Below, piece after piece: positions 1-64,000 of a stretch of DNA of 64,000 nt (positions within the stretch are counted from its first letter, which is position 1; every line of letters starts with the position of its first letter). A model generated the notes under the pieces. That model had not been told where the DNA came from. It searched no databases and worked only from the letters and a program-made list of their open reading frames with translations. The stretch is from Eledone cirrhosa (taxonomy: Eukaryota): positions 114,576,001 to 114,640,000 of the forward strand of contig OZ024740.1 of the NCBI GenBank assembly GCA_964016885.1, given 5' to 3'. A program made the translations under genes and the position numbers.

Positions 1-200
1 CACCATCCTTACCACCACTACTAACAACATCATCAACAACAAAAAGCTCTTAATGAAAATAACAGGATAAATGTTAATTAAAATGAAAGTAACAAAAGAT
101 AGTTAAACAAATATATATTTCTATAAATCACGCGAGAAATTTTCAATGACCTTTAGAATTGAATATCGTGTCAATGTTAAAATTCTACGTAGGACAGATG

Positions 201-442
201 TATTAGGTGTAGTGTATGTAGGGGGTATTAGGTGTAGTGTCTGTAGGGGGTATTAGGTGTAGTGTCTGTAGGGGGTATTAGGTGTGGTGTAGGGGGTATT
301 AGGTGTGATGTTGTAGGGATATTAGGTGTGGTGTTGTGGGGGGTATTAGGTGTGGTGTTGTAGGGGGTATTAGGTGTGGTGTTGGGGTATTAGGTGTGAT
401 GTTGTAGGGATATTAGGTGTGGTGTTGTAGGGGGTATTACGT
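201..442. repeat. G-rich minisatellite, ~20-25 bp unit (TATTAGGTGTGGTGTTGTAGGGGG), about 10 copies
   Basis: Direct tandem repetition of tattaggtgt...ggggg visible in the sequence. Confidence 0.9.
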
Positions 443-709
443 GTGCAGTTTTCTGGGAGACATATCTATTTATATATTTTGTTTTACCTCATTTTAATTT
501 TTTTCATTTGTTTCTACATTGTCTTCTTCTTCCCCAGTGAAAGAAATAATCGATCGATGTTGATAGGAAAGTCATTGTTAGGATTACACTACTGTGCTGT
601 TTCAACCATATTCTTGCCATTTACCTAATACTACTACTTCTACTACTAATACGGCTGCTGCTGATGGTGTTGCTGATACTAATAATGCTACTAAATGGTT
701 TCTTATATA

Positions 710-1310
710 GTCACAAGGCCAGCAATTTGGGGTGAGGGGAAAGTCGATTAAATCGACTCCAGTGTGTGACTGATACTTTATTTTATCGACCCCGTAAGGA
801 TAAAAAGCAAAGTTAACCTCTGCGGGATTTGAACTCAGACCCTAAAGGGCCGTAACTCTATGCTGCAAAGCATGGTGTCTGACTCTCAATCGATACTGTT
901 AATCCACCGGCCTTTTAATAATTATTTCTACTTTTGGCACAAGGCCAGCAATTATCCTTTATTTTATCGACCCCATAAGGATGAAAAGCAAAGTTAACCG
1001 TGGCGGGATTTGAAATCAGACCGTAAAGAGGCGTAACTCTATGCTACAAAACATGGCGTCCGACCCTCTACCGATACTACCAATCCACCGCCCTTTTAAT
1101 GATTTCTAGTACAAGCATAAGGCCAGTAAATTGGGAGGAGGGGGAATTCAATTAAATCGATCCCTGTACATTACTGGTGCTTTATTTTATCGATCCCGTA
1201 AGGATGAAAGGCAAAGCTAACCTTGGCGGGACTGGAATTCGAAACGTAAAGGGCCGTACCTCTATTCCACGAAGCAGGGTGTCCGACACTCTACCGATAC
1301 TGCTAATCCA
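710..1310 (-). mobile_element. Three tandem copies of a tRNA-derived SINE (~190 bp each; ~710-912, ~937-1093, ~1110-1310)
   Basis: Reverse complement of the copy at 14600: tRNA-like head with B box GAGTTCAAATCC, then GCCTTTCATCCTTACGGGGTCGATAAAATAAAGTACCAG and tail GGCCTTGTGCC. Confidence 0.8.
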
Positions 1311-1933
1311 GGTGCTAATGATTATAAGAATATTCACATTGGCAATCACAAATTTGAAGGAATGGCCCAGTTCGCGTGTATTTCACTGATAGTAAATGTT
1401 AAAATCAAGCTGAGGTGGGTTGAAGACTTGGGTGGCATGTAAAAATATGAACAAAAACAAAGAAGCCATATCACTGCTCACAACTCGACACACTGTCCCA
1501 TAAATATCTCTATTTGGAACTGCCCACATCCTGCTCAAGTCAATATCGATTCAGTTACTGAACGTAAATAGAACAATCTCCACGCAAAATACACACTCTA
1601 TGCAATAAGCACATAATAAAATAAAACAATGCAACTCATACGACTTATACTCAATAAAATAATATAATCCACATTACACATAAAACACACAACAGAACAC
1701 ACTATAATAACACTACACACATTGCACGTACAACACACAACCCACATTACACGTATTACACACATCACGCTTACAACACACAACAGAACAAACACTAAAA
1801 TAACAAAAGAAACAACAAGCTAAACCCTATAATAAAACAAGGCTGATACAGTACATTAATAGAATTCTCTATTACTCTGTATCTCTACAAATATATGAAC
1901 ACACCTCAGGAACATGGAGAGGGCCCCACGTTA

Positions 1934-2215
<282 letters not shown>

Positions 2216-2685
2216 GTATCCGATTCGTGTGAGCGTTCCTTAGAGGAATCTCTGGACATGAAGTTATTTGAGAGCATGTCCACACATTCAGGAAATAGTG
2301 CATAACCATGTTACTTTCACTGTTGCTATAAGTGCAGTAAAACAACAAAAAAGTCAACATTAATAGTAAAAACAACAACAATAATAAAATAATATGAAGG
2401 CACATTGTATTACAAATAGAAGTATGAATGCTTTTAATCATAATAAATACAATTAGAGCGGGAATGAAATCTAATATGGAGTTTTAATTGACTGTTTTTG
2501 GACATATATCCGGTGATGATGTGGAGGAAGAGAGCTGATGTGATTGAATTCTGTTGTAACAACATCCTTTACTATATAATATCAATATCTGCAATTGGAA
2601 ATATTTATTATCGATTTCCATTTGGTCTAGGATGGAAGTATAAGAGTGACCTGTTGCACGCGAGACATAATTGTTTCTACTTTTG

Positions 2686-2858
2686 GCACAAGGCCAGCAA
2701 TTATGCCAGTGTATTACTGGTACTTTATTTTATCGACCCGATAAAATAAAGTATGAAAGGCAAAGTTAACCTCGGCTGGATTTGAACGCAGACAATAAAG
2801 GGCCGTAACTCTTTGCTGCAAAGCATGGGGTCCGATCCTCTACCGATACTGCCAATCC
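2686..2858 (-). mobile_element. tRNA-derived SINE copy
   Basis: Same conserved blocks as 710-1310 (cacaaggccagcaatt, tttatcgaccc, ggatttgaac). Confidence 0.8.
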
Positions 2859-2892
2859 AATGATTTAAGCACACACTCATACACATGCATAA

Positions 2893-3108
2893 ATGAAGGC
2901 CGGCTGAAAAATTCTTAGGCTAACTATGAAGGAGTGATGCTAGAGATGTAAAATATTGCATACATTGCTTTCAAATCTTCTTAGTAATAACTGCATTATT
3001 TATTTTCAGGGTCTATGTTGAAAAATGAACGCCATTTGGTCATTCCATGAGAGTATCTTGTTCAGCATATGACCTTTCAACCTATGGACTTTTCAGCTTA
3101 CCCTCGTA
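2893..3108. mobile_element. Tc1/mariner-type MITE
   Basis: Imperfect terminal inverted repeats (TIRs) tgaaggccggctgaaaaattc.../...ggacttttcagcttaccctcgTA; an inverted partial copy lies at 4333-4478. Confidence 0.6.
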
Positions 3109-3147
3109 TATATATACATATATATGTGTGTGTTATATATATATATT

Positions 3148-3785
3148 CTAGGGCGGGTAAAATTCCCGAGATCCATGGACTAGTTCCCTCCAGCAGTCTC
3201 TGTCCCTCATTATCGCTGCCATGCTCTGCTTCTCCAGCAGGCCAGTATCTGTCCTTAGGGCATCAACATACGTTAACCTTGGTCTTCCACTTCCAGTGTG
3301 TCCATGTAGGGGCTCCCAAAGGAGGAGCACTGAGTGCAATGTCAACTCTGGATATCGGTGAGCGTGTCCAGCTAACCTTTGTCTACTCTGTGTCACTTTT
3401 TTTTAGCTGACTTTTGGGAGGCTCCCATACAGCTCTGAGTTTTTCATCCTCAGTGTATACTGAATAATGTTCAGAGCCATCCTCAGCATTCTCCTGTAGC
3501 ACCCATCCACTATCTGAGTGAGTTTCTTGGTCAGTGTCCAAGACTCAGACCCGTACAGCAGCACAGACTCCACTCCAGCAATGACTTCAATGATTTCAGA
3601 GGGGATTACTATTGTAGGCGAGAAGCTGCTAGAATTGGTTGAGGACTTCCTGTATTTGGGAGCAAGGATAGGAAATACGGAAGATGATGTAGTTGAGAGG
3701 AAGAGCAAACAAAGTCTGGGCGGCGTGCCACAGCTTGAGATCGGTGTGGAAGTCGGACCTTCGTAAATACCTGAAAATCCGCCTC

Positions 3786-3790
<5 letters not shown>
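3148..3790 (-). mobile_element. 5'-truncated RTE-like LINE with inverted 5' segment, flanked by (TA)n
   Basis: Minus strand: ESVLLYGSESWTLTKK..DGCYRRMLR and RDRDCWRELV (RTE-type RT C-terminus). Plus strand 3585-3790: ELVEDFLYLGA...LKIRLFI, which normally precedes it. Confidence 0.8.
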
Positions 3791-3846
<56 letters not shown>

Positions 3847-3849
<3 letters not shown>

Positions 3850-4020
3850 AACGAGTAGGACACCGACGGCTGAGCTCAAGCCGTTTCGACGGTAATTCTG
3901 GACTAAAAATAGAAATCACCCGTCGGGGTCCTACTCGTTCCTATTACCCACTCTACTACCCTAAGTATTGAGTACTTTCGTGCGTTATGGTCCATCTGGT
4001 TCCTTACCACATTTCCTTCG

Positions 4021-4022
<2 letters not shown>
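3847..4022. repeat. Hairpin-forming dispersed repeat in (TA)n, related to 54916-55168; probably PLE terminal-repeat derived
   Basis: 24-bp inverted repeat 3847-3870/3920-3943; shares the tail tactaccctaagtattg..gcgttatggtcca with the 55.1 kb copy. Confidence 0.6.
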
Positions 4023-4062
<40 letters not shown>

Positions 4063-4270
4063 AATTAATATCTAGTAACATATATATACATACAGATGGA
4101 TATCAATGCTAGCAAATATATAGGTTTTGTCTTAGTAACATTGTGGTTAGAAGACCTTCTTAGTAACATTGTACTTTGTTAGTCTCAGAAGATCCCGTTA
4201 AGGGTGAAAGCACCGATTCTTTGCTTAAACTTTAATCTGTTATTTTAATATATATATATATATATACATC

Positions 4271-4635
<365 letters not shown>

Positions 4636-5204
4636 GACTAATCCCAGTTTTTTTTTTTAAACTGCGATAATATTGCTTATGCTGAACTCCATATTTTTGT
4701 TGAGTTTTTTCGGAATGTTTTGACTCTTGGTTTTTGTAAACAGCTTTTTTCTTCTCATCCCGCCACCACTAGCTTGTATCCATGTGTGTTTTGTTATTTC
4801 ATTTCTACATGCTGTCGCTTGCCTGCTTTTAATTACCCTTCGGCATTTTAGCAGTGGATATTTAGTTAATGTGTTGAGCACTACTGAAGATCGACTCTAC
4901 CGTGAATAACCCCACTGAAAAGTATCGTGAAATAGTCTTTTAAGACTATATAGTGCATTTGTAGTTTTCCCCAAATGGACGCTTAAGTATTTCTTCTTGA
5001 TTTTATTTTGAGTTAAGATTATACTGCTTTTTCCCCAACTTACACAAAGTCTGAGGATAAAGTTTTTCTTCTTGGTTTGTTTTAAATTAAGATTGTATTA
5101 CTTTTCCCTCATCTTACATTAAAAACTTTTTCATCTTGATGGTATAGTCACTTATATGTCGGAATTAATGTTGGCATTTTGCTTACATTAATTCCTCTAT
5201 TTTC

Positions 5205-5273
<69 letters not shown>

Positions 5274-5478
5274 ATAATCAGTGTTGCGACGAGATGAATT
5301 TATTGGACATATTAAAATTGTTTCTCGGGCGACCAGCTCGAGGCACGATCGATATGGTGATAAAACCTGACTCTGAAATCGCGCGGTCCTCGGTCCTCGG
5401 TCCTCATACTCTGCTCCAGAAAAGGCATTGAGTGCTCATAGGGTCTACCGCATACGGACGCTTGAAGCATCCAACACC

Positions 5479-5528
<50 letters not shown>

Positions 5529-5667
5529 TTGTTTATTTCATTTATTAACTATATGTATATATATGTATATATATATATACACGTATAGTTAATAAATGAA
5601 ACAAACAAAACACAAGAGGCAATTTTTACACAGCTATATTGGGTTTCACACTTGGTGGATGTAGAGG

Positions 5668-5709
5668 AAGTTTCGACGTTTCGGATAGAAGACCTTCTTC
5701 AGGAAAGTT
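5668..5709 (-). ncRNA. Minimal type I hammerhead ribozyme motif (PLE type)
   Basis: Minus strand aactttc-CTGAAGA-aggtcttctatcc-GAAA-c-GTC-gaaactt; stem I tttc/gaaa, palindromic stem III ACGT; adjacent hairpin 5525-5612. Confidence 0.65.
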
Positions 5710-6070
5710 CGGATAAGGAGAGAACACAAACACGAATGCATACTAACAGTTAAATACAAATACGTGCGTAAATGCAACACAATAATATGCTCACAAAAAT
5801 ATAAATTGATGACGTATTTGTATCTTAAAACTGCGTGGATTGTACTCTAATGACTGAACTCCATAGATGAATAATATATGTATGTACATATATAATCATG
5901 TATGTATGTGGGTTTGTATATATCTAAATACATACATAAATACATATATATATATATATGTCTGCGTTTATATATATATATAGATATAATTACACACACA
6001 CACACTTATATATACATACACATATATATATATATACCGTATATATATGTATATATACATATATATATAC

Positions 6071-6148
<78 letters not shown>

Positions 6149-6161
6149 AGAGAGAGAGAGA

Positions 6162-6208
<47 letters not shown>

Positions 6209-6344
6209 CGAGACAAACAGATAGAGAGAGAGAGATGACACTTGCCTTAAAAAAATACAATGTCATCCACATCATATTTGCATAATAATAATTATAAATG
6301 TGATGGACCTGAAAATAATTACTAGAGTTCTACATATACAGTTA

Positions 6345-6512
6345 GCGGTAGAGGTCGGACGCCATGCTTTCCACCATAGTTACGTCCCTTTACAGTCTGA
6401 GGTCAAATCCCACCGAGGTTAACTTTACCTTTCATCCCTACGGGGTCGATAAAATAAAGTAGCAGTAATACTCTGGGGTAATTTCTGGCCTTGTGCCAAA
6501 AGTAGAAACAAT
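6345..6512 (+). mobile_element. tRNA-derived SINE copy
   Basis: ggtagaggtcggacgcc...gaggtcaaatccc...cctttcatccctacggggtcgataaaataaag. Confidence 0.8.
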
Positions 6513-7380
6513 TATTTATATTCTTTATCAATGACAATATACACAAACATAATCAGCGTATTGGGTTCTTGATTGTAAGATCGTAATTGTCATCCCCGAC
6601 TGGCTTTGCGGCCCGGATCAAAACAGCATTTCCCGCTGGAAAATGAGTTATAACTTTAACTGAAAGGCCAGTCTTAACACCCATTACGTCCTGCTACATC
6701 TCCTAGAGAATTGCGTCAAGGGGTTGCTCAGCCAATTGCACGTTAATTTCATGAGTATACTGTTCCATTAATGAAACAGCTAGAAATAATTCGTGTCTAT
6801 TGGCGATAGCCCAGTAACAAAAATTTCGGGGTCAAAATATCCATATTTGTGACATTAGCCCCACGAAGGTTTTTTTTAGCGACTTTAAATAATAATTATA
6901 GAATGGACCATGCTGGATATTGCTTAACTAATTATGATTCACTAACTGTCCAGTCATAAAATGGCGAGATAAATTCCCGGAAGGATTAATTCTTGAAATG
7001 TAAACATATTTGTTCCAAGCAAAAATCTTTTACATGATAAAAGATTGATAACTCGATATTAATCAGAACGGAATATCAATATTGAGATGTTCATTAGCAT
7101 ATAGATATAAATGGAAATGAGTCCATATTTATTTTAGTCACACTATGAAAATAGACATTTTAAACTTAGACTTCTTGTGTGAAGAATTTTGACTTGCTTG
7201 AATTCCATGTCATTAAACATAATGGCCATTGTATTGTTGAAGATTTATTAGGATTGCTGCTCTTGTTGATGTTGCTAGTGGTGGTGGTGGTGGTGGTGGT
7301 GGTGGTGATGGTGATATAGTTGGAGGTGCTGTTAGTGCTGTTGTCTTTCGTTTTAACTACTGTTAATATAGCAACAGAAT

Positions 7381-7462
<82 letters not shown>

Positions 7463-7463
7463 C

Positions 7464-7501
<38 letters not shown>

Positions 7502-7779
7502 ATTTGGTTCTAATTTTCATAATCCAAATCCAATTCATTCTCTTCTTCTAGTCGCATCCTCCCGCTCCTCCCCATTTCCTATATTCTTCTTATTATTATT
7601 CTTTTCTTTTTCTTCATTATAATTATTTTAGAAATTCTGAAGAATGAAAAATTTGTTCCGGCGCTTTTTACTCTCCCGTGGACAAAGCCTGCATTGGTCA
7701 CTTTACCCTTTAACCTTGAGGTGGAATGGTGATAAAACAAATTGCAATTTAAGTACTTCACTCCACTTTATGTTAGGAA

Positions 7780-10700
7780 TTGCGTCTAAAATTATCAAAA
7801 ACCATTATCATAATCACCGTTGCGTACCGGAAGATTTGTTTCTGGTGCGAATGTCGCTCGATTTATACAAAGAGATACGAGACAGCTTTCCTCGGGACGT
7901 GGGAACCCCGAACGTAAAACCTACTTCAACACTTTTAAAGGAGTTCCCAAAAGAAACCCCACCAACTATGGAGGTCGAACCACCCGACCTTCACAAGACC
8001 CCGGAAGGTAAGTAAACCTTTCCTCTCTCTCTTTTTAACCTGCCAACATGGCCGTATTAAGAGTATGATGTTTAAATGTTCGAGGCCTGGGATCGCCCTG
8101 GAATCAGAGTCACCTGCTCAACGACCTCGGGTCTCTAGAAATGGATGTAATTGCCGTCAGCGAGACCAGGATTTCCGACACGCCCGCACTAGTCCCCATT
8201 TTCGACGACTATCAGATCTCTGCATCTGTTAGTCGGCCGGGAATGGAAGGTGGGGTGGCAGTGTTGTTTAGGAAAGGCCTGGATCTCGAAGTAAGGTTGA
8301 TCTTCCGGGACCCAGACGGGAAGTTTGTGGTCCTGGGCGTAAACAATAGCGGCCTGACTTCTTTAGACGCCTGTGTAGGAGTATCCGATAGGAGCGGCGG
8401 GTGCAAAGGCTTCAAGAACCTGATCAGCCAGTTCCAACTGTCTGACAGGTACCGAATAGATTTCCCTAATGCGCCAGTGTGGACCTGGACTAACCGCATA
8501 GGGTCATCTAGATCGTATATAGACAGAATATTCATTAGGAAAATAGACAGAAATAGTGTAAGCTGTCCACGTTTTGAAACGGTCGCCTATTCAGATCACA
8601 AGTTTGTGATCTGTATAGTCGCCCTAGATAAGACGCGTAGGTTAGGACTGGTTACTGGAGCTAAACATGTAATTTCCGGCACGTAAGGCTTAATAGGGAC
8701 CAGGTCAACAATTTAGTTAAGAAAAAGTTGACAGGGGGAGTCGTCAACAATAGATGGTGGGAGGCTCTCATAAGAGAGATTAGAGTAATGTCGATAGAGT
8801 TTAGTAAAGAAGTAGCATTACAGAAAAATAGAAAGGAGGGGGAGTTGGTAGATAAGTTAGACGAGACTATTGGTAGTGGCATTGCAACTGATGTGCTAGC
8901 GGCGAGAATGGCATTAGACCATTTCTTCAATGCGAATCACGAAGGTTGCATTGTTAGAGCTAAGGCGCGTGCTCTGAGAAACGAGGGAACCAAAGCTGTT
9001 CGATGGGCCCGCGTGGGAGAGGCACAGCGTGGTAATAAAACCACGATTCGGTCTTTGACGGACCGAGACGGACACGAGCTGAGCGATTCCAAGCAGATGT
9101 GTGAGGCCTTTCGCTAACATTTTGCTAGGTTGTTCGGGGGAAGTGGAGGGTCAGAGGCGGTGGCGGACTTCAGTCCCTACTTCGATGGCTTGCCGCAACT
9201 CTGCCGCGGGGCGCTGCGAAAGGCCGATTACTTCAGCCGAGATTCAGGATGCCCTTGTCGGCTGCATGAGGCGGAAGTCACCCGGTTTGGATGTTCTGCC
9301 CTACGAGCTTTACGTAAATATGCCAGACTTGTTCTCCAATCTCCTCGAAGCGTTCTACTGCAACTGGCAGCCGAACGGGAGTATTCCCAGTTCTGTGAGC
9401 CGGGGTGTAGTGACGCTGATAAGGAAAGACGAGAATAAGAGGGACACATTAGACAATTTCAGACCCATAACTCTGCTCAACACAGAATTTAACATTTTGG
9501 CCAGGGTATTAACGAAGGGGTTGGCGCTTGTCGTCGGGGATTTGGTTGGAGAGGCGAAAACTTGAGCAATCCCAACCAAGTCCAGACACGACAACCTCCG
9601 CCTGATGCGATACATCATATACCACTGATGCGATACATTTACGGGTGTAAATCTGGCTTAGGTGGGGCTCTGATCAATTTAGATCAATCGAAAGCATTCG
9701 ATAGGGTCGACCATCTGTACCTGGAAGCTGTCCTCAAGGCGGCTGGCTTCGGCCCCGTCTTCAGAAGCTAGATCGCTGCAATGCACAGCGGCACTTGCTC
9801 AGTGGTCAAAATTAATGGCCACCTCTCGGAACCGTTTCAGTACTCCCGATCGGTCCGTCAAGGGTGCCCTCTCTCCTCCCTTCTCTACGTATTGACTCTC
9901 GAGCCTTTACTGCGGAAGCTGGAGCTGTTGCAGGGTATCCCGCTCGAACCGGGACGCGGAAACGCTGTGTCGGCTTATGCAGACGACATCACCGTGATGG
10001 TGTCGGACACCTCAGAAATCGAGATGGTCAAGAACTTATTGGAGGAATATGAAAGGTTGATGGGAGCAAAACTTAACCCGGAAAAGTCGGTGGGCTTGCA
10101 ACTCGGCACCTGGAGAGGCAAGTCAATGCCGTCCAACAGCGTCTTTAGGTGCTGGACGGACGGACCGGTAAAGTTGCTCAGGGTTTGGTTCGGGCCAGAC
10201 CTCCAGGTGGATAAGAATTGGGACGAGGTGACGGGCAGGGTAGCCAGTCTCACCCAGAAATGGGCTTGTAGAAAGCTATTACTGAAAGGTCGGGCGGTGG
10301 TGGCGAACGCGTACATCGCGCCCGTCATCTACTACTGTCTCATCGTCGTCCCTTGCCTTTTCGGCCCCCGCCATCTTGGAGCGGTTCCTCTTCAAATTCT
10401 TGTGGAGGGGTCAGATTCCACTGGTGAGGCGGTCCATCTGATGCCAGCAACCTCTACGTGGAAGGCTGGGCATGCCGTGGCTAATGATGCGCAGACACGC
10501 AATGAGGCTGCGGCATTTCCAGAGATTCTGCCTAAACGGTGAACAGGTGTGGTCCCCGTTTGCCAGACAGGCCTTTCCGCAGCTCGCCTCTTTGACTGAG
10601 CTACAGTCCTGGGTCAAGAAGAGACCGAGTCTGGGTGAATAGCATCTGCAATGTTGACAGGCACTCACTGCCCTCTACCAGGCGGTTAATGCGATCAGTG

Positions 10701-11270
10701 GAACTCCCACTCTCGAATTATATAGAGGATTAGTGGTGGGCAAGTGCGACGACGCACTCGGAGAGGCTCTGGGCGTCGACGAAGTCGAACTAACTAGTCT
10801 GTACCGGAGAACTTTCGAGCCGGGGACGATGGATAATTTCCCAAAATCCCTCGCTTGGCAGTGCTACCGAGTGGCACTGTCGGTTCGAAATAAACTCTAC
10901 AGGCACGAAATTTCTGTCAGACGGACCTGCCCGAGATGCGCGCAGAGCGACGAAACCGTTCTGCACGCACTCGTCCAGTGTCCGTGCATTACTGACTTGT
11001 GGACTTATGTCGAACAGCTGTTGTCGCGTGTAGAACGGATCCGGCTATCGGCAGAGTCCAGAGTGAAGATCGACCCGCCGCCTTCTTTTGGCCAGGAAGG
11101 GCAGGCAATTTTCCTCTGTCTGGTAGCAGTAGCGAAAGAGGTTGTATGGTGGACGAGGTTGAAAGGACTGAAGACAGACACTTTTCTCTTCGGCCAATCC
11201 CTCATCAACTTTTTCAAGTTTCACTTGGAAAGGAAGGTGCATTTGTTGAAAGGTGGGTGAATGTGGTTAT
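7780..11270 (+). mobile_element. Degenerate Tx1/L1-clade non-LTR retrotransposon (copy A): ORF1 3' end plus disrupted ORF2
   Basis: AP endonuclease (LNVRGL, VSETR, SYIDRIF, SDHK), RT (FRPITLLN, DQSKAFDRV, RQGCPLS, YADD), C-terminal CPRC..ETVLHALVQC; multiple stops and frameshifts. Confidence 0.92.
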
Positions 11271-11304
11271 TATTATGTATTTACCATACCATATACATAT
11301 GTGT

Positions 11305-11490
11305 ACCGCAGTAAGTAAGGTACTCAATACATTAGTAGATTGTAATCATCAAGTTTGATATCGAAATAGAATCTACAGGACTAGAACGGCTTCATTCGAG
11401 AGAAATCACGAGGAAAGCTATCTGCATGATTTCTTTGGAATAAAACAGTTCTCGTCATGTAGAAGACATTTCTATATAAAATTTGATATA
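11305..11490. repeat. Degenerate hairpin repeat related to 62034-62150 (PLE terminal-repeat-like)
   Basis: Shares cagtaagtaaggtactcaataca..tttgatat..gaaat..aggactag with 62041; imperfect inverted arms ~11350-11415/11422-11490. Confidence 0.5.
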
Positions 11491-11666
11491 TATGTATATA
11501 TATCGTTGTTTATTTTACTGTTGTATACCAATGCCAACGCTGTTGATTATTTGGATATGTATTTAATTCTTTAAATCCTTTTTTTTCTCCAGATTATTAG
11601 AACGTTTAACTTTTAGTTTAAACTCCAAACAGAAATTATAGTGAGAAAATATAATTCACGGTAAAC

Positions 11667-11771
<105 letters not shown>

Positions 11772-12502
11772 CTTTCACACACACACACACACACCTTCTC
11801 TCTTCGTCTCTCTCCCTCTTCTTTTCTTTTCCTCCTTTTCTATTATTCTCTTTTTCTTTCTTTCTCTACCTTAATCTTCATCACTATTCATATTATTTTT
11901 CGTGTGTTTTTTTTTCCACATAAAACCCGCCCCAATCGAACAGTGCTAAACTATTTTCGTGATAAATAGCAATCAATCTTTGGTTGGAAAAATATAAAAC
12001 GCACCAGTTCCAATCTTCGGCCTTTCAATCAACATTAATCGGATTTATGATGGTAGTATCGTCTGCAAAATGATTATATGTTAATCGGCATGCGATATGG
12101 ATGTATAGAAATGTGGATGTATACAAACTAACACATGCACGCACAGTAAAACAGATACATTCATACATGAATACATACATACATATATACATACATGCAT
12201 ACATACATACTTACATAAATACAAACATATACACACGCTTATACAATATATGCTTAAGTGAGCACATACGTATGGAGAAACCTCTAATTTCTACCTCGCA
12301 TGCATACAAACACAGTCACTCACATACCTAGACTCATACACAAACACAGAGACCCCCCCCCCCATATATATATATATATATATCTGTGTGTGTGTATGTG
12401 TATAGGAAAGCATATATGTGTATATATAATTTATTGGAAACAAGTCACTGCTTCACTTTTATCTTTTCAATTAAGAATTATTCATATTTCCTTACATTTA
12501 CC

Positions 12503-12588
<86 letters not shown>

Positions 12589-12617
12589 CATATATATATA
12601 TATAGACATATATATAC

Positions 12618-12675
<58 letters not shown>

Positions 12676-13337
12676 TTACACCAATTACATTTTAAAACAC
12701 ATTATTGATGTATTTTCATAACTTTCTAATATACACTCGCATATCTTTCCCCCTGCATCCTCGTGTTTTACGGTTCGCCAATCTATTGTTCTCCGCACAC
12801 CCCCTCTCTCTCTCTCTATATATATATATATACATATATATATATGTGTGTGTGAGTGTGGGAGGGGTTTGTATGTATGTGTATTTACATAATGCAAATA
12901 CTCACGCAAATTTCCATACGTCCACTCGCTTGCACGTGGTTATATGTGTTTACGTTTACTCTAGATACCATAACCTAGTGGTTGGACAAAAACGATCGAT
13001 AAAATGATTAACGGACTTAGAAGAAAGACGTTTGTTGTGAATATGAACTACTAAATCTCCGAAATGAGTAAAATGCTAACACATTCTAACCATAATTATC
13101 TATGGTAGGCAAATAAACACATGGCATGAATACTTCGAAAAACTAGAATCTTTCGATACAGAAATCGTGTAGCTAGCACACATTAAGCGGAACAGTAATA
13201 GCATGCAAGATGTCTCGAAACTTTTACGTAATATGTCTAGTTTTCCTGCGAAAAAATGTTGTTACTTTGTTGAAAGCCAGCTTCTTGTTTATGAGAAAAA
13301 AGATAATTACAAAACAAAGAATCACACCCACATATAA

Positions 13338-13415
<78 letters not shown>

Positions 13416-13513
13416 GCACACATACATACACACACAAACAATCACACACACATACATACACACATACGCACACATACAGAAACATACACATACACACACA
13501 TATATATATAAAT

Positions 13514-13544
<31 letters not shown>

Positions 13545-14599
13545 CACACATATATATATATATGTGCGTACATATTCACATATACATGTAATACATATAG
13601 AGAAACACGCATAACATAAATGTACTCCTACATACATTAACGCATACACATAAACGTTCACTGACATGCACATACGTACATACATATATTCATAAATACA
13701 TATATTCATACATACACATATATATGCACACCCACTTACAGGCAGGCAGGCATGCAGACATAAACTCAAGGAGACAAACTGTCTTACATGCCTATTGCCT
13801 CCAGGAATGAAGGTTTCCCAACAAAAATTTTCTAAGCTTTCCTTTCGATTAGCATGATTACAATTTCAGCTATGGTGGGATCAGGTGATTTTTATCTTTG
13901 AAATTTTTTATTTCTGCCAAGAAGCTATTAATTTTCTGATCCTCCTTTAGTAGATGTGGAGAGAAAGAGTCATAATAGCAATAGAGAAGAAAATAAAGAG
14001 TAATGTGGAGAGAGAAAGGGAGACAGACAGGGACATAGATAGAGAAAGAAAAGGAGAAAGAGTCAGAGAGAGACTGAGAAGGAGAGAGAAAACAAGAAAA
14101 ACTGGGAAAGAAATTAATAGGAAAGGGAAAACTCATTACGTTAGAATTCTTCATGTTAGTCACGTGTTTACTCTGTTGTGTCGTATTTTAGAAAATAAGA
14201 AAAACAATTAAAAATAAAACAATGACATTTTGTTTCATTGTTTCACTTTTCTTTTCAATTTTTAATGTTTTATGCTTTAAACTACATGTTCCTTCCTTAC
14301 CGAATTTAGCCCTCTATTCTATTAAATAATAGATGTGTTAATAGCCTGTAGGTAGGGAGTTCTTGAGATCAAGCTTTCGTATTTTGTCTCAAGTCTCATG
14401 TGTTAACTTCACGACTCCACTCCTTGCAAAACTGTAGAAAACAAAACTCATTAAGGCTGCACCGACGATTCTATGATTCACCTTTATTATAGACTAAACC
14501 TTTATTATATACTACCAGTAATGTACTGGGTAATTGCTGGCCTTGTGCCAAAAGTAGAAACAATTATATAATAAACCACCATTATTAGCGGAAAATATG

Positions 14600-14790
14600 A
14601 GGGCGGTGGATTGGCAGTATCGGTAGAGGGTCGGACGCCATGCTTTCCAGCATAGTTACGTCCCTTTATGATCTGAGTTCAAATCCCGCCGAGGTTGACT
14701 TTGCCTTTCATCCTTACGGGGTCGATAAAATAAAGTACCAGTAATGCACTGGATAATTGCTGGCCTTGTGCCTAAAGTAGAAACAATTAT
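14600..14790 (+). mobile_element. tRNA-derived SINE, full-length-like copy (a 3' fragment precedes it at ~14510-14566)
   Basis: A-box-like TGGCAGTATCGG, B box GAGTTCAAATCC, conserved core and tail ggccttgtgcctaaagtagaaacaattatt. Confidence 0.85.
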
Positions 14791-15914
14791 TAGTGGAAAA
14801 TATCTTCAGTGTATTTCATGTTATTATATTGTCTTTTTTTTTTTTCTTTCTTTTTTTTATAGTCTTTATTGTTGTTTCGGTTGTGGTTTAGTTCCAGATC
14901 AGTGGTTTCCAGACTACGGTCTTCAACGCTAGTACTGAGTAACTGTGAGATAACTTCAACATTACAAATACTCTGTTGAAAACAAAATATACACTGGATA
15001 TTGGGTATCCATTGATCTATATATATAAATATTTCCTTTCCGATTGTTATTGTCGCTATATAACAATTTAGGAAGAAAGCAAGTTTAGTGAGGGGTCGTG
15101 AGGAAATTGATTTATGTAAGTTTATTTTCATGGGAATGAAGGGCTGGGGACCATCATTACTGGTTAAATGCATTACCATGAACACTCCACCTTTGTTCAG
15201 GTCATAGTGTGCTTTAAATATGATACAGATTGTAGTTAGGACATAGCTTCAGATAGATTTGGTTACCACAATACTATTAATCTTGTGTGAAATTCAGACG
15301 AATATATCCACCATAGAAAGGTAATCAACTATCGTACAAAGATCATCAGGGAGTTTCAGCAGCGACACCTAACTTTAGAGTTGCTGTTTAGCTTGAGGTC
15401 AAATCTCACTGAGCAGACCTATCATGAAACAAAGGGTTTATCTTTTTTATATATAACTACGACTGTATATACTTCTTATTCAATATAGTAGTAGACATGT
15501 CATGAACGGTACTAAACTATCACTATCGCATGTTAATTTTAAACAATGGCAGTGAATCTGTCGTGGGGATAGAGTCTTCAAGCACACCTTCAAATGTATT
15601 TTCAGATGAAATGTTCACACACACTTTGATATCGGGAATAAAATTGAAGCAATTCATCCATTGCATGTTAGTTACACTATAGATTGCAACATATTGAAGA
15701 AGACACGTCCCAATTGTAAATGTTATAGTCGATTGGATTGACGTTTCTATATTATGTTTAATATAAAGCTTCGAGATAGATAAAAGAAAATGAATTCTTA
15801 AGAGATTCGATTTTAAAACATAGAACAATGAAATTAATGATTATTGCTATGGTGGACTTTAATCAAAGCCTTCTTTCAACTTACAATTTTCATAATTCGA
15901 AATATATTAATAGA

Positions 15915-16686
15915 ACTTATAAATGAAGCTCTTGTTCGAAGTGGATTTGTCGATAAGGTAGCATATACAGAGTACGAAAATAGACCTAGAAGAAATAGAT
16001 CCCGTCGCATTTGTTGGTTTAACCCACCATATAATATGGAGGTGGCCACACCATTAGCTAAGATCTTTCTTTCCCTTATTACGAAGCATTTTCCCCCTAC
16101 ACATAAATATAGTAAAATTTTGAATAGAAATACTATTAAAATTTCTTACTCTACGACTCCTAACCTTGCACATAACATCACAGCTTCAAATTTAGCTGAA
16201 CTACCTAGCCGTAGGAACACATGCAACCCTGTAGTTAGTACTAACTGTAATTGTAGGAATCGGGCTGATTGCCCCCTATCCGGGAAATGCCTCTCTAGTA
16301 ACATTGTCTACAAATGTAAGGTTGTAACACCCACGTCCCGTAGGGCCTACATAGGGTTAACCGCCAATAGTTTCAAGCAGCGTCTTTACATGAATACCCA
16401 TTCTTTTCGTTACCCTCTAAGAAGGAATATGACGTCACTTTCAGCTTATATCTGGAGTCTAAAAGACAACCACACCCAATATAAGTTACACTGGGAGATC
16501 CTAGCTAGGGCTAGATCGTATAACGGAAATAAAAGACCATGTGACCTCTGCGCCGCTGAGGCCCTGGAAATACTCTACGCCACAGACCACATCTTAAACA
16601 AAAAATCTGAGGCAATTTCGGCTTGTAAACATAAATTGCACAAAACTTTCCTGTATTACAGCCCCACGTTATACCCTAACGGATAG
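15915..16686 (+). pseudogene. 5'-truncated Penelope-like element: RT thumb/linker and GIY-YIG endonuclease
   Basis: NEALVRSGF, RRICWFNPPYN, CNCR..CPLSGKC, IVYKC..AYIGLT..FKQR..H, CDLCAAE; non-coding 3' region continues to ~17770. Confidence 0.85.
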
Positions 16687-17270
16687 CACGATCTATACGT
16701 GGATACTTTACGTCTTGATGTGGGAGCTAAGTATATGTTTTGTTTATTCCTTTACTTATTTGCATAGGTAAGTATATATTACCCGTATGTTTTGTGAAGG
16801 TATGTATACCTTCTCGTATGTATATTTGACTGTTATGGCGTATAATTTTTACATATTCTGGCATTTAGGGTTTGGCTATGTGTATACGGGAGTTTTGCGT
16901 CTGCGTGAGTATGCAGGTTCGTACGTATGGTGGGTGTGTGTATATGTGTACTTCTTGTTTTAGTTGAATTACGTCTCCGAACATTCGTGTATTTATTTGT
17001 AGGTATGTGCGTGCACTTGTTATATACGTATTTATTTACTTATATACGTTTATATAATTATTTATTTATTTGTACACAAGCATACACACACACACACATA
17101 TTTATATGTGCGTGGTTTTGTATACCTATGGTAAGGTTTTGCTGATGCTTGTGTATGTACGTATCTGTTTGCGTGTATGTATTTATTTGTTTCTATTACT
17201 TCTGTATTGTATTTATTTACTTTGTTCTTAACCCTGTAGCGGAGATTCATTTGGTCTCCTAGTTAGAATT

Positions 17271-17530
17271 TTAGTCTACAACTTCTGCTATACCATTTAC
17301 GTGGTTTTGTCTTTGCGTGCTATTGTTCTCCACGCTCCACATATGACTTATTATCTTCGTTTTTTCGTTCATTGCCAGAGAACGTCTCTATGCACCACCT
17401 AAGAGAACATTAGTCTACGACCTCTTTTATACCATAAACGTGGTTCTGTCTTTGCGCGTAATTGTTTTTCACCGCTCCTATTAATGACGTATTATTCGTT
17501 TTTTCCCGTTCTTTGCCAGCGAACATTTCC
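17271..17530. repeat. Diverged ~140-bp direct repeat pair in the PLE 3' region
   Basis: tagtctac..tatacca..acgtggtt..gtctttgcg..ttgccag repeated at 17271 and 17411. Confidence 0.7.
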
Positions 17531-17597
17531 ACGAACCAAAGTATCGTCTTCCTGTCTTCCTCCGGTTGCAACGTTTTTTTGAAATATCCAGTTATGC

Positions 17598-17774
17598 GTT
17601 TACAGATTGACTTTTTTAGTTTCAGAAGATCCCGTTAAGGATGAAAGCAGCGATTCTTTGCTTAAACTTTAATCTGTTATTTTAATAAATATGTGCTCTA
17701 CGGTTCTTATATATTTGATATATATTTTCCTTATCGAGCCCTCTTTGGATTTTAGTCTTCAATTTTATTATTAT

Positions 17775-17834
<60 letters not shown>

Positions 17835-19023
17835 GAGAGTAACGTATAGGTTTTACTCATTTACCAGGGGGAATTTAGCTCAATGCAATGATAGAATCGA
17901 GCAGAGCCAATGTATAATTATAATGGATTTACAAACCAAAATTACAAGTTTACGACATTTAATTACTGACAATTGTTTCTTCCTAGAAGAATATGCATCA
18001 AACAGCAAATTATTTTATTCAACAATCTGCTGTTAACACAAACCCTAGGAATCATCAGAGTTTATTAAAATATAAAAAAGGGATTAATATAATATCACGA
18101 CAAAAAGCACTCAAGAACAGAATATAATAGATAATATGTATAACTTATCGAATCACTTAGCAGGCCAACAGAATAAGGTATCAGATATGTTACAATAATT
18201 AAATGATTTTTGAAAGAATAGCAACTTTCCTATAATGAATTGAAAATTATATAGTTTTATCAAAGCAATATTCATGCTGAGCAGAAGAAATCCATCGATG
18301 CAATCAACATTAAATGATATTACCTGCAGAATTAATATTATATAAGAACAATATCTAGACACATGAGGATATCTAGAGTGATGAACAAATACCTAGTATG
18401 AATTGTGATTTGTTTTAACTATAACATGGTTTTTTTTCTATGCCCCAGCATGGCCTCAGTCGGATGGCTGGAACATGTAAAAGAGTAAAAGAGTAATATA
18501 TGTACATACCCGCCAAACGTTTCGCCAATTTGACCATCCTCATTTGAAAAAAGTCATGTGATGACATAGGCGAATTTCCTATTACAGTAGAATGCCTCAT
18601 TGTCTCCTATAGACTTCACTAGGTCGGATAATATTGAACGAATACCTACCGATGAAGGGATAATCCTGTTTTTTCACTCGATGCATTGTGCAATCCATGG
18701 TGCATCTTCCCGGAATCCCAGTAACCTATCGAAGATTTTTATCGATTTTTTCATTTTTTATCTATTCTTTTCTATTCAAGATAGTCCAGATTAGTCTTCG
18801 ACCTCTTTATATTTGTCGTTGTTGGCCACATGCATTTGGTCACTTTGTTTACAGATTGACTTTGTTAGTTTCAGAAGATCCCGTTAAGGGTGAAAGCAGC
18901 GATTCTTTGCTTAAACTTTAATCTGTTATTTTAATAAATATGTGCTCTACGGTTCTTATATATTTGATATATATTTTCCTTATCGAGCCCTCTTTGGATT
19001 TTAGTCTTCAATTTTATTATTAT

Positions 19024-19085
<62 letters not shown>

Positions 19086-20101
19086 GAGAGTAACGTATAG
19101 GTTTTACTCATTTACCAGGGGGAATTTAGCTCAATGCAATGTTAGAATCGAGCACAGCCAATGTATAATTATAATGGATTTACAAACCAAAATTACAAGT
19201 TTACGACATTTAATTACTGACAATTGTTTCTTCCTAGAAGAATATGCATCAAACAGCAAATTATTTTATTCAACAATCTGCTGTTAACACAAACCCTAGG
19301 AATCATCAGAGTTTATTAAAATATAAAAAAGGGATTAATATAATATCACGACAAAAAGCACTCAAGAACAGAATATAATAGATAATATGTATAACTTATC
19401 GAATCACTTAGCAGGCCAACAGAATAAGGTATCAGATATGTTACAATAATTAAATGATTTTTGAAAGAATAGCAACTTTCCTATAATGAATTGAAAATTA
19501 TATAGTTTTATCAAAGCAATATTCATGCTGAGCAGAAGAAATCCATCGATGCAATCAACATTAAATGATATTACCTGCAGAATTAATATTATATAAGAAC
19601 AATATCTAGACACATGAGGATATCTAGAGTGATGAACAAATACCTAGTATGAATTGTGATTTGTTTTAACTATAACATGGTTTTTTTTCTATGCCCCAGC
19701 ATGGCCTCAGTCGGATGGCTGGAACATGTAAAAAAGTAAAAGAGTAATATATGTACATACCCGCCAAACGTTTCGCCAATTTGACCATCCTCATTTGAAA
19801 AAAGTCATGTGATGACATAGGCGAATTTCCTATTACAGTAGAATGCCTCATTGTCTCCTATAGACTTCACTAGGTCGGATAATATTGAACGAATACCTAC
19901 CGATGAAGGGATAATCCTGTTTTTTCACTCGATGCATTGTGCAATCCATGGTGCATCTTCCCGGAATCCCAGTAACCTATCGAAGATTTTTATCGATTTT
20001 TTTCATTTTTTATCTATTCTTTTCTATTCAAGATAGTCCAGATTAGTCTTCGACCTCTTTATATTTGTCGTTGTTGGCCACATGCATTTGGTCACTTTGT
20101 T
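17598..20101. repeat. Near-identical tandem duplication, unit ~1251 bp
   Basis: Identical or near-identical ORFs offset by 1251 (18153/19404, 18415/19666, 18600/19851); junction near 18849. Confidence 0.95.
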
Positions 20102-20309
20102 CATGGCATCACACTTTCTTAACTTTATGTTTACTCTGGACGGAAATGAATTACATTTTCACACCATTGAGTGTTTTATGACTGCCTCAAACATTTCGAT
20201 TGCTAACGGCTATACTGTGGCTGCAACTGCCAGAAGGAGATGAGATTTGAATAAGAAACACGCAGTTAACACAAAGCTGATTCTTTAATAAATTCATCAA
20301 TTCGCCCGC

Positions 20310-20450
20310 TTCTCGCCTGGTAACTTATTTATCAACAGCGAAAGAACGAAGGGCAAAGTTAACCGCGACGGGATTTGAACTCACAGCGCAGAGAGTCAGA
20401 ACTATGACATAGCATTTTAATGCAATGCGCCTACATCTGCCAATTAGCCG
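20310..20450 (-). mobile_element. Diverged tRNA-derived SINE copy
   Basis: tttatcaac..gggcaaagttaaccgcgacgggatttgaactcaca matches the family. Confidence 0.6.
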
Positions 20451-20964
20451 CATAAACAACACGCAAAAACAGAACAAGTTTTGAGAAGTATTTCAAAGAA
20501 CATTCGTATCATAATGAATAATACTAAGCTATGCGTCAAAGAGGATATTTCTTGTGATTTTTCAAATAACTAGTATGATTAATTTTACGTAATTATACAA
20601 CAGTTATCTCATTATTAAAGATAAACAAACAAGGTCTATGATTTAACATTTTGATACTTTAACATTCTATATTTTAATTGCATAATAATTTTAATTGATG
20701 ATCCTATCAGAAAAATTAATTTGTTTATACTAGTAAAAATTATACGATTATAATAAGAGCAAACAAGCATTATGTTACAACTATTGGAATCACCACTAAT
20801 TCAGAGCAAACTAAAAACCAATGATAAACGCTTATATCAAATATATTGCTTGCTCGTTTTCAAAAGAAAATTACTTATATGTTCAGATTAATAGAATTAA
20901 AGTAGTGTAATAAATAAAAACTTATGATCTCTTTATATACATACGTGCATACATAGATATACAC

Positions 20965-21168
<204 letters not shown>

Positions 21169-21604
21169 TATATATATATGTATGTATATATGTATATATG
21201 TATATATATTTGTATATATATATATATATACATACATACATATATATATGTGTGTGTGTATGTGTGTGTATGTATGTGTGGGTGCTAGCGTGTGTATATA
21301 TATATATAGGAAAGGCGGGAGGGTGAGAGATAGAAATAAGAAAGATAAGGAAGGAAAAGACAAACAAGATTCCACGAGTGATCCCGGAGTAAAACATGGC
21401 TGCATTCGGTTGTTTATGAAATACCCAAATTGGCTTGAAACTGGTCCGGCCTTTGCCCCTTCCACACTGCATCCAGATATTGTGTACAGAGATATTGCCT
21501 CTCTCTCTCTCTCTATTTGATATAGGGTTGACTAATATCCATACAGATATCCGGCAGTATATAGTTTACGTGTATGTGTATGTGCGTATATGTAGACCTG
21601 TGCA

Positions 21605-21695
<91 letters not shown>

Positions 21696-21878
21696 GTGTG
21701 TGCGTGTGTTTGCTTGTGAAGATAATGAAATATTCGACTGATAAGTATGTTTATGTGACGTTTTATCATAGATCACTCAATACCTATTTAAATTTATGTA
21801 CTTTCGCTAACTCAAAATCGCTGTCATATCCACAGACACACAATGTATGCATACATTTTTACGCAAACACTTACATGG

Positions 21879-21943
<65 letters not shown>

Positions 21944-21968
21944 AATATATATATTTATTTTATATATA

Positions 21969-22090
<122 letters not shown>

Positions 22091-24250
22091 CATATATATA
22101 TATATATTAATTTTGGCTTTCCTTTCATAAGTTAATATATTTAATAGCTTTGTGGCTTTGAAATCAATTTATCTTCATTTTTATATCGTATCACACGTTA
22201 CGTTTAAGTCTATAATATAATATTTTTATCATCACTCATATAATGTAAATATAAACAGCAAACATTGAAACAAAACAGCACCAAAATAATACAGTCAATA
22301 AATGAAGTATAATGAGGAAAGTGTATAAAATTTATAAACTCTTTCATTGATTTTTATTTGTGAAGGTTGGTGTGCATGCAAGCAGAAAACTACATAAGTA
22401 GATAAAATGTTATAACCATTAATATATAGTGTAGATAGAAAATGTACAAGAATAATACAAATAAAATAAAACATGAACGTGAATGTAACAAAGCGTAGAA
22501 TTAAAGAAAGAAAAGAGAAAATTTAACACTGCCTTTGAGGGCAAATAAAAATTTAGATTGAACTAAAGATTACAATTAATATATCCATATATCTTCTTGT
22601 TAATATAGGAGGGCTAAAAACATCAAAACTATAATCAAAACAGTTAACGCGATATTTTACTTATTGTTTTTGTCATTACGTTATATTTTCGGTGTGTTTG
22701 TTTTTCCCCGTGAAGAGAAAAATTATATATAATTTAATCTAATTAAATTAATAATTTGTTTATTTTTAAATGATGTTAAATTTAAGAATTGCATTACTAT
22801 AAAAGCTCATTAAGATGTAATTGTTTATTGATAAATGTTTTTTTTTTCCTTGTTTTTCTTTATTCTGTTAAAAGGTTGCTGCTGCATTTACTCTAAGGAT
22901 TTTAAGTGTTCGTGGTCGCTATTCAAGCTGCAAGAGGTAGCAGGGAAATCACCCCCAATTATACACATACATGCACAAACATAGATACACACGTACCTTT
23001 GCCCACCCCAAAATATGCTGGAATATTTGAATGGCTATAAGATATATTAATTTGCCTCAAACCTATTTCAGTCTCATCTGTAATCACCAGTATAAAGATA
23101 CTGCGGTTTGGTTAGTGATTGTACATATGGAAATATGGACTATTACCATTGGCTAAGGAAACCATTTAAATGAATGGTTAATTAGTATTTCTACGAACAA
23201 AAATACGTTAGAAATTTCGCCGCATGATCTTAAGGTTGTGGTTTTGGATTCTTGACCGGATGGGACGTTTACTTCTTGAGCAAGACGCTTCATTTAAAAT
23301 TACTATTTATTTGCCTGAGAAACCTCTATGAGATGCAACGTCGTAGCATGTCAGTTAACTCTGCTGTGCTGTAAGTTTCATAATGGTTTCACATGTCATG
23401 TATGTATAAATATTTATATATACATAAATTGTGTATACATAATTACGTTGACGGTGAGTAAGTATGTCCACAGCATTTATAGCATGATGACTGCAGATTG
23501 TCTCATTGACTCTGCTGTAGATCGGGTCCAAGTGAAAACCAAAATTGGACGTCTGGCTTCACCTCTGGTATCAGTCAAATAACATGGTCAGTGTTATCAA
23601 CACTTATATTGCTAAGAGGATACGTTATGGCTGAAAGCGTCGATGCTTTGTGGGTAACGTTAGCGGCCATCAAAGAAACAAAGCAATTATATTTTGGAAG
23701 TGTCCTTTTAGTCATTCACAAACCCTCAAAAGACAAAACTGTGGTTTAACATCATTTTTACCATCATCTTTATTTCAGTTACAGTACATCTGTTGTCAGT
23801 AACCAGATAGTACAACGAAAGGTTTCTCAATATGAAAGAAATGATAAATATCAAATGAGGTTACCTGTTGTGTTTGTTTTTGAATGGGGTACACGACTCT
23901 TCAAATATGTAATTGTTTTAATTTCAACACAGTCTTAGATCAAACCACTTGCCAGACAAATACTATTAGATAATATATTAGAGAAACCTATCCTCTCAGA
24001 GACCATGTACAATACCGGTTCGGCACGAACTGTACGGGCATGGAATTCCCGAAGTGAATAGATCTAATGTCAGCATATCCCTGGACCCTTTTACTATTTT
24101 ATTCATCAGCATCGCCTTCCTCAACATTGTAATAGTCATTGACGCTATCATCACTACAATCATCAACGTCATCATCATAATCACCGTCATTCATCATCAT
24201 CAATGTCTTCCTCTTAATGATCATCATCCTCATCATAATCGTCATCATTG

Positions 24251-24303
<53 letters not shown>

Positions 24304-24307
24304 TTCT

Positions 24308-24339
<32 letters not shown>

Positions 24340-24749
24340 TTCTTCTTCTTCTTCTTCTTCTTCTTCTTCTTCTTCTTCTTCTTCTTCTTCTTCTTCTTCT
24401 TCTTCTTCTAGTAAGACAAATTAAACACCTTTATAAAATAACCATGGTCATCACCATCATCTTAATCACTAGTTTTATTACACATATCATAGTTATGATT
24501 GCTATTACAAGCATTATCAGAAATATTATTATTTTCGGTCCTGTTTTCAGGTGATAACCGCAATGCACAGCTGCAGATATGCTGTTATCAAAGTAAACAG
24601 CTACCTCTCAAACAATTTGTCTCGAGCGCTCATACCAACAGGGTTGTCCTTTCTGCATGTGCTGGCTCTCTAATAACCACACCTGCAGAAGCTAGAGATA
24701 AAAAGAGGCCTTCCCCTCCTCGTGATATGCGAAAGATGACGTCATTATA

Positions 24750-25460
24750 ATAGTGGGGTATTTCAAGTAATTGGAGGTGGTCGGCCCCGCTCTAAAGCAA
24801 TATGAGGTGTCATTGGAACAAACACCAACCCAAACAAGCCAGTGGTTTGTGGTAGGGTAGCTTGGACAGTGTCACTAGACAAACGGACCAGATAAATTGT
24901 TTGCGGTCTGGTTCAATTCAGAATATCAGGTGAAAATAACTGGGATGAGGTTATAATCCGAGGGACTAGACTCACCTTGAAATAGAGATGATGGAAACTA
25001 TTCCTGAAAGCTCGGACAGAGATAGAGATTGCTTACATCGGCCTGTGGTCATTTACCCTCTGAATGTCTGTCCTTGGGATAGACATGGCTGAAGGCCAGA
25101 AGAGAATCATTCCTCTTCGGTCATGCTCTCACCGACGTTTTCAAGTTTCTCTTGGAAAGGAAGATGAATGTGCAGGTGGTGGTGCTCTCCTTCAGAGAAT
25201 TTACAAATATGTTAGTAAAAGTATCGAAAATGGCAGAATTGAATGCCTCAACACACAGCATATGTTTGCAGATCGTACAAGGTCAGTTTGGAAGGGTTGT
25301 TTCCCTTGATGAATAGACTGATATTTGAAGTACCTTAACAAGCCTTACATATTTTATACTCTAAGAGCTGAATGCCATATCTAATTGTATACTATATACA
25401 TTTTTTATCCATTTTGTTTTCCTGTCACATTGTACCTTGTCCTTGTAATGGTTCCTTCAC
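24750..25460 (+). mobile_element. Highly decayed Tx1-like fragment (RT pieces and 3' end)
   Basis: ggtctggttc..aactgggatgaggtt and ttttcaagtttctcttggaaaggaagatga match ORF2 of copies A-D. Confidence 0.55.
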
Positions 25461-25678
25461 CTGATGACATTGTCTAAAAAAACGAAATCATCACCAGCAT
25501 CATCAGCATCATCACCATCATCATCAATATCTTCATCACCATCATCATCATGAATATCATCATCAACATCACCATCATCATCATAATACCCATCAACATA
25601 ATTATGAACATCTTCATCATCTTCGTCATTATCATCATCATCAACATTATCATCAACGTCATCATCACCATCATAATC

Positions 25679-25718
<40 letters not shown>

Positions 25719-25770
25719 CCATCATCATCTTCATCAACATCATTATCATTATTATTATTGTTTTTACAAG

Positions 25771-25955
25771 GGATTGGCAGTATCAATAGAGGGTCAGACG
25801 CCATGCTTTCCAGCATAGTTACGTCCCTTTACAATCTGAGTTCAAATCCAGGCCGAGGTTGACTTTGCCTTTCATCCTTACGGGGTGGATAAAATAAAGT
25901 ACCAGTAATGCACTGGGTAATTGCTGGCCTTGTGCCTAAAGTAGAAACAATTATT
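25771..25955 (+). mobile_element. tRNA-derived SINE copy
   Basis: Near-identical to 14600-14790. Confidence 0.85.
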
Positions 25956-26083
25956 CTCATCATCATAATTATTTACTTTAATGTTATTATTTATATTAAC
26001 CCTGTAGCTAAAAGCCATAACATAGATCAAAGTTGGCAAGTTTTCAATTAGGCTTCCCACATCCACATCCACACACACACACA

Positions 26084-26158
<75 letters not shown>

Positions 26159-26223
26159 TCACACGCACAAAACCGCGTACACACACACGAACATATATAT
26201 TTATATTCGTATGTATACATACA

Positions 26224-26325
<102 letters not shown>

Positions 26326-26369
26326 TATGTATGTATATATACATATATATATATATACATATGTATATC

Positions 26370-26403
<34 letters not shown>

Positions 26404-26835
26404 CATACATATATATGTATATATGTATAATGATATATGTAAGCATATGTATATATACATGTGTATATATACATATGTATATGTGTATATATATATAAAT
26501 ATATATATATGTGTGTGTATATGTGCGTGATTACATATGTATATATATATATATATATATAAATGTGTGTGAGTGTGTGTGTGGGTTAGTGTTCGTGTGC
26601 GTGTGCGCGTGTCTGTGTGTAATATATAATATATGTGCGCGTATATATGTATGTATGTTGTAAAAAAATTGGTTGCTCTTTTATCGCCGAGTCTCGCTTC
26701 AATGATGTTTACTCGATTGTTAAAATAAGTTGTTTGATAATTCAATTCAGACTGAATATATCCACATTGATGATGTTGATGATAATGATGATGATGATAA
26801 TGATGATGATAATGATGATAATGATGATGATGATG

Positions 26836-26883
<48 letters not shown>

Positions 26884-26884
<1 letters not shown>

Positions 26885-27745
26885 GGGAAGAAGACGCACG
26901 AGGTGACGGAGGTCATGAAATCGCTCCCGTAAGTTTTGAATTTTTAACATATTTAAACCATTTGTGAAATAACAACTCTTAGTACAAATGCTACGTAAAG
27001 CACCCGGCTTGAGCCCCAAAAAATTCGGACCCAAAATATATTGTTATAAGGCTCAAATATTCAAATATTCAACTTTGTATTGTACACTGTATATCCAAAA
27101 AAGAAAATGGCTATAAATGGAAGAAGAACCCCCCCCCCCTCCTCCTCTGTATACACTATATAGAACAGCCAAACTCACCAACACCAGAAACTAGATACAC
27201 CACCCACCCTATCACCTGTGTACACTAAACCACCACCGATCACTACGGCCATCATTACAACCATTATCCCATCACCGCCGCCACCACCCCTTCACTCCTT
27301 CACTGCTGCCACCGCTACAGCACCATCGCTACAGTAATACGGTCACATCACCGCCACCACTGCCTCGGTATCGACATCACCACCACCACTGTCTCAGTAT
27401 CGCTACCGCCGCCAGTCTCCCACTTCTTCTTTTAGCTGGCTGCTGCCACCACACTATAGAATCCCTACTGCTAAAAAAGAGGAAGGCATCAAAATATATA
27501 GATAGACTCAAAAGAAAAAAGAAAAAATAAACAACAAAAGCAGCACAGCAACAACAGTAAAAAACGAGAAAAACAGAGAAAAACAAAAACAAAAAAAGAA
27601 ACCCCCAAAACGTAAAGAAAATAAGAATGAAGAGAGAGGCAGGCGGACGGACAGAGAAGAGGGGGGAAAAACTAAAACTTAAAAAACAAAAACTAAGTCA
27701 GACATTCGAATACTACATTACAATGAAACTTATGCTTATTCATTT
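26884..27745 (+). mobile_element. Probable 5' fragment (5'UTR plus deleted ORF1) of a Tx1-like element, following (AAT)n
   Basis: Layout resembles the 5' ends of copies B and C: tgacggagg..ctc(c)gtaag, cccaaaatat, A-run then ATGGCT; followed by Pro/Thr-rich coding-like DNA. Confidence 0.4.
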
Positions 27746-30700
27746 TTGGGGCCCTTTCTGCCCGTGTGTTTGTTTGTTTATGTGTGTCCGTATACAGCGT
27801 GGTGATAATGCCACACAAGGGCCAAGTGGGATGGCGGATCCACAGATGGCTATGTAAACATACATTCGCCAATCCTCGATAAGAGTGTTTAAATATCGAA
27901 CATAAACAGTTCGAATAACGGTGAAATGGAGACTAGAACGTCATGTGACAGACTCTCACCCAACAGGTGCCCCCTGGCTCAGCAGCAGGAACCTGACTGT
28001 CAACGAAATACTGCTGATGTTGGAGGAAGAAGAAGAAGGAAAGGGGCCAGAACCAACTGGACGAAAGAATTGAATAGAACTGTTATGCAATGCTACCTGA
28101 AAAGTAACCCCAAGGAGAGGGGCTACAGGAGACGGATGCATAACATCTGGAACGAGATTGGTTTATTTAAATTAGATGAACAAAAATTGGCCGGGCAGGC
28201 TCGGGTAATAAGAACTAATGGGTGGATAAGCGAGCTGGAACTGGAGGAACTGAGCAGAGAGAATGGCTTGGAGATGGCGGGTGTAGTATGCCAGACAAGC
28301 GAGCCGGCGGGAAATGAAGGTGAGGAGGTCCTGAGAGCGGAGGAACCACCCGAAGCAGACAATGATCTGAATACTGAGATAAATAATACCTGGAACAGAG
28401 ATACGGCCACTGAGGAGATGAATGCTGACGGGCTAGGACAAGATTCGGTTGACATCCTAAATTTAGTGGTAGATGAGTTGAACAATGATAGTGGGAGACC
28501 TATGAACCTAAGATTTGTAGACAGGAAAAAGTTAAAAGAAACAACAGCTAAGGTAAACAAAGTCATCCCATACCTTGAGGCGAGGAGTCTTCACCAGTGC
28601 AACAATATCCTCAAAGCAACAGCAAATACGGTGAGGAAACTACTTGGTATAAAAGCGAGAGGAAACAACAGACAAGAAAGAGCAGAGCCGTGGTGGAAGA
28701 AGCGACTGAGTGGGCAAATCGGGGAAATGAGAAATGACATAGGAAAGCTTGAGTCACTACTGAATGGGACACTAAAAAACATAGGCACTAAAAATAGACT
28801 GGAAATAAAATACAAAACTAGGAGTAAAAAGCTAAATATTATCATAGAGGAATTGAAGCAACGCATTGTAGCAAAGAGTGCCAAAATCAGGCGATACGAG
28901 AACAGAGTCAGTCAGTATAAACAGAACCGCATGTTCGACAACAACCAGAAGATGCTGTTTGGACAGCTTGAGGGGAAAGAAAGAGGCACCGACTTGATCC
29001 CTGGGGCGGAACAAGCTAAAACATTCTGGAGAGGAATATGGGAGCAGGATGTTAGACACAATGCCCAGGCAGGGTGGATTGAGACAGTACAGAGGGAGAT
29101 CGGTGAGCAGGCACAGCAACAGACTGATTTGAGTATCACAGTTGAAACTCTTAAGGGGCAAGCCAAAAAACTAACCAACTGGAAATCACCAGGCCCAGAT
29201 GGTGTGCAGGGGTATTGGATTAAACATTTAACATCCCTCCACCCGAAGCTGACGGCCATGTTCAATGACTGCTTGGTGTCGGGTGAGGTGCCAGAGTGGT
29301 TGACAAAAGGTACCACAGTTCTGATAATGAAAGACCGAATCAAGGGTAATGATGTTACCAACTATAGACCTATCACATGTCTGCCCGTAATGTGGAAACT
29401 GTTGACGAGCATTGTGTCTGAGGAAATCTACCATCACCTCCACACAAACAACTTGTTGCCGGACGAACAGAAAGGATGCCGAAAGAAGTCACGTGGTACA
29501 AAGGACCAGTTGCTTATTGATAAGATGGTAATGGGGAATTGCAGGAGGAGACACACTGATCTTGCCATGGGATGGATAGACTACAGAAAGGCATTTGACA
29601 TGGTGCCTCATTCCTGGATCACCAAAAGCCTGGAGATCTTCAGGGTGGCAGATAACATCAGAGAGTTGCTGGGCAGGAGTATGGGGTCCTGGGAGACAGA
29701 GTTGACATCAACTGGAGTATCCTTGGGAAGCGTGAAGATCAAGAGAGGTATCTTCCAGGGAGATAGCCTGTCCCCTCTGTTGTTTGTCCTTGCCCTGATG
29801 CCCTTGACCATTATGCTGCGAAAAGTGAGAGCAGGATACAAGTTGGGAAGGGGAGAGCTTACCATCAATCACCTCCTCTTCATGGACGATCTTAAGCTCT
29901 TCGGGAAAAGTGAGAAGGAGTTGGATGTGCTTGTTGACACTGTCCGTATTTTCAGCAGTGATATATGTATGCAGTTTGGTATTGGTAAATGTGGAGTCAT
30001 TGTGATGAGGAGAGGTAGGTTGAGCAGAAGTAACGGGATCCAGATACCAACAGGTGAGATGATAAAGGAAATTGACTCTGAGGAAGGATACAAGTATTTG
30101 GGCGTTCTGGAGGCTGATGGCATAAAGAACAAAAAAATGAAGGAATTGTTAAGAACTGAATACATTCGGAGAGTAAGGAGCGTATTGAAGTCACATCTGA
30201 ACAGCAGAAATGCCATAAGCGCAGTAAATTCCCGAGCTGTGTCTATTATTAGGTACAGTGCGGGAATTCTGAGATGGAATGTTGCTGAACAAAAAGAAAT
30301 GGATAGGAAGACTAGGAAGCTATTGACTATCTACAACATGTTCCACAAGAGGAGTGATGTCGATAGACTCTACCTAAGGAGATCTGAGGGTGGAAGAGGT
30401 CTTATCAGCATAGAGGACTGTGTTCAGATGGAGAAAAACAACCTATACAAATACGTGACCTATAGTAAGGAGCCAATGCTCAGAGCTGTACTGAAGGAGG
30501 GGAGAGTAGGCCAGGGGATACCCAAGGAGGAAATAACATCAAGGAGGAAGAGCAGCCTTAAGGGAAAATCCCTTCATAGTACCTTCTTTGAGAAAACTGA
30601 ATTTAGAGATCCACAGACATGGAACTGGTTGAGAAGAGGAGACCTCAAAAAGGCTACAGAAGGAATGCTAATGGCTGCGCAGGAGCAGGCCCTCAAAACG

Positions 30701-31404
30701 AAGTGGTTGAAGCACCATATCTACAAGGAGGAGGCTAGCCCACTGTGCAGGATCTGTGGAGAGAGAGAGGAGACTGTGGCTCACATTGTGTCCGAGTGTA
30801 AACACCTAGCCCAGACCCACTATAAGGGCTGGAGACACGATGTGATGGGCAGGGTGATCCACTGGCACCTGTGCAAAGTAAACAATCTACCACATTCTGA
30901 GAAATGGTATGAGCATAGGCCAGAGGCGGTGATGGAGAACAGTCAGGTGAAGGTGCTGTGGGATTTTAGGATACAGACGGACAAAAAACTGGAACACAAT
31001 AGACCTGACCTGGTGGTTGTGGACAAAGAAAAAAGATCGTGCCTGATTGTGGATGTGGCCTGCCCGTTCGACACGAGAGTGCAAGAGAAGGAGAGGGAGA
31101 AAATTAACCGATACCAGGACCTAAAGTGGGAGGTGAAAAGGATTTGGAACTGCCATGAAGTCAAAGTGATCCCGATTGTCATAGGCGCACTGGGGACTAT
31201 CTCCAAAGGTTTCCAGGGATGGTTAAAGAAAATCGGCCCCTTCACGCTTTTTGGAACGCTTCAAAAGGCATGCTTGCTTGGAACGGCAAGAACCCTCCGA
31301 TACGTCCTGAATATCTGAGGCTGCAGGTAGTGGCTTGATATTCAATCCAACGGACTTTCCAGTTAACCAACATCAATGACTGAGATTCAAGGAATAACAA
31401 TAAC

Positions 31405-31440
<36 letters not shown>
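27746..31440 (+). mobile_element. Apparently full-length R4/Dong-like non-LTR retrotransposon with (TAA)n tail
   Basis: Single intact ORF with RT and C-terminal restriction-like endonuclease (RLE), ~75-nt 3'UTR, then (AAT)n; 5' boundary approximate. Confidence 0.85.
27926..31318 (+). CDS. Reverse transcriptase / restriction-like endonuclease polyprotein (1130 aa, uninterrupted)
   Basis: KSPGPDG, YRPITCL, IDYRKAFDMV, QGDSLSPLLF, LFMDD, YKYLG, CCHC finger CRICGEREETVAHIVSEC, RHD, RPDLVVVD..IVDVACP..EK..Y. Confidence 0.95.
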   Translation: METRTSCDRLSPNRCPLAQQQEPDCQRNTADVGGRRRRKGARTNWTKELNRTVMQCYLKSNPKERGYRRRMHNIWNEIGLFKLDEQKLAGQARVIRTNGWISELELEELSRENGLEMAGVVCQTSEPAGNEGEEVLRAEEPPEADNDLNTEINNTWNRDTATEEMNADGLGQDSVDILNLVVDELNNDSGRPMNLRFVDRKKLKETTAKVNKVIPYLEARSLHQCNNILKATANTVRKLLGIKARGNNRQERAEPWWKKRLSGQIGEMRNDIGKLESLLNGTLKNIGTKNRLEIKYKTRSKKLNIIIEELKQRIVAKSAKIRRYENRVSQYKQNRMFDNNQKMLFGQLEGKERGTDLIPGAEQAKTFWRGIWEQDVRHNAQAGWIETVQREIGEQAQQQTDLSITVETLKGQAKKLTNWKSPGPDGVQGYWIKHLTSLHPKLTAMFNDCLVSGEVPEWLTKGTTVLIMKDRIKGNDVTNYRPITCLPVMWKLLTSIVSEEIYHHLHTNNLLPDEQKGCRKKSRGTKDQLLIDKMVMGNCRRRHTDLAMGWIDYRKAFDMVPHSWITKSLEIFRVADNIRELLGRSMGSWETELTSTGVSLGSVKIKRGIFQGDSLSPLLFVLALMPLTIMLRKVRAGYKLGRGELTINHLLFMDDLKLFGKSEKELDVLVDTVRIFSSDICMQFGIGKCGVIVMRRGRLSRSNGIQIPTGEMIKEIDSEEGYKYLGVLEADGIKNKKMKELLRTEYIRRVRSVLKSHLNSRNAISAVNSRAVSIIRYSAGILRWNVAEQKEMDRKTRKLLTIYNMFHKRSDVDRLYLRRSEGGRGLISIEDCVQMEKNNLYKYVTYSKEPMLRAVLKEGRVGQGIPKEEITSRRKSSLKGKSLHSTFFEKTEFRDPQTWNWLRRGDLKKATEGMLMAAQEQALKTKWLKHHIYKEEASPLCRICGEREETVAHIVSECKHLAQTHYKGWRHDVMGRVIHWHLCKVNNLPHSEKWYEHRPEAVMENSQVKVLWDFRIQTDKKLEHNRPDLVVVDKEKRSCLIVDVACPFDTRVQEKEREKINRYQDLKWEVKRIWNCHEVKVIPIVIGALGTISKGFQGWLKKIGPFTLFGTLQKACLLGTARTLRYVLNI

Positions 31441-31812
31441 CGTGTCTGATTGTGGATGTGTCCTGCCCGTTCGACACGAGAGTGCAAGAGAAGGAGAGGG
31501 AGAAAATTAACCGATACCAGGACCTAAAGTGGGAGGTGAAAAGGATTTGGAACTGCCATGAAGTCAAAGTGATCCCGATTGTCATAGGCGCACTGGGGAC
31601 TATCTCCAAAAGTTTCCAGGGATGGTTAAAGAAAATCGGCCCCTTCACGCTTTTTGGAACGCCTCAAAAGGCATGCTTGCTTGGAACAGCAAGAACCCTC
31701 CGATACGTCCTGAATATCTGAGGCTGCAGGTAGTGGCTTGATATTCAATCCAACGGACTTTCCAGTTAACCAACATCAATGACTGAGATTCAAGGAATAA
31801 CAACAATAATAA
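31439..31812 (+). mobile_element. 5'-truncated second copy of the R4/Dong-like element within the (TAA)n tail of the first
   Basis: Nearly identical to 31037-31400 with only a few substitutions. Confidence 0.93.
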
Positions 31813-34800
31813 TGCTTTCTTTATTAACCACAAGGGTCTACATGAAGTAGACATTAAGGACAGTACAGAACAATACATGGCGGTACAAATGGGCATTTCT
31901 GCGTGTAAAAGACAAGAAACAGAGGATCTAATAATAGAACAATGAAAAAATTCCCCAATAGGGGGGAGACTTCCGAGGGACATTCGTGTAGAAAGCCCAT
32001 TAAAAAGCCACAGTGACCCTGACCACCAGGGAAAATGCCCTCTCCAAGTTTTCCACCTTTAATTTACAGACACATTCACTCGGGCCATTCTTGCCTCTCT
32101 CACCCATCTTTCAACAAAATGCTGGGAAGAGAGCATTTCCCTCTCTACCCTGATTTTCCTTTTCAAATGAAATTTGAAAAAGTTAATCAGGGCATCACCG
32201 AAGAGGTAAGTGCTCGTCTTCAGCCCTTTCAAACGTGTCGACTATACTATCTCTTTCGCCACGGCCACCAGACAGATAAAAACTGCCTGCCCTTCCCGGC
32301 TAAAAGAAGAGGGCGGGGCAATCCTCACGATGGACTCAGCTGATAGCCGTATCCGTCCTACACGCGACAGCAGGTGTTCGACATAAACCCACAAGTCAGC
32401 AATGCTCGGACACTGGACGAGTGCGTGCAGGACGGTTTCGTCGCCCTGCGCGCATCTCGGACATGCCCGGCTGACGGCACCTCCATGCCTGTAGAGTTTA
32501 TCCTGAACAGGCAAAGCTCCTCGGTAGCACTGCCAGGCCAGGGATTTCTGGAAGTTGTCCATAGGCCCCGGCCCGAAATTTCTTCCGAAGAGATTGGCTA
32601 GTTGATTTTCGTCGAAGCCTAGAGTTTCCCCAAGCACGTCGTCGCTCTTCCTCTCCACTAATCCTCTATAGAACGCCAAGGTGGAGTTTCCGCCGATCAC
32701 ATTGCCCGATTGGTCGAGGGCTGTGAGCGACTGAAGACATTCCAGTCTCCAAGCGCTCCCTCTCGGTCTTCGCTTGAGCCAGGACTGCAGCTCCGTCAAG
32801 GAGACGAGCTGGGGAAAGACGCGTCAAGCAAACGGAGACCACACCTGATCACCGTCGAGGAAAAGGTGGAGGTGTCGTAGCCTGAGCGTGTGGCTGCGCA
32901 TCATCAGCCACGGCATTCCCAGCCCTCCACGTAGCGGGTGTTGACAGCAGATGGACCGCCCGATCATCGGAGCGCGTCCCTTCCATAAAAAGCGAAAGAG
33001 CAAACGCTCCAGCGCAGTCAGCACAAGGTACGACGGTCAGCCGGTAGTAAATGACGGACGCGATTTAGGCGTTAGCCACCTCCGCTTGACCTTTGAGGGA
33101 TAGCTTCCACACGGCCCATTTCTGGGTGAGAGAAGTCACCCTGCTCGTCACCTCGTCCCAGTTTTTGTCCGTCTGGAGATCCGGTCCGAACCAGACCCCG
33201 AGAAATTTAACTGGTCCGTCCGTCCAGCGCCCGACGACGTTGTTGGACGGCATTGACCTGCCTCTCCAGGTGCAGAGCTGCAGGCCCACTGACTTTTCCT
33301 GGTTGATCATTGCTCCTGTCACCGCTTCGTATTCTTTTCCGCATCCTAGTTCGCGCGGGATCCCCCTCAACGTCTCCAGTTTATGCAGTAATGGCTCGAG
33401 AGTCAATACTTGCAAGAGGCACGAGAGGGGACATCCTTGGCGGACCTAGTTCATGATGTTGAACGGTTCCCATAGGTGACCGTTCACTCTCACCACAGAG
33501 CAGATGTCGCCGTGCATGGCAGCGATCCAGCCGCTGAAGATGGGCCAAAAGCCAGCCGCCCTCAGGACTGCCGCTAGGTAACGTCAGATCACCAACGACA
33601 AACGCCAACCACTTTGCTAGCACTTTGGCCAAAATCTTGAACTCTGTGTTTAGCAGAGTTATGGGTCTGAAATTATCGATGGTATCCCCCTTGTTCGGAT
33701 CCTTTCTCAGCAGCACCACAGTTCCTCGGCTCACAGAGCTGGGAATTCTCCCGTTCTTTTGCCAGTTTCAGTAGACGTCCGCCAAGAGGCCTCCGAACAA
33801 GTCTGGCATCTGTACGTAAAGTTCATAGGGCAGACCATCCAAACCAGCGATTTACTCTTGTGCAGCCTTCCATACTTCAACGGCTGTTATCGGCTTTTCG
33901 CAACACTCCGACTCAGTGGCCGAGAGCCGCGGCAGTCCGTCGAGGTAGACACTAAATCCATCCCTCGATCCGGCCAGCCGCTGCGCCTGAAGAGCTGTGC
34001 GAAGTGTCGCTGAAAAGCTTCACACATTTGCCCGGGATCGAGTAGCATGCGTCCGTCGTGGTCCACCAAAGACCGGATCGTGGCTTTGTTCCCTCTTCCT
34101 TATTTTTCTCTATTGCTAAAGCCTTACTAAACCTAATGGACTCTATACTAATCGCTCTTTTCAGAGCAAACCACCAGTTGTTGATGATGTTGGCCCCCGT
34201 CAACACCCGCTTAACTAGTTCGCTAATCCGGTCTCTGTAGGCCTTGCGCGCTGGTAAGGACGCGTTTAGTTTCCAGTAGCCGGGTCCTTCTCTATGAAGC
34301 CTATCTAAGTCAACCACACAGCACACAAATTTGTGGTCCGTGTAGCTGATTGTACTTCAGCGGTTGTTATCGGCTTTTCGCAACACTCCGTCTCAGTGGC
34401 CGAAAGCCGCGGCAGTCCGTCGAGGTATACACTAAAGTCCATCCCTCGATCCGGCCCGCCACTGCCCCCGAACAGTTGAGCGATGTGTCGCTGAAAAGCT
34501 TCACACATTTGCCCGGGATCGAGTAGCATGCGCCCGTCGTGGTCCACCAAAGACCGGATCGTGGCTTTGTTGTCACGACGCGCCTCCGCCACTCGGGCCC
34601 ATTGAACGGCTTTCGTCCCCTCGTGTCTGAGAGCAGGCACCCTAGCTCTGACAACGCAGCCTTCGTGCTTTGCATTGAAGAATTGGTCAAGGGCCAATTT
34701 CGCCGCAAGCACGTCGGTCGCGATGCCTTTGCTAAGCGCCTCGTCTAATTTTCTAACTAATTCTCCCTCTGCTCTATTTTTCTCTATTGCTAAAGCCTTA

Positions 34801-37475
34801 CTAAACGTAATGGACTCTATTCTAATTGCTCTTTTCAGAGCAAACCATCACTTGTTGACGATGGTCCCCGTCAACGCCCGCTTATCTAGTTCGCTAATAC
34901 GGTCTCTGTAGGCCTTGCGCGCTGGTAAGGACGCGTTTAGCTTCCAGTAGCCGGGTCCTCGTCTATGAAGCCTATCTAAGTCAAGCACACAGATCACGAA
35001 TTTGTGGTCCGTGTAGCTGACTATCTTGAATTGTGGACAGCCTATGCTAGACCTATCTATTTCCCTACAAAATACTCTATCTAGATATGATCTGGATGAC
35101 CCTATGCGGTTTGTCCAAGTCCACATTGGCACATTTGGGAAATCCAATCGGTACCTGTCAGGTACCACTACATCTATGTTTAGTGACCTGAGGTCGTTGA
35201 GCAGGTGACCCTGCTTCCATGACGACCCCAAGCCACGCGCATTTATGCTGCCTATTCTGAGTGACGTCATGTTGAAAAGGAGTGGAAAAGATCGAAAAGA
35301 CCACTTACCTTACTTTTCGTAGAGGAAGGATGGTTTTTCCATCCTTTTCACTGCTTGTGGCCTCCTCAGGAAGGATGTCCTTATAAATCCTCCTGGAGAG
35401 TGCTTGTCGGAAGTCTCCGATGTCTTTGGGGAATTTTTGTTTTAGTGTCATGTACGTTTTCTGTGTGATGCGAGTGATTTGTATGTGTGGAGGTGGTGTA
35501 AATGTTTGGGTTGTTGTGTAGTCTTTTTCTGTGATGCTGGTGTTGTGTTGGATGTAGTGTAATAATTGCTTGTTGTTCAAATTTAATGCTGTGTAGTGTG
35601 TATCGTTTTGGTTCTTTTGTTTTGTTTGCGTTTGTTGTGGGGTTGTTTCTGTTTCGCATTTTGGTGACTTTTGTGGTGTAGGTGATGGTGGTGTTGGGGT
35701 TAATGATGGTGATGGTGTTGGTGTTTGGGGTGATGGGGTTGGTGATGCTGGTGTGGATGGTGGCATATCTGTCCTAACTTTTTTGTTTGTTAATTTATGT
35801 TTCCTTCTGTATTTTGTTTTTGGAGGGGGAAGGTAGAGAATTTTTTTCTTTTTTGGTTTCTTTTTTTTTTTTCCTGATACCGTTTGCCACTCCTCGTCGT
35901 CACAATCTGTCTCCAGTTGTGATAGGCCGGGGAGTGAAAAATCCTCTACAGGCGTTAGTTTTGGTTGTGGCGTGGTGGATGGTGTAGGCGCTGGTGCTAG
36001 TTCTGAAGCGTTGGCTGGTGGTGGTGTTGGTTTTGCTGGTGGTGGTGGTGTTGGCTTTGCTACTGTTGCTGGGGTTGTTGCTTTTATTGTTGCTTCTGTT
36101 GTTGCTGCTACAGTTGTTGCTGCCATCTCTGCTACTGGTGGTGTTGATGGTTGAGTCACTGGGGTGGGTAGGAGAGGTGGCCTCAACCTTTTAGCCTGAG
36201 GGCAGAAAGCCCTTAGGTGGGTTCCTTCACCACAAACGACACACCTGGGCCTTCTGCCCTCGACAATTACGGTGAGGTGGCTGCCGTCAGTGAGGTCTAT
36301 TACCTCTGGGATCTCCTCAATGCTTTTTTGGTCCGCTTGGATCAGGAGCTCCATCACAGATCCGGACCATTTCTCCTGCTTTTCTTTTGCTATTGATATT
36401 ATCTTTGTGTTGGCTTCGATGCCGGCGAGGACGGCCGCTATTAGCCAGGGAATTTCGATGGCCGGTGGAACGTGGGTCACCCTGATCTTTAAGAGTCTCT
36501 GGCCACAATAGCTTGGGACGAGTGTGAAGTCGTCACTTCTTAATGGGGCCATGGAGTGTTCTCTAGCCTCCTCTGGTGTTTCAAAGAACACGTCCACGGT
36601 TCCATACTTCTGCCCACGTCTGATGTGGGTTTTTCTTGCCCACACATGTCCCAAAGCTTTTTTGGATTTGGGACTCGGATGCCCGTTCCACTCGGCGCGA
36701 TTTTACATTTATTGTTCGATACGACACGGTGCATAGGCGCCGATGCTCCATTTTATTAGGTGTGTGTGTGGGGGGGGGAGGCTGACCCTGTACCCATCTT
36801 TCTTTACCATTTGTTTGGCATTTTCTAATTCCTCCTGAGTTACCGTAAATGCTTCGCACTGTTTTGCTACTCTGGCGAAACTCAGGGTGGTTTTTTTAAT
36901 GTCATTGTTGTTGTTGCTATCGTTATTTTTGTTATTATTAATTTTAGTTTCAGTTGTGGTGGTGGTGACGTCAGTGAAATTCGGTTTGGGAGAGTCCATG
37001 GTTGAAAATATTTCGATATCACGAGTTGATTTATTCTTTCCTTTTGTTTCTGTTGTCCCGGTGGTGGGGGGGTGGGGCTTCATCACCTGCAGTCATTGGT
37101 AATGGCGGGAAATGAACGTCTGCCTGAGACAAATTTAAAATATTGCTAGTGCTTAAATTGTTTGTGTTGGCAAACGTAGTATCATTTACAATGGTGGTGC
37201 CGGTGTGAGGTGTTAATTTGTGAGAAAGGCTTTCAGCTGCTTGGTGCAGTGGTGAATTAGCCATTTTTTTTTCAAAGAAATTTTTTGATAATCATAAAAT
37301 TTTAAATTTTGGGCACAAGGCCCCAATCTTTTTGGGTGTCCTTTTTGGAAAACAATGTATGTGCGCTTATATATAGTTAACAATTTAAAATTTTCCATAA
37401 ATGGCAATTTTTAACAAACGGAAATAACAAACCTTTGCGGAGCTCACGATGATACGATTTACTACGTAGGTCGCC
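31813..37475 (-). mobile_element. Tx1/L1-clade element (copy B): full span, rearranged ORF2, flanked by (ATT)n
   Basis: ORF1 from ATG 37264 to stop 35305 (frameshifted; zinc knuckle CVVCGEGTHLRAFC); ORF2 from 35270 (MTSLRIGSINARGL) with RT and zinc-finger remnants; AATAAA at the 3' end. Confidence 0.92.
35305..36654 (-). CDS. Tx1-like ORF1 C-terminal part (CCHC zinc knuckle, Pro/Thr-rich linker)
   Basis: 449-aa open frame, EGRRPRCVVCGEGTHLRAFC; homologous to 39714-40907. Confidence 0.8.
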   Translation of the reverse strand: MGHVWARKTHIRRGQKYGTVDVFFETPEEAREHSMAPLRSDDFTLVPSYCGQRLLKIRVTHVPPAIEIPWLIAAVLAGIEANTKIISIAKEKQEKWSGSVMELLIQADQKSIEEIPEVIDLTDGSHLTVIVEGRRPRCVVCGEGTHLRAFCPQAKRLRPPLLPTPVTQPSTPPVAEMAATTVAATTEATIKATTPATVAKPTPPPPAKPTPPPANASELAPAPTPSTTPQPKLTPVEDFSLPGLSQLETDCDDEEWQTVSGKKKKKPKKKKILYLPPPKTKYRRKHKLTNKKVRTDMPPSTPASPTPSPQTPTPSPSLTPTPPSPTPQKSPKCETETTPQQTQTKQKNQNDTHYTALNLNNKQLLHYIQHNTSITEKDYTTTQTFTPPPHIQITRITQKTYMTLKQKFPKDIGDFRQALSRRIYKDILPEEATSSEKDGKTILPLRKVR

Positions 37476-37508
<33 letters not shown>

Positions 37509-37510
<2 letters not shown>

Positions 37511-40500
37511 TTTCTTTATTCACCACAAGGGTTTACATAAAGTAGACATTAAGGACAGTGCAGGACAATACAGGACAGTACATTTCTGCGTGTAAAGAAC
37601 AAAAACAGAGGATGTAAAAAAAAAAAATAACAATAAAAAATTCCCCCAAAAGGGGGGAGACTTCGGAGGGACATACTCAGAGTAGGCCCATTCACTCGGG
37701 CCATTCTTGCTTCTCTCACCCATCTTTCAACAAAATGCTGGGAAGAGAGCACTTCCCTCTCTACTCTGATTTTCCTTTTCAAATGAAATTTGAAAAAGTC
37801 AATCAGGGCATCACCGAAGAGGTAAGTGCTCGTCTTCAGTCCTTTCAAACGTGTCCACCATACTATCTCTTTCGCCATGGCCACCAGACAGATAAAAACT
37901 GCCTGCCCTTCCCGGCTAAAGGAGGAGGGCGGGGCAAACCTCACGATGGACTCAGATGATAGCCGGATCCGTCCTACACGCGACAGCAGGTCTTCGACAT
38001 AAACCCACAAGTCAGCAATGCTCGGACACTGGACGAGTGAGTGCAGGACGGTTTCGTCGCCCTGCGCGCATCTCGGACATGCCCGGCTGACGGCACCTCC
38101 ATGCCTGTAGAGTTTATCCCGAACTGGCAAGGCTCCTCGGTAGCAGTGCAAGGCCAGAGATTTCTGGAAGTTGTCCATAGGCCCCGGCCCGAAAGTACTT
38201 CCGAAGAGATTGGCTAGTTGATTTTCGTCGACGCCTAGAGTTTCCCCAAGTACGTCGTCGCTTTTCCCCTCGACTAATCCTCTATAGAACGCCGAGGTGG
38301 AGTTTTCACCGATCACATTGCCCGATTGGTCGAGGGCTGTGAGCGCCTGAAGACATTCCAGTCTCCAGGGGCTCCCTCTCGATCTTCGCTTGACCCAGGA
38401 CTGCAGCTCCGTCAAGGAAACGAGCTGGGGAAATACGTGTCTAGCAAACGGCGACCACACCTGATCACCGTCGAGGAAGAGGTGGAGATGTCGTAGCCTG
38501 AGCGCGTGCCTGCGCATCATCAGCCACGGCATGCCCAGCCCTCCACGTAGCGGGTGTTGACAGCAGATGGAGCGCCTGACCATCGGAACGCGTCCCTTCC
38601 ACAAAAAGGGAAAGAGCAAACGCTCCAGCGCAGTCACGCGGGGCTTAGGACAAGGTACGACGGTCAGGCGGTAGCAGATGACAGACGCGATGTACGCGTT
38701 AGTCAAATCCGCTCGACCTTTCAGGGATAGCTTTCTCTCGGCCCATTTCTGGGTGAGAGAAGTCACCTCGTCCCAGTTTTTGTCCGTCTGGAGGTCCGGA
38801 CCGAACCAGACCCCTAGCAATTTAAACGGTCCGTCCGTCCAGCGTCCGTCGAGGCTGTTGGACGGCATGGTCCTGCCTCTCCAGGTGCCGAGCTGCAGGC
38901 CCACTGACTTTTCCTGGTTGAACATTGCTCCTGTCACCGCTTCGTATTCTCTTAGATCGCCTCGATGTGTTTGGCGTTCGACACCACTACGGTGACATCG
39001 TCCGCATATGTTGACACGGATCTTCCGCATCCTAGTTCGCGCGGGACGCCCCTCAACGTCTCCAGTTTGTGCAGTAATGGCTCGAGAGTCAATACGTACA
39101 AGAGGGACGAGAGTGGACATCCTTGGCGGACCGAGCGCATGATGTTGAACGGTTCCGAAAGGTGACCGTTCACTCTCACCACAGAGCAGATGTCGCTGTG
39201 CATGGCAGCGATCCAGCCTCTGAAGAAGGGCCCTAAGCCAGCCGCCTTCAGGACTGCCGCTAGATAACGATGGTCGACCCTATCGAAAGCTTTCGACTGA
39301 TCTAAATTGATCAAGGACCCACCCGTGCCAGGTTCCCTAGCTACCCTCTCTAGGATGTATCGCATGAGGCGGAGGTTGTCGTGGATGGATCTGTCGGCAA
39401 TGGCGCATGTCTTCGCCTCTCCCACCAGACCATATGGCGAGAACCAAACCTCTCCGAAAAAGCACAGCAACTCCTCCCGCCGATCCCGGACGGCTGGGAG
39501 ATGCGTACACATCGTAGCCGCCGAAGATCGGTGCGAAGGCCCTAGCTTCGGAGATTCTGGTCTCGCTGATGGCCACTACATCTATGTTTAGTGACCTGAG
39601 GTCGTTGAGCAGGTGACCCTGCTTCCATGACGACCCCAAGCCACGCGCATTTATGCTGCCTATTCTAAGTGAGGTCATGTTTAAAATAGAGTGGAAAAGA
39701 TGGGAAAGACCACTTACCGTACTTTTCGTAGAGGAGGGATGGTTTTTCCATCCCTTTTCACTTGATCGTCTGGTGAAGGGACCGTTGAATCGTCCCTTCG
39801 GCTGGTCGTCGGCTCTTCTATGAGTATGTCCGAATATACTCTTCGGTTGAGTGTCCCTCCTAGGTCTCTGAAATCACCAACTGCGTTGGGGAATTTCGTT
39901 TTAATGTTTGTGTATTGTTTCTGTGCTATTTTTAGCAGTCTTATGTTAGTTGGCGTTTTGATTGGTGCTGGTATTATGTAGTCATGTTGTGAAATGTCTG
40001 TGTGTTCAATTATGTAAGTCATTAGTTTCTTGTTGCGTGTATTTATTGCCGTGCATTTGTTTTTATGGGGGTGGTGTGTGGTTCTGCTATTTTCTTGTCG
40101 TTGTTGCTGGGTTTGTGTGTTTTGTTGTTGTGTTTGCGATGTTGGTGCTTGTGGTGGTGGTGTTGAAGGTGTTGTTGGCGACGGGGTTGTGGCCGGTGGT
40201 GATGGTGGTGCTAGTGTGGGTGGTGATGGTGTTGTTGGTGTTGCTGCTGTGAGTTTCTTTGCAGTAGCCTTTACCCTTTTTTCATTTCTTTCCTCCCTTT
40301 TCAAAGGCGACGATGCGCTGCTTCTGCGTTTCAGCCTTCTTACGACCTTTTGCCATCCCTCTCCCACCTCACACTCCATGTCTGATTCTGTGAGGTCGGG
40401 GAGGGGTTCCAGCTCCCCTCTTTCACTTTTTGTTGTTGGTGATGTTTGCATTGGAGTCTCTGTTGCAGCTGCATTTGGTATTGCTGTTGTTGTTAATATT

Positions 40501-42027
40501 TCCTCTGCTGCTGCTGTTTTTGATTTCCGTGGCGTGGGTATGGGTGCCACGGACCTATCGTTCCTGGTTGCCGTTTGTCCTGTTGCTGGTAGCCGTCGAG
40601 CCGGTTTCGGAAGGAGGGGGCGGGTCTCCTTTCTCAGGGTCTTCTCGTTGCAGAAGGCCCTGAGGTGAGTCTTCGATCCACAGCGAAAGCATTTCGGGCG
40701 TTTGCCCTCAACACTTATGGGCAGTTGAGTGCCGTTATCGAAGTCTATCACATCCGGGATAGCTTCGATGCACTCCTGGTTGGTTTGGATTAACATCTCA
40801 ATGGAGGTGCCGAACCAATCTTCTCTTACTTTTTTCTGTACTTGCAGTACAGTTGTTTCGTCCTTGATTCCGACGAGGACAGACGCGGCCAGCCAAGAAG
40901 GGGCCATCCCGGGGGGTGGGGTGTACGTGGGTCAGTTTTACCCTCACAATTTTTTGCCCGCAGTAGGAGGGCACCAACACCATTTCCTCGCTCCTTAAGG
41001 TCACTAAGGATTGAGCCTTTGCCTCCTGGGGTGTGGCAAAAAGTACGTCTACGGTGGCATATTTCTTGCCTCGGGTGATGTCCGTTTTCCGCTGCCACAC
41101 AGACCCCAAGGCTTTTTGTATTTGAGCCTCTGGGGCTCTTTCAACCCTACGGGATTTTGTACTTACTGTACGGTACGTGACCGTACAGTGCTGTTGGGTT
41201 TCGAAAAATTTTTCCGCTGCTTTGCAGATTGCTCGGTGTCCAATTTTTGTCGCTTCCTCTAATTCCTCATTTGTTATGAGGATGTTTTCCAAGTTCTTCG
41301 CAATACCTGCAAGTGAGATTGGTTTTTCTTTGCTGCTGTTGTTGTTGTTAATGTTGTTGTCGTCAGAGCTGCTGTTACTTTTGTTGTTGCTGCAGGTACT
41401 ACGACTACTGCCGCCGCCACTGTTGCTGTGGTTGTTGTTGTTGTTGCTGCTGCTGTTGTTTTTGTTGCTGCTAATGCTGTTGTTGTTTATGCTGCTGCTG
41501 TTGTTTTCCTTGTCACTGTTGCTGCTGTTATTACGGCTGCTACTGCTATTATTCCTGACGTCAGACGAATGAAATGGGTTTTCGTATTTCCCGCACACCT
41601 GTTTCGTCGTTGTCGTCGTCGTCGTGGAGAAATCTTGCACGCTTTGCGAGATTTTTCTTTTCTGTCGTCGCTTGCTAAAGAGAAGGGAGGGAGAGAGACA
41701 CATTTAAAGAAGGGAGGGAGAGAGACAATCTTCTCTCTGCTGTAGTGACGATTGAGGAAGAAGAAGACGGAATGAGTGGGTGTGACCTATGAAACTTCTT
41801 TTTCGTAGCCATGTTGTTTTTTTGTTTAAAATAAATATTGGGCACAAAACCGCAATAAGCAGTTATTTAACCCCGAAGGGCCAAATAACGGACAGAAAGA
41901 CCCCTCTCACGAGGAGGAGCGTGTTTTTGTCTACAAGTTGGTTAAAGCTTTAAACAATTTACAATTGTTATAGCGGTCAAAATTTACAATACCTTACAGA
42001 GCCGAGCCTCCGTCAACCCTAGCATTC
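37509..42027 (-). mobile_element. Tx1/L1-clade element (copy C): full span with a large EN-to-RT internal deletion, flanked by (ATT)n
   Basis: ORF1 ~41812-39714 (CFRCGSKTHLRAFC); ORF2 start at 39678 jumps near 39435 into RT (AFDRVDH, RQGCPLS, YADD) and the zinc finger. Confidence 0.92.
39714..40907 (-). CDS. Tx1-like ORF1 C-terminal part (CCHC zinc knuckle)
   Basis: 397-aa frame; the N-terminal part lies in 40798-41703, shifted at a C/G run near 40915. Confidence 0.8.
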   Translation of the reverse strand: MAPSWLAASVLVGIKDETTVLQVQKKVREDWFGTSIEMLIQTNQECIEAIPDVIDFDNGTQLPISVEGKRPKCFRCGSKTHLRAFCNEKTLRKETRPLLPKPARRLPATGQTATRNDRSVAPIPTPRKSKTAAAEEILTTTAIPNAAATETPMQTSPTTKSERGELEPLPDLTESDMECEVGEGWQKVVRRLKRRSSASSPLKREERNEKRVKATAKKLTAATPTTPSPPTLAPPSPPATTPSPTTPSTPPPQAPTSQTQQQNTQTQQQRQENSRTTHHPHKNKCTAINTRNKKLMTYIIEHTDISQHDYIIPAPIKTPTNIRLLKIAQKQYTNIKTKFPNAVGDFRDLGGTLNRRVYSDILIEEPTTSRRDDSTVPSPDDQVKRDGKTIPPLRKVR

Positions 42028-42108
<81 letters not shown>

Positions 42109-42597
42109 AAGAAGAAGAAGAAGAAGAAGAAGAAGAAGAAGAAGAAGAAGAAGAAAAGGAAGGAGGTTGAAAAAGAAGAAAAAGAAGAAGAAGAAGAAGA
42201 AGAAGAAGAAGAAGAAGAAGAAGAAGAAGACGAAGAAGAAGAAGAAGAAGAAGAAGAAGAAGAAGAAGAAGAAGAAGAAGAAGAAGAAGAAGAAGAAAAG
42301 GAGGGAGGTTGAAAAAGAAGAAAAAGAAGAAGACGAAGAAGAAGAAGAAGAAGAAGAAGAAGAAGAAGAAGAAGAAGAAGAAGAAGATAACAACAACAGC
42401 AACAGCAACAATGATAGAATAACCACATCATTATGATGACTGGCATCACAACCACAAGGAACATTATCAGTCTTCCATATAAACCCTGCTATACATACAT
42501 TATAAGGACGAACATAAGGTCTGTTTATTTTAGCTTGCTTCAATAGTTTTCAATTAGACCTTCACAAGGAAACTATACAAACACTAACACACCTCGA

Positions 42598-42670
<73 letters not shown>

Positions 42671-42675
42671 GCTGT

Positions 42676-42706
<31 letters not shown>

Positions 42707-42800
42707 GCTGCCGTTACTACTACTACTACTACTACTAGTACTACTACTACTACTACTAATACTAATACTACTACTAGTACTACTATTACTACCACTGCAC
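42028..42800. repeat. Compound microsatellites (AAT)n, (GAA)n, (TAC)n
   Basis: Direct. Confidence 0.95.
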
Positions 42801-43090
42801 TTGCTTTTGTTTAATTATACAATTAATAATGTCTTTTAATAAAGGAAAACACTAATATTATTATTAGTGTTATTATTACTATTGATATTATGTATATTCA
42901 AATACACACAAACCATTTAATACATTATATGATAAGCAGAAATTTAAATCAGACAGTTTTGTTTACTCAAGCTGCTACAAATATTTCTTATTATATACTT
43001 ATTATTATATACAACCTAAAAACCATTAATCTGGATACCTAAATATGGAATGTTATGCGATGGATCCCCCCCCCCCCCCCACACACACAC

Positions 43091-43250
43091 AGCCCCGGCG
43101 GAAAGGATGGAGAAGGCGTTCCGCGGAAGACGGCAAGGGAGACGCGCTGGAAAATCGACTCCAGCTCGCGAGGTTCACATCTGCGGCTGGTCAGCTCAAT
43201 GGTGGTGCGTAGGGAGGTAGCCAGACTCCGTTCACATTTCCCTGGTCTAT
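43091..43250 (-). mobile_element. Short 3' fragment of a CRE-like RLE retrotransposon
   Basis: Minus-strand translation EPRELESIFQRVSLAVFRG, then after one frameshift NAFSILSAG; matches the FQRLSxAxxRGNA C-terminal motif. Confidence 0.6.
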
Positions 43251-43786
43251 AAAAAAAAACTATGAGTCAAACGATTCAGTACTGGCAACAATTTTATAGC
43301 TTTGTTCTTGCTTTATCTTTCGTGTACTACACATTTTCTCGGACGTCATATCACATTCACACCCTGATTAATTCGAATTACCGGTCACAGTTCGTTTTTT
43401 TTTCTTTCTCTTTTGTCACAATGTTTTTTCAGTATATTTGATAACATTTTAATATATGAAATAGAACTAATATGATATATATATTATGAACACTTCTTTC
43501 ACAATTATCAACTGTATAAATAACAAATTTTATAGTTATACATTGTGCACAGAATACACATACACATATGTATAAATATATTTCACCACATATATAGTTA
43601 GTCTTGGGAGACAAAGAACATCCACGTAATTAAATTCGCCCTAAAGATTTCGTGTTCATATTCTCAGTACAATGCTCTCTCAAAATCGAATACTTGCCAA
43701 TAATCATTTACGCAAATCATCGAGTTTTGATCGAGGCATTCAAGATATATTAATGCAATGACTTTTGGGTAACAAAAAAGTTGAAA

Positions 43787-43827
<41 letters not shown>

Positions 43828-43874
43828 GATATTAAATAAATGGAAACTATATTTATAAAACCATATTTATTTCA

Positions 43875-43930
43875 TTAGATATATTTCAGGGATATCATAT
43901 TAAAAATATGGTACGCCTTCATCAGACAAA
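43875..43930 (-). ncRNA. Hammerhead-like motif (probably degenerate) in a PLE terminal-repeat remnant
   Basis: CTGATGA-agg..catatt/aatatg..cct-GAAA-tatATC; stem I poorly paired. Confidence 0.4.
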
Positions 43931-44121
43931 ATACAATATAAACAGTCTTATAAATAGATAGATTTGACATACCTTACAAACTTCAACTTCCATTTAAAAA
44001 GTTGATTTGGTAGTGAAAAATGTTAGGGACAGTTATAAAAAGAAAGAAAGAAAGAAAGCGAAGAAAAATATATCAGTTATAAATATTTACTCTTTGTAAC
44101 CCAACAATTTAAATAAAACTT

Positions 44122-44177
<56 letters not shown>

Positions 44178-44181
<4 letters not shown>

Positions 44182-44482
44182 TATGTATGTATGTATACGT
44201 ACATACATATATGTATACAGACGTAGAGTAGTATGTACACATATATATATGCACACATATATATATGCACGTATCGGTTTACCGAACATTTATTATAATG
44301 CTAGGTTTGTTTCTTTGTAAACAAACAAACACCCAGAATTACGCCGTACAGTGTTTAGGCAACCACGTCACCTTTTTTTTCAACACTGACACAGGAACGA
44401 TGTACTAGTTTCAAGCTTATTAGCTATCGTCAGCATCGTATATCTTCCTGCCAGATGGTTGAACGTCTGAAAGTATATACTT
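44178..44482 (-). mobile_element. Dispersed copy of the hammerhead-bearing ~422-bp repeat family, with intact ribozyme
   Basis: Minus strand cgatg-CTGACGA-tagctaataagctt-GAAA-cta-GTA-catcg; homologous to the 59.6-61.9 kb units. Confidence 0.85.
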
Positions 44483-44500
44483 TCCCACTATGCTAAACCC

Positions 44501-45412
44501 ATGGCCTCCAAATACCTGATACTCAAAAACTCAGCAATGTCCAGTAGTGCTAAGTTTAATATTCTGATCGCAGATTTGGTACGAGTGATGAAGAATGTGT
44601 CCAGCATGTGCGACCCAACAGAAATGGAAGGACACATCCAACACTTCATCAACCGCATGCAGTTCTCTGGCTACAACCAAAGAGACAGAGTCAGAGTATA
44701 CGAAGGAGCCATGGAAAAGTATAAGACCCTCATAGAACTGGACATGAAAGGAATTTGCCCACTATACAGGAGCAAATCATGGAATAGCTTAGATAGGGCT
44801 AGACATAAGATAGGGAAGGCCACATCATGGTACGACAACCAGAGATATCAGAGTGTCATGTTTGTGGACGCCACCCCCGGAGGGAAATTAGCTTACCAGT
44901 GTAGAAAGGCCCTGAGAAAGACCCACTTAAAAATAAAGGTGGTAGAAAAGCCAGGAACCACCATAAAATCCCTGATCAGCAAAACCTACCCTTTTAAGAA
45001 AACCCACTGTACCAATAGGAAATGTATCATATGTAAGGTGAACCCCCGGATAAACTGTAAAACTAGAAACGTAGTCTATAGCATAAGATGTACAGAGGGT
45101 ACTTGCAGAAACATGACAACAATATACATAGGTGAGACAGCTCGTAGCATAGGTGAAAGGATAGACCAACACTGGGGGGAACTAAAAGGACGAAAAAACG
45201 GGTCAGTACTATACGAACATGCTAGACAACAACATGACGGTAACATAGACAACATAGAAATTAGAATAATATCTAAACATAGGAATGACCCAGTAGATAG
45301 GCAAATCAGAGAGGCCAGTGAAATAGAAATTAGAAGACCAAAGCTAAACAGAAAGAATGAGTGGAACAACAACAACACCCAAACAAACAACACTGACCTA
45401 AGAGAAGTATAA
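44501..45412 (+). CDS. PLE RT thumb and GIY-YIG endonuclease (5'-truncated upstream copy)
   Basis: VVYSIRC..C..IYIGETARSIGER..H..H..R.IREA..PKLN. Confidence 0.85.
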   Translation: MASKYLILKNSAMSSSAKFNILIADLVRVMKNVSSMCDPTEMEGHIQHFINRMQFSGYNQRDRVRVYEGAMEKYKTLIELDMKGICPLYRSKSWNSLDRARHKIGKATSWYDNQRYQSVMFVDATPGGKLAYQCRKALRKTHLKIKVVEKPGTTIKSLISKTYPFKKTHCTNRKCIICKVNPRINCKTRNVVYSIRCTEGTCRNMTTIYIGETARSIGERIDQHWGELKGRKNGSVLYEHARQQHDGNIDNIEIRIISKHRNDPVDRQIREASEIEIRRPKLNRKNEWNNNNTQTNNTDLREV

Positions 45413-45699
45413 ATAAGTAAATAAAATTAAATAAAATAAGATAAATAAATACATACACAAGCACAATAACAACAAGCACATAAACACACACTAGTCACCC
45501 AGCAGACACAACACTATACACACTAGTCACACATCACACATAACACTATACACACACGCAAACGCATGCGCAAAGAAGACAAAATAAAATAAGATAAACA
45601 AACAAGCAAATAAATAAATAAATATATAGACAGACTGAACAAAAAAAAAAAAAAAAAAAAAAATGGCGTAGACATACAACACAACAGGAGGAACAATGA

Positions 45700-45750
45700 A
45701 TATAACACCACTGACGATGTTGCAGATGTGCAACGAAAGATTTATGTAAA
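45700..45750 (+). ncRNA. Hammerhead-like motif in PLE pLTR (second copy at ~49852-49902)
   Basis: CTGACGA(45711)-tGTTGCA gatg TGCAAC-GAAA-gat-TTA; strong stem II, weak stems I and III. Confidence 0.55.
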
Positions 45751-45934
45751 TTATGTAAACTATATATATGTGTTTGTGTCTATATTGTATCTGTATTATT
45801 TTTGACCGCCGGTCAGTCAATGGCAACATTGAGGACCGAATAAGTTAAATCGCAGATATAAAAGACAGCGAGAAGAGAAAACCAACCAAACAGTGAGTGT
45901 GTTCTGTTATTAATTCTGGCAATATTACGCAAAT

Positions 45935-48900
45935 ATGACCCTCCCCAAATATAACAATATCTGTTTCGACACACGATTTCATATAAAAAACCTCGCAAAA
46001 CTAATTCATCGCCGCTATGGCATTAGCTTGTGCCAAGCTGAAAGGTTATTGAAAGACACTGTTTTCTGTTATATAAAAACTACAATAACAACAGAACAAA
46101 TCCGCTTCTTAAAACACTGTGTTTCCTGCAAAACATACACAACAAACATATCAAAACAAGTAAATAATTTATTATTGAACAAAACACAAGCTGAACGGCT
46201 AAAACACACAATAACAGTTAATATGAAAAGAACAACATACACAAAAGTCAACGCACTCTACAGACAAAAACGCATCAACGGTAAGGAAATCCGAAATCTC
46301 ATCACAGCAAACGAGAGAGATGACTTCATGAGCGTCATCCGACGCGAAACGAAATATGCTCAAAACGAATGCTGTAGGCATTTCAAGAAGAAATTAGAAT
46401 GGATGAATAAGAAAGAAAAAACTACAAGAAAGGAAAATCGAATATTCTCAAAAATACCCAGATAACATCGACAACATCCGTATGAGTGATGTAAAACTAC
46501 CGGAAGAATTTACCAATGACCACACAGTAAATATCTATGGGAACACTTTAATCAGTGAACAAGAACAACAAATCCTAAGGTTACCACCAAAATTTGCCAT
46601 CTACAAAAAGATTAACCCTATGGAATGCAAAACGGAGCTGGAAAAGTGTTTCACAAAAATACGTTGGAATGCAAAGGTAAACAACAACAACAATAATAAC
46701 GGTAGTAGTAATATAAACAATAACTCTGGGTATAGAAATAACAGCCATAACCATAACAATGGCAGGAAAGTGAGAAATAGTGATAATGGCAATAATACTA
46801 GCGATAGACGGAACAACAACAACCACAATAATAATAATAATAGAAACGTTAACCACAGACACAGCAACAGTGACCACAGTAGTAATAACGGTAACAATAC
46901 GAACAACAACAACAATAACCACAGTGGTAATAATGGAAATAGTACATGTAGCATCATCAATAAAAACAAGAAACATAATAATAGTAACAACCACAATGGT
47001 AGAAATAGCAGTAACAACAACAACAATAACGGTGAAGTAAACAACAATACATCTAGCAATCATAACAATAATAATATTAATGCTAATGATGGAAACAACA
47101 ACAACCACCATGATAACAATAATAGCAACACACACAACTATAACGATAGAAATAACGACAACCCCTTAGAGAAACTATTTTTCAACCCAGCCGACAAAAC
47201 ATATAAGATGGGTAATATCTATCCTACGAGGTTACCCTTTAATAAAAGAGTTTGCATACCACAGCAAATAGATGACGAGACGGAGGCACAGTTCACCATA
47301 GCTAGAAATAAGATTAGACAAGTAGTAGACAGGTACACTATGAGACAGAGCAGACCAGAGGCCCAACAACTTGGAATAAAACCTGTAGAAGGCTTGGTTA
47401 GCCTCAAGCAGCGCACAAGGGATGGTGAGGTAGTGTGTCTACCCACAGATAAGTCTGGTAGGATGTCAATAGATAGCATGCCGAACTACATCGAGGCAAT
47501 GCAACCCCACATCACCAACACGAGCGAAGTTGCACAACTAACACACGATGGGAGAGAAAAAATCCTCAACGCTCACATGATGATGTGGACTGACATCCTA
47601 AAGCCAAGCAGACGCACTGCCAACAACTTCCAGGCGTCTAACAATGGCATACCACCCTTGTATGGGCTCCGCAAAGACCACAAGACAGTCGACGACCCGA
47701 CAACAGGACCACCAACAAGACCCGTATGCGGAGCTAATATAGCTAGCAACTACAGGATCTCATACTTCCTCTCGATGGTTATACGCCCCATAATGAAGGT
47801 GTCCCCAGATGTATGTGAAAGTACAGAGGACCTCCTCAGCAGAATCAGTGAGTGCAACAAAAACAGGAGCCTATCCAACTGCATAATAGGCAGCATGGAT
47901 GTGGTGTCACTGTACCCATCCATTAACATTGATTTTGCTGTGAAAAGATGTGTGGAGATGATCATTGAGAGTGAGGTGGAGTTCTGCGACGTCGACACAG
48001 ACGAACTGGGCCTCCTACTTAGACTTACCTACGACACTGACTACCTAGGCAGCCATGACCTTAGATGTTTCTGCCCTAGTAGACCTATAAGAGGTAGACC
48101 CCCACCATAACCTCAATGGCTAAAAAGACTCCCATAGGAAGGTGGATTGGGTGGACCAAAGCTATACGGACCCCCCAAAACACTGATCAGGTAAGAAAAA
48201 TGGTCGCACATGCAATAGGGGCTAGTATCAAAACTACCCTAAAGGGCCACATATTTAAGTTCAATGAGAAAATCTACACCCAAAATGAGGGAGCAGCCAT
48301 CGGCGTCAGCATAGCTGGTGATGTTGCCAACCTTTTCATGGTATGGTGGGAAAGGAGACTTAAAGATCTCCTTAATGAAAGCTCCATAGACCTCATCATG
48401 TACTCCCGTTATGTAGACGACATCAATATAGTTATAAGAACACCCCCACTAGAGAGCACCAACAAGTTTGATTTAGAACGTAGCACGATGGAAAGCATCC
48501 AGCAGATAGCTAATTCCATACACCAGAGTATAACTGTAACTATAGACTTCCCTTCCAAACACCCTAACAATAGACTACCTGTATTAGACACAGAACTCTG
48601 GATTAACACTATAGACGAGAGAGCCCAAATTCTCCACTCACACTATGCTAAACCCATGGCCTCCAAATACCTGATACTCAAAAACTCAGCAATGTCCAGT
48701 AGTGCTAAGTTTAATATTCTGATCGCAGATTTGGTACGAGTGATGAAGAATGTGTCCAGCATGTGCGACCCAACAGAAATGGAAGGACACATCCAACACT
48801 TCATCAACCGCATGCAGTTCTCTGGCTACAACCCAAGAGACAGAGTCAGAGTATACGAAGGAGCCATGGAAAAGTATAAGACCCTCATAGAACTGGACAT

Positions 48901-49561
48901 GAAAGGAATTTGCCCACTATACAGGAGCAAATCATGGAATAGCTTAGATAGGGCTAGACATAAGATAGGGAAAGCCACATCATGGTACGACAACCAGAGA
49001 TATCAGAGTGTCATGTTTGTGGACGCCACCCCTGGAGGGAAATTAGCTAACCAGTGTAGAAAGGCCCTGAGAAAGACCCACTTAAAAATAAAGGTGGTAG
49101 AAAAGCCAGGAACCACCATAAAATCCCTGATCAGCAAAACCTACCCTTTTAAGAAAACCCACTGTACCAATAGGAAATGTATCATATGTAAGGTGAACCC
49201 CCGGATAAACTGTAAAACTAGAAACGTAGTCTATAGCATAAGATGTACAGAGGGTACTTGCAGAAACATGACAACAACATACATAGGTGAGACAGCTCGT
49301 AGCATAGGTGAAAGGATAGACCAACACTGGGGGGAACTAAAAGGACGAAAAAACGGGTCAGTACTATACGAACATGCTAGACAACAACATGACGGTAACA
49401 TAGACAACATAGAAATTAGAATAATATCTAAACATAGGAATGACCCAGCAGATAGGCAAATCAGAGAAGCCAGTGAAATAGAAATTAGAAGACCAAAGCT
49501 AAACAGAAAGAATGAGTGGAACAACAACAACACCCAAACAAACAACACTGACCTAAGATAA
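45935..49561 (+). pseudogene. PLE RT-GIY-YIG polyprotein (~1200 aa) broken by two single-base frameshifts
   Basis: PTDKSG, PPLYGLRKDHK, RPVC, SMDVVSLYPSI, GAAIGVS, YSRYVDD, LPVLD, GIY-YIG; shifts at C runs near 46458 and 48100. Confidence 0.88.
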
Positions 49562-50104
49562 GTATAAATAAGTAAATAAAATTAAATAAAATAAGATAAA
49601 TAAATACATACACAAGCACAATAACAACAAGCACATAAACACACACTAGTCACCCAGCAGACACAACACTATACACACTAGTCACACATCACACATAACA
49701 CTATACACACACGCAAACGCATGCGCAAAGAAGACAAAATAAAATAAGATAAACAAACAAGCAAATAAATAAATAAATATATAGACAGACTGAACAAAAA
49801 AAAAAAAAAAAAAAATGGCGTAGACATACAACAAAACAGGAGGAACAATGAATATAACACCACTGACGATGTTGCAGATGTGCAACGAAAGATTTATGTA
49901 AATTATGTAAACTATATATATGTGTTTGTGTCTATATTGTATCTGTAATAATTTTTGACCGCCGGTCAGTCAATGGCAACATTGAGGACCGAATAAGTTA
50001 AATCGCAGATATAAAAGACAGCGAGAAGCGAAAACCAACCAAACAGTGAGTGTGTTCTGTTATTAATTCTGGCAATATTACGCAAATATGACCCTCCCCA
50101 AATA

Positions 50105-50180
<76 letters not shown>

Positions 50181-50300
50181 TTCATTGATTACTCAATGAA
50201 TGTAGTTTTACAATAGATTAAAAGCAATCTACATTTTCTGGAGTTATTAATGTGTTATTCTGAATATTAATAAATGAAGACATTCACATAATCAAAATAT

Positions 50301-50367
50301 GTTTTATTATATATATTTCGAAGGTACTGTGCTGTTTTTTCAGTACGTCGTCGTCAGATAAAATACA
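50301..50367 (-). ncRNA. Minimal type I hammerhead motif
   Basis: ttttat-CTGACGA-cgac GTACTG..CAGTAC cttc-GAAA-tatat-ATA-ataaaa; stems I and II pair, stem III is a TA palindrome. Confidence 0.55.
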
Positions 50368-51874
50368 TGAATTGATGTAGGACATACCTGAACGGTCTTG
50401 ATAGTTCAATTCCAATACTGGAATATTTGTTCACTTATATAACTAATTCTGCAATTAATACCTGATGAAATCGCTAGGCCTTGTATCATATTCGGATGAT
50501 GAAGTTGGTTTATTGAAATATGTATAGTGTTTTCGCGAAATTAAAATGGTAAAGTTTCCAGACCGGCCTTCTGGTGTTATTTTTAATGAATATTTTACAC
50601 CATTCCTGCACCAACCCCTGGACACACATCTGCGATAGATAATCTGCATAACGTCCCGTGCTTTAATTTATTGCATCATCGTTTACTAAACGGAAAATAA
50701 GTAAAAGAAAAAGATTTCGAACTATAGAAAGTGTATGAGGAGGAAAAAACTTACAACCATTTTAGAAGGGTTTTTTTTTAATCAAGAAAAAATGTCGACT
50801 GAGAAATGAGTTTGCTTACCTGTTCTTCAGTTCTAGTTGTCAACATCTTTCTCAAATTGAGAGAAAATGAAGTGAAATAGTTGTAGCTATAAACATAAAT
50901 ATTATAAGTCCATTTATTGTCTTACATATAAAAGTAACAAAGGAACGGCTATAAAGTCTTAAAATGAGAATCTATGTTGCCACTGGACCTATAAGAAATA
51001 ATTTTCTCTCAATCATACCATACTCATTTTAAAATGCGGAAGGAAATATGTATATCCAGCATGATATAGTAATGTACACAATACGAGATGGTCAAGGCTT
51101 TGATTGGAGATGTGCTACATTAGGATCGATTTGGAAATAAACAACAGCAACGACTTTAATTTATGTTGTAAAGCGTAAGTTCAGTTCCATTCGGACACTT
51201 CTGTATTTGCAGACACAGCTGTTTAAACTTTCATACAATTATCTGATTTTTTTTACAAAACATTCTTGGATATTTTATCGATATTCGATTCTGTGAAGAA
51301 ATGCTACTGCAATATGTGAAGTTCTTCATTGATTTCAGGTTTGTTCATTGATATTAGGTTCTTTATATGAATCTGCTGACTTTCGTTGAAAACAAAATTC
51401 ACTCTTTGAAGTTCCGGTGGTTAAGTCCGAAATGTTGACAGGCCGCTGAAAATTCGCAGCTAATTACACATCAGTTTTACAACCAGTTACTAAGGTGCAA
51501 TCATCAGCAAAAAAAAATCTGGAATATTTGCATGCTTAACACAGAGTGTAATTTTATAGGGCTCTAAACGTATTGATTCGTTTATTTGAATGCCTAAATC
51601 GGTATCTGAGATAGAGCAATCGATAAGAACAGAACGGAAACAAGACGTCAAATCCTGTAGTATATAAGCGTAGACATAATACTATACAAAACAGACCATA
51701 CATATCTATCTATCTATCTCTCCTTCTCTCTCACTCTCTTTCCTTCTCGCTCTCTCTCCTTCTGTCTCTCTCTTTCTCTCTCTCTATATATATATATACT
51801 TATTTATTAAAATAACAGATTAAATTTTAAGCAATGAACCGCTTATATATATATATATATATATAAAGGGAGAT

Positions 51875-53690
51875 ATATTTCTTTTATTTGCCACTAGGGC
51901 ATCAAAAGTGGGACAAGTACAAAGGGGGGAGTTTACATAAAAAGGCGTCCTCAATAAGGAGGAGGCAATAACAAAATATAAAAATAAAATAAGATATAAC
52001 AAAAAATAAAATGTTTAACAAAATCCTCAATAGAGAGGAGGCGCCTTGGGGGGTCGCACACACCCCCGAAAAAAGTGTGCAACCCTTCTCCTCAGGAGCA
52101 CAGAGAAGGGGTGCTCCCTTGGTCTTTCATCTTCCTCACCTATAGTCTGATGTAGAGTGAAGGCCCATTCACACGGGCCATTCTCGCCACTTTCACCCAT
52201 CTTTCATAGAAACGGCTGGGGTGCAGCACCTCTCTCTCCATCCTGATCCTTCTTCCAAAATGATATCGGAAGAAACGGACCAGTTGTTGGCCAGAGAGAA
52301 AGGTGCCCGACCTCAGTCCTTTCAGACGCGTCCACCATACAACCTCTTTCGCCATGGCTATTACGCACAGAAACACCGCCTCTGCTTCATCTTTGAAGGG
52401 GGGAGGCGGCTTGATCATTACAATAGACTCGGTGGTCAACCGGATCGGTCCCACCCTTGACAGCAGTTGTTCGACATAGCCCCACAGATCGGCTACGCCC
52501 GAGCAGTGTACTAATGCGTGTGCAACGGTTTCCTCGTCGCACACGCATCTGGGACAGATCTTTTTGGCGGGGTCCCTACCCGGGCGCCCGTGTCTGTAGA
52601 GCCTTTCTCGAACGGGTAAAGCCCCTCGGTAGCACTGCCAGGCCAGGGACTTCTGGAAGTTGTCCATAGGTCCCGGGCTGAATGTCCTACCGAACAGGCT
52701 GGCCAGTTCGTCCTCCTCCATGTCTAGGGCTTCTCCGAGGGCGTCGTCGCACCTGCTGCGTACCAGCCCTCTATAGAATGTTGCGGTGGAGTCTCCACTG
52801 ATAACCGGATGCGCCTGCCAGAGGGCGGTGAGCGCCTGGGCACACTCAGTGTGCCAGGCGCCCAGTTTTCTCGGTCTTTGCTTGACCCAGGATTGCAGCT
52901 CGGTGAGTGAGACGAGTCTGGGAAAGGTTCGTCTCACAAACGAGGCCCACACCGGTTGTCCGGTGAGGAATACGTAGAGGTGCCGTAGCCTTAATGCGTG
53001 TTTACGCATCATTAGCCACGGCATCCCCAGCCCTCCTTTCGAAGGGTGTTGACAGCAGATGGATCTCCTCACCATAGGAGCCCGCCTCTTCCAAAGGAAT
53101 TGGAAGAGCGCGCGCTCCATCTTGGTGAGGGTTTCCCTTGGGCAGGGCACTACGGTCAGGCGGTAGTAGATGACGGACGCTATGTAGGTGTTCGCCACCT
53201 CCGCCCGACCTTTCAGGGATAGTTTGCAACTGGCCCACTTCTGGGTCAGTGCAAACACCCTGTTCGTAACCTCCGCCCAGTTTTTCTCCACCTGGAGGTC
53301 CGGTCCGAACCAGACCCCGAGCAACTTCACCGGGCCCTCCGTCCAGCGTCCGACGACGCTATCGGAGGGCATCGGTCTGCCCCTCCACGTGCCGAGTTGC
53401 AAACCGATCGACTTGTCCCGGTTCAGCTTAGCCCCTGTGAACTTTTCGTACTCCTCCAGTAAGGTGCCGACCGCCTCGATTTCGGAGGCCGTCGACACCA
53501 TTACTGTCACGTCATCGGCGTAGGCCGACACCGCTTTCCGCAATCCCGGTTCCAAAGAGATGCCCTGCAACAACTCCAACTTCCGCAGTAGTGGCTCGAG
53601 AGTCAACACATACAGAAGGGAGGAGAGAGGGCACCCTTGTCGGATGGACCGCGCGATTTTGAACGGCTCCGAGAGGTAGCCGTTCACCTT
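51875..53690 (-). mobile_element. 5'-truncated Tx1/L1-clade element (copy D)
   Basis: Uninterrupted ORF2 C-terminal half plus a 3'UTR ending in AATAAA, similar to copies B and C. Confidence 0.92.
52140..53687 (-). CDS. Tx1-like ORF2 C-terminal 515 aa (RT core end and zinc finger), 5'-truncated
   Basis: IRQGCPLS, AYADD, KLLGVWF, GGLGMP, CPRC..ETVAHALVHC. Confidence 0.88.
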   Translation of the reverse strand: MNGYLSEPFKIARSIRQGCPLSSLLYVLTLEPLLRKLELLQGISLEPGLRKAVSAYADDVTVMVSTASEIEAVGTLLEEYEKFTGAKLNRDKSIGLQLGTWRGRPMPSDSVVGRWTEGPVKLLGVWFGPDLQVEKNWAEVTNRVFALTQKWASCKLSLKGRAEVANTYIASVIYYRLTVVPCPRETLTKMERALFQFLWKRRAPMVRRSICCQHPSKGGLGMPWLMMRKHALRLRHLYVFLTGQPVWASFVRRTFPRLVSLTELQSWVKQRPRKLGAWHTECAQALTALWQAHPVISGDSTATFYRGLVRSRCDDALGEALDMEEDELASLFGRTFSPGPMDNFQKSLAWQCYRGALPVRERLYRHGRPGRDPAKKICPRCVCDEETVAHALVHCSGVADLWGYVEQLLSRVGPIRLTTESIVMIKPPPPFKDEAEAVFLCVIAMAKEVVWWTRLKGLRSGTFLSGQQLVRFFRYHFGRRIRMEREVLHPSRFYERWVKVARMARVNGPSLYIRL

Positions 53691-53701
53691 GACCCTAGAG
53701 C

Positions 53702-53771
<70 letters not shown>

Positions 53772-54803
53772 TGAAAGATATATATATATATATCTGTCTA
53801 TCTCCCTTTTTATCTCTCTACCTACCTGTCTACCTGTCTCTCTCTCTATATATCTATTCTACGTTAAATAACATACACCAATATTCAGTTAATTAAATTT
53901 AAAACTAACAAAAATGACATTCATTTCGAAGCAGTAGAAATGTAACTACAATCTATTAGGTAGTGTCTTAGCCTACGGCTGTTAATTTGAGGTTTTTCTT
54001 CATAACGTTCTCTACATTGGATAGTTTTAGACAAGGTTACTTTCAAGGAAACACGCAAAGTGCAATACAAATAGATATTCTGATATAATATTGCATAATT
54101 TAAATAAATGTCATATGATTCTGAACTCAATCCTGAATGTTTTACTTATTTTATACAATTTCAAAGAATGAAAGCAAAATTTACTGCATTGAGTGTTGAA
54201 CGTAGGTTGAAAATCATAGCATAATTTATATTATAATGTGTTTAGTTTAGCTTCTATCACGTTTGCTTAACAACCGTCTTCATTGGAATGCTGAAAGTAT
54301 GCCTGGCTGGATGTTTAAGTAATTCTCTCTGCAACCAACTGCTTTGTGTTTTCTAGACTTCAGTCCTAAAATTTGTCGATGAAAGTAACTACACGTAAAC
54401 ATGGTTGGAAACTTATCGGGAAAACTGTTTCTGGATAATAATAGAGTGAATCCGTCATCTCGTTTACTGTTATTACAGTTATTAACTAGTCCATTTTGTT
54501 GCGAAATTCTCTTGTCTAAAGATAACTTTCGCCAGTCTTGGAGACCATAATAATGGTCATAGGATCAGACCTTTTTTTAAGCATTTAAAATCAAATTCAA
54601 AATTTCATTTCATTACTATAGTATAATAAAATATTTCGGATTATTAGAAGATATTAGCGAATATTTCATAAAACGTTCAAATACAACAATATTTCAAAGG
54701 ACAATCTTAGACATGTATAATGTATACACAGGAAAAGAGAGACACAGACAGATAGACAGTCAGACAGACGCGCACACACATACACACATACAGACACACA
54801 CAC

Positions 54804-55216
<413 letters not shown>

Positions 55217-56700
55217 ATGCGCGGTGTGTGTGTGGGGGGGGGGTGTACATAATCTCGTTATCTTTCGCAGTGTAGATTCTAGCTCTTATTCCGAGTGAGA
55301 TAAAGTTGGTTTCAGGCCATCAACAAGTATTCTTTCAACAGCAAACGTTATGAACAAGAGCACTCCGCTGAACAGACATTTGGACATTTACACACTTTAT
55401 TGGAAAAAGTAATTTTTAATGGCAATTCCATTGGCAAAGAATAACTATATTATTTGATTTAATATTATATCAACTCTAATTGCAATTGTATGTCTGACCT
55501 TACCACAATTCACGTTTACTATACTCAATTATGTCTTTCCTGTTCAAATATATTTTCAGCTTCGCAGATTTACATATTTACCAATATTTCTGATTTTATA
55601 AAGGTTGTTTGCCGCAGGCTATGTTTGTTGCTGGTGTTTAGCCTCTCCACACTGATGAATGGGAATTCGCATGAAATATTAACAGGCGAGAATTGAAATA
55701 TAAAAAGGCAAATGGCGCCAGGTGGACGAAACATGTTAAAAATTAAAACAAAGCATTTGCATTTTTGCCTTCTTAAAGAATTCAATATTACCAAATGATC
55801 TGTGTATAAAACTAACATTGCAGGGGAAAAAGAAAGTGCATAGAATTCAGAAAATAATTTAGTATAATATTTTGTTCACGCAGCATATTACTAACGCACA
55901 CTTTAGTTAATGTATTTCATTGTTCGGCAACCACATATAGAAAAATATCAATCCATATCAAGAGAGGTGCATTAATCAACACTAGATTATATTTCCCCAA
56001 ATCCTCTACCAAAATATTTCTTGGACTAAATCATCTATTTCATTTGCAAACATGATTTTAAGGCTTATGTCTAGTAATAAAGATATACTTTAATCATCCG
56101 GAAATGAAAATTGCACAGAGCTTTTCAAGGATGTTTTTTTTTATATATTTCTAAATTTATCATAGCTATGATTATCTTTCTATTTGAGACATACACCACA
56201 GCTTGAGGTCCACTGTCCCATTATTCTCTTTTATTTGTTTTCTTTCGTCCTTCCATTTGTGCTATTTGTTTTATCACACACACATCATACCAGCAGAAAG
56301 ATTTATTTTCCTTTTGCACGATTCAACATTTTAAAATGGTGCACTTAATTAAATCGTACGAAACCATTTTGCTGGTTTGAAAGCTGATGAAGGTGAAGAT
56401 GTGTGTGTGTAAACTTGTCTTGTACATCGACTTTCTTTATTTCTTTCTTCCAATCACATCTGTGCGCCAGCACACTTATCCTTCTCCTCCTCCGCTTTCA
56501 GTCTTTTCTATATATCATCTGCCTGTCACCCACCTTTTGGATTGTCTCGTTGACAGAATTTAGGTGTTTTAACAGCTGTTCTAGCGATGGTTTATTTTCC
56601 TTTTTATGTACCTCTGTCAGTTGTCTCCTTGAACATAAAAACTAATTGTATTTTGTTGGGTTGGCTACAGCCGAAGCTTCGATTTTATTAAACTTCCATT

Positions 56701-56767
<67 letters not shown>

Positions 56768-57220
56768 GTGTGTGTGTAGCCAACCCAACGAAATACAATT
56801 AGGAATTATGCAAACAAGCACTCCATGAGAAAGCTCAGAGTAATAACATTCGTTAGACGGCATGACAAATTGAAAACTGTGGCAGGCAAGCCTAGCCATG
56901 ACACCGAAGCAACGAGAAAACCAACAGGTTAATAAAACAAACCTGGGCCCTCTCGGAGGCACAGAGTCGTTTCTCCGAAAGGTTCCTATGAAATCCAAAA
57001 TTAACAATCCTACTTGCGCAAGTATGCAAGTTTTTGGTGTTTGAAGACCGAACTGAGGATTCATGTTATCAACAGGTTTCCGTTCTGTGCCTTGACCCGG
57101 TGTGGTATGAAGTAGCAAGCCACTGTTGTTAGCAGAGTTAATGCCTCAACTATTTTCCCAAGGGAAATAATTGCATATATATATGTATGTACATATGTTT
57201 GTATATTCATGAAACAATTA

Positions 57221-57389
57221 CCGTATTTCTCGAAATCGAAGACGCTATTTTTTCCAAAAATAAGTCTCAAAAGTCTACCATGTGTCCTGGAGGCCGAAGG
57301 TTGTTTATTATCTTTTTCTTCAAATTTTTGGTTGTAAAAATTAGGGTGTGCCCTCGAAGACGTAGCGTCTTCAGTGCCGGGAAATGCGG
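57221..57389. mobile_element. Tc1/mariner (Tc2/pogo-like) MITE
   Basis: TA-CCGTATTTCTCG..GAAGACGC / GCGTCTTC..CGGGAAATGCGG-TA; TA target-site duplication (TSD). Confidence 0.7.
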
Positions 57390-57996
57390 TAAATAAATAA
57401 TTTTATTTACTGAAGCTGTTCAAACAAACAAGTTATGGTGAAACATTTACTGAGATTGTTCAAATTATTTATTGGAATATTTCGTGAGATAATTTTCGTA
57501 AAATTGAAGAGTGGCTAGGCTCTGACAGTAATGATAATTTTAAAATATATACAAATATTTTCAGGAAGATTATTCGAATTGCTTCATAAAATGTTTTACA
57601 AGTAACATTTAGGAGGCTGGCAGACACGTAAGAGAACACGTAATATATCTCGCTGGTAGACAATATGACGTTCTAGGTTTGAAGTAAGCTTCAATGCATA
57701 TCCTTATATACATTATCTTATAATATATTTATAGATCAGTCAGCCAAACAGTTGACAAGTTTATACATTGATAATGAAATTGGACATGAACCACTGTATG
57801 TGTCAAATATTGCCTCTTGATAACACATTATTTCCTTTTATTTGTGTTTGCTCGTGTACACATGTACTAATGAACAAACAGACAGACGTGAACACGTACT
57901 TTCTTCGGGAACGCCATTATAATATACCTAACATATATAGTTCCACCAAACAGATAATAATATAGTAATCACTGTCAGTCAATGGCTTGCTGAAAT

Positions 57997-58048
<52 letters not shown>

Positions 58049-58051
<3 letters not shown>

Positions 58052-58358
58052 TAAATAGAAGGAAATGAAATTTCATTTCTCACTCTTAGTACGGCTGTTA
58101 CTTAAATGTAAGTATGTTTGTATGTATACGTACATACATATATGTATACAGACGTACAGTAGTATGTATATATATATACATACATGCACACATATATATA
58201 TGTACGTATCGGTTTACCGAACATTTATTATAATGCTCGGTTTGTTCGTTTGTAAACAAACAAACAGCCGAATTACGCCGTAGTGTTTAGGCAACCACGT
58301 CACCTTTTTGTTCAACACTGACACAGGAACGATGTACTAGTTTCAAGCTTATTAGCTA

Positions 58359-58360
<2 letters not shown>
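58049..58360 (-). mobile_element. Truncated dispersed copy of the hammerhead-bearing repeat family, between (TA)n tracts
   Basis: Homologous to array units from ribozyme stem II to the family 3' end; CTGACGA core truncated. Confidence 0.85.
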
Positions 58361-58408
<48 letters not shown>

Positions 58409-58451
58409 TAGAAAGTGATTTTTTTTATAAAATGAAAAAAATGAGTGAAAG

Positions 58452-59393
58452 TATAAGATAAAAAGAGGAAATCCAAAATGCAACTAGAGTCTTTTTTTTT
58501 AAGTATATTTATTTGGTTCCTTTACCGGTTTAGCAGTTCTTGTGCTTTTCAAAAGTATAATTGAGATGGATGTTTTGTGGATTTTCTCACATCTGATTGT
58601 TGTTTGAATGTTACTTTTATTTTATATGGAAAAAAGTGGCTCGAAATGCTAGGTTTTAGAGAAGTTGTTTGGTTGGTTGGTGAATAAGTATAATAAATGT
58701 CGCACCAGTTCGCAAATAAACATACATATCTCTACTTTCTTTATTTCAATAGAAAGTCTGTATTTGGACACCCAGCACATCAGCCATATTCACTGAACCA
58801 GAAGAATTCTCCCCATCCCGTTCTTCTTGACCATTAACTTTTGTTTGTCACAAAATTCTCTAAAAGGCTACAAAAGAATTCCCAAATATGGGCGCCAATT
58901 TAATGTTCACGTGACGGTCATAATTTCATTTATATACAATCAATTTACATTTATTTTTTTAAAAAAAGCCTCCGTGAGCCACTTTTTTTTAAGTAAATAG
59001 AAATTCAAACACAAACTGGCGCGAAAACTGATGTGCTTATTCATGTGACTGCATCAACCAACCATACTTCACTCATATATGAAAAAACAACCTGAGCCAC
59101 CCTTTCTTTGAAGGCAAATATAAGAATTTTGTAACGCGAACTGGCGCGACATTTATTATACTTATTCACCTACCAACCAAATTACTTCTCTAAAAACCTA
59201 GCATTTCGCGCCACTTGTTTCCCTATAAAACAGAAGTAACATTCAAACACCAACCAGATGTGAGAAAAACCACAAACCCTCCATCTCAATTCTATTTTTG
59301 AAAATCACAAGAACTGCGAAACCGGTAAAGGAACCAAATAAATATATAAAAAAAAAGAAAAACTCCAGTTGCATTTTCGATTTCATCTTTTTT

Positions 59394-59400
<7 letters not shown>
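58452..59400. repeat. Long imperfect inverted repeat (~260-bp arms, ~420-bp spacer), flanked by (TA)n
   Basis: 58452-58713 is the reverse complement of 59136-59400. Confidence 0.9.
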
Positions 59401-59443
<43 letters not shown>

Positions 59444-59457
59444 GTGTGTATATATAA

Positions 59458-59567
<110 letters not shown>

Positions 59568-59587
59568 TTATATATACACACATGCAT

Positions 59588-61894
59588 GCTTGTTTACAAA
59601 CACACCGAGCATTATAATAAATATTCGGTGAATCCATACGTGCATATATATATGTGTACATGTATGTATATATATACATACTACTGTACGTCGGTATACA
59701 TATATGTATGCACGTATACATACTTATATTTAAGTAACAGCCGTACTAAGAGTGGGAAATGAAATTTCGTTTCATTTTTTCCGTTTATCGTTTTCGGTGC
59801 ACCCGGCCGATTAACCCACTCGATATGCAAATTGGGCTACTCAGCCGTTAATATGCATAAGGTAAGTATATACGTTCAACAATCTGGCAGGAAGGTATAC
59901 GTTGCTGACGATAGCTAACAAGCTTGAAACTAGTACAGCGTTCCTTTGTCAGTGTTGAACAAACGAGCAACGGTGGTTGCTAGACACTACGGCTTAATAC
60001 GGGATGTTTGTTTACAAACACACCGAGCATTATAATAAATATTCGGTGAATCCATACGTGCATATATATATGTGTGCATGTATGTATATATATATATACA
60101 TACTACTGTACGTCGGTATACATATATGTATGTACGTGTACATACTTCTATTTAAGTAACAGCCGTACTAAGAGTGGGAAATCAAATTTCGTTTCATTTT
60201 TTTCCGTTTATCGTTTTAGGTGCACCCGGCCGATTAACCCACTCGATATGCAAATTGGGCTACTCAGCCGTTAATATGCATAAGGTAAGTATATACGTTC
60301 AACAATCTGGCAGGAAGGTATACGTTGCTGACGATAGCTAACAAGCTTGAAACTAGTACAGCGTTCCTTTGTCAGTGTTGAACAAACGAGCAACGGTGGC
60401 TGCTAGACACTACGGCTTAATACGGGATGTTTGTTTACAAACACACCGAGCATTATAATAAATATTCGGTGAATCCATACGTGCATATATATATGTGTGC
60501 ATGTATGTATATATATATATACATACTACTGTACGTCGGTATGCATATATGTATGTACGTGTACATACTTATATTTAAGTAACAGCCGTACTAATAGTGG
60601 GAAATGAAATTTCGTTTCATTTTTTCAGTTTATCGTTTTCGGTGCACCCGGCCGATTAACCCACTCGATATGCAAATTGGGCTACTTAGCCGTTAATATG
60701 CATAAGGTAAGTATATACGTTCAACAATCTGGCAGGAAGATATACGTTGCTGACGATAGCTAACAAGCTTGAAACTAGTACAGCGTTCCTTTGTCAGTGA
60801 TGAACAAACGAGCAACGGTGGTTGCTAGACACTACGGCTTAATACGGGATGTTTGTTTACAAACACACCGAGCATTATAATAAATATTCGGTGAATCCAT
60901 ACGTGCATATATATATGTGTGCATGTATGTATATATATATATATACATACTACTGTACGTCGGTAAACATATATGTATGTACGTGTACATACTTCTATTT
61001 AAGTAACAGCCGTACTAAGAGTGGGAAATCAAATTTCGTTTCATTTTTTCCGTTTATCGTTTTCGGTGCACCCGGCCGATTAACCCACTCGATATGCAAA
61101 TTGGGCTACTCAGCCGTTAATATGCATAAGGTAAGTATATACGTTCAACAATCTGGCAGGAAGGTATACGTTGCTGACGATAGCTAACCAGCTTGAAACT
61201 AGTACAGCGGTCCTTTGTCAGTGTTGAACAAGCGAGCAACGGTGGTTGCTAGACACTACGGCTTAATACGGGATGTTTGTTTATAAACACACCGAGCATT
61301 ATAATAAATATTCGGTGAATCCATACGTGCATATATATATGTGTGCATGTATGTATATATATATATACATACTACTGTACGTCGGTATACATATATGTAT
61401 GTACGTGTACATACTTCTATTTAAGTAACAGCCGTACTAATAGTGGGAATGAAATTTCGTTTCATTTTTTCCGTTTATCGTTTTCGGTGCACCCGGCCGA
61501 TTAACCCACTCGATATGCAAATTGGGCTACTCAGCCGTTAATATGCATAAGGTAAGTATATACGTTCAACAATCTGGCAGGAAGGTATACGTTGCTGACG
61601 ATAGCTAACAAGCTTGAAACTAGTACAGCGTTCCTTTGTCAGTGTTGAACAAGCGAGCAACGGTGGTTGCTAGACACTACGGCTTAATACGGGATGTTTG
61701 TTTACAAGCACACCGAGCATTATAATAAATATTCGGCGAATCCATACGTGCATATATATATGTGTGCATGTATGTATATATATATATACATACTACTGTA
61801 CGTCGGTATACATATATGTATGTACGTGTACATACTTATATTTAAGTAACAGCCGTACTAAGAGTGGGAAATGAAATTTCGTTTCATTTTTTCC

Positions 61895-61900
<6 letters not shown>
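59588..61900 (+). repeat. Tandem array of ~422-bp units (about 5.5 copies), each with a hammerhead ribozyme; retrozyme-like
   Basis: CTGACGA cores at 59905, 60328, 60750, 61174, 61595 (periods 423, 422, 424, 421); no meaningful ORF; flanked by (TA)n. Confidence 0.93.
59889..59945 (+). ncRNA. Type I hammerhead ribozyme, first of five array copies
   Basis: cgttg-CTGACGA-tAGCTaacaAGCTt-GAAA-cta-GTA-cagcg; predicted cleavage after A59935. Confidence 0.85.
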
Positions 61901-61961
<61 letters not shown>

Positions 61962-62094
61962 CATATATACTCATATATTCACACATATAGATATATATGT
62001 GTGTGTGTGTGTGTATGCCGGATTCAATCAGGGATAACTACAGTAAGTAAGGTACTCAATACATAGCAGAGTATAAATATTTGATATAGAAATG

Positions 62095-62145
62095 GCCTCT
62101 ATAGGACTAGTACTGTTTCATTCGAAGGAAATCATCAGGGAAGCC
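62095..62145 (-). ncRNA. Hammerhead-like motif (PLE remnant)
   Basis: CTGATGA-tttccttcgaat-GAAAC-agtacta-GTC; stem I not clearly paired. Confidence 0.4.
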
Positions 62146-62391
62146 GACTGTCAATGTTTTATGGCGGTATTTATACATTTTCTGGTGTAATCAGGAAGGT
62201 TGTGATTGGGATCTGATGGTTTTAAAAAATGGGGATCCTCTGAAAAAACTATACTTAGGGAAAAATACTTAGATGAAAATAGTGATACAGAAGGATACAA
62301 AAGAAAGACACCTTATTTTTCAAGGTTCAATTATGCTAAGCACACAAAAGGTTTTTCTTTAAGTTGCTGTATTAACATTCTGTGTCCACAA

Positions 62392-62978
62392 CAAGGTTTC
62401 TCAATCTTTTTTCAGCCAGCAGCCCCTTTGGGCGCAAACCCTTTTTATCAACGCCCCCACAACCTGTCAAACTAAATTTCAAATAAGATACTGAATTCAT
62501 CTTACATCAAATGGGTATAAAACCGAAAACAAGTGTGTGTGTGGGGGGGGGGGGCGTTTGGGCCTTTAATAGACAGGGGTCAATTTAAGTTCAATGGCAG
62601 AAACATAGCCATACATACAAACACATACATATAAGCCACCCCCAAGAGCCAGTTTTATCCAAAATTCTGACCTCCATTCTTTTCGCATTTTTTCATTGTT
62701 TTATTGTTTTTCTTTTAGTCGTCTGTCACCATTCATCTGTTTTTCGTTTTTGTTTTGGGATTTCACTTTAGCGACACCAGTTACACATGGGCCCAGGAAT
62801 TCCGCTTGGTCACCAAAGTGGAAAAAGTGTTTTTTTAATTTTTGAAGATTTGAAAGAAAAAGATTTGAAATAAATAAATGGATAAATACCCACCGCCCAC
62901 CTGCTAATATTCATCACGCCACAATAAAAACACCCAGCGCCCCCAAGGGGGCGCTAGCGCATACGTTGGAAAACACTG
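62392..62978. mobile_element. Non-autonomous hAT DNA transposon
   Basis: TIRs CAAGGTTTCTCAA / TTGGAAAACACTG and 8-bp TSD gtccacaa (62384-62391) / gtctacaa (62979-62986). Confidence 0.8.
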
Positions 62979-63818
62979 GTCTACAAAATGGTCAGGTCCT
63001 TACATTCACACACTCAGACAGACACATAGACATCCATACACTCATACATGCACATACACATACACGCACATATATATATATATATATACATATATATTGT
63101 TTTACCCTTTTACCTGTCTGTTCTAGCCATCCGACTGAGGCCATGCTGGAGCACCGCCCTTTATATATATATTCATATTATATTATATATTATATAATAT
63201 TCATATTATACATACAAATATGTATACACACACATATATATATGTGTATTCTTATTCTTATACTAATATACTCTGTTCTGCACGAGCATCGATTGCTCAC
63301 TCGAAATACCGCCTATCGACGTAAATGTCTTGCACATATACACCTACACACACACACACACACAGACACACACACACACACACATACACACACACAACAC
63401 ACACACATATATACACACACACACACACACGCATATATATATATACATATATATATATATATGGGGGGGGGGGTGAATACGTGTGTGTGGAAGGGTGTGC
63501 GTGTGTTTGCATGGATTTGTATTGTATATTCATATGTTTGTAAATGTGAGTGCATTTTCTAGTAACTTTCTAGTAATTTTCACTCCAATATTGCACAAAG
63601 CATTCATTCTCTAATCATTACGTGTCATTTATTATGAATACACAAGTAATGTTTAATTTTTATCTTTGGGAAGCGAAACTTCCAAAGATTAAACGATACA
63701 TTTTCAAATTAGAGTTCTAGCCAATGCTACCGAGTACTTCCGAATGCTACCAAGTGCGTTAGGTTAGTTTCTGTCTAGAAAACTGAATCATATATGTTAA
63801 AATTAGATTGTTTTCTCG

Positions 63819-63955
<137 letters not shown>

Positions 63956-64000
63956 TATGTGTGTGTGTGTATGAGTGAGTGTAAGAAGATGATTCTATTA

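What the first reader, a model, noticed from the sequence alone, without database searches (positions are those of the whole stretch)
44178..44520. Hammerhead-repeat copy fused head-to-head to the Penelope-like element: candidate helper/passenger pair
Seen: an inverted, diverged copy of the 422-bp family ends at ~44482, about 3 nt from the 5' truncation point of the PLE (44486). The missing remainder of the unit does not reappear beyond the PLE 3' end (50108), so this is not a clean insertion into a pre-existing copy. The whole composite is bounded by (TA)n. Known: PLE insertions often carry an inverted segment at their 5' end, and PLE RTs are the proposed mobilisers of animal retrozymes. Inference: both RNAs were integrated in one event, pointing to this PLE family as the trans-acting machinery.
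Basis: partly seen in the sequence, partly recalled or inferred. Interest (0 to 1): 0.75.

Follow-up and report, generated by a model that had tools for sequence, protein, structure and literature searches.

The report
Retrozyme and Penelope stacked in microsatellite
A predicted self-cutting RNA repeat is joined seamlessly to a Penelope-type jumping gene, but the join is a one-off in a spot crowded with such elements and likely comes from two successive insertions, while the matching insertion footprints of the two families across the genome suggest that Penelope-type enzymes copy the repeat.

Summary
The junction is real, with no gap: retrozyme and PLE share a 3-nt microhomology, TCC at 44483-44485. 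Co-integration is not supported as the main reading. The junction is unique. Head-to-head hammerhead pairs 51-111 nt apart number 100 retrozyme|retrozyme, 95 PLE|PLE and 0 mixed. Two-armed insertions pair a long with a short 3' end in 70 of 74 cases; this composite is short/short. The retrozyme arm carries more rare substitutions than the PLE (6/306 vs 27/4974, p=0.011; weaker if counted as events). Both neighbours are further (TA)n-anchored hammerhead elements, so the site is a four-element stack. Best reading: retrozyme first, PLE later (0.62); one two-RNA event 0.23. The helper idea holds at family level: both families share the (TA)n target, the two-armed anatomy and a 57-59-nt tail, also seen in a sister PLE but not in a Poseidon-type one (about 89 nt). 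This scan noted that footprint earlier on other DNA of this genome. No read confirms the junction or shows an empty site.

The parts
43791..43826 (.). (TA)18 tract, outer anchor of the left neighbour
43828..44124 (-). Left neighbour: small complete two-armed insertion of another hammerhead family (arm 43828-44068 on - with core starting at 43925; tail-only arm 44069-44124 on +). A family member flanks a Poseidon-like RT/GIY-YIG reading frame in L230
44125..44178 (.). (TA)27 tract shared tail-to-tail by the left neighbour and the retrozyme arm
44180..44485 (-). Retrozyme arm, subtype B, unit positions 368 through the hammerhead to 232 (short 3' end at the left)
44403..44433 (-). Type I hammerhead core of the retrozyme arm (CUGACGA U AGCU-loop-AGCU U GAAA CUAG UA); predicted cut between 44403 and 44402
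44483..44485 (.). Junction: 3-nt microhomology TCC shared by retrozyme and PLE
   Evidence: unique in the genome
44483..50110 (+). Penelope-like element, partial tandem, Neptune/Nematis-type architecture, single-armed, short 3' end
44486..45957 (+). Upstream pLTR (5'-truncated copy); 12 substitutions against the downstream pLTR
45711..45744 (+). Minimal hammerhead motif of the upstream pLTR
   Evidence: features as in PMC4209133
45935..49561 (+). PLE reading frame from the ATG at 45935, split over three frames (45914-46465, 46407-48110, 48098-49561): RT, C-X4-C-X2-C linker, GIY-YIG endonuclease
48641..50110 (+). Downstream pLTR, with hammerhead motif at 49863-49896
50109..50178 (.). (TA)35 tract shared tail-to-tail by the PLE and the right neighbour
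50179..50420 (-). Right neighbour: arm of an older hammerhead-bearing family (best matches 92-93%), core starting at 50357
58050..58361 (-). Solitary subtype-B retrozyme arm between two (TA)n tracts, cut inside the hammerhead core
59586..61900 (+). Subtype-A retrozyme array, 5.5 units of 422 nt, single-armed, long 3' end in (TA)n

Best explanation
The junction most likely joins two successive insertions into one (TA)n target, an older retrozyme arm and a younger Penelope-like element, both likely written in by Penelope-type enzymes. Shown: the join, its 3-nt microhomology, the four-element stack and the shared family footprint. Inferred steps: (1) a PLE protein bound a retrozyme RNA in trans, nicked the (TA)n tract and primed cDNA at the short start site (unit position about 232); (2) later a PLE RNP cut the tract at the retrozyme's head, primed at its own short start (about 216 nt after its hammerhead) from the right-hand (TA)n end, copied 1.35 units and stopped at a recurrent stop site; (3) the cDNA end annealed by TCC to the retrozyme head, losing the TA between and anything else that lay there. 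At family level the ordinary two-armed insertions are inferred to be twin-primed on one RNA, one DNA end at the short and one at the long start.
For: Mixed head-to-head pairs are absent where same-family pairs are common: 0 vs 100 and 95 at 51-111 nt, and 0 at 112-172 nt; upper 95% bound 1.5% of two-armed pairs. 70 of 74 fully classified same-family two-armed insertions are long/short; this one is short/short, as two single arms would often be (short in 21 of 29 PLE and 13 of 30 retrozyme single arms). Both arms are of one subtype in 25 of 25 informative retrozyme pairs, so second RNAs are rarely used. Rare substitutions: 6/306 in the retrozyme arm, 27/4974 in the PLE, p=0.011; no copy of 186 examined shares more than 2 of 9 sites checked, and two of the alleles together occur once in the genome. 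Single arms often join non-TA DNA at their head (10 of 32 PLE, 19 of 32 retrozyme). Both neighbours are TA-anchored hammerhead elements; 9 retrozyme-PLE contacts across TA tracts occur in the fetched loci, among them L149, head-to-head across a 4-nt TA remnant, whose retrozyme units differ by 3-6% while its PLE carries about 0.5-0.7% rare alleles.
Against: No TA remains at the junction, and the 3-nt overlap looks like same-family junctions (25 of 70 overlap by 1-6 nt). Both heads sit where copies often end: PLE heads cluster at 2893-2902 (4 of 87, p=0.028) and L010 has a retrozyme head at the same position 368, so the join needs no large loss. The age gap is thin: counted as 5 or 4 events p=0.035 or 0.10, and 0.04-0.24 if the CpG-richer retrozyme mutates 1.5 times faster. 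Short/short does not argue against two separately primed RNAs. The zero counts show that stacked head-to-head joins are rare too. No allele with the retrozyme alone was seen.
Confidence: 0.62

Rival explanations
1. One integration event used two RNAs: the left DNA end was primed on a retrozyme RNA and the right end on the PLE RNA, and the two cDNAs annealed by TCC.
For: Seamless 3-nt microhomology with no TA left; head-to-head geometry with both outer ends at canonical start sites in (TA)n; both heads in recurrent stop zones. The anole PLE protein extends both strands and is predicted to be a dimer (PMC11167929, parts 1-2 of 4). A figure legend of bioRxiv 10.1101/2024.12.14.628481 describes L1 extending the two ends of one break on different mRNAs (passage).
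Against: 0 mixed against 195 same-family pairs; 0 of 87 PLE arms and 0 of 71 retrozyme arms in the position-ordered survey have a direct mixed head (the one contact, L149, has a TA remnant); 25 of 25 retrozyme pairs use one subtype; short/short ends; more diverged retrozyme arm.
Confidence: 0.23
2. Two complete neighbouring insertions lay here and a later deletion removed their inner arms and the TA tract between them, leaving the two outer short arms joined by microhomology.
For: Gives short/short directly. Direct retrozyme-PLE joins at internal positions with 3-4 nt overlap exist in older copies (L150, L198) and look like such deletions.
Against: The PLE breakpoint lies on a recurrent native head position, which a later random deletion would rarely hit.
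Confidence: 0.12
3. The junction is an assembly artefact between two collapsed repeats.
For: No contig or read in the runs laid bridges it (such holes prove nothing).
Against: Both arms carry private alleles and canonical ends, the PLE head is at a recurrent stop site, and the contig is 443 Mb long.
Confidence: 0.03

Closest known systems
Metazoan non-LTR retrozymes (PMC7229834, passages read; bioRxiv 10.64898/2026.07.22.740005, parts 1-3 of 5 read)
   Same: Non-coding 420-450-nt units with a type I hammerhead, in monomers and tandem arrays, at least 12,756 exact core matches; PLEs proposed as mobilisers.
   Different: In the parts read, the PLE link rests on co-occurrence, shared hammerheads, tandem form and pLTR phylogeny, not on insertion ends. 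Here no sequence similarity to the pLTR was found beyond chance (23-28 of 300 shuffles reach the score); the link is the footprint.
EN+ Penelope-like elements of the Neptune/Nematis type (PMC8557442, passages read)
   Same: C-terminal GIY-YIG with CX2-5CxxC linker, partial tandem with pLTR, inverted 5'-truncated arm, tail at one end, (TA)n target, hammerhead in the pLTR.
   Different: Tail of 43-59 nt rather than 30-40; here the inverted arm is a retrozyme; this copy's frame is broken twice.
Anole Poseidon PAc in vitro (PMC11167929, parts 1-2 of 4 read)
   Same: Two internal RT start sites inside the start of the ORF delimit the tail; both strands cut and extended at AT-rich DNA.
   Different: Another clade; no trans substrate was tested in the parts read.
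L1 twin priming and two-template junctions (bioRxiv 10.1101/2024.12.14.628481, passages only)
   Same: Head-to-head inversion with short microhomology; a case of two ends extended on different mRNAs.
   Different: L1 primes at poly(A) and at variable internal sites; here both starts are fixed internal sites.

Membership tests
Metazoan non-LTR retrozyme | Type I hammerhead (CUGANGA, GAAA, UH; stems I-III; palindromic loop 3) | tested here: met
   Core in 5 array units and the junction arm; fold z=-3.3 for an array unit, -1.7 for the arm; stem I pair 4 is U-G 62, A-U 48, G-U 22 of 142 copies, loop 3 CUAG in 134. No Rfam hit; an extra U flanks stem II.
Metazoan non-LTR retrozyme | Short non-coding unit in tandem and dispersed copies | tested here: met
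   422-nt x 5.5 array; no ORF of 120 aa within 44180-44470 or the array units; 12,756 core matches.
Metazoan non-LTR retrozyme | Self-cleavage and circular RNA in vivo | not testable with these tools
   No RNA run was searched; needs bench work.
EN+ PLE | RT followed by C-terminal GIY-YIG endonuclease | tested here: met
   Motifs read from the translation (YVDD, VVYSIRC...YIGET); Pfam gives only RVT_1 at E=0.001, below its cut-off, and no GIY-YIG hit.
EN+ PLE | Partial tandem with pLTRs, hammerhead in the pLTR, inverted arm and tail | tested here: met
Neptune or Nematis clade | CX2-5CxxC linker before the GIY-YIG | tested here: met
   CTNRKCIIC against the definition in PMC8557442.
Neptune or Nematis clade | Placement in the RT phylogeny | not tested
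   No reference RT set was fetched.
Single-event two-armed PLE-type insertion | One long and one short 3' end | tested here: not met
   Short/short; 70 of 74 same-family pairs are long/short.
Single-event two-armed PLE-type insertion | Arms of equal age | tested here: inconclusive
   6/306 vs 27/4974, p=0.011; p=0.04-0.24 under conservative counting.
Single-event two-armed PLE-type insertion | Both arms present or absent together among alleles | tested here: inconclusive
   Runs laid were short contigs and RAD reads.

The most novel reading that the evidence does not exclude
This is a fossil of one PLE integration complex carrying a retrozyme RNA on one side and its own RNA on the other: a physical capture of helper and passenger that names this Neptune/Nematis-type family as a trans-acting mobiliser of an animal retrozyme and shows that the two DNA ends can be primed on different RNAs.
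Probability: 0.2. Interest if true: 0.75.

Novelty: new member of a known kind. Interest (0 to 1): 0.42.

Why it matters
Which enzyme moves animal retrozymes is proposed, not shown, in the papers read. A true co-integration junction would be direct evidence; this one likely is not, and the result warns that in TA-rich genomes TA-targeting elements pile up and mimic such chimeras. The family data matter more: the same target, the same long/short two-armed anatomy and the same 57-59-nt tail tie the 422/450-nt retrozyme to a Neptune/Nematis-type group and away from a Poseidon-type family with an 89-nt tail. That names an enzyme group, an RNA and two predicted start sites for an in vitro trans test. 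One subtype in both arms (25 of 25) and zero mixed pairs also argue that PLE inverted arms come from twin priming on a single RNA.

Tried and rejected
Rfam: no match at gathering scores in the window and no hammerhead among 34 weak matches in 44150-46000. Pfam: nothing for the PLE frames at E<=0.001. Sequence kinship of retrozyme and pLTR, and a shared stem-loop between the two start sites: not found. Reads: three runs of one sample hold 72-80% of the left-flank words; laid contigs are mostly 30-130 nt and repeat-dominated, none listed bridges the junction, and none at 99% covers the arm's private alleles at 44314-44335. This could mean that the sample lacks both arms, but the tool's filter and my 99% threshold can make such holes, so I draw nothing from it. 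Joints skipping 43864-50296 have sides of 18-25 nt and fit the likeness of the two flanking hammerhead repeats; not taken as an empty site. Flank searches found no haplotig or duplicate of the locus (40 candidates scored each). L149, first taken as a second chimera, has a TA remnant and an older retrozyme. L150 and L198 are direct joins but not head-to-head and lie in older, rearranged copies. A DNA query holding both elements did not enrich for chimeras (1 new contact among 40 scored). A single pattern with a 580-nt gap range was not accepted, so mixed pairs were counted only at 51-172 nt, roughly 4% of two-armed insertions per class by my estimate. Literature searches listed no paper on retrozyme-PLE junctions; most subscription papers are not searched, and the bioRxiv preprint's supplementary tables were not seen.

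Full report
The observation. The window lies at G000:C1:114576001-114640000 in a 3.0-Gb animal genome; its repeats look cephalopod to me (recalled, no call). The copy at 44180-44485 is an inverted member of the family that forms the 422-nt array at 59586-61900 (84% identical). It belongs to a second subtype, B, with a unit of about 450 nt, and its closest copies are 94-98% identical. More than 20 other copies continue ...ACTTTCC TTATGC, six other PLE copies read ...C(ACTC)CCACTATG, and the window reads ...ACTTTCC CACTATG, so the two elements overlap by TCC at 44483-44485 with no gap. A pattern allowing 10-40 nt between a retrozyme and a PLE motif matches only this place.

The two partners. The repeat carries a type I hammerhead: core, short palindromic helix III, a long stem I and one covarying stem I pair across 142 copies; Rfam does not detect it. 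Its core occurs exactly 12,756 times, the PLE's core 8,708 times, controls 0. [quoted passage not shown] Its frame is split in three, so this copy cannot now be a helper.

Family footprint. I annotated loci around 96 of the first 100 listed PLE core hits and about 90 of the first 100 retrozyme hits on C1, plus the 30 loci. Counted from the predicted hammerhead cut, PLE arms end at about 216 (short) or 259-261 and 274 (long); retrozyme A at about 219 or 276; B at 232-237 or 294; nearly all in (TA)n. Of 107 head-to-head pairs, 104 were same-family; 30 of these were dropped for an end at a locus edge or unclassified; of the 74 left, 70 are long/short, 2 short/short (both retrozyme, one with arms 93% and 78% like the reference, one old) and 2 long/long. 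In 12 of the 70 the long arm covers little more than the tail and stops near the short start. In 25 of 25 retrozyme pairs with at least 9 diagnostic sites per arm both arms are of one subtype (9 A/A, 16 B/B; 10 of 35 pairs dropped). I infer twin priming on one RNA, at two fixed internal starts. This fits the anole PLE protein, which starts at two internal sites delimiting the tail, extends both strands and is predicted to be a dimer (PMC11167929, parts 1-2 of 4). That a non-coding RNA shows the same footprint is the main evidence that PLE proteins copy it in trans. I reached this; the look-up showed that the scan had noted the same footprint for this family on other DNA (e1-8665316).

Which helper. 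The tail is 57-59 nt in the retrozyme, 58 (or 43-45) in this PLE, about 59 in a sister PLE family 70-75% alike, about 89 in the Poseidon-type family of the left neighbour and about 95 in the right neighbour's family (the last three read by eye). So the footprint points to this family or its sister, not to every PLE, and not to this family alone. No sequence likeness between retrozyme and pLTR beyond chance was found.

Is this junction one event? Against. (1) Head-to-head hammerhead pairs 51-111 nt apart number 100 retrozyme|retrozyme, 95 PLE|PLE and 0 mixed; 0 mixed at 112-172 nt, where no same-family count was made. Free pairing of two RNAs would give about 195 mixed pairs; the upper bound is 1.5%. 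(2) In the position-ordered survey 54 of 87 PLE arms are joined to an inverted PLE arm, 22 to (TA)n, 10 to other DNA and 1 to a retrozyme across a TA remnant; 39 of 71 retrozyme arms to a retrozyme, 13 to (TA)n, 19 to other DNA, none to a PLE. (3) The composite is short/short. (4) The retrozyme arm has 6 rare alleles in 306 sites, the PLE 27 in 4,974 (p=0.011); they are not a shared haplotype among 186 copies and two of them together are unique. (5) The site is a stack: 43828-44124 is a complete small long/short insertion of another hammerhead family and 50179-50420 an arm of a further one. Nine retrozyme-PLE contacts across TA tracts appear in the fetched loci, from about (TA)54 down to the 4-nt remnant of L149, where the retrozyme units differ by 3-6% and the PLE carries 0.5-0.7% rare alleles.

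For one event. No TA is left; the overlap resembles same-family junctions (25 of 70 overlap by 1-6 nt); the PLE head lies in a cluster of heads at 2893-2902 (4 of 87, p=0.028; also L002) and the retrozyme head at 368 recurs in L010. The age gap rests on few changes: two pairs of them may be single events, and with a faster retrozyme clock p rises to 0.04-0.24. Short/short is also what two separately primed RNAs would often give. L1 can extend the two ends of a break on different mRNAs (10.1101/2024.12.14.628481, passage). The zero counts bound both models alike, at roughly 75 mixed junctions genome-wide by my scaling. The allele test could not be made with the runs served.

Weighing these, I put stepwise insertion at 0.62, co-integration at 0.23, later deletion between two neighbours at 0.12 and artefact at 0.03; these are judgements, not computed posteriors. 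I put trans mobilisation of the family by Neptune/Nematis-type PLE proteins at about 0.85, and this family rather than its sister at about even.

What is known. PMC7229834 (passages) calls PLEs a strong candidate for mobilising animal retrozymes; bioRxiv 10.64898/2026.07.22.740005 (parts 1-3 of 5; supplements not seen) adds co-occurrence and pLTR phylogeny in vertebrates; PMC4209133 (passages) describes the minimal pLTR hammerhead with a base between positions 9 and 10.1, as seen here. Five searches listed nothing on retrozyme-PLE junctions or retrozyme insertion ends, within the library's limits. Verdict: both elements are new members of known kinds; the junction is probably ordinary stacking; the family footprint is the part worth a bench test.

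Noticed in passing
window 43828-44124; L225, L229, L230: Young (98-99%) hammerhead family with an ~89-nt tail; inverted pairs kilobases apart, one enclosing a Poseidon-like RT and GIY-YIG frame, so a Poseidon-type PLE also targets (TA)n here with long/short arms.
   Followed up: partly
window 50179-50420; L233-L241: Older family of short two-armed TA-anchored elements with an unusual hammerhead (long stem II, A-rich loop) and ~95-nt tail; no partner ORF seen in the loci fetched.
   Followed up: partly
window 44483-44491 and 48638-48646; L002, L058, L117, L123, L124, L150: PLE position 2893-2902 (CACTAT) is both a recurrent 5' stop and, in L150, the TA-joined end of an arm, as if also a cryptic priming site.
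   Followed up: partly
L150:5594-7880; L198:1001-2081: Direct retrozyme-PLE joins with 3-4 nt overlap at PLE +72 and +87, beside a TGACC-GCC-GGTCA hairpin; multiple template switches or later deletions, unresolved.
   Followed up: partly
L104, L106, L150, L162, L164, L198: Sister PLE family (70-75% alike, 82-86% over the ORF start) with its own hammerhead and the same short end and ~59-nt tail; the ORF start where RT begins is better conserved than the rest.
   Followed up: partly
window 46680-47160: Long Asn-rich low-complexity insert in the PLE frame before the RT core.
   Followed up: no
window 44468-44484: A 16-nt perfect palindrome (GAAAGTATATACTTTC) of subtype B ends right at the junction; subtype A lacks the 8-nt insert that makes it.
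   Followed up: no
window 15841-16686: Fragment of another, Poseidon-like PLE (RT thumb to GIY-YIG).
   Followed up: no
window 27893-31813: Intact-looking 1141-aa non-LTR ORF (RVT_1, zf-RVT) with a 403-nt tandem duplication of its 3' end.
   Followed up: no
window 62138 (-), 55652 (+): Further hammerhead-like cores outside the elements studied.
   Followed up: no
L205-L217 (C6, 26.49-26.84 Mb): Many near-identical copies of one PLE fragment about 12 kb apart, probably inside a large tandem repeat.
   Followed up: no
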